This document shows, piece by piece, positions 1-64,000 of a stretch of 64,000 nucleotides of DNA; the stretch's first letter is position 1, and each line of letters begins with the position of its first letter. Source of the DNA: Takakia lepidozioides (taxonomy: Eukaryota; Plantae; Bryophyta); contig CM060731.1 of the NCBI GenBank assembly GCA_030704615.1, positions 47,554,001 through 47,618,000 of the forward strand, in the 5' to 3' direction. Both the position numbers and the translations under genes were made by a program. The notes under the pieces are model-generated. The model saw nothing but the letters and a program-made list of their open reading frames with translations. It did no database searches and was not told the DNA's origin.

Positions 1-968
1 AGGTACCTTCTTCAACATATTTCACCCTGTTTTCCCTGCTACTATTTGCTTTGACAATTCTAGGCTGTCATTGTCAGCTGCTAGCAGCAAGGCAAGGATG
101 AATGCTTGATTTGTGCAGCGGCATGGATAGCTTAAGGAGTAGAGATAGAGTGTGGGTGACGCAGGGTGCTGGGCAATGGGCAAGACGTCTTTGTATAAAT
201 GTGAGTGAGCTTCCTATCCTCCTGGCTCTCATTTTTAGTGCACGTTTCTTTGTGAAGTATCTGACTTTGCCAACACAAACCAACCTGTTTGCTTTGGTTT
301 GTTTATGAGTCCATGGGATAGAAGTTACCATAAACAACACTGGCATTGGTTTTTCATATATGGTAGTAGATAATTCTCTTAATTGTTTCCACCTTAGCAC
401 GTTGCTCAGTGACCTTCCTTGGACGCTTTGGAGTATAGTGAGTGAGTGTCTCACAATGCAATGTTGGTTGGTGCATCTTATGCAAGAACTTGGAAAACAA
501 ACAGATGTCCTTGCTGTAGTGATTCTTAAAGCCATGCAAGCCTTAGTTTTTGATGGGTTGCAGATTGATGGAATACATGAGTAGTTAGAAGATTCGGTTG
601 AACACTTGTCAAAGTGTTATAGTTAGACAATATAATTCACATGAGAATATGTGACTATTTTATGTATTTTTAGATCGCGACAAAAATGATAATGATAAAT
701 AGATTGATAAATAGAAATGGTGTACAATCTCTTGGGTTTGCTCAGCTTGGCGCAGTTATGTCTTGCTGCCTTGTTCTGTTTGTATTATATATTATATTTC
801 ATTGTTGTAATAGACATGTATATGACTTCTATCATAGTCATAATAATGACTACATCTATTTTCACTCTCCAATGGTACTACACCACGTGGTGGAAATACA
901 AATATGTAAAAAAATAGCAATACACCCAAAAATTCACCCATCATGACACATGTCAATCTGCTGAGGGA

Positions 969-1030
969 CCACGTGTAAAAACTGCAACGCGCCACGTGTA
1001 AAAACTGCAACGCGCCACGTGTTGCAACTG
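969..1030. repeat. Short tandem repeat (23-bp unit CCACGTGTAAAAACTGCAACGCG, ~2.5 copies)
   Basis: Direct repeat visible in the sequence. Confidence 0.8.
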
Positions 1031-1242
1031 GATTAGCACGCCCGTAGTAGAGCGAACACTCTGCCACGTGTCATTTTCTGTATCGAGCACGTGTCACTCT
1101 GGCACAGCCGCTGACATGAACTACACTGTCCGTTCAGTCATTCAGTAAAGCCAGCGTGTATGACTACCCGCACAGCCGCTCAGGCGCCACGTCACAGCCA
1201 GCCTGGAGAGTCATATCTGCCATGTCACAACTGACTAGGCTT

Positions 1243-1923
1243 TTATGTCTTCAGAGTCAGGAAGTCGTAAATGGCTTCTATAACTGCATTTGCAGTCATA
1301 ACACAGAGACGTAAAAACCGCAATTTGTTGTAGTGAATGATCGGAGACTTAACAACAGTGCTTTGTAACCGCTTCATCTCTTCCACCAGCCCATTGTACA
1401 TCAACTCCGCCCAAGCCACATCCTCTCCCCTCAAGGCTTTCAGTATCTCCTCCGTGAATGATCTGCTAAGGTACTGTTGGTTCTGCTTCATGGCAAACAA
1501 AACGTTCAGTATTTGGCCAACTTCCCTTAACCCTGGGTACTCGGCCTTGGTGCAGGTGTATCCTTGAGTCTTAAAGAAACTCGCTTCTTGGAACAAATTC
1601 CCTATTTGCAATCTTGCCCTGTGCTCATCCGCATCCACACGACCCGATGGTAATTCAAACAGTTGCTGCAAGTACTGGGGAGTAATCTCTATATCTACTC
1701 CCCTCACCTGTGTAACTCCTGTCCGAGGCTCAAAGTTATGAATGAATTGAATCATGAACTTCCGATGATGCAAGGACCATTCCTTGCGTAGCAGCCCTTC
1801 CAATCGCAACTCCTTCAGCAGTTGCACTGCCTGTGGTGTAGCAATTGTTTGCTTCTGCAGAATCGTGGTGCTCTTCACCCTGATATCCTCCATTCCCCTA
1901 ATTCTCTTCATCCAGACAAACAA
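1243..1923 (-). CDS. Additional 3' ORF of the Gypsy element (putative plant transposon protein-like)
   Basis: Open ~226-codon frame, sense to pol and ~0.9 kb downstream of INT. The motif FMIQFIHNF...VRGVDIEITPQYLQQLFELP resembles accessory ORFs of non-chromovirus plant Gypsy elements. Confidence 0.6.
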   Translation of the reverse strand: MFVWMKRIRGMEDIRVKSTTILQKQTIATPQAVQLLKELRLEGLLRKEWSLHHRKFMIQFIHNFEPRTGVTQVRGVDIEITPQYLQQLFELPSGRVDADEHRARLQIGNLFQEASFFKTQGYTCTKAEYPGLREVGQILNVLFAMKQNQQYLSRSFTEEILKALRGEDVAWAELMYNGLVEEMKRLQSTVVKSPIIHYNKLRFLRLCVMTANAVIEAIYDFLTLKT

Positions 1924-2679
1924 GAAGGCCTTGTTTGGAATAGCTGTAGGAAAGCTTGCAGGGCGTAGAGTATAAAGGTATGGTTTGCACAGAAAGGAAC
2001 AGGCAAATGAGTGTAAGCATGTGGGGCTTGCAGATAGTGAGTGAGTGAGAATGTCCTTTCAACCCGTCCATCCTTGTGCCACTGCGTAAGAAGTAAAGCT
2101 AACATATAGTCTATAATATCCGCCATAGCTACAAAGCTATAGCTTTGATTGCCCCTTCCGTTGAGACACTGGTTATTCAGAGCAACCCCGACTCTTCCGC
2201 TCATAACTTTTCTAACTTCTTGTTCTTGTTTCTTGGAGGAAATTCACGTTTCTGATTGGCTGTTGCCTCCTCGGGTAACGTCTAAATTTTATCCCCATCT
2301 GCTCACATTTCCACTTGGAATGCCCACTAGGACAGCACATGTGGCAAAGGTCCCCCTATGCGGTACGCGTAAAGGGTCCTTGGATGCATTAATGAGCCCA
2401 CAATTAATTTCGGCTGCTGTACCGGGTAGGTACTTTGACGGCCCAGTTTGTCTTTTTGCATGATAACACCCGCTATTGCAGTACATGCAATGCGAAGTGA
2501 TTTGCCCCTTAGGCCACGTGTTTGAATTCAAACACTCTCCCGTCTCCCTCTGTCCGCGTGGCTTTTTCTCCAAGTTTGACTCCCAAGCTGACCTTACACT
2601 TACCGGCCACTTTTCTGACGTTAACCCGCGTCCACCTGTCACTGACCCTATGGACTGTGCAATCCGCGTAGGCTGTGTT

Positions 2680-2790
2680 GGGCTGTGATAAGCTGTGTCA
2701 AACTGTGGTGAGCTGTGATAGGCTGTGTGACGCTGTGGTGGGCTGTGATAAGCTGTGTCACACTGTGGTGACCTGTGAAAACTGTGTGAA
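2680..2790. repeat. 30-bp minisatellite (GCTGTGATAAGCTGTGTCA..CTGTGGTG) in the Gypsy post-integrase spacer
   Basis: Three to four imperfect tandem copies. Confidence 0.85.
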
Positions 2791-2857
2791 CACCCATGTT
2801 CTCCGCTCAAGCCATACACATTTGGCTTTACGACAAGTGCTTCATGCTCCATTGGTG

Positions 2858-5800
2858 TTACCGGTTAGTCCGTGACTGCTTCTGTGTTTCAAAATGCAAA
2901 TCATGTTGCAATGGTTTATCATGGATACCACAGTATCCCTTCAACTTATTGGCATTGACTCTTCCCAGCATCTCTTTGTTAATGGTCTGTAACATGGCTG
3001 TGTTGTTATCATACATCTTCTGTATGACATAAGGTCCTTTCCATGGTGACTTAAGCTTAGAAGCTTTAATCTTCCCCTTCTATTGCAACCACATAACCAA
3101 ATCTCTCGTCTTAAAAGTTTTCAATTTACCTTCATCAAATTGATCCTTCCTCTTCATCCGAATCTTGGTCATGTTATCTGCTGCATCAGCACGTACTTCT
3201 TCCACATGGTATAATTCATGTTTCTTGAATTTAATTGAATCTTCCAATTCCATTCTTCTTCCCCATTCCGTTCTCATAGTAGGTAATAAGAATTCCACTG
3301 GAAGTAAAGCTTCCATACCATAAACTAATTGGAATGGTGTATACTTGATAGTGACTTTATATGAAGTCATGTGTGACCACAAAGCTGTCAGCAGCTTTGT
3401 ATCCCAATCTGTTATGTTTGCATTGACTATCTTAGCCAAGATAGTACATAGTATTTTGTTGGTGGCCTCTGCCTGCCCATTGCCCTGTGGGTAATAGGTT
3501 GTACTCTTCTTGTGCATAATCATGAACTCTTTAGTCAATAATTCTATGGTCTCATTAATGAAGTGATTTCCCTGGTCACTGATAAATTCCAAGGGACAGC
3601 CAAATCTTGTAAGTATGTTCTCATACATGAACCTTGTTGTAGACTTAGCTGTGTTGTCCCTCAGAGCCTTAGCTTCCATCCACTTTGTAGTATAATCAGT
3701 GGCTGTGATTATATACTTGTTTTGTGTATTTCTGGTTGGTGGGTTTATTGGTCCAACAAAGTCCAGTCCCCATTTCTGAAATGGTTCAGTAGGCATCGTC
3801 GGATGCAAAGCCATCTTTCCAGATCTTTGCAAAGGTCCTAGCCTCTGACACTCATCACAACTCTTGCAATACTTGTGCACATCTTTGAACAGAGTAGGCC
3901 ACCAGTAACCTGCAAGTAATATTTTTCTGCTGGTAGTCTCATCTCCAAAATGACCTCCAGCCACTCTTTTATGAACTTCTTCCAAAACTTTATTTACTTC
4001 ATGGTGGTACAAGCATCGTTTAAGAACTCTCAGGTCCTAGCTTATACAATCTGCCACCTATCATAGTGTAGGGTAAAGCCTTGATAACTATTCTCTTCCT
4101 CTGTTCTTGCCCATAACTGGGTGGGCACTAACCATGAGTAAGGTAGTATCTGATTGGCCACTGCCAATCTAACCAATCATTTGCACTTCCCTGCACCTCC
4201 ACTGCAAATAGACTCGCATCAGGTAGTTGGTCGTCTACTCCCGTGGCGGGCTCTCTTGTTGATAGGCGTGACAAGTGATCTGCCACAAGATGCAAACGGC
4301 CAAGCTTGTAAACAACTTCGAATTCAAATTTGTGCAAGATTATTAACCATCTTGCTATCCTGTCACTTATCAAAGGCTTGTTCACCAGATAAATCAAAGC
4401 CTGATGATCCATATAAAACATAAACTTCCTTCCCAATAGGTAATGCCTGAATTTCTTGACTGCATAAATCATTGCCAATGCTTCTCTTTCAGTGTAGCTA
4501 TAGTTCATTTCAGCACTGTTCAACAACCTGCTAGCATAATACACAAGTGAATCTATGTTTCCTGTGATATTTTGGGCTAACACAGCTCCCAATGCTTCTC
4601 CTGAGGCATCACAGTGTACATGACATACTACATGTCAGTGAGGGTTAATCAGCACAGGTGTAGTTGTTACTGACAATGTAAGTTCCTCAAAAGCCCGTTG
4701 ACATTCAGCTGTCCATGTAAACACTGCATCCTTCTTCAAAAGCTTGCTCAATGGAGCTGCCATCTTTGCATATCGTTTAACAAACCTTCTATAATAAGTA
4801 GTTTGTCCAAGGAACCTCCTCAAACCCTTCACGTTACTTGGTGGTGGTGAGGCTTTAATAGCCTTTGTCTTTCTAGGATCCACAAGCAGTCCCTTCTTAC
4901 ACACATGTGTCCCAGTAGTACCCCTGAGTTGACACACACTTTTCCGGATTCAGTCCAAGACCTCTCATCCTGCATCTGGCCAAACATAACTCCAACTTCA
5001 GCAAGTGCTCATTCTTAGAGCTGTACACACTGAAGTCATCTAAAAACACTTGCATGAAATCATCCAAATACTCATGGAAGGATTCACTTATCACTCTCTG
5101 AAATGTTGCTGGTGCATTACAAAGTCCAAAAGGCATGACTTTGTATGCATATGCACCCCAGTCTGTGATAAAAGCTATCTTCCCCTGGTCTTCTTCCACC
5201 ACTTGCACTTGGTTATACCCACTGAAGCCATCCATGAATGAGTACATCTCATGGCTTGCCATAGTGTCCAGTACAGCTTCTGTGAATGGCAAAGGAAATG
5301 GATCTTTCTTTGTACAAGCATTCAACTTCTTATAGTTCACACAAACTCTCAGTTTGCCATTCTTCTTGGGAACTATCACAATGGGTGATAACCAAGTTGT
5401 ATATTCTATTAGGTATATGAATTTAGCCTCAGCCAACTTCCTAATCTCTTCCCCAACCTTCTGTGCATAGTTAGGATTCATCCTGTACCTAGCCTGTTTG
5501 ATTGGTACCGACCCTGGTTCCAGTTCAATCTTATGCTGACAAATCTCATGTGGTATCCCTTTCATATCCTCATAGCTCCAAGCAAATACATCTTTGTATT
5601 TGATAAACATGCTCTTAGCTTCCTCAAAGAATTCTGGCTCCAAGTCAGCCCCTACTTTCACCATTCTTGGTTCCTCCTCAGTTCCCACATTCACGTCTCG
5701 CACCTGCTCTTCAGCTGTGATTGTCCATCTAGCCACTACTTCATCCTGTAAACTCACAGTGGCTGGTTCTTCTAGGATTTCCATTTCTCCCTCTCTTTCC

Positions 5801-6365
5801 TCATAGAAATGTGGTGGTAACTACTTGTTTCCCCCTCAATTGGTGTTGCTGTTACTGCACCACAACAGATATCTTTAAAACAACTCAGGCCTCCCAGTTG
5901 CACTGCAACCTGCTCCCACTCTGGGTGCGCAACAAACATGATAGCTTCCTGCTCCTCATCAAGTCCTCCCCTCCAGTCATACTCTCTGACTCCACGAGGT
6001 CTTCTGGTAGCAGGTAGCCTACTAGATTTCTTAGTGGTGACTTGTATCTTGTGCTTCCCATCATGCACAGTCAGTAACTGGGAATTCCAATCATGGAATA
6101 CCCTGGCCTGTTTCAGCCATGGTCGACCCAGCAATAAGGAATAAGCTTCCATAACATCATCCATTTTCAACACAGTCACTGTGATCTTACAGACCATCTT
6201 CTGAATCTGTATCTTAACTCCTCTTATCAAGCCTAATGGCTGTACACTCCTTGGATCTGCCATTGTTACTGTAAATGGGGCTGGTTTCATGTTACTTAGG
6301 CCAAGCTTCTGCCTTAATTGGTCTATCATAATACTCACTCTGAGCCTCCATCTATCAGTACAATT
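2858..6365 (-). pseudogene. Gypsy pol (protease-RT-RNase H-integrase), broken by frameshifts and stops
   Basis: Covered by ORF pieces 5772-6449, 4897-5784, 4635-4937, 4128-4592 and 3080-4012. The integrase continues in frame past the TAG at 3080 (KGKIKASKLKSPWKGPYVI) to a TAA at 2858. Confidence 0.93.
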
Positions 6366-6464
6366 CCTCGTGTGCCTGTGCCTCCGACATAAAAAATCAT
6401 CATTCAAATTTTTTTGATCAAGGAACCTTTGGTTTATCCTTTTCACCATTAACGATTAAATCAC

Positions 6465-7920
6465 ATTTGCCTCCAAATGATTTTGGTTCGCTTTGAGACT
6501 TGGCCAGTATATTCAATGTACCATGGAAGAGGTCTTAGAGTAATATGAGATCAATCGAAATTCGTTCAATGGGCCAACGGATGGTTGCCCATCCAAATGA
6601 TTTTCGTTCGCTTTGAGACTTGGCCAGTGTGTTCAATGTTAGGTCCCAATGTAATATGAGATGAATCGAAATTCGTTCGATGGGCCAATGAGGCGTTCAG
6701 TTGTCATCTGGTTTGTTCATTGCGGAAAAAAAAAATCCTGCAATGCGTGCACGACTATTGCACCCATTGAACGGATGTGGTTGAAGCCCTTCTTTTGCCC
6801 GCATGTGCTTGAACATGTGCGCGACACATGTGCAGAGACACAACAGACGAATAAATCATTTGCCTCCCCATCGACACCAAGCCATTCCATAATATAATTG
6901 AATTTAAATTAATTTTAAGCCAATAAATAGGTTTGCACTGCCTTTCATTGGGGGTTTCTGACACGTATCGATTTTGTTTTTGGCTCAATTTTGTTTTGCG
7001 GCTTCAAGCATCCCACTGCTACCCCCCCGCCAAAATTTGGACCAATAAAAAATGCCCCAAAAAAAAAATGTTTTCTTCGTTCACTATTGCAGAACTCTCT
7101 ATGAAGAGTGCATGAAGTAGAGCACAAATCAAGTTTGGAGTGCAAAACGGGCAAGAAACTGTGGTTTTGAGTCCAAATGAATTTTGATCGCTCCCAAATT
7201 TGGCACGCACATTGCATATGGAGTCATTACACACCCCATTCAAAAATGGAATGGAACAAAAAACATGAGCACGCGAAACGCAGTCCAACAGGTCCCAAAG
7301 TAATAGCAGATCCAACAGAATACATTCAATGGGTGAACGGATGGTTGCAATGGCTCAACGGATGGTTGACCATCGAAATGATTTTGGTTCGCTTTGAGAC
7401 TTAGCAGTATGTTCAATGTACCATGGAAGAGATCTCAAAGACGTGTAAGAGGGCATGTAAAAGACACTTGCAAAGTTTCGGAGCAATAAAATATCATTTC
7501 ATCGTTCACCCTTTCATCCAATTTTGAATTGAACTGGATTTTTACTAAATAAAATGATTTAGATGGCATAGGATTGTGGGGCGCAATGAGTGTGGGGCGC
7601 AATGATTTTGTTTTTGGCTTGATTTTATTCTTTGAGTTGAACCCTCACACCACCACATCCTTGCCAAAAAATGTACCAAAGAAAAATGTTTGGAAAAAAA
7701 CGTTCATCCTTTGCTCTATGCTCACTATTGCAAAACTCTCTATGACGAGTGCATGAAGTTGAAGATAATTTCACCTTGGAGTGCAAATGAGGGAATAAAA
7801 TGTGTTTTGGATGCAGACGATGTCTGTTCATGGTGATATTTTGCATGCAACTCTTCATGTTGTTATTAAGCATATGACTTCAGAATGGAATTAAAAACAA
7901 TTCATGTGCAGGCGAAAGGT
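6465..7920. repeat. Complex diverged direct repeats (TE-type non-coding region)
   Basis: A ~120-bp unit (AAATGATTTTGGTTCGCTTTGAGACTT...) occurs at ~6475, ~6595 and ~7375. A larger duplication pairs ~6850-7270 with ~7490-7920 (shared GATTTTGTTTTTGGCT and CACTATTGCA.AACTCTCTATGA.GAGTGCATGAAGT). Confidence 0.8.
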
Positions 7921-8412
7921 TGTTTATCCTTATGAATTTGAATAACCCATTCAAACAACTTTGTTGAAGTTCAACTTTGGTCCATATGTGCTTAAGTACG
8001 TACAAATCACGTACAGAAAGTTGCAAGCGAAGAAATAATCATTTGCCCCCCGAACGACTCGTTAAACCTTTCAACCAATTTTCAATCATGAATCATTTAA
8101 TAGGAGAACTATTGGTTTACCCTTAGAATCATTTTAGATTGACCTCATACTTGTCCGCTACCTTAAAGAGGACATGTACAAGACACTCCCAAAGTTTCAA
8201 ATCAATCTAAAATCATTTGGTAGAGGAACGATTGGTTCACCCATTGACCCGGTGTACACTGTCACTCTTCAAGATTCGTGGGTGTGGTGCTTGATTATCC
8301 CATATGATGGACCCAGGTGCCATGGCCAAGTAACAAACCATTAAAACATTATGGTACGAGACAAACACAATTGAAAACAATATTTATTCAAACATGATGT
8401 ACAGTCAGAGAT

Positions 8413-9923
8413 CTACAAGTTTCTATCCATCCTCCAACAATTTTTGGGCTCAGGCCAATTGAATAGCCCCGTCATGAAATGCTTCACAACATTTTCTAGT
8501 TTGTACCGCAACTCTACTGTGTCTACATACAAGTTTTTCAGAGCCGAAGCAAAATAAGTTCCAGTAGACATATCGTTGAACATGCTTGCATTGAATGTGT
8601 TACCCCCATTTATTGCCTGGGCTATCTTCCCAATTGCAAAGGTCTCTGATGGCACGGTTAGAGGGGGGCCTACGAGGTGTGCCATCTGAGTGGTTGTTGG
8701 CTACGTTATGAACAATTGCAATTTCAGGTGCAATCCACCATCTATGTGCGAGAGTCTTTATCATCTTGTCTCTGCTCTCGAAAATGTACAACGTGGTTTT
8801 TGGGTCATCCGTCGTGGAGGCCATCCCCCAATCGCATACCCCGATGTACACATCTTCAGACCCTTGTGGAAAATGCAACAAGATGATTGTAGGGGGACAT
8901 GTTGTTGTGCAAGAGGTGGTGATTATGGACGTTGAGCATGATGTGCAAAAGCGCCCATGCCAATTGGGTGCGATTCTGTCGGAATCGAACCAGTCGGTTG
9001 ACCTCCTGCATTTCCTGCTCCGTCCCCCGTCGTTCCATTAACTCCATGTTATCCCGACCATTTCCCCATTTCCTGTCAATACTCAACCATAATCGTATGG
9101 TCCCCCCATTCCACCAATGTGTGTAACCTTCATTTTGACGTGGATGCAACGCAAAATACTTTATGATGCCGAAATGATGGAACTTTACAGCCAACGCCTC
9201 ATTGTTATGTTGGACTTTGGCAAGCTCAGCATTTGTTTCCTTGGGCATTTTCCCTGCTAGCTCCCAAGATGGAGAAATGAATTGATCCCCAACAATTCTA
9301 ACCCTCCGAATTGTACCATACCCTCCCTGTTTGGGCGCGTCGAGTTGTTGTACCTGTGCGTTTGTGAATATGTATCTCACGTTCAATGCCGCATCCGCGG
9401 ACGAGGACCCTACCTTCCATGGGAGTGGTTTTGTATGTCATTTGGCGTGGGTCTTTGCCATGTCAGACCACCAATCCACAAGCACAAACAACTCCTCCTC
9501 CGAAGTTGGCATGCGACCTTCAGCTACAGGTGTTCTCGTAACAAACTTGTCCATGGTTTGCCTCAGATTCCATGTGACATCATGGGCCCGGTTCTCCATC
9601 CATTTCGTGAACTAGAACTTCGCCCTGTCCTCCTCTCATTCATCCCCGGCCAAAGCCTCCATCATTCTCATCTCCACATTGTGCTGGAATCTAAGGAACC
9701 CCTCATTCCCATGTCGGACATACAAAAGATTCAAACGCATTATGTCATTGTTTTTCAAATAATCCAGCACTACTTGCTTTACCACCTTCGCGGCCTCTAC
9801 GCTTGGATAGTTTTTTTTGTTGATCTGACTATCCCGTTCATGTGCATTTTTACGCTTCTTACCTTTACGTCCACTTCCCGATGAACCCCCTGACACTGCG
9901 TTCGAAGCAACGTTTCCGGACAT
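8413..9923 (-). pseudogene. Intronless protein kinase pseudogene of TE-cargo type
   Basis: Joining ORFs 9636-9923, 8856-9386, 8600-8881 and 8413-8685 gives G-loop QGGYGTIR, AGK lysine, helix-C Glu (NNEA), catalytic loop LHNNMSPYN (HND degraded), VCDWGMA, WWIAPE and SETFAIG. It carries three premature stops and two frameshifts. Confidence 0.88.
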
Positions 9924-10218
9924 AATGAAAGTACTCTGCGGAATAGACGCGGCTTCGTAACGGAAAACTAAAACCAGACTATTGATAACCTTATATACTA
10001 GCAGACCAATTTCCTCACCCTCTATTGGTATAGTACCCAAAGCAAACTCTCCCGCAGTCCCAAAAAAAAAAGGCAAAAACTCCTCCCCTACACAAATCCA
10101 CTTCCCCCCCCCCCCCCCCCAACGCTCAGTCCTGGCCACCGAAGTTCAAACTCCAAGAAGCCCCAAAACCGCACTCACATAAAGGGAAAAAAATGGGTTG
10201 GGAATGAGGGGTAGGCCC

Positions 10219-10225
10219 TTATATA
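10219..10225 (-). promoter_or_regulatory. Putative TATA box of the kinase gene
   Basis: TATATAA on the minus strand, ~300 bp upstream of the ATG at 9923. Confidence 0.4.
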
Positions 10226-10293
10226 CTGCCTGGAGAGGCTTGGCGCGCGACCGCCTCTGCTGCCCATTCACGCCTCATCACGTGTCTAGGGAG

Positions 10294-10790
10294 CGGTCGC
10301 ACCTATGGGTGGTCGCAGCTAATAACAAAACAAAAAAAATGCTACGACCCCCCCCCCCCCCCTGCTGGTGGTCGCACCTTTTTAAAAACAAAATGAAAAT
10401 GTGCGATCCTCCATAAGCGGTCGCACCTCATAACAAAAAAAAAAAGTCTGCGACCACCACCGGCTGGTGGTCGCACCCATTTAAAAAATAATTAAAAATG
10501 TGCGACCATCCCCTGCTGGTGGTCGCACCTATTTAAAAAAAATGAAAAAGTTGCGACCACCACCTGCTGGTGGTCGCACCCAATTTAAGAAAAAAAAAAA
10601 AATGTGCGACCATCCTCTGCTTGTGGTCGCACCTATTAAAAAAAAATTGAAAATGCTGCGACCACCACCTGCTGGTGGTCGCACCCATTTAAAAAATAAG
10701 AAAAAATGTGCGACCACCCCCTTCTGGTGGTCGCACATTTAAAAAATAAATAAAAAATAATGTCCGACCAACTTTTGCTGACGGTCGCAT
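10294..10790. repeat. Tandem array of ~52-bp units, each a 27-bp palindrome (TGCGACCACCA-N5-TGGTGGTCGCA) plus an A-rich linker
   Basis: About 9 units starting near 10343, 10402, 10449, 10501, 10552, 10605, 10657, 10709 and 10763. Units alternate between two variants, giving a ~104-bp higher-order period. Confidence 0.95.
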
Positions 10791-11932
10791 GATTGACAAT
10801 ATAAATCATAATATATGAATTTTACAGATAATTAATGAAGTCCACGTAATGAGGCCACATCGGTTGCCACGTTGGTTCTCATAGTAAATAGTCAATAGTA
10901 AAGTAAAAAATTAAATATATTTATGTACAGTAACATCGGTTTAGGACGTGACGTGACGCACGTCCGTCGCTGACGTCGGACGTGACGCTGACGCGTCAAC
11001 GCCACGTTACGTCCAAATTTGCAACTAGGACTTCAAGGAGGTGGACTAGCTAGAGACAACATGAAGGTGAAAGCATTGCAGGACTGGAGTTTGACGTGTT
11101 TTGCATTGGCCCCGGGTTTGAAGTAGCACATGTGCATGGCCTAGGGGTCTGATTTCAGATATGCATGTGGATTGTCAAGTGTGAATAAAAATTCATGTTC
11201 AATTTCAGAAGATGAATTGAGCTCTAAATCATTTAAATTAGATCAAAAAGGTTTTTTTTTTTGTTTTTTTTTGTTTTTTTGTTTACACCAGATGAAGGTT
11301 TGGTAAACATTGCCCGGCTGTATCTGCATTATCAAAGTTTGTTTTTGTCTTCAGTTTCAGTTTCAGTACTGTTAAACTCATGGGTGATACAATGTACCAC
11401 CAACGTGAAAGTGAAAGGCAGTATGTATTTCCATGGTTTGGTTTTGAATATGCATATGGATGAAAACTGCATGTACATGTGAGACAGATGGAAAACGGTT
11501 GGTGACAGTGCCATTATGTAACGCACTTGTAACGCCTACACTGTCGGTGGCATGTCCCCGTCATTGTCTCGCCCAGGTTATTGTCGCTCTGGCCAAGGGT
11601 TCATGTTACATAGGTTGTGCATCATTGGGAGGATATAAAGGGTTCTAGAATAAACAGCTCTTGCACTTCTCCATTTCATTGTCTTCACTTTTTCCTGCTT
11701 GCACACCCACTTGTGCCATACTGATTTCATTGAGGTCATCCTTGCCATAGTTTTCTTGGGTTTTCTGCCCACATGAGGTCTTTGTGTTGCAGGTATTAGG
11801 GTCCTCTTGTACATCTCATATTATCAGTTTGCACTCTTGTTACTACTTCTGAATGTAGGCTGAGTTTGTGTTGCAAGTTCGAGGGTTGTCATCTTTGCAG
11901 TTTCCCTCACACTTTGCACAGTTCAGCTTCCA

Positions 11933-12319
11933 TTGTCCATGGATTCCACCCCAACATCCACTTTTCGCGCCAAGGTCTCTGAAATATTGTACAAAGCCCT
12001 CATTGCTGCTTCTGCCATGCCTTCTCACAACATGCAGCTGCACATTCTTCAAAAGATTGAAACCGAAGCGGGGCAGGACAAAGTCTGGAAGTACCACACT
12101 GTGGACTCAGTGCGCTGCATGACAGTTGACTTGGGTGCTTTGGAGCGTGTCTATACTATGGACGAGGAGGAGCAGTCAGGTATTTTCCTTTGCCATGTTC
12201 TTATGGGATTTGTGGACAAGCTCATTTTCAAGACATTCAAGTACTGCACCTCTCGGTTTGATGGGGTGGCCCCAGTAGATTGGGGTTATCATATCTCCCT
12301 GGATGCGGATTGGGTGTAG
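11933..12319 (+). CDS. Hypothetical 128-aa protein within the TE-like block
   Basis: Open frame with protein-like composition; no domain recognised. Confidence 0.35.
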   Translation: MSMDSTPTSTFRAKVSEILYKALIAASAMPSHNMQLHILQKIETEAGQDKVWKYHTVDSVRCMTVDLGALERVYTMDEEEQSGIFLCHVLMGFVDKLIFKTFKYCTSRFDGVAPVDWGYHISLDADWV

Positions 12320-12699
12320 GACCTGCTGGCACTCATCCCAGCCTCCATGCAAGACATGATAGTTGTGGATCCAAGTTCAGATGTGTAGTGTTTGAACATG
12401 CGGCTGTTTTTTTCTAGCAGTTGTAAAGTCAGGCCGCATTCTCACACCAATGTGTAGGTGCTGTAGCTATTCTGTAACTCAAAAATGATGTACAAGTTGT
12501 TTTGTCGGTAGAGAATCATTCATGTGGCACCCACTTTTCATTGAGGGTTTTCATATCACGCGCACATGTAATTGACGCTTCTCATCAGTTTCATACATGC
12601 ACCTTTATGCTGAAATGATCATTTTCTTCTCACTTGAACGTTGAAATACTTAATGAATCTTGGCCACGAATTTGCCCCCAAGGATTGTTTGTTTACATG

Positions 12700-15600
12700 C
12701 ATATGACCCTGTGTCTTTCCATGGCTCAACAAACCATGTACACCTGAAAGGGTGGATTCCAGCAGCAAAGGAAATGGAGAAGCCATGCAACCTTTGTCCC
12801 CTGTGTCTTTGAACTGAAATTGAAATGACTTATCTCTCGTGCCTTTCATGTATTGCACATGGTATTACATACTTCTTCTGTGGCCAGTGCACATGTATAG
12901 CAGATGGTCAAGGATTCTAATTCTGGTGCCAGTCCACACCCATCTCGAATAAGAACATTAGGTCATTGTAGGTTTCACCAACTGTCATGTTTATTACATA
13001 CCACAGTGACGTATGAATTTTCATATCAGCCTGCTACCCTCCACATTATGAAGAATTGTTTTTTGGCCACATACAGGGATAGCATGATGACCACAATATC
13101 AGGTGGGATTGATGCCAACACATACAGATGCGAGAGATTTAGCACATATCCAGCCTTCCAAATGTTGCTGCTGCTCATGACTCCCAAACATGATGACTTC
13201 CACTTTCGTTTTAAAGTCCTTGAAAAAGCAAGTATGAATGGAAAATAAATAAAATAAACTTACACAGGTAAATTAACATAAGGGGAAGTATTTGGACAAC
13301 ACCATGGTCTGCTATATGGCCAAGTAGTCTTCCGAATGATACGAAAGTGCTCTCATATGTAATACAGTGCATAAACCAGTCTGTCATGTATATAATTGAA
13401 GTACGGGAGCAGGTTTTCATTGCCAGGGTTTTGAAACCTGACATGTATTACATGTTATATTGGCGGGAAATCCCATTCGTTCGCTTCATGTAAAGAATCA
13501 TGCAAACAACGAACACAGTGCATTATGACAACAACACAATCTGCATGACAGTTACATTGTATGTGCCAAAGAAACATATGCATGTGCAACGAATGCAAAT
13601 GCATACCTGGACAATGATTTTTTCCCACGGGCTGCAACTACTTGATTATCGGTGGATGGAAGTTGACATAGCGGAGGATTGTCTGCGCTGGCAGGTGGAG
13701 TGGTATGGGTGGCAATGGGATTGGCAAAGGTAACAGAGCGAGAGTGTTTAGGTCCTTTGTGCACACTCCCATGCACATCGCCATCAAATCGTGCCGTGGC
13801 ATATGTGCTGTTCGGAGTACTCAGACCATCAAAAATCATCTTGCAACGACGAAGGGGGAAGGGCAAGGCCATAATGTGCCAATGCTGCATATCATACTAT
13901 TCAAGCAGTTCATCATGAGGGGTTCTGGACGACCCGACATTGGTTACTGCAGGCACAATTACACCCTCATCAGTGGGATCTCGGACAGAAATGGGGGGAG
14001 GACTCACAAAGTTATGTGATGAAGTGAAAGACCCCATAGGGGGAAGTGGTCCACCAAAGTCAGGGAATACCTGACTACAAGACAAGTCCATTTCAAGTTG
14101 AGTCAGGGGACCTGTTTCCGGAAAAAGAAGGTCGGCACAAACTTCATCAGATGGCACATTGTGTTCGGGGAGGTGGCTCAGAAGTCGTGATGCCTCATCA
14201 TCAGACCGGCACACAATCGCTTTCCCACCATTGGTTGTGGATGCAAGGTCATCAGTATTGCCCTCTGAGGGCATGCTTGCAGTCCTTGGACAGAGAGGAC
14301 CTGTTTCCGCCGCCTGCTGCACCTCATGTTCTTCATTTTCTAACTGAGGCATGGATTTGGTGGCAAGCTCAGCAGCATTGCACAGTGTTGTGATATTTGC
14401 ATTTGCGGGGATGGACCTATAAGGTGTGCGGTTGTTGCTGTGATGGGTGGTGTATGCGGTCGGTGGATGACAGCCCACTTGCCAACATCACCACCCGCTT
14501 TTGCAAAACGTGCTTCAGCCACCCCCTACCTGGCCGTGATGAGAGCATCTGCACTGTGTTCCAATTTTTTCAAAGCTTGCAACACCGGGGATTCACCATA
14601 GTCAAAGTTGCCTGCACACATCCAAACCAGATGTTGCACATGAGGCCGGGTTAAAGATGGATTCAGCACATGACAACATGGTGGACAATATTATTTGCTA
14701 ATTCAATGAAATCTTGCAGCATGGACATTCGAAAGCATTGTAATGACATACCTGGTGGGCAAGGAAGCCACCCCATGTCCAAGTCCTCGCGACACCTCAA
14801 CATTTCAGTAAATTCAAGGATGGCTTTATCAACCCCCATTTCTGGTTGTCCCCCTCCACACCACAAGACCTCAAAAGCTGTACGATTAACAATGGCAAGG
14901 TCACGGATACTCCTGCATCTGACTTGTTGCATAAAAGCCTGCAGCGACTGTATGGCGCGGTCTTGGTCATCTTTCTGTCTCTCCAGAAGGTCTGCCACAG
15001 AGTCCAACACCTCCCTTCAAGCCTGCTCGTATGGTTCCATGCAACCATATAGAAAGTATCCAATCTCAAGAAAATTATTGGCTACATTTGTAATGGCCAC
15101 GTGACCCTCGGGTGTGTCTAGAAGTTGGTGGAGGAGGTCGCGCAACACAGAGTTCCTTGGTGTGGACAGGGGAATTGTCTTCTGAACGTGACACATCCAA
15201 ATGAGACGCAACACTCACATGAACTGCGGTGTTTTCGGAGGTGGTGCTGTGTTTCGACTTCCTGCCAAAATGGCCATGAACATGTGGGCTTCCTCCCGCG
15301 AATGTGTGAACATATTATTTGAGAGCTCTGGGATGTCACCCGCCTTGATAATTTTGAAAAGTGGGGACCAGCCCCATTTACTCTCATGTATTTCGTCATT
15401 GACCTGTCTGTCCCATTTATGCAATCCAGCCTCCACAAACTGAGTTCTTGTACTCTCCAATGCAGCCTGAGCAGCAACCTCTTTCATGTCACAGTCCATG
15501 ATGGCAGCCCTGTACTTGTGGTATTTGACAACATCATTGCACTCAGCGTATTGAGCTGCATGGTCAGGAGTAAAACCAGGACGTATTGAAAAGCACGCCA

Positions 15601-16009
15601 ATGTCTTGCGAAGAAGTGCCTCCGGCTGCGGTGGTGCATCATGCTGCTACCACACCATGAAACATATTTGTACTGATATTAGAACAGACCCCTCCCATAA
15701 TGAAGGTCATGGATAGAAAAGCAATCCAAACAGGCACATTACAATGCATGAAAACAAAACCCATGCAAAACAATCTATTCAAATTCAAATGCATATAAGA
15801 CAATGGTGCTGCAGATCCTGAGTTGTAAATGACAATATTCTCACACCAATGTGCATGGTGAAGAGAACGCCACGGGCTTCAACTACATGCGTATACATGT
15901 GCCTCCAAGAGGAACAACCTTACAATATAGATGCTGGAATACAAATGCAGGAGAACATGACCATTCCACAGACTTAAATGCGTGCTCACAGATGGAAAAA
16001 CATGTATGA

Positions 16010-16054
<45 letters not shown>

Positions 16055-16897
16055 GGTCAGTGCAGGAGAGGATTAGAAGAGGTATTACCATGCGTCGGAC
16101 GAACCATTGACCATACGCTTTACCCATCATACTATTAGCAAATTCCACGCTCCCCACAAATGCAGCAAGACTTTCTAAAAAGCAGGGATTGTCAGGTGAA
16201 GGGAACCCATCAGGCAACAAATTGTAGTCCATGAGGTAGCTGAGACCTGGGCGTGCAACAGGTGCAGGTTTGGGAGGAACGACAATGTCAGATTCAGTAT
16301 CAGAGAAGTTGCCACAAAGGCTTGTTTGGCCTCTTCTCTAGTCGTGGATTGAAGCAAAGCAGACTTGATCAACTGATCCAGAGTTGGTGCCTCTGTATGT
16401 GTCCTCGTTGGTGGGTCTGGCAACATGATAGTTTCCTCGTCCATTGCCATGTCCCCCGCCTAAAGAGGTACATGGGAGTCCTTAGCTGGTAGCCGCAAAT
16501 GCCTCCTCCGCTTCATTTCTGGTTGAAATTCGTCTTCACCCCCACTGTCCTCCCGGCCCACCTTCGCCCGCGAGTTTTTGCGCGGTAGATGCCCATGGTC
16601 CTTCAGAACAGTCTCCATCAACGCCCTCTGACCGGCTTCAAACATAGGGTACATTTTTAGCTTAGCCCCACCCTTCCCAACAGCAACACACCCATTTATC
16701 CTGTGAACGTTTAATTTTTTTTTGTCTTTATACACCTGTTTACAGTAGATACATATGAACGGCTTCCTGTTATTATCCCCGGGTTCATCAAGCCTTGCCC
16801 TCGTGTGAGCCTTGCAAATCAGTGCTTCCCACTCATCAGTATCATATTCCTCATGGTATACCCGACGCGCTTCGAGCATGGTGGATTTTTTCACCAT
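12700..16897 (-). pseudogene. Degenerate multi-exon gene with an N-terminal zinc finger (CxxC-x12-H-x4-C) and a long unrecognised body
   Basis: 16460-16897 contains FICIYCKQVYKDKKKLNVHRINGC. ORFs 15215-15601, 15017-15214 and 14663-15010 share one frame broken only by single stops. ORFs 13897-14478 and 13552-13890 continue after a frameshift. The 3' boundary is approximate. Confidence 0.55.
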
Positions 16898-18299
16898 TTC
16901 GGAAGTACAGGTAGACAGCGTAGACCACTCCTGCCCTGAAGAAGCCGACGTTCATGTTAAGGCACAAACTGAGAGTGCGAATGGGTACTAACATGGGCCC
17001 TCACAACGAAGTATAAGCCATTTCCATTCTGGTCGCCACCATCTTGCATAACCGAAAGAAGCCATGCATTTGGCACACGAAGAATGCATTGGAGGGAAGA
17101 GCAAGACATTGGCAACACAATGCCAATGGGAACACAATGCGACGACGTAAAAAAAATCCACAAAACTCACATTAATCTCTGAACCCTAAAGACAGACTTA
17201 TGGAGGTCTTCTAGCTTCACCTGCAACACGAGAATGATATAGGCAGATCAACAGAAGCTCCCGAGCATGAGAAAAGCAGTCGCACAGCAAAGCAAATGAA
17301 AAGGAAGGCGTTTCGGTATACGTACACTTCCTTCCGAATCGTGTTGCACAAGATCCAAGCGCTACTTACATGAAAAAAGCGGGCGAAGGGTGTGTAACCA
17401 AAGCAAATGAGAAACATGAAACAAGAAACACTGACGCTGCTGAGAACCTCCTCCGAAATGCTTTCCTGCGGGGCACATCTTTCATTGAACTTGCCACAAC
17501 GTATGCACATGATGTTTCCAGAACACGCACTACGGCATCGATAGAGACGGTGGCACGGTTCAAGCGACGTGGTTGAGGAGAGACGTTCCCTCGCATACGA
17601 AGCGTCGCCTCAGCGTCTCTGTAAGCAGCTGACAATCACTTCCGCAAAGCACGATCACGTCCTAATCTGTATGCAATTATGAACAATGCATGTATGAGCA
17701 GACATGCATACATGTGGGACGACGCATGCATGTATGACAACCTTCACATATGGATGCATGCATGGCAATGACATCCCAAATGCCCACAGGGATGCCCATT
17801 GTGACATACTCGACCCCATATGTTTTCGGGCATTCGGCTTGTACATTAGGATGACGCCCTCAACCAAGATGTGCTTCAGCATCCCAGCCCCAAAAACAAT
17901 GTTGCTAACAACAGTCTATGGCCCTGTGGAAGAATGCTGGAGGGATTCCGAAATGTCTCGTGCATCCTATACACCCACCTTCAACTCTGAAGCGGTGGCG
18001 GCAGATGTGTATGCCTTAGCAAAGAAAGAATGACGAAAACGACGGCTGTAAAATGAAAATGTGGATGTGCATAATTCATGAGGCGATGGAAAACGTGATG
18101 TGAGTTCAACGCCCGTGCACCCTTCTTTATCGTAAATCTTATGGTATACCTTCAATCTTGTTTGAAACTGCAGTGTATGCTTACATTGTCCATGCAGCCA
18201 CTTGACATGCTCTGTGGGGTCTGTTCAGGATTTGTTGTGGTGCAGTGGTGAGCAAGACTATAGACGTCTGGTTCTTCCAAGATTCGTTGTCCCCTTAGA

Positions 18300-19338
18300 T
18301 CCCTCTTAGACTAGAAGATGCAGATGATCTGGTGGATGAAAGGGGCTAGACAAGTGACCGTGTGATGGACTTTTGGGTGTGTTGCAAAAAATTGTCCCTT
18401 CCACATAATGTGTACAGAAAAATTCGTGTGCTAGACATCTTTGCCTGGATGTGTCTTCGCACCCATTGCAAGAAATTTGGAAACGGAGTCAGCTCTATAC
18501 AGGCTTGGGTGGACACAAGGTTCCCTACCCTTGACTGTATTGGTGTCGAAGTGCTCGTTGTCCCTGTTACATTTAAGTGAGTTTTCTCCATTTAACCTGC
18601 CTCTGTTCCTATCACTTTCGTGCATATGGGTTCTATTTCATGCACATCCTGATGAAGACTAAGCTGAAGGTGTGAATGTTTTGTGTAGCAACCACTGGAG
18701 TGTTCTTATTTTGGAACACGAGCGCTATCTTCACTTCAATAGCATTAAAAGCCTGCATAAACACAAGATGTTGAAGCCTTTGTTTGCAAGAGTGTGGGCT
18801 GTACTGCGAGGATTATACCCTCCAAACCCAAAGTGGACAGAGGCCACACACCCAAAGCGGTGGGTGACCCCCCCTGTGCCCCAGCAAGTCTCCAACTGGG
18901 AGTGTGGCATGTTTACTGCTCATTACATTGATGTGTACTTGGAGGAAACATTTGTCAACCCAAAACCAGGTGGCGCAGGCCCGGTAAGCACACTCTTCCA
19001 ATACTATAATACGGATGCTTTGCTTGCTGAAGTGCTCATGGCCATTGCTTTCAACGTGCTTCCCCTACTATAGTTTTGCGGTGCAGTTTCTCAGTGTGAG
19101 AACTTGTTTGCAGCTGAACCTGCAATGGTTCCCCGTTGAGGCTGCTTTGAAAAAGAGAGGGAACATTCGCAATTTGGTTATGGCAGAATTGGAGGGTCGA
19201 GGAGGACATGGCCTCCCATACGCACGACCACCATATGTTAGACTTCCTAAAGACCTTGTGCAACCTGTTGTCCTTGCTACCCACCTTTTGCAGCCTAGGT
19301 CCAGAACTCGGTACAGTTGTCGCAACAAACTGAAATGA
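18300..19338 (+). pseudogene. Ulp1/SENP-like (peptidase C48) protease, degenerate; upstream exons probably start at ~17200
   Basis: Motifs SDRVMDFW...VLVVPV, then NHWSVLIL (His), LHFNS (Asp replaced by Asn) and VPQQVSNWECG (oxyanion Gln, catalytic Cys). There is an in-frame stop upstream. Confidence 0.85.
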
Positions 19339-19399
19339 AAAGTTTTGCCTTGTCACTGCAATGCTCAATTTCATTCTACACACTATCCTGGGTGACGAC

Positions 19400-20020
19400 C
19401 TCACAGGGGACGGAGACCGGACGGGGGAGGCAGGAAGCCCAATCGCGGCGACTGCGGGCCGCGGCGTTGCCGCCAAGGGGGGTTGGGGGGGAGGGGAGGG
19501 CCACGTAGCAGCCCCGCTGATGGCGCATTAAACTCCAAGGCCTCTTCTATTACTTGCCCTTTCCTTGCTTCAATCTGTAGGTCCCAGAAAACACGAGAGA
19601 ACACAATAGAGATGGAGCAAGAATTACCTAAAGAGACCATGCACATCTAGCCTTCCAAATATGCCAGAGCGTTGAGCTCCTAAGGCACTCGAAAACTGGG
19701 CAGATAAAAACTTTGTTTTTTGTGTTGATATCGTAGTTAAGAAGTAGGTTGATAACTGACAAGGTTTGGGCATTGCAATCTGCATAAAAGTTTTTAACAA
19801 CGGGCCAGATCCTGGTTGGCCGGGCTTGACAGAATAGGAGGCACTGTTCCAGTATAGTTTCCAGCAAACCAGAGGAGCAATAGGAGCATAGCATAGCATC
19901 CTGGAACTGTAGCCATTCTCCCACCTTAAGAGCTTTGTTTGCAATCTGCCATAGAAATGCTGAATTTTTTGCTGATTGGACCTGAATCCATTATGAAGTA
20001 GCCCTCAATTAATGTTCTTT
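19400..20020 (-). mobile_element. LINE (L1-like) 3' fragment, zf-RVT region
   Basis: FLWQIANKAL...CSYC..LETILEQCLLFC...FECLRSSTLWHIWKARC; homologous to 55900-56610. Confidence 0.8.
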
Positions 20021-22620
20021 CCAACGTGGGTGGTTAATTATCTCTCTCTCTAATAACTGGCCGTTACCCACCCGGTTTTATTGGCTCCTCCCTCAAGAGG
20101 AGACCGCGCATCACTCTCAAAATGGGAGAAGATCCTAATATACCTTCATTGGAAAATATGTTGATATTAATGAGCATAAAATAATTTGTATTGTTTTTTT
20201 TTTTGTTTTTCTGAAATATGTTTTTAACCAGTAACAATCATTGGTAAATGGCTGGAGACCGGTGAAAGCCGTTGAAAGCCGGTCGCTATTTTTTCTTCCC
20301 TGCTCTCTGTTCGCACTAGCCTGGCCTTCGTCGTCCTGCCCTTGGGATCTGGGTGTGGAGGAATTGGTGCGACTCATCCTCGCAGGGAGGAAATGGCACC
20401 ATGAGCATGTGCATGCTGTCAAGACCGCGTCCTCTTTGTCTTCCCATCCCCTGATTCTCAAGTCGGGTTGCGTAGCAGCTCGACTCTTAACGGAAGTCCT
20501 CGTATCCAAGAAGACGGAGTGGTCTCGAGCAAGGCCTAATGATGAAGAGAGAGTAGTGCTATATGTACAATTTGTGTGGGGAGCATGGCCTCTGGACTTC
20601 CTAAAGAAGGAATGGATGGAAAGTTTGGCAAAAAGGCTTGAGTGTTGCGAGGCCATCAACTTCTGCAATCTTTTGAATGTTTTCAATATTAGCTCCTTGG
20701 TATTTCCAGATTGCAAATCATGAGAGTTTCCAAGTGGAATTGTGATGGAGAAGCTGCGATTGCTGATCCATTCGATCGACATGTTACGCAAATTGTTACT
20801 CAGATTCAAGCTCAATGCAAAGTTGAGCCTCTCGATTGCAGTGAAATTCAGTGTCCGGATGAGAGAAGGAAATTATCGTGCGAAAGAAGGTCCTCTTCCA
20901 AAGAAACAACGATCGCTGACTCCTCAGCATGCTTATGCTATTTAGACTCCATGCTTACCATTTTTGGAGATACCTGCAACTGTTATGTATAACACAAACT
21001 CCTTCGTTGAAGTTGACGATAATTCTTTGCTTGCTTTTGAACTATCAAAGATATATTTTACGGAGGACTTTGACGTTGAGTCTGCTGATCAAGATGTGTT
21101 TCCTCTATGTGAGAACGAAGACGAAAATGATCCTGACATTGAAATTGAACAATTATCGCCATGAGGACGACTCATTGAGATGTCGGTTTCGTGATGTCGA
21201 CAAAGATGAAATGGCAAATGTACTTGGTGGAAGTCAACGCCGGTCGAAGCACGCTGAAATATGGGCCCACAACGCCTTTAACTGTTGGCGTAAATTTTCG
21301 GGGCTATGAGCCAAATTAAGTATTGAAGACTTGTCGGAAGATGACTATGTAAAGGGATTTGTGGACATGATAACGCTGTTTATCCTTTAGGTTTGCAAGC
21401 GAGACGGGTCCCTATATGGCCCGCCTGGAAGTATTCAGGCTATGCAGGTTCGAATAAAAAATCCTCTGTTTAGAGCGAGACAAGAAATGCGTGTTACAGA
21501 GACCGGTGTCGCTCTGGCTTCAAAATTCAACATTACACAAAAATCAAGGTAGCCGGCGTTTAAGCGGTACTTTAAACGATCGTCGTAAGGCTCAAGGTCT
21601 TCGGAGAGTCATCAAAAAGTCAGACATACTCACTCGTGTTGAAAAGATCCTAATGCTCTGTCAACCTACTACGAGTCCTTCATTAGTCAACTATCGCTCC
21701 GGATATTATTGCACTCGTAATTTCTTTATAAGAGTAGGCATTGAGCTTCGTAACGTGGACGAGGAGGAGTTCGAGGTCGTCGATACTAGGTTGGGACGAG
21801 TCCTCAGGTGAGTGATTGTTATTTTCATGTGTGAATTGTTTTTAATTAATGATAGACTATATGGTTCTAATAGTAGTTGATATTGTTGTACAAATACTGC
21901 CAAGGAGTGTCTAAGAATTATAATTAGATGTCAATCATTGTGGAGCGGATTTTCATAGAAACTGTCAACTGTCCCGATCAGGAGGTTATAGATGTGTTTC
22001 TGATATTGAAGAAGCATCGTCGAGGGTGACTAGCTACCGAACCAGGACCTCACATTCTTTTCCTCACTCGACGTTAAGAAATTCAAGCTCTCAGATGAGG
22101 TCTAGTTCACTAAGACTCCAGTTGGCAGGAAGATGCTGAGGTCTTTCACCCATCGAATGACGAGAGAGATTCCCCAATTTGCTGATAAAATCTTCTATAA
22201 CACTAGGAGGGGTACGGGTATTACGCGTATGGAGGAGGCATTAGTGCCGGTCGAATACGGGAGGACTCAAACTGGTTGTTGTGCCAAAGCATATGCAAAG
22301 TGAGTATCATTCACACTGTGTTTATAATTTGAATCTGACTTGGTTTCTTACATTTTTAGATGTCTCATGTGACAACTATTTAATGTTTCATATTTGACCT
22401 ATTTGTCCATATAATCAGGTAGATACGGTGCTTGTGGATCAAGCTTGTCAGCGGATAGTTTCTGGAGAATCGATGAATGGAAAGCCCATGTCATTTGAGC
22501 AAGCTCTTTGTGATGGAAAAAACTAAACATCGTAAGGTCTTGGAGTCGGAGTATGGATCTCGTACTATTGGAGAGTCGTCAGATTCTAATCTTCTCCCTA
22601 GTAGTGATCTTCCAGATCGC

Positions 22621-25600
22621 TGGCGGATCGGTGACAGAGTTCATCAAGCAACTCAAAGAGATTATCAACCAACTAGCCAACATAGGAGAACCTGTCCGTG
22701 AAGAGGACCTGATTGATCAGATTCTGAATTCTCTACGTGAGAGCTTGGAATCACTGGCATGCACCTTGATCTACCGACCTGAACTTCCAACGCTCAATGA
22801 ATTGATTGGTATTCTTCTATTGGACGAAGCCAAGCGAGAAATTCGGGAGGCTCGTGGAAAAAAAACTGACCCTGAGGCTTTGCTGATCAAGTCTAAATAT
22901 AAAAGCCAGCCCACCGACAATAAATATCGGAAGGGGGCCACTGTCAAGCGTGAGGGGAGATGCAACTTCTGCGGTAAACCTGATCATTGGATGCGCAATT
23001 GCGCTGAATTGTCAAATGAGATCAAGCGTCGTGCTGCAGAACGTCTCAAAAATTCTGTCAACATCATTGAAGACAGTAGCGATGAGGAGATCGATAATTT
23101 TCAGGAGTGCAATGATGCTCCCACTAACAATCTAGCTGCAGATATCCTCGAGCTCAACGTAGCTCAGTACCGCGATGCATCTGATTGGTATGTGGATAGT
23201 GGGACCACTAAGCATGTCTCGGGCAATGACAGTCTTCTATCCAATATCAAAAAGGGAGAAGGAAAATCCAAGGTCAAAACTGCTGGAGGCCTGTACTACC
23301 AAGTAGCCGGGAAAGACAATATTGTGATTCCTGTCAAGAATGATGCAATAAAGGAATAAGTTTTGTATGTCCCGGGTGTATGCAAGAATTTGCTATCTGT
23401 TGGTACCTTGACTGACAAAGGATTTAGACTTCTCTTTGACGACAAGAATGTTTTCTTGCTGAATGCTGGCCTTGAGGTACTTGGTATACGAATTCGTGAT
23501 CTATCGAATGGCCTTTACAAACTATCAGTGTTGAATGAATCATCCGCAGGCACAGTGGAAAGTAGCACGGACCTCACACGGATCTGGCATCACCGGTTGG
23601 GCCACTTGAATTGCAGGAGTCTGAATTTCTTATCACAGAAAGGTCTTGCCGTCAATCTTCCTCAACATCTATCCATGAGCCATGATGTCTGTCATGCATG
23701 TGCGTTTGGAAAGCAAAGTCGGGAGAAGCTCCAAAGAAGAGTCTTCACAGAAGTTCATCGCATCTTGATATGATCCACACTGATCTGTGGACCATTGTCC
23801 ACACCCTCTCTCTCTGGAGCTTTGTATGTTCTTACATTTACAGACGACTATAGTCGGTACTGTTGGGTCTTCTTCCTTCGGAAGAAAAGTGACACCTTCA
23901 TCTTGTTCAAGCAATTTAAGTCCAGAGTTGAGAAACAGTTTGGACGTACTATCAAAGTGTTGCGATCAGACAAAGGTGGGGAGTACTACTCGACTGCATT
24001 CTCAAATTTTTGTGCAGATCATGGCATAACACGACAGTTCACCCAATCTAACACCCCGCATCAAAATGGGATTGCAGAGAGGAAGAACCGAACTCTGATA
24101 GAGCGAGCCAGGAGCTTGGCCTTCGGGGCCCATCTTCCAACACGTCTTTGGGCAGAGACTGTCAGCACAGCAAATTACCTTGTCAATATGTCTCCTACCA
24201 GGGCGAACAATGGCATCATACCACACCAAAAATAATTTGGAGCCCCGCCTGATGTCAAACACTTGCGAGTGTTCGGCTATGTATGCTTTGTCCACATCAA
24301 CTCTCACCGGACCAAATGGTCACCAAAATCCATTTGGTGGGGGGCAGATCTTCAAGAGTCCATGTCTCGTTCTTGTGAATTGAGGCCATTTCCTCTTCCA
24401 TGGCGTCGACCCATCCTGGGTGTCGAGATGCTTCGGCATAGGTGGTGGGTTCTAGGACAGCTTCAGACAAACCCACCACGAAATCATGGAATCGTCTTGG
24501 AGGGTGAATGGCTCGGCCAGTGCGCGTATATACACATTCCTGTATTGGTGGAACTGCCTCTAGTTGCCTATGCATACTGGAGGTCGAGGCAGAACTACCC
24601 TCTAAGTCTGCACTTGACTGACCTGTAGATGATGACATAGAAGGCAAGGATTCATGAAGAGTATCTGAGTTTGGGTTATGCAATCCTTTGAACAAGTTGT
24701 CATCAGTACCTTCAGGTGGTTCTTGGACTGATGCAGGCTCCAAAAAATCAGGAGACTCTTGTTGTGGGAGCTCCCGCCGTGGTCCGTCCGGCTGGCTATC
24801 GGCTGGCCATGAGAAATGAATGTTGTGATCTTCAAGTGGTTGTCTATCAACAGCAGCTAGGACATAGTGCATGTGATCCTCATCAAAAACAACATCCTTA
24901 GAGATGATTATTTTGCTCATCCCTGGACAAAAGCATCTATAGCCCTTGGTGCTAGTGTCATAACCCAAAAGTACACACCTCATGGACACACGCTGATGGA
25001 ACCACTGCCAAATTGAAGGCGCATTTGGTGGCTTGTGGTTTCCAACAACGAGCAGGGGAGGATTTTGATGAGACCTACGCGCCGGTGGCCAAATACAACG
25101 CCTTGCGAGTTGTTATAGCACTAGCAAGTCAGAATGGTTGGCCTATATTTTACTTAGATGTCAAAATTGCCTTCTTAAACGGTGAATTGACAGAGGAAGT
25201 GTTTATCCAGCAACCTGAAGGCTTCGAGGCTAAGGGGAAAGAGAGCAAGGTTTGCAAGTTACGTAAGGCCTTGTATGGTCTTCGTCAGGCACCTTGTGCC
25301 TGGTACACCAAAATAGACAATTACCTTCAAGAACAAGGATTGAAGCGCACGAACTCGGATGGAAACTTATATTACTTCAGAGAAGGAGACAAAATTGTCC
25401 TACTCATGCTGTATGTAGATGATGTTTCTCTTACTGGTAACCATGACAACAAGCTGCAATGGATACGATCAGAGATCAAGAAACGCTTTGAGATGATAGA
25501 CATGGGTCTAATCAAGCACTCTCTTGGGCTTGAGTATTTCTTTCAACCTGAAGGGATCATTGTGACTCAAAGGGGCTATGCGGCCCAAATGCTGGAAGAA

Positions 25601-26340
25601 TTTGGATAAAGGCAATGCAACGCAGCAGTCACGCCCATGCTCCCCGGGCTCAAACTCAAGATTGACATGGGAGCACCAGCGGTGGACACCCAACTCTATC
25701 AACGAATGGTTGGGAAGTTAAACTTTCTTACTCAAACACGGCCGGACATCTCTTTTGCCGTGAACATGGTGAGCAGATTCTCCAACCAGCCTCAAACCCC
25801 ACACATGGACGCCATCAAACATCTATTTAGATATATCAAAGGTACTGTGGATTTGGGGATTTGTTACCAGCGAGGAGAGGCAAGCATCCTCACTGGATAC
25901 TCAGATGCAGACTGGGCCGACGACCTCAATGATCGGAAGTCCACCACAAGATATCTGTTCAGACTAGGTTCAAGTCCCATCTCTTGGGAAAGCAGGAAAC
26001 AACCATGCACGGCTCTGTCTTCGACAGAAGTTGAGTACATGGCTATGACTAGTGGTGCTAAGGAGGCGGTGTGGTTAAGAAGGCTTCTTTCACAACTACA
26101 ATTCCTTGATGAGAAAGAACCCACGGAGATGATGTGTGACAATCAAAGTGCAATCAAGCTGTCAGAAAATCCAGTCTTTCACAACAGAACGAAGCACATA
26201 GAAATCCGTCACCATTTTATTAGGGAAAAAGTCACAGGAGGAGAGTTGAAAATCAATCACGGTTCCATCCAAAGATCAACTGGCGGACATTCTTACTAAG
26301 CCAATGGGTCGGACCCTCTTCGAAGAGCTTCGAGATGAAC
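22621..26340 (+). pseudogene. Copia gag-pol, fragmented
   Basis: ORFs 22553-23359, 23363-23773, 23795-24235, 25013-25609 and 25637-26299 on plus, and 24297-24989 on minus. Several stops and frameshifts. Confidence 0.93.
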
Positions 26341-26512
26341 TTAGCTTGAAAGGAGGAAACTTGTCCACAAATCGCAACATAATGTTTCTCCGATGGCTAA
26401 ACACTCCACTCTATGAACGCTGAGCAGATCTATTTTGGAGAACACCATCGTTGACATTATACTCACTTTGAAGTTGCAGTGGGCTGTCAAGCTTCTAAAG
26501 TTCGAGGGGAGG

Positions 26513-26837
26513 TGTTGGAGATGGAGATCCACAGCATGGTCAAGTAGGATTAACTCTTAGATGCTACTCTTAGATGCTACTACTAGGTTTAATATTTAGC
26601 ACGTAAGTTAGCAGATACACAGAGAAGCCACCCTCCGTAGTGGTGAGCCCAGTTAAGCTTAGCGATCTATGATGACCACCACACTTAGTTGCTGCCCCAC
26701 TCTCTGCAGGCTTGACCATCTAAGGGAGAACTTGGACTTCCCTGCAGAGCTGTTTAGAGCTTCAGTATATAGTGGGCTCTTAGAAAGTTGGAAGTCAGAC
26801 CTTTTTACAGTATGCTTTCCTTACCTGATCCACTTTA
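26513..26837 (+). repeat. Copia 3' LTR (325 bp, TG...TA)
   Basis: Preceded by the PPT GAGGGGAGG (26504-26512). It differs from the inverted copy at 27516-27840 by 12 substitutions by my manual count. Confidence 0.96.
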
Positions 26838-27503
26838 GCCAAGAGCTCCGAATACATTGTAAGGATTCTCTTTTTGGTTCACCAAATCCTGCAGCACATG
26901 AGAAGAACCGCTGCAAACAATTGTGCTAGTAGACGGCGAAGTAGCAGGGATATTAATATCCTCCTTAAAATGAACAACATCTTGTTGTGAAGCAGTGGCC
27001 AGAGGAACAATGTTAGAAATAGGACCTACACAGCCATTCTCCAATCGAATGTTGGTGAGGCGGCTCTTGAGCAATAGACGACGTGCTCTGCTTTTCTGCT
27101 CATACAGGTCTTTCAAAGTCTGCCACATGAGCGCTGGATCTGTGATCCCTGCGATGTGTGGAATAATTTCATCTCGCACAGAGAGACTGATTATCGCCAA
27201 TGCTTTCTTCCGCCTACGTTCGTAGTCAGCGGCAGACTCTCCTTCCCTCTCTTGGAATTCTCCCTCGGCATTGGGCTCTAGGATGTCTATCAGTTCATCC
27301 CTTTGTAACAAGCTGGAAACACGGAACTTCCAGGTATTGTAGTTGGAAAGTCCACCTAGCTTTGAGACCTTTGATACACTGCTTTCCCCGTGGGCCATGC
27401 TGACATTCTCACAAATACTACGGAGTTACACTGTTGTTACTGTCACCTAGCAAAAGTGCTATCCGAAGTCCTAATGTTGAGCAAAGGGTCCCACTACTAA
27501 CCT

Positions 27504-27515
27504 GCTCTGATACCA
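27504..27515 (-). promoter_or_regulatory. Primer binding site (tRNA-iMet)
   Basis: TGGTATCAGAGC on the minus strand, adjacent to the 5' LTR. Confidence 0.93.
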
Positions 27516-27840
27516 TAAAGTGGATTAGGTAAGGAAAGCTTACTGTAAAAAGGTCTGACTTCCAACATTCTAAGAGCCCACTATATATTGAAGCTCTAAA
27601 CAACTCTGCAGGGAAGTCCAAGTTCTCCCTTGGATGGTCAAGCTTGCAGAGAGTGGGGCAACAACTAAGTGTGGTGGTCATCATAGATCGCTAAGCTTAA
27701 CTGGGCTCACCACTATGGAGGGTGGCTTCTCTGTGTAACTGCTAACTTACGTGCTAAATATTAAACCTAGTAGTAGCATCTAAGAGTAGCATCTAAGAGT
27801 TAATCCTACATGACCATGTTGTGGATCTCCATCTCCAACA
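27516..27840 (-). repeat. Copia 5' LTR (325 bp, TG...TA)
   Basis: Reverse complement of 26513-26837; followed directly by the PBS. Confidence 0.96.
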
Positions 27841-28759
27841 TTGGCGTGTCTACATCGTCGCATTTTGGTCATAACTTCAATAATCTTACTAACTGCAACA
27901 TCTCTGTGCAAGTTTTGGATCATACTTCTGCTTTGGACTTCTTTAAGAAGATGCAAGAGAAGCTTAATGATTAGCTCTAGACAATAGAACTTGAGCCATT
28001 TTACGAAGAAACATGCGTATATCATATACTCAAGTTGTTTAGCATGATAGATTTGTAGATAGTGTACATAAATTTGATTGATCTGAAAGCAAACAAATGC
28101 TTCACCATTCTTTAGCAAATTTCAGCACACATATTGAATTTGAGGCTGAATTTCCTTGCGATGAATAAAACTTGATTTCTAATTCTTTTGAATTTTTGCG
28201 TCATTTTAGTGTCATGGAATTAAAATTTCAGTTCTAAGAAAATGTAGAAGAAAAGAAATCGTGACGAAAAGAAGTATTTAAGAGAAATATTGAATAGCAG
28301 ACCCTTACAAATTTGTAAGATTACCTGCTAGCCTAGGAGGACCTTACAACCCCCGTAAGGTACCTCCAAAAACAGGAGGAAAGTTCTGGTCGGGAAGGTA
28401 CGAAGGTACCTCCACAAAGGAAAAATTAGGTCAGGTTTTTACGAATCAGGGACTTTTCTTTTTTTCTTTTTATTTCCCAAAAAGGGAAACACCTAGTAGC
28501 GACAACTCACAAATCAGGCCCCATAAAAGTGAATAGGGAGGGTTTTTTAAATTCCCCGGAGATGGCTTCTATCCAAGCCAACAGTGATTATTATGAAATC
28601 AGGGTGTGCTGTTTAATCTCTGGCAAGGTAAATCCTTTTCCTCCTTTTGAGCTCCAGCATTACAATGGTTCACTTATGTGGTTTTTTTCGGCTGCAGTCA
28701 AACTGCTGCAATTCGACCCAGGGAGAGTGGTCTTGGATGAATAAGGGGCATGACCACTT

Positions 28760-29450
28760 CTTCATGTACGGGTCTGATATCTGGAAAAAAACATAGGATC
28801 CAGAGTGGCTGTTGGAAGATCGCTAATAGGATCATCCCAGTTGCTGCTATGTTCTCGCCTTTCCCTAAGAATTTGGAACACTGCCTGTGGATTGCCCCTT
28901 TGCTCGAGTAGTGTGGGGCAAGGCCCTTATCCGAACTCTTTCCTACTCCTCTTCTGCCTTGCTGCTAAATATTAAAGATGGTGCTATCTTCTGCTCCTGC
29001 CTTGTTTGGGATTCACTTAGAGGAATTATTCTGTGGAATATTTGGAAGATGAGATGTGCTGTTCTCTTTCAGAATGTATGCAGAGAGTCATGTATTGGGC
29101 TCACTCAGACCTGGTGTCTGAAGCTCGCAAAGCATGGCTTGTGATTTTGGCAGCTCTTCCCAAGTGCGGCGTCAATTACTTGCTTCCTTTGACAATTCAC
29201 GGGGAAAAGGCAACTTCTTCGCCAGAAGGGTTTCAGACTCTAGAGTTATATGGGAAGACGCTTTCCCTTCCTGCTGGCAACAATAGTAGTTGTATGCCCT
29301 CTCCGCTGGAAGTTGAAGACTCGGAAATCAATTGGAGGCACAAGCGTAGCTATAGGAAGGGTAGATCAAAGGCTCAGCTCACCTTTGACACTCCCAAGTG
29401 CAAAAGGGGGAGTATGTAGCGGGTCTTGGTTCTTCCTATAAGCTAGCTGT
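28760..29450 (+). mobile_element. LINE (L1-like) 3' fragment, zf-RVT region
   Basis: WKIANRIIPV...LEHCL.DCPFARVVW...WDSLRGIILWNIWKMRC. The tail INWRHKRSYRK is shared with 55080-55140. Confidence 0.8.
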
Positions 29451-30849
29451 TGGTTGTTTGCTGGTTGTTAGTTGTTTCTTGGTCAAGGTGAGAACATATA
29501 AGATATTTTTTCTTGCTTGAGCTTGAGATGAGGTTACAACTGTAATTGCATATGATGCTGGCCCTGCGATTGTTGTCTTAGTGTGTGGGAAGATCCGGAG
29601 TATTGTGAAGGTAACTTTTCAGCCTTCTGCACTGCAATGAGGACATCCTCTACCCACACAAATGGGCTGACAGCCTTCTTTGTCACATCTCTGGAGAATC
29701 AGATCATATAGTGGGAGTTTCTGATGTCCCCTGTGTATTTGGTGACAAGACTTGCGCAGAATGTGGAAGTACAAGTTGCATTCCAGATTCACGTGGTATG
29801 CTACTGCTGGCACCCAAGTCACCAGGCAAAAGTATGGACATACTATCGACCACCCATTTTCCTAACGATGCTAAGCATTGGCACATACCATCCGAAATTA
29901 ACTGACACTCCGGAAGGCACACTGGAACGAATCTCAGTATTTCATATGTGTTTGACGAACAGAGTATCAGCTTAGAAGTTACTTCACCGCTCAACCATGC
30001 AAACATATTCACTTCTTGGGTATCTACAAATACACATATCATTGGTTCTCCACACCACATTCTTTTCAAGACATTCATTTCTGAATCAGTTTGAGCTTGT
30101 AGATTCCTCGCTTTGAGCCAGTACATCGTTGGAGAAAGAAATGTTGTTGAACTGTGATTTCATAGTTAGTTTATTTGATGCCGAAGCAGACTCTTTGCTC
30201 TGACATCTTTTTGAATCTTTCACCCACCAGCTTGCGCACTTGTTTGTTAATATGAAGAAAAGTGATTCAGGGGTGCTTTTGTCTTGACCACCCACGCGAT
30301 ATGGCCCATTACCCCAGCATAGCGTTCGGACTCATCCGGAAGAGTTCAGCTTTTTACTAGTGTGTTAAAACGATTCATCCTGGAAGGCCACCCACAAGCA
30401 GTGCTCAGTGTACAGCCTGAACTCTCTTCCAAGCTGGGTGACTGCACAGGGCTCTCTCTGTTGTAGACTTGAACCAAAAAAGGCCTTTGGTTCCGGAACT
30501 CCTGAAGCTCAAACATGCCCAGCTGTCTGGTTTGAGTCCCAGTCACCCAGGCACATGTTCCCTCATGTCTTTCGAGTCTCGACCTCCTTGCCTTTGCCAA
30601 TATGCTCATGGCTTCTCTATGCTCAAGACAGAGAGCGAACAAAGGCAAGCAGGCTTTCATCTGGGTACCCTCGACACCCTATTTCATTCGTTTCTCAATC
30701 TGTCATCCAAGAACCCCGTGGGGTGTCGATGAATGAAATCGACGTAGCCTTTAGGCATGGTCAATGTAACTCATCAGGTGTTGAAGAACATGGTCCGTAG
30801 ACAGCAATTGTAAGTATAGTTGGATAAATAATTTGATATGACCGTTGCT

Positions 30850-31030
30850 TGGCTGTCCAAGCTGGATGGCGCTCTGGCCAGAGCGTGCTGTGGAATCCAT
30901 CAGGGGCTGGGTTCCATCCCGGCGCCTGTAGCACCGTCGGGAGGGCTTGCTAAGCCGACCAGCCTTGGTCCCACGTTCCGGGAGGCTCCACAGGGGCACG
31001 GGCCCCTCCTCTTATATTGTACAATCAATT
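30850..31030 (+). mobile_element. Possible tRNA-derived SINE
   Basis: GC-rich ~180-bp island in AT-rich flanks, with a B-box-like GGGTTCCATCCC (~30909-30920) and a weak A-box-like motif upstream. Confidence 0.35.
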
Positions 31031-31634
31031 TGTTTGCCCAACAGCGCCGCTGAGGCAAACCCTAGGCTTCTCTCAGTCTTGTGCAATTTCTTTGTGAGCA
31101 CCAACTCTGTGTGTACTGAATCCCCACACACTGCGGGAAATGATGGGTCAGTAGTCCTCTACTCAGACGCAAGCGCCTGTCATGGTGTGGCATGGTGAGT
31201 CTTTCTTTACTCTGGCCCTTCAGTGACTTTCCTTGTGAGATCGCTGATCTCACCTCCTTAGTGCGAAGCAGTGGAGTAGCAGGCGAATCTGAAATTGGTC
31301 ATCTGTAAGAAAGGTCTCTACGGATATGGTGTCCTGGCTGGAATAATGATTCCAGAAGCTATCCCAATATGTTACTTGCAACTCAATGTTGCCGAGGTCC
31401 TTCTGCTGTTGTAGAAATGTGGGAAAAGGTTGAAGAGTTCGGTATCCACAATGGGCATTCTGTAATCTGCTGTTTGTCCCATCTAGCAAGATTCATCTGC
31501 CATCAGTAGCAGTTTTTCTTGGTTTAACTTTCCCCAATGAAACATTTCTGGTCCCTTCTTTACTTGAAGACGATAAGGATTTACATCCGAGCACGTTTGA
31601 AAGGTCACACTTTCTTTCATGCACATGGCTTGTT

Positions 31635-32290
31635 TCACCAGTAATCCCCACAAGTACATACCCAATCTTGGAAGTGGTGAAAGAGGTTTGAATCTCGTAC
31701 AACAACAGCTCACCCAACAATCTTTGAGATGAACTTGGTGGCAATGTGACACACATCCGAAGGTTCTTGATAACACGGAGAGGTGTCCCCCGGGGTGTAC
31801 TGATGAGCCCAAAAGCAATGGCCAGCTTCTCACTGTGGCCGAGAGAAAATTCCTTCTGCTCCTCCCCCACATCATGCAATAAAAATCGGGTGTCAGGCAC
31901 ATACCCAGCCTCCTTCATCTGTTCAGACAAAATCTTCAGTTCAGCATGGATTTCCTCAATTTGTGGATGCAACATGTCTTCCACAACAAATGTATGCACC
32001 TGGTTTTCCACCTCAATTTGACAGCAACCTGGCTCCTTTCTGACACCTTTGTTCTTCATCATTTTTCTCACCTTTGCTATATCCTCCCACCTGCACGTTC
32101 GATAGCAACACATATGTTGCAGCATGTTGTGGATCCCTAGTGAGAAGGCTTTTTGCCACCTCCACATTACCATGAATTCTGCATGCACTAAGCAAGTCCC
32201 CCAAGCTGCAAGAGCTGGTTCAATTGGCATTTTGTGAACAAAGTCCTCTGCCTCGTCCAATCGTCCTGCACGGCCAAGAAGGTCGAGCAC
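31635..32290 (-). pseudogene. PLS-class PPR E-DYW domain fragment (RNA editing factor pseudogene)
   Basis: [14 protein letters not shown] box [27 protein letters not shown] and terminal CTCGDYW*. It has frameshifts and a deleted CxxC motif. Confidence 0.93.
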
Positions 32291-34544
32291 GAAAGATTTG
32301 AATCCTGAGATGTTCTGGCGCACTACTCCTGTGTGTACTAGCTCTTTTTTTGGCGAACAATACTGCTCTTGGCATTCAGGTTGTGCACGAAGGGTTGAGT
32401 TTGAAACAAGGAAAATCTGCTAATACCCATGGTGGCCACATGATACCAAAATGGACTAGTCAGGTTTCATCTGAAAAACCATCTGTACGCTTCACTTTTC
32501 ATGCACAGTGCTAGAGCTAAGATTAATCGGATCATAATGTGGTACGATACTCTGCCTTTCAAGAAAGACAGTTGATCAAACACACCCTTTTGTCTGAGAA
32601 TCTCAGTATTTCATATTTGTTTGACAAACAGAGTATCAGCTTAGAAGCTACTTCACTGCTCATCTATGCAAACATATTCACTTCTTGGCCAATATGTACA
32701 GCATGGAACAAAGACATGTTTTTCCTTACTTCTGCACAAAATGAAGACAGTATTTTTCTTTACTTCAACAGTTGAAATGGCCTTGCAGACAGAGCTGGGG
32801 CAGTAGGATGGTCCCTCACCAACTACTCTAATACAACACACTCGCTTGGAGGCCTTTTGTACACACAGCTCCGCTCGAAGAGGCCTGCAGGAATGAAAAG
32901 GAAAAAGGTGACTACACTCGGGTCACCCTCCGAAGTTTGCCTTGATACAAACACCAATGCTGGTCAGAACAGTATCAGACACGAGCTACCAGAAGATCCC
33001 TTGCAAGAAAGGACTAGTACCCATGAAGGCAAACACCGTATGTAGCTCCTTGGAAATTAACCATTACATTCGAATGCAACCATTTGACAAGAACTATTCC
33101 TGAAACCTTCTACCATGCATCCCTTAACACTATTTTCTCTGAGCCCTCCACGGCAGTGATAGAGAGCAAAACAAAGAGCATACCTGCTCCAAGCGTTTGG
33201 CCCTTGTGCAGCATTGTAGCCAAGGGGAAGCTTGCCCGATGAGTAATAGCAGATTTATTTCCTGGTTGAAATCCTAGAAATCTGCCATCCCTTGAAATCA
33301 CTACCTGGAGCACCACGACAAAAAAGGAAATATCAGGTGCCTATTATAACCCTGAAATGCTTTTCCTTAGAGTATCGTAATCTTAGTAAATATCTCAAAA
33401 TATTCAAAGCCTCGGTACAAATACAAATCCCCGATTCCTCTGATACAGAACAAGCATTACAGGATTGTGAAACAAAAATTCATGATGCTTCCTGAGTAGA
33501 GTGCAGTGCCATCCAGCCACTTGCCATTGCAGCAAGCAGCACAATGTTGCTGCCTATTATGAAGAGCTACCATGTGGCAGGGTGCCAATTTTGGTTAGTA
33601 GATATGCTAATATTATGAATTACTCCAAACGGCCCCTGGACATTCTATTCGTTGAGATCAAAACAACTATATTGGAAACATGACAGGTCACTGTGTACCT
33701 GAAAAAGGAGTATGTCTTGCTCTGAAGGAAAATCAGAAGTTTGTGGCAAGGCTGAACTTTCCTTTGCCACTACCTCAATGGGTTTCTCTTCTGCTACAGC
33801 AATAGACGAGTCTTCCCTGTGAGAATGGAACTTCGTTCCTTGTACTCAGGGTAGACGATATCACCTTCCTTGTAAGCTACAGAGGCTTGACTGTGTGTAT
33901 CAGAGACCAGGGAACCCTCCTTGATGTATCCTTCCCACTGCCCTGGTAGGTTTTATTTCTCCCATTGTGTCGAGTTGGTCCCCATCCAGGCACCCTGACC
34001 TGCCTGACTCTCAATATCATATGGCCAATCTAAGGCATCCTTCATCATAGCCACAACAAGTCCACACAATACTTCCATCTCTTTTTGTAGCACCTTTTGA
34101 CCACCATGCGCCTATCACCAAATTCAAGCATTCAAAAGCATCTTCACAACCATGGAACATGTTGTTTCTCTGTAACAGACAAACACCTGGACACTATGAC
34201 TCATAATTGCCTAGCTTTTTGACCCACTCCAGAATATGCCTATGGAACTAGAAAGCTATATCAGCCATGTGCTATTCAGTGGCTTGGTCCATGCTAGCGC
34301 TTAGATGAACACTGGGTCTATACCAGGACTATGAACAGATGATGTGCTAACATCATGAACACCGAGCCAATGGAATCTGGAAGAGTTAATATCCTTCCGC
34401 AGACTCCAATATTAAGCTACAGCATTTCTGAATATAATGTACAATTCCTGTTGTCTCCACACCAGATGGATTTTTCCAGGGTCCCAAATTTCAAAAAAAC
34501 AAAGAGGCTCACTCATATGCAAAGATTGAGAGGAACACACACCG

Positions 34545-35172
34545 TCGATATACAGGCCACAGGCACAGACCCCGACTTGGTCAAAACCAAAATTGTCATT
34601 TCCGCAGCAGCCACAACCCTTGCTCCATCTTTAGAGAGTTCTACTTGAGGTGCTGCTGACACCGCGAAGTCAAGGACCACATCATCATTGGGGTGCTTCT
34701 TGTAGAGCTGCGGTGTAATAAACATCCAGCTAGCAGTGTTCAGCAGGGACTGCTCGGGCAACTTATCCACCAACCACTCCAAGTATCCTGTAGCGAGCAA
34801 CATCCCCTGTACTCTTACTACCAGAACCAGCAAGACCAGACTTTCACTACAAAGGTTGTTGGAATAAAGGAGGCAGGGGGAGTGGGGTGCGCAGGAAGCA
34901 GATAGGTACTGGACTGGGACAGGAAATTACACACACAATGGCCCAAACCGATTGCAAACACAAGGAGAGATATTTACCTCATAATCGACCACAGCTGCTG
35001 AGTTAACATAATCACTGGTGGCAATGGTCACCATCTTCAGTGAGTCACTACAAGATAGCCCTGCTGGCAATCGTTGATCAGGCTGCAGATAGTCCACTGG
35101 ATTCACAAGAGAGACAAATTGGGCCTTTACTCCCACACTCAAGTATGTAGGGCACACCAGAGGATCTTCAAC
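34545..35172 (-). pseudogene. BPI/LBP-family lipid-binding protein fragment (two internal exons with the intron retained)
   Basis: LPAGLSC...MVTIA.SDYV.NSAA, then a GT-AG intron at 34977-34788, then WLVDKLPEQSLLNTASW...PQLYKKHPNDD...VPVACIS. No 5' or 3' exons were found. Confidence 0.8.
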
Positions 35173-35173
35173 A

Positions 35174-35477
35174 ATAGGTGCCTATGAGATAAGAAACGAC
35201 ATAAGAGGACTGTTGGAACCATGGGATCTCCAACATCTCCTTTGTCAAACTGCTACCATATTGCAATCATATATAGAAGTTCCAATTCTGAATTGCATCT
35301 GCTTCTCTCTATAGTCCAACTGTTTCCAGCATAGGTGCCTATGAGATATGAAACGACATAAGAGGACTGTTGGAGCCATGCGATCTCCAACATCTCCTTT
35401 GTCAAACTTCTACCATATTGCAATCATATATAGAAGTTCCAATTCTGAATTACATCTGCTTCTCTCTATAGTCCAAC
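35174..35477. repeat. Tandem duplication, two ~147-bp copies (35174-35320, 35331-35477)
   Basis: Near-identical direct copies starting ATAGGTGCCTATGAGAT. Confidence 0.92.
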
Positions 35478-35479
35478 AG

Positions 35480-35830
35480 GCATTCACATTTTTGTCTCCA
35501 TTGTCCCACCATTGACTGGGGTCGGAAAAGTGTTCATTCCAAAGCTTCTCCTCATCTATGTTATCTGTTTTTGGATACTTTCCTGCTGCCACATCGGCAA
35601 TAACTTGTCAAAGTCACTCCAAACCACCACAGATCCACCCAACGAGCTAACTTACAGAATTCAATATGCATCTCAGGGCCGAGTATGATGAGAGGGCAAA
35701 ACAGGCAGAGAAATAGGTTGAAGAAGGAGGTGCCCTAACCACATTGTCCTGACCTTGTGTCATGACCCATGGAGGATTTGACCGACCATCAACCCAAAAG
35801 GACCTCTTGTGTGTGCTGCTTGTAGTCAGG
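35480..35830 (-). pseudogene. OSB-like (organellar ssDNA-binding, PDF motif) fragment
   Basis: THKRSFWVDGRSNPPWV and EEKLWNEHFSDPSQWWDN.DK match the two halves of the plant PDF repeat. Confidence 0.65.
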
Positions 35831-36980
35831 TAATGTCGGATTGGTCTGTGAGAACTACCACGGTGCAGCTGAGCAGGCAGAGATTGAAACACGGCCTGCT
35901 AAGACCAAGCTGACTTTCCCAACGCGCTGCAAGACGGTTATTTTCGGGCAGTCCGGGCAGGTCCCAAGCAATTTACGACAATGACGTGGCGACAAAACGT
36001 GGCACCGATGACGTGGCTAATATGACGTGGCACTATGGCACCCTATTCCTGCTCTACGCTAAACTAGCTTCCGACCTTCGGTCGTCGCTAGAATAATAAT
36101 AGAAAAGGTGGTAGCTAGCAGTGTCACTGCTGTCAAACGCGGAGTCTTAAATGTCTTTGGGATTGTCTTTTGGCTTTTCCTTCGTTGCGCACATGGCCAT
36201 GGAGTAATGAGGCGCTAGTCTAGTGTCTGTGTGCGAATTCAGGCCCTGACAAATTGCATTGTTTGAGGGCATACATTTACAAAGAACCCCATCATACGTA
36301 AATCTCAACTTAACAAAAAAAGGGTGCTCCTCAGTGCTCACCGTCTCTCTCTCGTCGTCGTCATCATAACTTTTAGCAGACTACTGCATTGACCCTGTCC
36401 GTGGGTGGGTCAGTTCTGGAATCTGGATTGGTGGTATGCTGTGCCTTTTTCGGACAAGGTTTGAGTCCAGAGTGTAACCCTTTCTCCGCTTGGTTGTTTT
36501 GCAGAGTGATGATCATTCTGCAGGCTTTTTGTCAGTGGGTTCAGGAAGGTTTTGGGGGAGCAAATATGTCTTGGCACACTTGACATGAGCTTTCCTTCCG
36601 TCGTTTTAGTGGGTTGGCAGGCTGTCATTGTACCGTGTTTGTCCAGGTACTGTAGGCATTGGGATGTTTAACAGATGCAAGCGCTCTTGAATCTGTCTGA
36701 TGAGGTTTTGAGATTGTGGGAGGCGGGTAGCTAGTTACGCTGGACCTCACCTTGCTTTTTCCCGTTTAATTATTTCCCTGTGTGTGCGCTGGGCATGTTG
36801 GCCTGGCACCTTTTCCTTTGGTTTCTTTTGCGTCCTTCGCAGGGGAGAAACGGCAGGCGGACTGTTGCAGCACTGCATCAATGCGTTCGCTTACCATCCT
36901 TAAACTAATAATGTGGAAGAGATAGAAGGAGCAGCGCAGTGGAATACAGAGGCCGAGTAGTACCCGCACAAGTATCGGAC

Positions 36981-38603
36981 ATGGAGTTCACGACAGTCGA
37001 GGCGAATGGGATTTCATTGTCTGTAAGAATCTTCAGACCTAACGTGAGCATTGCTCCGAAGAGATTGACGCTGGTGTTAGTGCATCAGTACTCAGTGCTG
37101 GGGGGAAGTCAGGGGCTGCTGAAGGGCATGGCAAACCAGCTTGCTGCCAAGGGGTACGTCACCATCACGTTTGACATGCGTGGAGCAGGGCGGTCTACAG
37201 GGAGGCCGTCTCTAACAGGATTGGCTGAAGTGCAGGATGTGATTGCTGTGTGTCAGTGGGCGGCTGAACAGATTCCTACATCCTCCATTCTTCTTGTCGG
37301 TTCATCTGCGGGTTAGCTCTTCCCAACCCCTTTTGTCTCTCTCTCTCTCCCCCTCCCTCTGTGTGTCCAAAACACAGGCTACGGAAGACAAAGTCTTATG
37401 AGTACATTCTGTGTCAAAAACAGTCCAGGAGAAGGGTGCGGGGAATATGGAGGCTACTTTTGTTAAGGACGTCTTTTCGCTCGAACCCTTCTTTGGTCTC
37501 AATTCTGGTGCAAATACTTGTATCAAAATCTTTCTAGAGTCAATCTGGAAGGCCTTATCAGCCTTCATATAGTGGAGCGAGCCTTGCTAAACTCTAATGA
37601 TCCCGTTCTGCTCTCCTTCCATCCGCCTCCCTCCCCTCCCTCCATACCTGGCTAGGGGATCTCTGACTACGTTCTTTCTCTCTCTCTCTATTTGAAAAGG
37701 GAGTCCTAGTCCTATCCCACCTCTTTGCTACCCAGATGGCTATCCTTTTCTTGCCTAGCGTGGCGCCTCAAACATGTCTCACCTGTGCCCTTATACAGAC
37801 TTCACAATGCTGGTGTCGATGTTATGCACTCTCTATGTGTGTTGACACCTGCCCTCTCAGATTTTGGTCAGCTGTGATGAGCACTAGTTATGGCCATAGC
37901 ATGCTAAGTTCCGTACCGCAGGGTTACTAACCGGTGTCTCTGAAGGGTATGCCATGACAACCTTAGCAGGGAAGGGTCAATAAATAGGTTTGAGCCTGGA
38001 ATGAATTAATTTAGTTAAGTGATTCACCCAGTAGATGCTGTCAATGTCTCTCTTCTCTCCTGCCATGCCGTTCTTCCTGTCTGTTTTGTGTGTCTTTCCT
38101 CTCTTTGTCCGTTAATTTTATCTGCTTCTTGCCCTTTTCTCAAATGTCTCTGGTTCATGCACATATTGACTTCCATGTAAACTTCTATATAGCTTCTTTT
38201 GTCAGATGGGCAGATGTTCTCTCCCTGAGAATATCGAAGTAACACTGAGTGCTGTCTGTTTCCAGGGGCACCAATTTCAGGGGCTGCGATTGATGAAGTG
38301 AAGGAAGTGGTAGGTTATGTGGGCCTTGGCTACCCCTTCGGTATGTTAGCATCCATCCTCTTCGGCAGACACAACAAAGCGTGTCTACTGTCTGAAAAAC
38401 CCAAATTATTTGTGATGGGAACCAGTGATGGGTTCACAAGTGTGAAGCAATTAGAGAACAAGCTAAAGACAGCAGCAGGGCGTGTTGAGACAAGGTTGGT
38501 CCCAGGCGCTGGCCATTTCCAAATGGAAGGTCCGCAGTATGATGGACAAATGGTGGATTTTGTCACAGAGTTTGCAGAGAGCTTACTTGCGGCCGGGAAT
38601 TGA
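36981..38603 (+). CDS. Alpha/beta-hydrolase superfamily protein; exons 36981-37311 and 38266-38603
   Basis: VHQYSVLGG, FDMRGAGRSTG, nucleophile GSSAG spanning the GT-AG intron, MGTSDGFT (Asp) and GAGHF (His). The spliced frame is intact. Confidence 0.93.
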
Positions 38604-41600
38604 TTGAAAACCAATGATGCAGTAACTTATCGTCATAAAAGAACCCAGTAAGTGAAGAGATTGTCTTTCATTAGACACAGGCTTGCCTGTGCTTGAGGGT
38701 CCCGGAACCCATGGTCACCGTCGCGGAGCCCATCCTGGTCACATGAGGGGCACATTTATGAAGTGGAGTGGGGGCAGAAGTGGTGTGCGATGACGCACAC
38801 AATTTTAGAGGCTCGTAAACCAAACCCGATGAAAAAACTCTTAGTTGAGTGTATGCATTATGAAAGTAAATATATCTGATGGGGAGCTGTGATAAGAAGT
38901 ATGAATACAATACAGCTGGAGCCATTCCATGAAAAATCCGCCTGTTCATCTTGCGCATTCATTATATTGGGAATCATGTACAGAGGAGAAAAACTTATTG
39001 GGGCACCCAGTATAGCCATCATGGCAATAAATGTCTAATTGACAAATTTGCCCAGAAGGTTGTGTACTCTTTTAGCCTCAACCCCTAGCCTATCAAACTT
39101 TGGAAGCACCTCTGGATGCGCTTTACTCAAACTACTTTTTGACAGAACAAGATGAAAAACTTGATAGACCTAGCTGGAGTATCCTGAGGGCTTCATTTGG
39201 AAAAAAGAAAAAAATGGTCTTTTAGGAGAACTTGTGGTCAGAGTGGGAATGGTGGAAGTTCTTGAAATAGCACAATAATACAATAGGGCGACATAGTAAC
39301 TTGAGACTTCTTCTGGCACCAAAAATAGAAACTTTGTTTATTGTAAGAGTTGAACTAGGGAGGTGGTTCTACTAGTAATTGAGACATGAATTGGGTAAGG
39401 CATGTACAGGAGAGATCATAATTGGCACTACTGTGTGGTCTCCTGAGGGAGAACCCAGAAAAAACCGGATCACTCCAAAGGCGTCCCAATTAGATGTGGT
39501 TGTACATAGATCTTGAGATTTGTGGATTATTTCATGTCTGTATATTCCATGGACACATTGAGAGAGTGAACTGCTCCAGTTTTCCTATCCCGTAACAGAA
39601 GGGCTCTGAGCTTTCAGGGAAGCTTTCAGGGGTCTTTGCTTCCGCGCTACTGAAACCCTGCAAGTCTGCCTCCAAGACCAATTTCGTCTCTCCCATAATC
39701 TACCACTGGCCTGTGATGATTGGGAGGTATGAATCCACTTTTTGGGTTAGGAAGGTGGGAGTCTCTGAACCACATCCACTGCAATTCAAGACCTAACAGG
39801 CATTTCCAACAGGAAGGCAGTGAATGTGAACTTCGCCCTCACATCAGTTTGCAATTCCTCGTAGACACAAGGAGCAGCACTAGGGCTTGGATGACTGACT
39901 GTGTGGGTTTAGCAAATTGCAGGGTCCTGCAATAGGGTTCTCACTAATGACTTGAAGGATTAAGTTTTTGCAGCATAATAATCTATTATGACGATGTTCA
40001 ACCCCAGCAAGCTTCGGAATAGAGGGAATCATAAAACTCCGCTGGTTCCATTCGTGGACAACAAATTCCCTTTGATCCAAAGCACTGATAGAACAATTTA
40101 CAAATGCTTCATCTGCATTAAACTCTTACATGCTAATATGAGAACAAAGATACTAACAATGTGCAAATCATTGGATGGCAGTGTTGCCCTTCTCCATCTC
40201 TGTATGCGAACTCACTGCTGGAAAACCGTCCTGTTCTTGTAGCCTCCATCTGCATGTCCTTTCCATCAGTCCTCTGCTACTGATGAACGTCCCTTCACAC
40301 GGACTGAAGAGAGGCCCATAGACTTCCACCCTCAACCATTGGAATTAGCAAAACCAAGCACAGCTTGTCGGCCACCAAAGGGTCACAGATGAATCCCCCC
40401 GTCCAAGGACTTCATACTTGAGTATGATATAGGTGCACTGAAGCCCTTACATAACTTTCAAAGAAATTCAATGTATCTGTAGCTACCTTTCAGGCCCCAC
40501 ATTGATCAATCATCCTGTAAGATAAAGTGCTCAATATGTCACATGTGGTGTGTAAAGAAGCAACCTTGAAAATGGAGGATGAGACATCTCTGTATACAAC
40601 TGAGCATCATTCATAAAATCACCACAAGCTTCACTGCGTTCTGCAGTTCCTCAGAAAATAAGGTTAGACCTAATCCTCCATTCTCAACTGCCAAGTCATG
40701 TCAGATACAGTGAACCATTTTTCTGATACCTCCAGACCAGGCTCCAAGCTTATCGCAACTAAAGCTCCAAAATACTAAGTCTAATGAGCACACCCAGAGA
40801 TAAGAGTAGCATACTTGAGTTCCCTCGTGCCATCCTCTCTTCTGTCTACAATGTACAGCGACGTTGTAAAGGCTTTAACAATTGGGTTGCTTTTACTAAA
40901 AGCACAATGCACCTTACTTCTGGAAGTAATAAGCTGGGCTGTCCATATTCTTCAAAAACCACTCCTTACTCTACCAAGAGAAATGTGGTTGTGTGGAGAG
41001 CCCCTAAAAACATGGTAGACATCCTTAAAAGAAAAAATTCAAGTAAACATCTGACAGGAGGAGGAAAGAAGCATTCTCGTAAGCCAACCCCACTTCACAA
41101 AGGTGATGCACATAATACCATGGATCCAAGAGATGGACACCGTGCACCCAAATCAATGCGAAATGACACAATTTCCCAAAAACAACCAGCTGTCTTTGAC
41201 CAAACTTTCTCGTCACACCAGCATGTCAAGTCGCCCAACAATCTCCACACCTGTACAGAGTTCTCTAACAGAGAACTAACAAAGGGGAAACTCCAAAAGA
41301 CAGCCTATGTCAAGGGTGCGGCTGAGAGTCTCCAATGTGCATCTTCACTATGTCCCTGATTCCTCCAATAGCGATCTCCTGTAGCACATCTTTCTGTATC
41401 TTCCTCATCCCCTCTACATGCCTCAAGGAAAAGGAGAGACTCTGCAACCCTCTCCTTTTGCTCTTCCTCCTGACAAGAACATAGACATCTTTCTGCATCC
41501 ACCCCCTGTCCTGAAAAGTACCATCCAAATCTATTCCCACAAGGCTGCACTAGGCGTATTCCAAGAAGTAATCTATCTATCTGGCTCCCACTTTCCCACT

Positions 41601-41610
41601 GACAGTCCGG

Positions 41611-44600
41611 TCACTTGCACGCTGTTAACAAGGAATTGACCACATGGATAACTAGCCTCAGGTTTGCAAGATCCCCCACAGCAGTTGTAGCCATTTGTCG
41701 ATGCAAGTTATTAAACAGTTGTTCCAAGAAAGGGCGCATGTGTGGCGCTAACACAGGGTCGTTGGGGTTTAGAGCCAATGCTGTCTCCCGGATCCATGCC
41801 AGTTTGTGTGCTGTGTCCTTGCCAAGATCACAGCCCAGCTGCTGCACTAGTGACAAAAGCACACCTTGGCTTAAGGGAAGAGGTACTGTAGAAAATAGTG
41901 GCACAGGGTCCACCTGCCACCAGTAGCAAACAAGAGTTAAGATCGAACCCAAGCCTAAACTTCACCAGACTTCCGAGCCATGAAGCAGCATGCCAGCCGC
42001 AGCCGACCACAGATTTTTAGCAAAAATCAAGGCCCAACTCTTCAACACACCCAGGTCTACAACTAACAAGACCTCTGGAAATTGCTGCAAAGAAACCATT
42101 GACCTGCTGCAAGAAGGTGGGCACTCCCATCAAGTCAGTCACAACTCACAAGGGAATCTTCTCTGAGGTCAGTAAGCAGACCTGATTGCACAGCCAGGAC
42201 ACAACTGCCACGTCACTGAGGGAGAGTGCTTTGTTAAAGGCCTCCTCTAGCTTGTGCTCTCCTAAAAGTCGTGTCAACTCAATGGTTGGGTCCAGGGACT
42301 CCTCCAAGTGTTGCAAAGATAGCACCTGTCAAATGATTGATTCATTTCCTGACAGTACATAGGCATTCTGCAATCTACATGCTTCACCTTACAAGTCATT
42401 CTCCCAGGTATGTGTATGATACAGCCAACTTCTCATATTCATCGACTTTCAAAGTTAATACTCGTTCTGCTTCAGACTTAAATACCAACCTTATCAGGTA
42501 GGCTGCCATTGCCCTGGTTGCCAATCATTGAGCTGCGCACCACATTTTCCCCTGCAGTCTCCACTAGAGCCACCAGCTTCCTCTGGCTATCCGCCAACTC
42601 ACCCTTCAATGAAGCTGCAAGAGATGCTGCTGATGCCACCGTATCCTGCACCACCACATATAAAAGGCCCAGTGCATGAGTACAGCATACACCTTGGTAT
42701 GTTTGATTGTTTCTGAGAAGAATCTATCCTCGTCCATTCTGATGGGGTCCAAATGTTGTCTCCAGGTTTAGAGTATCATTGAGACATCATATGTGCCTAC
42801 AAATATATGAATGTGAAGCCTAGAAGATGCGAGGAATTCAAACTCTGAAGATAGAGATAGACCAGCTGAGAAAGACCAGAGAGGGGAAGGAGGGGTGGAT
42901 GACCTGCAGAGTAGAGGCAAGGGCAGAGTGTGAAGTGGAAAACTGTTGCTGAGCATGTGAGGTGTGCTCAGCCATCCCCCGCTGGAAGGCAGAATCCACT
43001 TGCTCAAACATGGTTCGGCACGTGCGTTCAAATGCTGGGATGACCAAGTTCTCAAAGCCTCCACGCAATGCATCCTGCACCCACCATCACAAGCCTTTAA
43101 CACCTTAAACTGATCAACAATTTGACATTCTAAAAGGATGTCATCAAGACAAGAACTACTCGTAAGATCAGGCTGTATCACATTACAGAAATCACGATTA
43201 CCTGGAGTGCCTGCCTACCGACTGTCTGAAACTGGACTTGTAGCTGCCGGGTCACCATTGCCTCCAGCTTAGCTCCCAACGTTTTCTCCAATTGGGGTAA
43301 CACTTTCTCTGTGATGCCCTTCTGTGCAACACGCCCACCCACCCACCCACACCTGCTATTAGTTTGCATTGCCGAGATGTTGAACTGTTTACCTCAACCC
43401 AAGGTTCTACTCAGCGTAGATGGTGGCAAGTGACTTATGATAGGGCTAGTGGATAGAACAAACAGAAAGACACAATCGTCCGCCATACACGAAGGTGTGA
43501 GTTTCAAAGATAATCATCATAAGACATTCTCTGCCATTTGCTCTGGCATACCAGAGAGAATCAAATTTTCTCATGACGTTTGATCTGGCGGGGTGCCCAT
43601 TTCCTCCTGGAAAAAGAAAAAGAAGAGATACACATGGATGCACACTAAAAAAGACAAATGGATAGACAAAAAGCCTCGAAACAGCTTGATAACTACCTGG
43701 AATGCTTCAGTAACAGTTGCCAAGATTGCTTTCTGAAGAGGGGGCAGAACTGCCTGAGCAACAGCAGGGCCAATGGCCACAAACTCCTTCCTGAACCCAC
43801 GCTCCAGGGCAGTGGGTATATCCTTGCTCATGAAATTGGTCAGGAGTGTAGTGACCTGTTGCACTCTTTCACGCTCCATCTTGTCTCTCTTTGCGTTCTC
43901 CTCCGCCAGCCGTGCCCACATTGCATCCACATGAGCTTTGAGAACTTTTTCCATTCTCTGGCCCAGTGCACCTTCAAAGTAGTCAAACAAGAATTATGAT
44001 ACAAGACAAGATCATCATAACTGATTATGGACAACCAAATATGACATGTTCAGGAGTGTTAACGAGTAGTTTTCAAAGAAGCATCTAGTCCCCACCCACT
44101 AACTCAAGGCGAATGTCATGTCACACAAAGCCCAGCCTTCAGTGCGAAATTCCTACCTTAGCAACGAGTCAAGTTCCTTCAGTCATTTAATTTTACAGAA
44201 GGATAGCTCAAAACAACACCAGGTACAGTATCCATAGGATTGAAGCATACTTTCCATCCGTTTGCCCTCCTTAGCAACTGGCACTGCCACCATCACAGTC
44301 ATCTGCTTTTGCAATTCCTTCTGCATTGTAACCAACTGAAGCCACCCAATCCAACCACAATCAAATGTGGACTTAAAAGTCATTTTTCAACAGATTAACG
44401 CTTCAATAAACCCTTGATGACCTTTACTATCAGGGCACTAAATTGCTACTTCATCTTCCTTCATACCAGCTACCTACAACCTAAACCAGAAAATCCAAAC
44501 ATACAAACTACACAGTAGTATGAAAAGTGGGAGTAAAACCTTTAGCCTCATCCATTGATACAATAGGAGGCTCCACCAAGTGAGATTCCAGGACAACACT

Positions 44601-47600
44601 GGATGACTCCAGCTATTGAAGCCAGAAAGAGGTTTTTGAGAAAATGCACACGAGTACATTGTTTGCCAGCCTTGTGGCCATAGATCCTGCACACAGTTTT
44701 GGAGGAACAAGAGGGAACAGACACTAACTTTGGGAGGGCTCACTCCAGTAGTGGGACATCCCTTGGACTAAATAATTGGTTGGGGCTTTCCAGATTTCCT
44801 CTAGAAAGCCCTACACACAAGCATCAATCTGCTGTGTGTGAGCTGCCGAGCAATTAGACCTCAACAGGGCCAGGGCTTTAGGCTCAGCCTTGCGATTTTG
44901 AGAGTTGGTAAACAGAGGTGCAGAGCTTATGTTCTTGATGGTCCTGAAGAGGGTCGCGCTCTGATGAGAATGACCTGGACATCGTATCAGAAATATTGCC
45001 TTTGGGCCGCCCACACATCTGGCATTGACAATCTCCCTTTCCTCTCGACATCTGTTATTTGTTCAAAGGGTAGACTCCCCACCCTGATTTTACATTTCAG
45101 TCTAGTGCGGAGGGTAGGTAGGCCCTTCATATCATCCTTCAGGTCCTCATCCATGTTAAACTGGAAACAAGTTCAGGGAAGTTTTATGCATATTTTTGTT
45201 GTTAGAGAGGGGGAGAGAGCTGCAAACCTGGTTCAGTGCCTCCTGCATTGAAGTCACCTGCTCAGCCAAACCAGAGTCCCTGGGAGCCACATTCACACCA
45301 GAGGAAGTCTCCCCGTCTCGTGTCACCGCCGTGGCAGGGGCTGGACTGACTGGCATCTGTACCGGAGAGGGCAGTGGCACAGTCCCTGCCCCAACCCCAC
45401 CACTGTTGGTCTTATTTTTATTCTTCTTGCCTCTTATGACTGCCGATGCCAGAGGAGGAGCACTGGGGGTACCCCCACCTAATTCCTCAAGCTTTGAAGA
45501 GATATCCCTCAGCTGATCTTGCACATCATCCAGTGGCACACTCAGGGGCCGCTCCCTCTCTTCTAGGATTCCTCCCTGTTCCGCATGCTGGATGTCCTCA
45601 CTTATGCTAACTTCTGGAAGTGTAGGCACACTTTCGTTGTGAGATACTGACTGTTTGTCCGTGCCCTCAGTATTAGCACCAAGTAAAAGGGACTCAATAG
45701 GTTCCAACAGAGAAGAAACCAAACCATTCTCTGCAGCAGCTTCCATGTCAATATTCAGAGTCTCTGATTGGACAATTTCTTTCTCTGTGACAACTGTCAG
45801 ATCAGTGGTTTTCATACTCTCTACATCTGGGCCTGGTCTTGCAACTTCTGGCCATTCATCTGCAATGATGGGGTCCTGGGCAGCACTGGGGGGGATACCA
45901 TCCACTTCAGATGCCCTGGAGCGAGCTGCAAGGGACATAAGCTCTGAAGGGCTTATCAAGCGGGGAGCACGTGTACCACTGTGTTGTTGTGTAGAGTTCG
46001 GACTGGTGGCCCCTAAAGACCCTTCCCTCTCCTCTCTCTCAAGCTTGTCCTCTCCCAGAGAGTTGATGATGGAGGATGAGTGCATGGTTTCACCAGTAAC
46101 CACTTCAGTAGGTCCTGCAGCTGACACAGCAGCTTGCCTGCTCTCCACAGCCTCCTCTGATTTCTCAGGCTTTTCCCTGGCAAGCCCAACAGACACTGGA
46201 ACATATTGCAGGTCAGAAGGTTTTGCTGGGCTCCTTGATCGCGATCGTCTCTTGGAAGGTGGTGTGGGAGGCTTTGCGACATTTGTCGCTGATGGTAACT
46301 CCGGGGCAACCTGCAGCCTAGTAACAGGTTGACTGACAGGGACAGTCGCCGGTTGAGTTACACGTTCACTTGCTGCTGGAGAGGCTTGAGATGACTGCTT
46401 ACCTCCACCATCTGGTACTGCAGTAGTCAATTTGGTAGCTTCAGTTACTTTCGTCGACTCTGCTGTAATCTGTGTTACGCTTCGATGGCCCACATCTACT
46501 GGGCTTCCAAATCCTTGGGCAAGGCTGGCCGGACGAGGTGGAACACTCACACTCGGACCCACTGACGATAAACTACTTACTCCAGTTACCATCGTATTCA
46601 CTATGGTCTTGTAACTCACATTCGTCTTTTCAACAGGCGTAAATGCAGACTGCATGGGGGTAGCAAGTGCCTGTGACCCTGTCAAGCCTTTCTCAAGATT
46701 AGAGGGAGCTTCTGAGATTGATTCTTCAATGGGGGGAGGCAAGCACTGTGACATATCCAGTGCGTACTGCTGGATAGCTTGTGTTTGAACACAGTATAGT
46801 TGCACAGTGCCTTCACCACCTTCAGTTACTGTCTCCTCTGTGGCAGTGAGGCTAAGAATTGGCATTGTCACAGAAAATTCAGCCAAATAATCCATTCGGG
46901 CAGCAGCCAGGTTGGGTCCAAACTCTACATGTATTGCATAGATTGCATTTCTCTTAGCATTTGCCAACAAGATAAGGCTTGCCCGGGAGGCTACAACCAC
47001 CTGGTTAAAAAATGCAGTTTCTAGCTTGCCTTCAGCAGCAGAGCTCTGAAACTCCAGGGTTTGGATGCATTGCCAAATTCCAGAGCCAGATTTTAAAGGT
47101 GAATCTTCTGTGCTGCTTGGCGCCCAAAGCTTCAGCTCCCGATTCAGGGGACCCTGCAGCGAAAATTAGCCAGACCACTTCCAATTTAGACAAGCCCTTT
47201 TTTAAGCATATTAATGTCAGAAGATTGGCGCTGTCAGTTTGTGGAGACAGTGCAATGACTTGGCCAAATATCATTGGTCTTGGGTAATTAAGATGGGCGC
47301 TGTCGGTTTGTGGAGAAAGTGCAATGACTTGGCCAAATATCTAATTTGTTCTAATCAGGTACTTGCAACCTACAATGAGAGAACAGAAAGTCAGTAAAAA
47401 ATAATGGAAGTAGCGAGATAAAGTTTAGTTACCGCAGTGAGTAGGAAATGACGATCAGGGCTACGGGGCGCAGATAAAAAGGCCACCGCACCTACACTCT
47501 CTCCTCCATGCGGAACAACAACTGACAAAGGGCTAGTCTTCTTGTCTCCCCATATCCGGACCTGTTTGACAGAATCACCATCCATGTCACAAATGCAGTT

Positions 47601-50600
47601 AACGTCACATCATACCAGTTCTGGACTCCATAAACTTCAAAAGTAGACCCCAAAGTGCATGCTTCATCCAATAATGAACCTAAGGTCCTCCGACCCACTG
47701 ATTTGCAATCACAATCTTCCCACTGGTCATTATCAAATGAGACACATCATCGGTTTAAGTGTCATCATAACTAAATGCATCTACCATGCCAGTCTAACAT
47801 CTCATTTGATAGACAAATGGAAATTTTAAATTTGCATGTACATGGAAAAGCTAGTACGTAATATGAAGCTCAAATAATTCAAATGGGTGGATTCACCCAG
47901 GCATTTCCAATACAGTTCAAAAACTGATCAAGCAGTGCGTTTGCCATATATCGTATAGGGCACCCGAAACATCCTCACCTAGTTTCCAAAGCTAAGAGTG
48001 CCTGTCCTAGGCTAAATAAAGGAACATGCCCTGAAGCTTCCACATTCCATTCAAAGGTAAATGTAGACACCATAGGTAGAAAATGACACACCCATTCGAC
48101 GCACATTGGGCAACAAGCCTAACGTGTTTAAGCAGATAAATGTAGACAGATAAGTGTGAAAGAGCAGGGAGGAAAGACAAACCGTTCCATCCTGCGAGGC
48201 TGATGCAAGGCGAGTAGAAACAAAAGGGGGAATTGCTAGGTCATTGACATTCGCATCATGAACCCCCACCACATACACCCCCTCTATTGGACTCTCCACA
48301 CGACACACCAGGGGTTGGTCTCCATTGAAACCCCCCGAGGGAGCCACGAGTCGCACATCTTTAACATCAATAGTCAACACAAACGTCCCAATGGCCACAA
48401 CCAGGAAATCCTGCATGCAAAATATATCCCAAAACTGGTCAACTGGGCCAGAATCCATAAAACACTCTCTCCTCAGCCACACTCCAGAGACTGTGTACCT
48501 CTCACAGTTTTCACCAGTGGAGCTGTCTGCGCATAGACCAAAAATTCTGGAGCCCCTAGTTCTTGAGAGATGCAACCCACAATTCATTACAATCATGCTC
48601 AGAATTTGTTACCCCACATATGGCCTTGTCCCGCAGCATTCTAGCCACGAGCCCCACAGATACCAACTGTCCCCAAGCACACAGACCCACCTACGCAAGC
48701 AGGCCCTGAATGCACAAGTGCCAGAGCAGAGACGTTGAATGGTTTGTGGGCCAAAGTTCACCAAGTGAAAGGCACTGGCAGAGATCTGAGAGTATCTACA
48801 CCAAAGGAATGGTACTCAAACTTGACAACAACAAGTCAGAAAAGAGAAGAAACCTCAGGTCAACCAGGAACTAATCAATTTCAGGGAGGAAGACCTGCAA
48901 ATGAGAATGCCAGCAAAGGCGGGGATGACAAGTCTCCCAATCGCCAACAACTTGCAGGGCCACCACAATCTGCTCTGTAATTTGCACTTTGCCATCATCT
49001 CCATGACCCTCCACTATCTTTCGGATGATAATCCGTCCATCGGTGCTTGCACTGCCATGTACCCAAAAAAGAACAGACTTGCATTAAGTTGAGACAGTGC
49101 TGCAGCTGTGCAGAGAACAGATAAGCAGCTGTATGAATGCAACTATGTGCAATATTCTTATGGGAGTGTAACTGTAAGCCTGTAACCAAGGTCTCAAGCA
49201 GCTGTGTTCTCTAATCAAGCAATGTCTTTAGTAGATTGAGTGATAATAGCACCTAAATGCATCCTGCTAACCCACAGTTAGTGGGAACTTTTGCTTCAAT
49301 CATATGCAGAGAGCATCTCTCACCCAAAGTTTCTTGGATTAAAATCCTGTTGAGAACAGGATGGGAACAATGTTCATACCAAATACTAGAAAGTGCATTC
49401 ACCTTGCCAGTAGATGCACATCCTCCGCAAAAAAAGCCATATCGGTCACCCTCTGTCACAGGATGAATTAATACATCAAAATGCGCACTCCGCAGAGGAG
49501 CAGCAACAAGCAAGAGAATTGCTAGGAATGCTCACCATGCTCCTTGCCCTCTAAAAACACAGCATAGAGTCCAAGCCAAAGAAAGCTGCGTGTGCATGTG
49601 AGTGAGAGACAAAGAAGAAAGAAACTTTACAACATCCATAGGGGGCCCGAGGGCCCATGGGACAAAGTAGAAGAACAACAAATCACTGTCATCAATCCCC
49701 AAAGATCAGAGAAAGAGAGAGAGAGAAAGAAGACACAGACAAAGACAGAGCCACAGAGAAAGAACTTGAGAGCTACAGGGTGCACCTGGGTATGGCCGCG
49801 AAGGAGGGCTCGCAACGCTGTGTTGATGTTGAGGATGCGAATGGTGCCTGCTCGCAGCCCTCGCAACCCATAGCAGATGTATCTTCTGTTCACTGCAATC
49901 TGCCTCCCAACTACTAGCACTGGATCTGATCCATATACTGTGATCGGGCTAACTTCTAACTGTGGTTGTACCTCCCCAGGCTTGCGTACATCTACATCGT
50001 ATACAATATGTTCTCCCCTCAAATGCCGACCCCTTGGGAGCTTGCTACTGGGTAGCCTTCCTGAAGTAGAAGACGGTGCCAGGTTGATTGAAGGGGCAGT
50101 GGGCAATGCTGGGGCTATGGCAGGCGGAGGAACAGAGACCTCTGAGCCACTGACATGAGAAACTTCAGCATGATTCAGGGAAGAAGGAGGCAGCTTGGGG
50201 GAGCTTTGGGGAGATCCTGACCGAGAAGAAAGAGTCCCATCCTCATTTCCATTAACTTCACCTGCAGAATGTGTGGTCAATAGAGCCATAAGGCGAGCCC
50301 CATCCAATGTTGAGGCTGGGCTTGGGCCACTGACTTGTGGTATGGAAGACATAGGGGGAGATGAATGGGGGAGGTTGGTGTGCGGGAGACTGGAGACAAG
50401 AGCCCCTTGGGAGAAGGGTGAAGGTGACTGCTGATTGAAGGGAGGAGACGGATAAGAGGGGGGATGGGGTCCATGCTCCTGAGGATAATGTATGTAAGGG
50501 TGGTACATTGAGGAGGTTGGCGGCTGAGGTGGTGACCTAGGGAACAAGTAAGAGGAGCCTGGTGGAGTGGGAAACGAGTTTGAGTTCGGAGGGAAATTGC

Positions 50601-50772
50601 TTGTTGAAGGGAAGCTGTTAGGGGGGTACTGGGAGTGAGAAGGCTGGTGGTGGAAGGGGTTGGAAGATGGAGGTTGGTACCCACTTGACTGAGGGGGATA
50701 TGGACTTGGAGGCGGCACTGCCTTGAAAAAGTTATGGATATCAAAACCCCCCGAGGGCCCTGTTGCTCCCAT
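41611..50772 (-). CDS. VCS: Enhancer of mRNA decapping 4 / VARICOSE. Exons: 50772-49786, 49452-49403, 49051-48895, 48410-48183, 47561-47433, 47153-45228, 44335-44251, 43971-43697, 43321-43202, 43074-42904, 42645-42490, 42325-42182, 41913-41611
   Basis: Pro-rich N-terminus, then [25 protein letters not shown]40 repeats ([28 protein letters not shown]), a coiled coil and the C-terminal LSQGVLLSL...HVVNSLL. All junctions traced are GT-AG. Confidence 0.96.
44850..45186 (-). mobile_element. Non-LTR retrotransposon 3' fragment in a VCS intron
   Basis: Homologous to 59930-60271; degenerate [13 protein letters not shown]...FLIRCP, a LINE ORF2 C-terminal Cys/His region. Confidence 0.65.
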
Positions 50773-53700
50773 TATATTCGGGAATCCAACAATCTTTGAT
50801 GCCTCCTAATTTTCCTTTCTGCACACACACAAGTTCAAAGTGCTCAATATAGAGTTCACAACAAACACACTATGACTAGGCATCAAGGGGGAGGATGGCA
50901 CCAAAAGCTCCCAAGAGATTGAAAATACTTGCAGAAACCACTTAAGGAACAGCTGCGCAAAGGGAGGCAAGAAGACCTAATCACATGCCCTGGTTTGAGT
51001 GCCATATACTTTCAGATGAAACTCAGTATTCCGGACTCAAGCCAGAAACCTAGCTCGAAAGGAGAGATAACGGGAAAGTAAAAGAAAGGACTTGCAAACC
51101 CTAAAAAGTAAGAGAAAAAGGTTCTACTCGTTGACTGATAGTCTCTGCAATGGATCTGAGACACCCTGAGTGCACAGTCCCCTGAAGATAATCACTCTCC
51201 AAAAGCTGGTCATAGAGTTTAATCCACTAAGATAGAAACCAAATCTAAAACTACTGTTGCGTATGCCCCCAGGAGACAAGCTGGTTACAAAGGGCTGGGT
51301 ATTAATTTTAGGTGCGGACATGGACATTGTAACAGAAGGCAGGATGTCGGTTCTAGCACAAGATACACAAAGACACAAAGACAGACGGATAGACGCGAAA
51401 GTTATAAATTTTGTCCAGAGTTTACTGACTTATCGAAGCATTATTTGTTCTAAACTCTTCCTGCCTTCTTATCCATATATCGCACCAAATATAATAATTT
51501 CACGACAAGAAAATATCCAACACCGTATGAAACACAAAATGAGAACATGCACAAGCAAAAACTTTCTATCTTATCGTTTCTAGCGTCTTCTTCTGCTAAA
51601 TCCAAACCCAGCGGGTAGAAGTGCCTCACCACCACATATACACTGCAACTACATTGACTAATCTCATATGTCATCAAACAATGGTCACCTAACATGGCCC
51701 TGCATACGAATTGATTCAAAGAGTATCAAACCCTAAATCAGTGCGAAAATATAGGGGAACCTAGAGTATGTAAACTACGAATTTAGTCACTCGCTGGTTT
51801 TCACCTACCAAATCCCGAAGGTAGCCCCCTCACAGCAACAAACCGTGCAAAACAAACAAATACCCCCTTTGCAAGAAATTGATGTAGTCCAAGGGTAAAA
51901 CATCATGAAATTGCACCCAAGATACTAAATAACGAAGCTTGAGCTAGCGCACCAAGAGCTACCAAAGCCTCACAACTCTCTGCCATCCGCAAGCAGCACA
52001 TATAACAGCCATGTTCCACACAGTCCACTACAAACTTCTCACTCCATTCAAAGCTCATTCAACGACCATGCAGGCTTGTGAACCTCACAGTAAGGAAGCC
52101 CTTGCCTGGTCGCAAGCGTGACGAGCTAGCCCTGAGCAGCTTAGCGCTATCGACCTGCTCTCTCGCAGGCTGATGAAGACGACGGCCCGAGGGATCCAGC
52201 AGGACCCTGCTTCTTGTGACCTGCGCACGGTTCGAACCCCGCTGCGCACACGTCCCAGAACGAAAATCAACCATCCACCATGCAGCCATAGTTCTCATCC
52301 TCGGAGGACTGAGTCCAACCGTCACCCCCAGAATCTGAGGGTCCCGGACCAACTTGTCGCTCCTACGGAGGCGACAGTCTTTTATCTATTTAATTTATGG
52401 TCGGAAATAATATTTGACATGTTGTGGGTCCCACCCGCAGAGCCGACCTACTTACCATCGGATATGATGTATGGTTATTTCGTTACTTCCAACGTTGTGC
52501 AGGTAGTGCCTTTGAACCCGCTCGGGTAGTGGTTTTTTTCTAGAGCCAAGTCGGGTTTTTGAAATTCCTCGTGGTTTCCCCCACGAGGTTATTTTTTCCT
52601 CGTTCGCTTATGTATTCCCAATTTTGTGAAAATAAAGTTTCCAGGGCCTCAGCCCCTGTTAAAAATAACATAAAATAAAATAAAATTGGGAATTCCGGGT
52701 TCGGACGTCAATTGATTAAATAATTAGAAAAGAATAATTGGAAATTAAATAATATTTGGCTAGAAAAAAACTAAATCCTAATGGCAATTTTTATTTTAGG
52801 ACATTTTCTTTCAAGATCGGATGTACCATACGTTTATATGGCTCCTTCACAAATTATATACATGATGACACAAGAAGGTTTGTGAACAACTGGTTGAGTG
52901 AGGGGGAGGATGTGAGTGCTCCACTGAGAGGCTGGGGACTTAGCCATTTCGTGATGGTCCCGACTCAAAGAGAACCTCGGATGCCTCCTCCCCTTATCGT
53001 CATGCTTGTCCTCTTGGTGACTTCTCTCTCCACCTTGTAACGAAAGCTTGTCTCTCGTCCCTCTCACCCACTTCATTTTATCTTCATCATGTTTCCTGCA
53101 AGATATTGATGTTTAGCCGTCACGATATTTATGACTATTTCTGTTGTTGTGTGTAATCTGCAAGCTGTCAGAATGGTATTGGTGCATGCCAACTCATAAG
53201 CCTACGAACTACATGACAAGTGCTCAGTATCGATGTGGGCTTGATCGAAAAGTGATTATAGCGTAGTCAATTTAGAGAGGTGGCGGTGCTCTTTCCTCTC
53301 GATCGCTCATCTACCAAAACTTTGTGCCGCCTTTGTCTCACCCTCCGCTCTGTTCTCCTGCTCTTCTTATTCTCTTCTCTCTCATATGTGCTCTCTTACA
53401 ACAACTTCTGATAAATTTGGTTGTTTGATACTGATGGCTTCCATCGTATCAGTTGTGCCCTCTTCGCGAAACCACAAGGATGAGCTTAGGCGTCCGGTCA
53501 GAGACCATAGAGATTACAAGGGAAGATTCGGAAATGCAAACAGAAGAGGTTCCCATGCATGCCCTGGGCTGTTGGGCTCTGGTCCCCGTTTTTTTTTCTT
53601 CACCCAACAGAGCTCTTTATGTTTGGAGTGAAGACGCGGGAGTTAGGGAAGAGTCCCAACCCATACTGAACCTTGATATGGATATTATTTAGGCTCAGAC

Positions 53701-53989
53701 CCGGGCTTTGGTTGAGCAAGGCATCCTGATTTACTTCCCAGGATGAGCTCGCGACCGGCATTTTGCGCGTAAATGGGCGTTGGAACACTTGGATGCTGAG
53801 GGAGGACACACTTCTCAATTTTGTCTTGCTCTTGGTTGTAGCTTCTTCTCTATTATGTTTAACTCTGCTGAAATTGTTGCTAAAGCCTTGAAGTTCAATG
53901 CGAGGCGCTCCAGGATGACTAAAGAGGCATGATCTTTTTTTTGCCTACGATGTTAAAATGGGATTTTCTTTGCTTAATCCCCCTCTCTA

Positions 53990-55250
53990 TGGATCGGAAA
54001 TGTTCTCACGAATGGAGGCATTTGGATGATGGCCTGGCTATTCGGAAAGATGTATGGTAAAAAATCGTGCAGCTAAGATAGTGGGTTTTTGTGGAGAATT
54101 GTAAATAGAATTATGTCTGTCACCCACTTCTTTGCTCTGCTTAGGTTAAAGAAACTATGGAACACTTATTCGTTTCCTGCCCCTTGTTTCTTATTGTCTT
54201 GGATAGAGTTGATTTTTTTCATGGCACCTAGGGAGGGAGACTTTTCCTAGGCATCCCTGATCTCTTGTTAGACTTCTCAACGTTCATAAATGAACTCTAT
54301 GGTCTGATTGCCCGATTTGGGCAGCACTCCATGCACATGTCTTGTGACATATCTGGAAAATGTGATGCTCATATCTGTTTGAATGCATGATGCCCCATGT
54401 TAGGGCCGGGTCCATGGGCACTCCCAAACGCCCCCCCAAGCAAGCGCCCCTGGGAGGGAATCGCCCCTTAAAAATGAGAAGGGGTGGTTCTATGGACAAC
54501 TTTCCATTCACCCCTCTAGAAATCTTTGGCACCAATTGTTGTGGGCCCATGACATAGTAAATGAACAATTAATATAAGTTTGGGTGAAAATATCAAAAAT
54601 CATTGCCTCCCCTAAAATTGAACTTAAGTTTGGATGGAAATAAATGTATTCTGCGGGGCCCGCTGTAGGAAAAGACAAAGGTGTCACTTAGGGGCGGCGT
54701 GAAATTCGATCGCCCTTTGTGAAGGGACGGTTTTTCTACGCCCCTTACCAAGGGGCGATTCCGTGGGGGCGCCCCTAAGGGTATATGCTATTTGCACCAA
54801 TAGCGCCTCACTAATCCTGGGGGCGATTCTTGGGGGGGGCGCTTGCAGCTGCCCATAGAACCCGGCTCTTAGAGTGATTTACTCAAAGCTCATTCAAACT
54901 TGCAGTCTGAAGCTCGAAATGGTGGTTGCAACTTTTCACAAATGGGCAGAGGATAGGAGACCGCTCGCTTTGACTCGACTTAGGAAAAAGGAGGCATCTT
55001 CTGCACCAAAATTGCCGAACTCCGGGTTACGTGAAGCAACACCTTCCCTGCATGCTAGGAGTTCACATAGTGCAAAGTTTTTCCCTCTTGATGAGGTCAA
55101 TTGGCGCCATAGACGCAGCGTTAGGAAAACTAGATCTAGGGTTTCATCTCCTTTTCGAACCTTACAAGAGGAAGCGCGGGAGCTTCTAACTTCCTTCCAT
55201 TCTTGTCTTTTAGTTTCTTCAATAGGTCCTACCCTTGAGAACTCTAGTTA
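53990..55250 (+). mobile_element. LINE (L1-like) 3' fragment interrupted by a MITE
   Basis: FLWRIVNRIM...ETMEHLFVSCP...HIWKM and the tail VNWRHRRSVRK; same family as 28760-29450. Confidence 0.7.
54403..54868. mobile_element. PIF/Harbinger (Tourist-like) MITE, 466 bp
   Basis: Imperfect TIRs GGGCCGGGTCCATGGGCA / TGCCCATAGAACCCGGCTC, TTA target duplication (54400-54402, 54869-54871) and internal GGGGCG/CGCCCC repeats. Confidence 0.85.
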
Positions 55251-55351
55251 CTGAGCAGTGTCTCATCTATTGGTCTGCATGGCTCTCCCACACATGTTAG
55301 TTTTCCTTGTTGATCAATCTTTTTATTTTTGGCTCTCTTGTAGAGAGAGAC

Positions 55352-55506
55352 TTTGCAACATGTTGAAGTCAACGGAGAAAATGTGGTCAAAGACCTTACA
55401 CCGTATCAAGGCTCAGTTGGTGTATTTGTGCTGAGTCATGCCCCTCACCCTTACCTCTCTTATGTTTTGCCAAAGCAAGAGAGCCCATCGCCGTTTTAGG
55501 CTTGTT
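55352..55506 (+). repeat. Dispersed ~150-bp repeat, second copy at ~58381-58527
   Basis: TTTGCAACATGTT.AAGTCAACGGAGAAAAT...AAGAGAGCCCATCGCCGTTTTAGGCTTGTT occurs at both loci. Confidence 0.85.
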
Positions 55507-55899
55507 TTAATATAGTTTTTCAGGGCCTCTGTCCCATGTTTTTTTTTTTTAAAAAAAACATGGTATGAAAAAATATATGCCTCATAGATCACTATAGCAA
55601 GTGAACCGCACACAACACCCTAAAAACCAATAACCAAATGTGAGAGAGGAGGATGAGCATTAACTTACCTCGAGAAGCTCAAGTAAAGGAGGAGAGACGA
55701 CGCAAGTATAAGATTAGTGCCACATTTTATTTTATTTTTTGTATTATGAAATGGGCAAGCCGCTGCCCATTCTGCCAATTAGAGGCTGCAGACCTTAACT
55801 CTTAACTTCCTACGCGACCCCGGGTCATGACCTGTAAAAAAAAATGGGGATATCTTGCTGATATTTTATTGAAATTAAATGATTGCTGAAGGAATAAAT

Positions 55900-56613
55900 T
55901 TGCTGACAACAATGGTCTCCACCCACAAATTGAATTGAATCCAAAATTAGCGCTTTCTTATAGCAGCTTGTGAATATGGTCCTAAAGGTCAGGTTATTCT
56001 TGGACTGGCAAAGGAATACCTTATGTGGATGCTGCACTACACCCACTGTGGAAGCTCTAGAACATTGCCTCTTACAATGTGTGGGCCCTTTGGCCATTTG
56101 GCCACAGGCCTTGCACTTCTACTCTGCATGGGAGTGTATTGCCCCATACCTCATAGTTCTCTTTGAACTATGAAAACAGGGAAGACCAAGGCGATTGGAT
56201 GTCTAGTCTTTGAGGTCCTTCGTTCGGCCATCCTACAGCATATTTGGAAAGCCAGATGCAGTTGGGTATTGGACAATCAAAACTCATCTCTGTCTAAGAT
56301 CCTCACTCTGGTCTTCACTGACCTCACCATTGCTGCTAAACTTGCCTGGGCAAAATTGGGTGCAGAGTACAATAAGCGCCCAGAACGTGGTCCTACACTC
56401 CTCACCTCCTTCAGGCGTACTTGGGGGAATCGGGGGCTCAACTGCTCTTGCATCGACATCGACACCTGTTTATGGGCAAGCACTATTCCCCATTTCTGGC
56501 AGCAGCGAAGAGCCCCCCCTCTTCAGCCTCCCCTAACTTTGAAAGATCAGATCGAAACTGGAAGCACATCAACCCGACTGTTAAGTCCAAGCTTCATTTT
56601 CACCGGTAGATAG
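55900..56613 (+). mobile_element. LINE (L1-like) 3' fragment, zf-RVT region
   Basis: CGCC...EALEHCLLQC...FEVLRSAILQHIWKARC. Confidence 0.8.
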
Positions 56614-57446
56614 ATGGGCTTCTCACTGGTTTCTAGTTGGCCACTGTGCCCTACATCTATACCTGGCTCCCCCTTATCTAGGGTTATTCGAGGGCATCCC
56701 CCTCCATCACTCAATGCTTATCGCTCCCTAATTCTACTTGAATAGAGGAGGTCGATTATCTTAGGTCCACTGTACCCAGGATTCTCCTTCACGACTTGTC
56801 GTGTGTTAGGCCTCATGGCAGCCCTCGGACATGTAAAGGGTTTAATTTTTTCCCTTCAAATAATTCCAAATAAAGTTGTCAGGGCCGCTACACCTTAAAA
56901 AAAATAAAAAATAAAAATTGAAAGCATGGAGTAAAACCCTCACTTGTAGAATTTTGCAAAAACCCTTGGGTTAGGTAAGGAGAGGGGCCACGTAGGGTTG
57001 ACCACCCGCATGACAACATTCTATTGCGTATGCAACAGCCAGCTCCAACACACTTGGCCCCACTTAGGCCTCAAATTTTGGAAAATTCACCATTGGATTC
57101 CCAAAATCTTTTGACATTCTGATGAAGATCATAGGAACTCATTCTCTCACTGCTAGGATAAAAACAAATCTTGGATCTCTTCACACTTTCTGACAATGTT
57201 AGAAACTCCATGTTTTCGCCCATATCTGAACCCCCCAAGGAAAACATACAAAGGAGCATGTAGCATCATTTGGCAATTTGGCATGAAAATTTGTGCATGT
57301 TTGTATACTTTGGAATAGGATATGGACACGGGTAGGGCGGCCCAGCGAAATCAACCCGATAAGACCATTTCTTGGTCAAACGTGACAGTGCAAGTTTCTC
57401 AAATTCCAAAAAAAAAAAAACAACCCCCACCAAAGGGCGAGGACCA

Positions 57447-57751
57447 CCGTACTTACCTAGCTTATTAAGCACTGCCGCGCCTAATAATTAATAAAATGGA
57501 ATATTGTTAGGCAGATTCGTTTTTATTATTTAGGCGCCTCACCTAGGTAATTTCCAAACATTAGGCATGTATTACAGTCTACCCTATTGTTGAGGTAATT
57601 TACTTTTAAGAAAAACATAATGGTTTCGAAAATAGAATTCGAGCAATTAGGCACTTCTAAGGAATTTTAGGCACATTTTCTTAAAATGTTCTAAATTTAA
57701 TTAGGCACTTGATTTTGAATTAATTATTGCCTAATAAGCTAGGTAAGTACG
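57447..57751. mobile_element. MITE with 24-bp TIRs (probably Tc1/mariner-pogo type)
   Basis: CGTACTTACCTAGCTTATTAAGCA at 57448 matches the reverse complement at 57728-57751 (23/24). TA flanks the right end and CA the left. Confidence 0.75.
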
Positions 57752-59929
57752 TAAGTACCGTCCATATGCTTAGCCAACGAGTTTAAGGCAAGTCTGTGAG
57801 GTGGTGGGGCTGCGGGCTGGAGCTTAGGAGGCAACCAGTCAAATCTCATCCCCCATTGGGAAGGTGGGGAGCCCTCCACACGTCTTGTTCCCTCCTCATG
57901 CTCCCCATCTTTAGGACCATAGGGCTACAATGCAATTTTTCCATAGCTCTTTGCACTTCTATATGTCAGCCCCATTGGTTTTACCAAACATTCTCCAATT
58001 TTGCTCCCCTATTCCCGCTCCGCAGGGGAGCGGGGATAGGGGAGCGGGACTGAGGGATAGAGGACGGACACTGAGAATAGGGGATCTTGGACTTGGAATT
58101 ATTTTGGAGATGAAAATATTAATTGGTTAGTCATTTGTGCAACCAGTCACTGAATGTATTTTGACTGCCACGAATCCAACCTCAAACCTTATCATTGTAA
58201 TGCACATCACCTAACCACCACACTACGCTTCTTGACAAATCTCTGATTTTTTAATCCTTTAAGTCTACAATACATACTCATTGAGAGGGGAGAAGGGGAG
58301 GTGGGGATTTGACAGCGGCCGCCGGAACGCCATCCCCGGCGACCGTACCGGCAAGGCTCGGATAAGTGTAGTCTTCTCCCTTTGCAACATGTTCAAGTCA
58401 ACGGAGAAAATATGGTCAAAGGACCTTACACCGTGCCAAGGCTCCTATTGGTGTGTTATGCTGAGTCATGCCCCTTACTCTCACGTCCTCTTATGTCAAG
58501 AGAGCCCATCGCCGTTTTAGGCTTGTTGATGTGGATTCGAACCCCGAACCACCCAGTGCGTGGAGCGAAGGGGGTAGTTTCTCAACACGCAGCATTTGAA
58601 ATATTCCTCTCTCGTCTCGTCTCTCTCTTGGCGCTCTTTTGGCGTGCCACACATTGCATCCATGCTCGCCTCCTCTTGCCTGCTTGCCTCCTTAGCCCCT
58701 GCCTGCGTTCCTTCGGATTGAATGAAATCTTTCCTAAACTACCAGCAATGTCCATTTTCTCCTCTACTTATTGCGGCAGGGTTCAACAACAGACTAAGCC
58801 GTCTAAGACGACAGTTTACACGATGATTGACATTTCGTGGTTGATGCATCAAGCAACTATCCTTGTGCTCAGTCCGTCTTTGGAGATGTTGGAGGCTGTT
58901 ATCAGTTGGACTTGTGATTCTCAGCTTCTCGTATGGCTCAGGATCAGGAAGACGGGGCAGCAAGTGAAGCAGTTCGCTGTGTCAATTGTATATTGTATGT
59001 TCGTAGTGGCATGATGCAGTTTTCAGGAAAGAGTTTGGGTGTGTGCTAAAATTGAATTCGAGGAGAAAAGCTTGCAGAGGCCGAGAATGGCTACGGATCC
59101 ACAGGCTACAAAATTTCAATCCGCAGGGAGCAATGTTACGGATGCTCATTTGGACTCGTATGTCCTCACCTCCTACTCTGATAGAAAAAGAAACAAGAAC
59201 GAAAGGAACTACTAAGCATACATAGAAAAGAGTCAGGCAGCCAGCGAATTTCGTCGCGTCCGCGGCACAGGTGACACAAGGAGAACAATGCAGAATAGCA
59301 TAAACCTGAAAGCCCAAAAGTTGGCCGAGTGCCTAATGACTCGATAGGTAGGTCACATAACAGAGGTTTCCAGGTCACTGCCATATCCTCGGAAGCAGAA
59401 GCAACGGTAGCAAATTCATGGTAATGTGTAACTCCCTTATGAGTTTCCACATGCTCTTACGTCTTTCCACCATCAAACAAAGCATCCTTGCAGCAGGTCA
59501 TACTAACAAAGAGAAGAGAGGTGAGGGAGGTCCTTTTCAGCCAGTTCAGGCATACATTTCGGCTCGTAGTAAGTACGTATTTCAGCCCACACAAGAACGT
59601 GTTACTACACATTCACAGACTGAGAGTAGGTAGTCCATGTTCAGATTTTCCTCTCTTTTTTATAGTCATACTGGGCAGCATTCTATGCACTTCAAAAATG
59701 CTTACAGAGCTTGCATGAGTACATTGCTTGTAGCATTAGTGCAGGATCCTTCAGCTCTTTCCTCCAGGGTGGCCGTAGGTTAAGACCTAGGGTAAGCTGT
59801 AAATAATCATTCCGCTTCCCGTTCTGTTGTGGACAAATTTCTCAGCAATAACGCGACCAGGCAATCCTTGAGTGGTGTTACTAGGGACTTGGTCACATTC
59901 AAGGACAAAGAGAGAAGAGGGATGTACTC

Positions 59930-60271
59930 ATAAACTAGGCCTCAGGAGGGCCTGGGCTTTTGGCTCAGCCTCGAGACTTTCAAAGTTGGTAAACAGGGGT
60001 ACAGGCACAATTCCCTTGATAGATTTGAAGAGAGCGTCTCTTTGGTGAGAGAACCCCGGACAGTGTATCAGAAAATGAATACTGTCTTCAGATTGCCCAC
60101 ACAACGGGCAATTGCACTCTCCCTTTCCTCTCTCTTCTGTTTGCTGTTCAAAGGTAGGCTTCCTGCCCTGAGTTTAAATTTCAGTCTAGTGCCGAGAGTG
60201 GGTAGACCCTTGAGGTCATCCAAGATGTCCTCCCCCATGACACTGACTGGAAACAAGTTCAGGGAAGTTTT
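59930..60271 (-). mobile_element. Non-LTR retrotransposon 3' fragment upstream of the KCBP coding exons
   Basis: GTRLKFKLRAGSLPLN...CPLC..EDSIHFLIHCP; homologous to 44850-45186. Confidence 0.7.
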
Positions 60272-60362
60272 CTGCCTAACTTCATGAGACTTTAGAGAGA
60301 TTGTACTCATAAGACGTTGTTTGCCGTAGCCTTGTGGCCATTGAGAGAGAGAATAAGGCTTT

Positions 60363-60388
<26 letters not shown>
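60363..60388. repeat. (AG)n microsatellite
   Basis: About 13 AG units. Confidence 0.9.
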
Positions 60389-60393
<5 letters not shown>

Positions 60394-60939
60394 CGAACAA
60401 CGAATGAAGCATTCGAACCAGGCCTACGATACCCACAAGAAGAACCACGTCGGGTCAGCTTCTAAAGTGTTTCTTGTCCTAAAATCTATATGCCTCTGCT
60501 AGAGCCGCCTCTGGTATCACGCTCTCATGTCCCAACAAAGAGGGAGGAAACAAAGAATTTCATTTGTTGCATGATACAAGCCCTATTCACAAGTGGTATG
60601 TAGATCCATCTGAAACCTTCGTAAATGATGTTGATAACGTGTGGGATAGTCGCGTGGCATCGAGAGATGCGGTAATGTCGTCGAGGAAGGCATCCTTGGA
60701 ATGGTGCAGCATTTTAGTCTCTAAATGGGCATACAATCATTTATGGCAGCTCCGCTTGGCAGATTCTGACGCTGGCAGTATTTCCTTCACACCTAGTTGA
60801 CTTACTGTAATTAAAGCTGTACAGGATTTCATCATAGTCGACTTACTCGGGGTGAAATGGAAATTTGGCATGTACATCATCAGGATACTCAGGTTGAAGG
60901 AGGTCACCTTTTCTGAGTTTTTGTTGTGGGGTGTGCTAG

Positions 60940-63900
60940 ACCTGGTGCTTTATCAACCACCTTAGGACCTGAGCTGGTGGGCAATGTGGCAATTATGGAA
61001 ATGTTTCAGGTATGCTCTCTGTTACTGCGGTTAGCAGACCCTTTCCTCTGTCTGTCGTATTTCCATTTCCTACTTCTTATACTACGTTCCCCTTAGCCCT
61101 CCCTGTTTCATCGAGTGAGAAGGATTTGCTAGTGCCTCTGTGCATCTTAGTCAACCCCTGTCCACATACTGGGTATGTCATTGCCACCTTCTAAGACTGA
61201 TATTTTTTCATATGACAAAAGTGTGAAATTGAGCAGTGCAGGGCCTTTTATAAACACCAAGATCCCTCCCTCAAGCGATCTACAGAATCATACCAAACTG
61301 TGGAAAGGATGCTGCGTGTGGGCTGAACTTAACACATTTACATGCCTAGTCAATACGCAGGACCTGGATTAGGTGCAGACATCCGAGGGCATTGGGGGGT
61401 CATTGGAAAGAGTGAGTAGTAGTGATTATTGTCTTATGTTGTATGTTTTCAAATGTGCAGGTGGAGGGTTTTCTTGAAGCAATGAATAAACAATTGCAGG
61501 GTGGAGGAAAGCGGTTATTTTCTGGCAAGAAGGCAGTGGCTCCCCAAGGCCCTGACAATTTCACATTAGAAGACATGCTCTGTTTCCAACAAGTATGCGT
61601 CAATATCTCCATCATTACTGTGATTGTGTGTTGTCCACACGTGTTCCAATCATGCGTTGTGCAATACACGACGTCTCCGAGGTCCAGAGAGTACACAACG
61701 TCTGATTGCCACTGCTAGCTCTCCATCTTCAACCTACTCAATAGAGGTCCTGTATGGAGCTGTAGTGGGTTTCATCATAATACTGTATGATAACAGCTCT
61801 GCAACCCCCAGAGTGGGAGATGTGGGTTTCCCATAAAACTATGTCTGAATCATTTCATAAAACACATCTAGTACTCTCTGGAGTGTGCCTGACAAATCTG
61901 AAGCAGAAAGACTAGAAGCAGGATACCGGTGTATAGTGGTTGGTGTCTTACTATTTCAGCATCAATGCAGCTCACTTCAGTGCATAACAAATTTATTATT
62001 TTATTTTAGTGCACAAAGTTTGGATTCTGGCAGGAACCAATACCGACATCATTGCTGCGCATAAACAGTACAGAGTTGATGAGCCGGGCTGTTAAGCTCT
62101 TTCAGGTACCTAATAGCACTGTCTAGTTGTAGTAGTGACAGGTTTACTTGTGGAATGTAATTTATAGTTGTAAGATGATTTCCTTTCCAGCAAAGACTTA
62201 AAACCCCCCCTCCTTTCCCTCCTTTCCTCACCCCACTTCATGAATGGCTTTGGCTGTACCTTGAGCATGTGTGATTGTTGACTGCCTTTGTAAAGCCAGC
62301 TATAGGCTATTTGATCCAGTACAATTTAAATTAAGGAGGATCTGCATCCGAAATCAGGGAAGGGAGGTGCACATTCAAGATCTTAAACCAAACAGAAAGC
62401 AGCAAATAAATTGCCTTCAGGAGGCCAAAGGGTCTGTAGACGGATGTGAACACAACTGGTTGAGATTTGGAAAGTTCCAATGTTGGAAATTTGATTCAAA
62501 CAGGTAGGCTTGTGGTACCAGCAAGATACCATTGTCATTTCGTTAGAGTTTCACAATGTGTTTCTTGTATTGGACTTGCACGTCTGGGCATTGAGGCCTT
62601 TATCCTTGTGATACAAGGGAGACATTCCTTTCAAGGAGAGGATTCCCCTGGGCCAACTGCTGAAATTACCTGCCTGCAGTCCTTCAGGGACAATTGGCTA
62701 CCATGTTGAGTGCCAATGACAAGCTTACAGTTATATAGCCCCTCTCTGGGGTTGGGATGGTTAGTTCTGGGTGCCTACAGCCAACTGTTTACAGCAATAA
62801 GTCTGAAGGACATTGTATCACACAGCACCCCTTTTGATTTAATCTGTTTTGCAGGGTTATTTCTACCTGCAAGGTAAGTGTTTCTTGACTCTACAAGCTA
62901 TGTTGACTAAACCACACCATCTGAATTTCTGACAGATAATCCAGTGGTTTGGGCTGTTGGAAATCAAGTAGTCATCTTGCGTGGATATGCATCTGTGAAA
63001 TGTCGGGGGCTAAGCTACGTGATTCACCAGCAGGGGGAAGGGGATTCTTGCAAGTGGACACCTTGCCCCTGAAGCCTTTCCCCAGGTGAGAAATAAGGCA
63101 CAACAAGCCCGTTCATCATCACTGGGTGTTATAAAGTGCTGACCTTCTAACTGAAGGGAGTACCCCTAACAATTTATGATCTCATGAGCATGGCAGCGCT
63201 TTCTATCTTCTTGCAGGCTAATTCACAATTAACTTGTTCTGGATGTGTCAGGTCATTCTCAAGTACATGGGTGCCAATCTGGAGGCAGGAACAACTCCAC
63301 CGAGGGCCCAAGAGCAGATTGACATGGTGCTGAAGCTATACAAGCCCACATTGAAACGGTCGGAGCTTCGTGATGAGCTATTTGCACAACTCTCCAAGCA
63401 GACCCGACGCAACCCAGACCGGTAATCTGTCCACCTGAGCCCTATCTATTGTAAATACTTCCAAGATGGCAGTTATGCTGGTGTTGGTCAAGAGACTAGG
63501 ATTCATGTGAGAGGCAACAGAAGCTTCCTATTTATGCCAGACAGACTGCAAGTCCACCTTATTTCAATTGATGATAAGATAGCTTTAAGGGACCCCCTTG
63601 TCCACCCCAAGGTCCAAAGTCTAAAGTATGTCAGTCATGTGCACAAATACCTTTGTGTTTACATAGGTTCCTCTGCACCAAAACCAAAAATCCATTGAAT
63701 CCCTAATTTTTCTTGGGTTTGCTGTATTTACAGAGCGTGCTTGCTGAAGGCATGGGAACTGATGTACCTTTGTGCATCCGGAATGCCCCCCGGCAAAGGC
63801 TTTGGTGCATATTTGTCAGAGTATGTGCATAAGGTGGCAAACTCCCCTACAGGAGATCCTGAAGTCCAGACATTTGCTCTAAACACTTGGAATGCACTCA

Positions 63901-64000
63901 AACGTTCAATGAAAGGAGGCCCCCGCCGTTTACTTCCAGCTCAGGAGGAGATAGAGGCTCTCTTAGCCGGACGAAAGCTGACTACCATAGCCTTTTTCTT
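60940..64000 (+). CDS. KCBP: Kinesin-like calmodulin-binding protein, 5' part (MyTH4 into FERM). Exons: 60940-61009, 61461-61592, 62034-62105, 63252-63421, 63734-end; start codon upstream and not resolved
   Basis: FQ|VEGFL.AM.KQ, FTLEDMLCFQ, EPIPTSLL, VILKYMG, ELRDELFAQLSKQTR.NPDR, KAWELMYLCAS and GPRR..PA.EEIEALL.GRKLTTI.FF, matching ZWICHEL/KCBP. Confidence 0.95.

Follow-up and report, generated by a model that had tools for sequence, protein, structure and literature searches.

Judged by sequence homology, the 64,000-nt stretch analysed here (the window) was shown to carry a real but long-dead homologue of a DUF3504/CryptonA-type tyrosine-recombinase gene. The locus is probably a fossil without present function, one copy of a recombinase gene family that is distributed across non-seed land plants and that once lay in a Crypton-like transposon. 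Animals, fungi, and stramenopiles are the groups in which Cryptons and DUF3504 genes have been described. To our knowledge, Cryptons alone among the DNA transposons of eukaryotes use tyrosine recombination to move. An earlier sequence-only reading of this DNA had taken them to be undescribed from land plants, and the literature searched indeed yielded no description of DUF3504/Crypton-type elements or genes in this group.

Results

A family HMM built from relatives only, with zero rows from the window, was searched against 2652 six-frame segments. It matched four colinear, stop-free pieces of the + strand (Table 1), with E values of 1.4e-6 and 1.9e-15 in exon 1, 1.5e-16 in exon 2, and 2e-7 in exon 3, and no other piece of the window scored. 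A tblastn search using Riccia sorocarpa P0009 as the query returned colinear matches at 21178-21351, 21596-21808, 22076-22300, and 22410-22514 (E 1e-9 to 1e-15), and the homology of exon 2 was also recovered from a search of 1.84 billion proteins. Comparison with the DUF3504 profile, which had been proposed as a check, was only partly successful: eight decayed, stop-free window pieces of 26-106 aa gave zero Pfam matches even at E 10, whereas three relatives (P0009, P0013, and the L001 ORF) reached 31.7-32.7 bits, above the gathering score of 29.7 for Pfam DUF3504 (PF12012). Taken with the HMM and tblastn matches, these scores bore out the proposal of a dead DUF3504/Crypton-type recombinase gene, and all motifs quoted for it earlier were present in the translation, far beyond chance.

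When the plant family was aligned by hhalign to L016, a canonical CryptonA-type copy (Pfam scores: DUF3504, 60 bits; QRICH1, 37 bits; Phage_integrase, 44 bits), the two halves gave values of 96% and 91%, the latter for the N-terminal half, which aligned to the part of L016 bearing the QRICH1 match. The Phage_integrase match on P0009 was weak (E 0.06). An AlphaFold2 model of the P0013 core had a mean pLDDT of 52, too poor for confirmation of the fold, and the best Foldseek rows obtained with this poor model were Cre and the Tn1549 integrase (E 0.4-1, TM 0.2).

Table 1. Coordinates of the features recognised in the window.
Feature	Position	Strand	Basis or remark
Family HMM matches	20920-21306, 21458-21808, 22106-22300, 22398-22523	+	E 1e-6 to 1e-16
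Unique upstream region, probably 5' part of the unit and acidic N-terminus	20677-21177	+	Left limit uncertain
Exon 1, decayed	21178-21807	+	N-terminal DNA-binding-type domain and start of catalytic domain; tblastn, HMM, hhalign
Intron 1	21808-21893	+	GTGAGT donor, phase 2; acceptor now AA
Exon 2, decayed	21894-22299	+	HMM, protein search, alignments
Intron 2	22300-22418	+	GTGAGT...CAG, phase 2; codon and phase as in L011
Exon 3, decayed	22419-22532	+	TAG at catalytic-Tyr position, then ..QRIVSGESMNGKPMSFEQAL..; two frameshifts
Intron 3	22533-22615	+	GTAAGG...TTCCAG, phase 0
Exon 4 start, first 9 nt (IAG)	22616-22624	+	Ends at inversion break
Inverted segment, 4.4 kb	22625-27032		Split gag profile, inverted LTRs, TGGC microhomology at 22621-24 and 27033-36
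Nested inversion inside Copia, 0.66 kb	~24329-24989		Integrase C-terminus to RT linker
Exon 4 middle (CVGPISNIV...NVFGALG)	27032 down to 26838	-	Within inverted segment
Remaining Copia end: gag N-terminus (27033-27398) and LTR (27516-27840)	27033-27840	-	Retrotran_gag_2, 63 bits; LTR pair
Exon 4 end, conserved tail VSTSSHFGHNFNNLTNCNISV...LND	27846-27974	+	Stop at 27972-74

As shown in Table 1, the window copy consisted of four exons separated by three GT-AG introns, and its reading frame was broken by seven or more in-frame stops and four or more frameshifts. Two upstream ORFs (20711-20992 and 20964-21164) were frameshifted; the sequence at 20240-20660, previously counted within the gene, proved to be an unrelated high-copy repeat. 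Exon 1 contained the motifs WAHNAFNCW and VCKRDGSLYGPPGS, Arg-I (AGA, 21731-33), stops at 21307, 21388, and 21550, and a frameshift near 21550-60. In exon 2, we recognised the catalytic Lys (AAG, 21913-15, in SKNY), FTKTPVGRKML, and N-TRRGT with Arg-II at 22208-10, together with stops at 21925, 22027, and 22103 (Trp to TAG) and a frameshift near 22075. The intronless Riccia ORF aligned with a gap at intron 1, a site where the moss-like locus L011 is likewise interrupted by an intron. The position and phase of intron 3 match those of a GTGAGT intron in the Riccia copy L004, and beyond ..KV/..LQ all relatives diverge. The sequence-only reading had noted two introns; of the string FQIAG that it quoted, IAG does open exon 4, but FQ is the acceptor of a third, intron 3 (TTCCAG, 22610-15). 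The FNNC.I-type tail was a true family feature, being found downstream and on the same strand in six independent loci, which include L010 (GHQFSNLTNCHIT), L005, Riccia L003/L004, and L016 (MNFNNCSVNI).

The full catalytic set was kept by the family wherever copies were readable. In intact relatives the set is R-K-K-R-H-Y, Lys taking the place of His-II; the R-K-HxxR-H-Y layout suggested earlier was therefore wrong in one position, since all plant copies seen have KxxR, not HxxR. The window copy retained Arg-I, Lys, and Arg-II, and its His-II position was lost (N-TRRGT). Alignment to the relatives confirmed that TGCC replaces TGH(R/K) at 22271-82, turning His-III into Cys, and that TAG (22420-22) stands opposite the catalytic Tyr. 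The Tyr position lies 9 residues past His-III, the same spacing as in canonical L016.

A Ty1/Copia LTR retrotransposon was inserted into the last exon with a 5-nt target duplication; both had been noted before and proved real. Its 325-nt LTRs (26513-26837 and 27516-27840; 96% alike, K2P 0.038) were inverted relative to each other, and the duplication read GCCAA at 26838-42 and, as its reverse complement on the + strand, TTGGC at 27841-45. Pfam matches to Retrotran_gag_2, gag_pre-integrs, rve, SH3_retrovirus, and RVT_2 gave the order gag-PR-INT-RT. The 4.4-kb inversion took place after this insertion, with breaks in exon 4 and in the Copia gag. The inverted segment comprises the Copia interior (gag C-terminal part to RNase H), the LTR at 26513-26837, GCCAA, and the middle of exon 4. 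The Retrotran_gag_2 profile was split: 27033-27398 on the - strand matched its positions 3-96, and + strand sequence from 22625 its positions 98-168. The chimeric ORFs at 22553-23359 (+) and 26835-27398 (-) were both open, a swap of partners preserving both frames. The inversion recognised earlier was thus real, but its limits of 22621-27032 were off by 4 nt because of the TGGC microhomology at the breaks, which allows 22625-27032 or equally 22621-27036. A further inversion inside the Copia element, absent from the earlier account, split the SH3_retrovirus profile into positions 10-34 on the + strand (from 24263) and 33-71 on the - strand (24989 downward); its breaks carry the 8-nt inverted motif CACCAAA(A/T)/ATTTGGTG. 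Both inversions probably arose by microhomology-mediated repair or replication errors in which the recombinase would have had no part.

At a nucleotide identity of at least 80%, the gene body (20677-22620) was single-copy in the source organism's reads, and the further copies expected in the host genome were not found at this threshold. A read contig with a depth of 56.5 and 0 differences began at 20677, and all sequence upstream was high-copy; the locus sits among repeats. Comparison of the flanks at 19900-21200 and 27975-29600 revealed no shared repeat of at least 11 nt and no palindrome; the direct repeats and ends anticipated there were not found, nor was the Riccia-type end site described below found in the window.

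Related loci in two other genomes behaved like mobile units. Riccia sorocarpa has three copies on three chromosomes, 76-93% alike over ~2.3 kb, and every copy carries at least one lesion but no more than a few. Their left end is sharp and common to them (TATAGGGG..), situated about 490 nt ahead of the ATG. As read from two to three decayed copies, a palindromic site of 10-8-10 layout, GGGGAGCCAC-N8-GTGGCTCCCC, stands at the left end and is repeated in the same orientation at the right end. Three annotated 'hypothetical proteins' of R. sorocarpa are broken transposon genes, their lesions masked by invented introns. In a moss-like metagenome, a 2.6-kb unit (L011/L015) was present at two different loci, 92-94% alike and with sharp ends, and it has introns at two positions common to the window copy. 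Riccia and moss-like units are ~2.5 kb long, without TIRs or obvious target duplication. All relatives seen were broken except P0013, whose catalytic core was open.

Discussion

We infer that the gene was once part of a small (~2.5 kb) Crypton-like DNA transposon, whose recombinase (R-K-K..R-H-Y) would have recombined the ends of the unit site-specifically, thereby excising and reinserting it. The window copy may be read as a transposon copy because the related Riccia and moss-like sequences are units that lie at different loci and yet have sharp ends in common; against this reading count its single-copy body, its lack of ends, and its three introns. More specifically, the window copy could be an ancient casualty of an old clade of autonomous Crypton-type transposons in non-seed land plants, including at least liverworts and mosses, characterised by ~2.5-kb units, Lys for His-II, lox-like 10-8-10 direct-orientation ends in Riccia, and activity recent enough to leave copies 90-94% alike, a proposal for and against which we find the balance even. 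Such a clade, if true, would widen the host range of tyrosine-recombination DNA transposons and raise the testable question whether they passed between mycorrhizal fungi and liverworts. The window locus itself, dead and single-copy, adds little and serves chiefly as a tidy illustration of how insertion and inversion can be nested.

The introns, two of them common to a copy in another genome, the single-copy body, and the missing termini could also mean that a domesticated DUF3504 gene of the host, a plant counterpart of the ZMYM/QRICH1-type genes, was duplicated and that the duplicate, no transposon copy, then decayed. This explanation is unlikely, since the intron-bearing relatives L011/L015 act like a mobile unit, the relatives are broken save for the P0013 core, the window locus lies among repeats, and all catalytic residues are retained in readable copies of the family, whereas most domesticated DUF3504 genes lack the complete set (PMC13465315). 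The window copy, with its stops and frameshifts, also lacks the intact ORF expected of a host gene. Compatible with the transposon origin that we favour, but improbable, is acquisition of the plant family by horizontal transfer from arbuscular-mycorrhizal fungi (Glomhopper) or animals. Glomeromycota, which colonise liverwort thalli, contain ~1,800 DUF3504 copies, and DUF3504 was in 2026 still called widespread in Opisthokonta only (PMC13465315). In contrast, plant copies from different lineages share 40-50% identity, and only 24-27% with L016, the one canonical copy at hand, and their common Lys for His-II, specific to the clade, and common introns suggest long residence in plants.

It is very unlikely that both inversions are assembly errors and that the true locus is an ordinary, uninverted Copia in an exon. 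It is unusual for two small inversions to lie within 5 kb, and a single joint was checked, possibly against data from the same sample; however, an independent short-read contig crosses 22620 by 45 nt with 0 differences, and in-frame chimeric ORFs and clean microhomology at the breaks are as expected of a true rearrangement.

CryptonA elements are DUF3504 tyrosine-recombinase DNA transposons of animals (Kojima & Jurka 2011, PMC3212892). The plant family resembles them in the order of an N-terminal QRICH1-type DNA-binding domain, the DUF3504 catalytic domain, and a C-terminal F.NC.I tail, in the motifs aligned to L016 (..W...F..W, RK.DG..Y.P, LRG.E.RN, SKN, PVG.N.L, N..LR.T, and TGHR....Y), and in the small units without TIRs or obvious target duplication. 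It differs in its land-plant host, in having Lys for His-II in every copy and up to three spliceosomal introns, and in the Riccia ends, a ~45-nt direct repeat with the 10-8-10 palindrome versus only 4-6-nt repeats; the window copy, moreover, is dead and shows no ends. Glomhopper, the DUF3504 CryptonA transposons of Glomeromycota, is likewise a DUF3504 recombinase outside animals, with intron-bearing and intronless copies side by side, mostly truncated, lying in nested repeats, and with boundaries that are hard to define; compared by description, it differs in its fungal host and in retaining the standard catalytic residues (PMC13465315). The domesticated DUF3504 genes (ZMYM2/3/4, QRICH1, KCTD1, KIAA1958, and WOC) have the same domain and are spliced, but they are intact, conserved, syntenic, and mostly without catalytic residues, whereas the window locus is a pseudogene from a lineage in which these residues persist. 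As a working analogy, the Riccia end sites can be compared with those of Cre/loxP and Flp/FRT, having two inverted arms around an 8-nt spacer; the plant recombinase has no detectable sequence match to solved structures. Since the site occurs twice in direct orientation, this arrangement would allow the unit to be excised as a circle.

Homology and Gene Structure of the Recombinase Copy

The recombinase copy on the + strand (approximately 20677-27974) was searched as single stop-free pieces with the exons unjoined, and continuity of frame was argued from existing ORFs. Every motif quoted in the sequence-only reading was recovered in the three-frame translation of 20700-22700, amid stops and frame changes. 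When the related protein P0009 and its paralogue P0012 were compared with the window by tblastn, colinear + strand matches of 35-47% identity were obtained (see table). The window yielded 2652 six-frame segments, of which four stop-free pieces were matched in profile order by a family HMM built from relatives only and containing zero window rows; no further segment scored. When the 65-aa piece 22106-22300 was used as a query against 1.84 billion representative proteins, nine matches were returned: four true relatives and five repeat proteins of low complexity, which were set aside. The recombinase pieces of the window had no Pfam match because they are too short and decayed, and a 106-aa piece gave no usable result in ESM Atlas and no match in a word-indexed protein search. 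At the nucleotide level, the window resembled none of the related loci, and a second recombinase copy was not found inside it. Judged from these comparisons, the recombinase homology at this locus is real and not due to chance.

Introns 1 and 2 share codon and phase with introns of L011, which is a contig from a moss-like genome, and are missing from the copies in Riccia sorocarpa, where the ORF is uninterrupted; intron 3 is common to the window copy and Riccia. In-frame stops were located at 21307, 21388, 21550, 21925, 22027, 22103 (Trp to TAG), and 22420 (Tyr to TAG), together with at least four frameshifts, and one codon was deleted at the His-II/Lys position. The replacement of TGH(R/K) by TGCC and of the catalytic Tyr codon by TAG at 22420, both previously proposed, could be read directly in the sequence.

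Coordinates of the window gene model, homology matches, and related units
Feature	Sequence	Position	Strand	Detail
Exon 1	Window	ends 21807	+	
Intron 1	Window	21808-21893	+	GTGAGT donor; acceptor now AA through decay
Exon 2	Window	21894-22299	+	
Intron 2	Window	22300-22418	+	GTGAGT..CAG
Exon 3	Window	22419-22532	+	
Intron 3	Window	22533-22615	+	GTAAGG..TTCCAG
Exon 4	Window	from 22616	+	interrupted by Copia and inversion
tblastn matches, P0009/P0012	Window	21178-21351, 21184-21549, 21596-21808, 22076-22300, 22410-22514	+	
Family HMM match	Window	20920-21306		E 1.4e-6
Family HMM match	Window	21458-21808		E 1.9e-15
Family HMM match	Window	22106-22300		E 1.5e-16
Family HMM match	Window	22398-22523		E 2e-7
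AT-rich unit with decayed intron-bearing recombinase gene	L011	1944-4551		peat-type metagenome
AT-rich unit with decayed intron-bearing recombinase gene	L015	1961-4161		peat-type metagenome
Annotated hypothetical protein	Riccia L001	10001-11275		R1sor_014122
Annotated hypothetical protein	Riccia L003	9746-10890		R1sor_003333
Annotated hypothetical protein	Riccia L004	10001-11519		R1sor_022961/R1sor_022962
Putative lox-like site	Riccia L001	9513-9560		
Putative lox-like site	Riccia L004	9555-9600 and 11951-11993		
Putative lox-like site	Riccia L003	14449-14400	reverse complement	
Putative lox-like site	Riccia L003	~11905-11950		

Copia Insertion and Inversions

The Copia LTRs (26513-26837 and 27516-27840) are mutually inverted and 96% alike, differing by eight transitions and four transversions (K2P 0.038); GCCAA adjoins one LTR and its reverse complement adjoins the other. 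The - strand at 27033-27398 matched positions 3-96 of the Pfam profile Retrotran_gag_2, and the + strand matched positions 98-168 starting at 22625; this split indicates that an inversion break lies between two adjacent gag residues. The - strand ORF 26835-27398 consists of gag followed by CVGPISNIV...NVFGALG, the + strand ORF 22553-23359 consists of ..IAG followed by gag, and an exchange of partners between the two repairs both frames. Because TGGC is common to both breaks, the inverted segment may be delimited equally well as 22625-27032 or as 22621-27036. The inversion originally proposed at 22621-27032 is therefore real, and its coordinates combine one end from each of these equivalent placements.

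After removal of Copia and one copy of the duplication, ..GALG runs in frame into VSTSS.., with the stop at 27972-74. PISNIVPLATA of exon 4 resembles LPDIVAPVAA, with which the tail exon in Riccia begins, and the exon 4 tail GHNFNNLTNCNIS matches GHQFSNLTNCHIT in the related locus L010. The tail motif is also present in L005 (a further related locus), in Riccia L003 and L004, and in the canonical CryptonA-type gene L016 (MNFNNCSVNI), and it lies downstream on the same strand in every locus that carries it. These homologues in relatives support the un-inverted, Copia-free exon 4. A read contig with zero differences spans 22620 by 45 nt. The history of insertion and inversion reconstructed in the sequence-only reading was correct.

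Inside Copia, the SH3_retrovirus profile was likewise divided between strands (positions 10-34, +; positions 33-71, -), indicating a second, nested inversion at approximately 24329-24989. In this segment, the stretch from the integrase C-terminus to the RT linker is encoded on the - strand and is flanked by integrase and RT on the + strand; an 8-nt inverted motif lies at the breaks. The nested inversion is absent from the earlier account.

Relationship to CryptonA-Type Recombinases

The best-documented relative is P0009 (KAL3687813.1), annotated as a "hypothetical protein" in the liverwort Riccia sorocarpa, which scored 31.7 bits against DUF3504 and passed the Pfam gathering score of 29.7; its last third gave a weak Phage_integrase match. 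The catalytic domain of P0013, a 425-aa protein found in a public run, is open and carries the residue set R-K-K-R-H-Y; this protein scored 32.7 bits against DUF3504. Its neighbours in ESM Atlas were DUF3504/Phage_integrase, ZMYM2-like/QRICH1, ALOG+integrase, and NDC10_II clusters.

A metagenome scan yielded L016 (WLWD01003814.1, 2101-3495, on a 37-kb contig), which has a single stop at 2830-32, matches DUF3504 (60 and 44 bits), QRICH1 (37 bits), and Phage_integrase (44 bits), and keeps the full HxxR/H/Y motifs and the tail. By its sequence, it is a textbook CryptonA-type gene. Alignment of the plant family with the two halves of L016 by hhalign gave 96% (E 1e-9) and 91% (E 1e-6), pairing plant IRG..ELRN with LRGGEEHRN, NK..R with NHSLR, and TGH(R/K)D..SY.KY with TGHRS..LRRY. 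The last pairing indicates that the catalytic Tyr is the second Y, nine residues past His-III. The layout suggested earlier was R-K-HxxR-H-Y; at His-II, where canonical copies have His, all readable plant copies (P0009, P0002, P0003, P0005, P0013, and L011) have Lys. Type IB topoisomerases likewise have Lys at this position, so the substitution need not abolish catalysis. A profile search of Protein Data Bank sequences gave no match; the structure model of the P0013 core was poor (pLDDT 52), and its top Foldseek rows, Cre and the Tn1549 integrase, reached only E 0.4-1.

Units in Riccia and Moss-Like Metagenomes

Three copies, 76-93% alike across approximately 2.3 kb, were located on three Riccia sorocarpa chromosomes (L001, L003, and L004). 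Stops or frameshifts, one or a few per copy, fall within introns of the public gene models: the stop at 10316-18 of L001 is concealed by the gene model, and frameshifts elsewhere are concealed by invented introns or split genes. The annotated hypothetical proteins at these loci are broken transposon genes.

The Riccia copies share a sharp left end, TATAGGGG.., at which 10-nt inverted arms surround 8 nt (GGAGCCAC-N8-GTGGCTCC), followed by TTTAAGCCAC. L003 and L004 repeat this arrangement in unchanged orientation at their right ends, and similarity ends just beyond it, indicating a unit of approximately 2.45 kb; the trailing sequence at both ends is TAAGCCAC. In L003, the left end is inverted and sits past the right end, 2.5 kb further downstream. 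Judged from two to three decayed copies, the end sites look like lox or FRT sites, which they resemble in their inverted arms and spacer, duplicated in direct orientation.

In the moss-like metagenome contigs, the 2.6-kb unit of L011 was 92-94% alike at two different loci and had sharp ends; the ends of the L011/L015 unit are CCTAAAATATATGCC ... TTTTGATATCCA. Together, the Riccia and moss-like units suggest that intronless and intron-bearing lineages both behave as small mobile units.

Copy Number and Origin of the Locus

The region 16700-22620 was compared with contigs from the source organism's best DNA run at a minimum likeness of 80%. A single contig at single-copy depth (56.5) covered 20677-22620; depth summed to 350-2800 across 16700-20660, where repeat edges lie at 20077, 20539, and approximately 20660. 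This profile indicates that the recombinase copy has no close paralogue and that the first 420 nt previously assigned to the element belong to a different repeat. Neither the start at 20240 nor 20240-20660 as the 5' end of the unit could therefore be retained. In Riccia, the left end precedes the ATG by approximately 490 nt; by analogy, the unit at this locus would begin near 20650-20680. No terminal repeat or palindrome linking the two flanks and no Riccia-type end site was found in the window, and the direct repeats expected at the termini were not found around this copy.

Cryptons have been catalogued from fungi, animals, oomycetes, and a diatom (Kojima and Jurka 2011, PMC3212892), and Glomhopper comprises DUF3504 elements of Glomeromycota, with DUF3504 termed widespread in Opisthokonta (2026, PMC13465315). 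No description of Crypton/DUF3504 from liverworts, land plants, or Marchantia was found in a literature search of incomplete coverage that excluded Repbase, and Cryptons go unmentioned in the Riccia genome paper.

The family HMM, the relatives above the DUF3504 cut-off, and the hhalign match to L016 uphold the DUF3504/CryptonA-type identity first proposed from the sequence. The locus is a genuine relic of this known kind of gene, dead and present in single copy, and adds a member to that kind. It probably derives from a plant Crypton-like transposon; an origin as a decayed duplicate of a host gene is less likely.

Flanking Repeats

The repeat at 20077-20675 is sharply bounded at 20077 and approximately 20660, and its depth is up to approximately 50-fold that of single-copy sequence; some copies lack 20348-20547. 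RNA-like contigs matching within 16700-22620 were confined to 20074-20675, and ORFs on both strands of the repeat had no Pfam match. An Ulp1-type protease ORF was detected at 18672-19070 (+; Peptidase_C48, 28.3 bits). Some oomycete Cryptons carry an Ulp1-type peptidase (Kojima and Jurka 2011, PMC3212892). Membership of this ORF in the recombinase element was rejected and the ORF was assigned to a repeat family because its depth was 10-16 times that of the single-copy recombinase body.

Two ORFs in opposite orientation, 19624-19944 (-) and 28887-29144 (+), flank the locus; they share no nucleotide similarity, and neither has a Pfam match. Each ends in W.IWK.RC, an ending typical of plant non-LTR reverse-transcriptase C-termini. 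At 4897-6449 (-), ORFs judged by eye resemble the protease and reverse transcriptase of another LTR retrotransposon.
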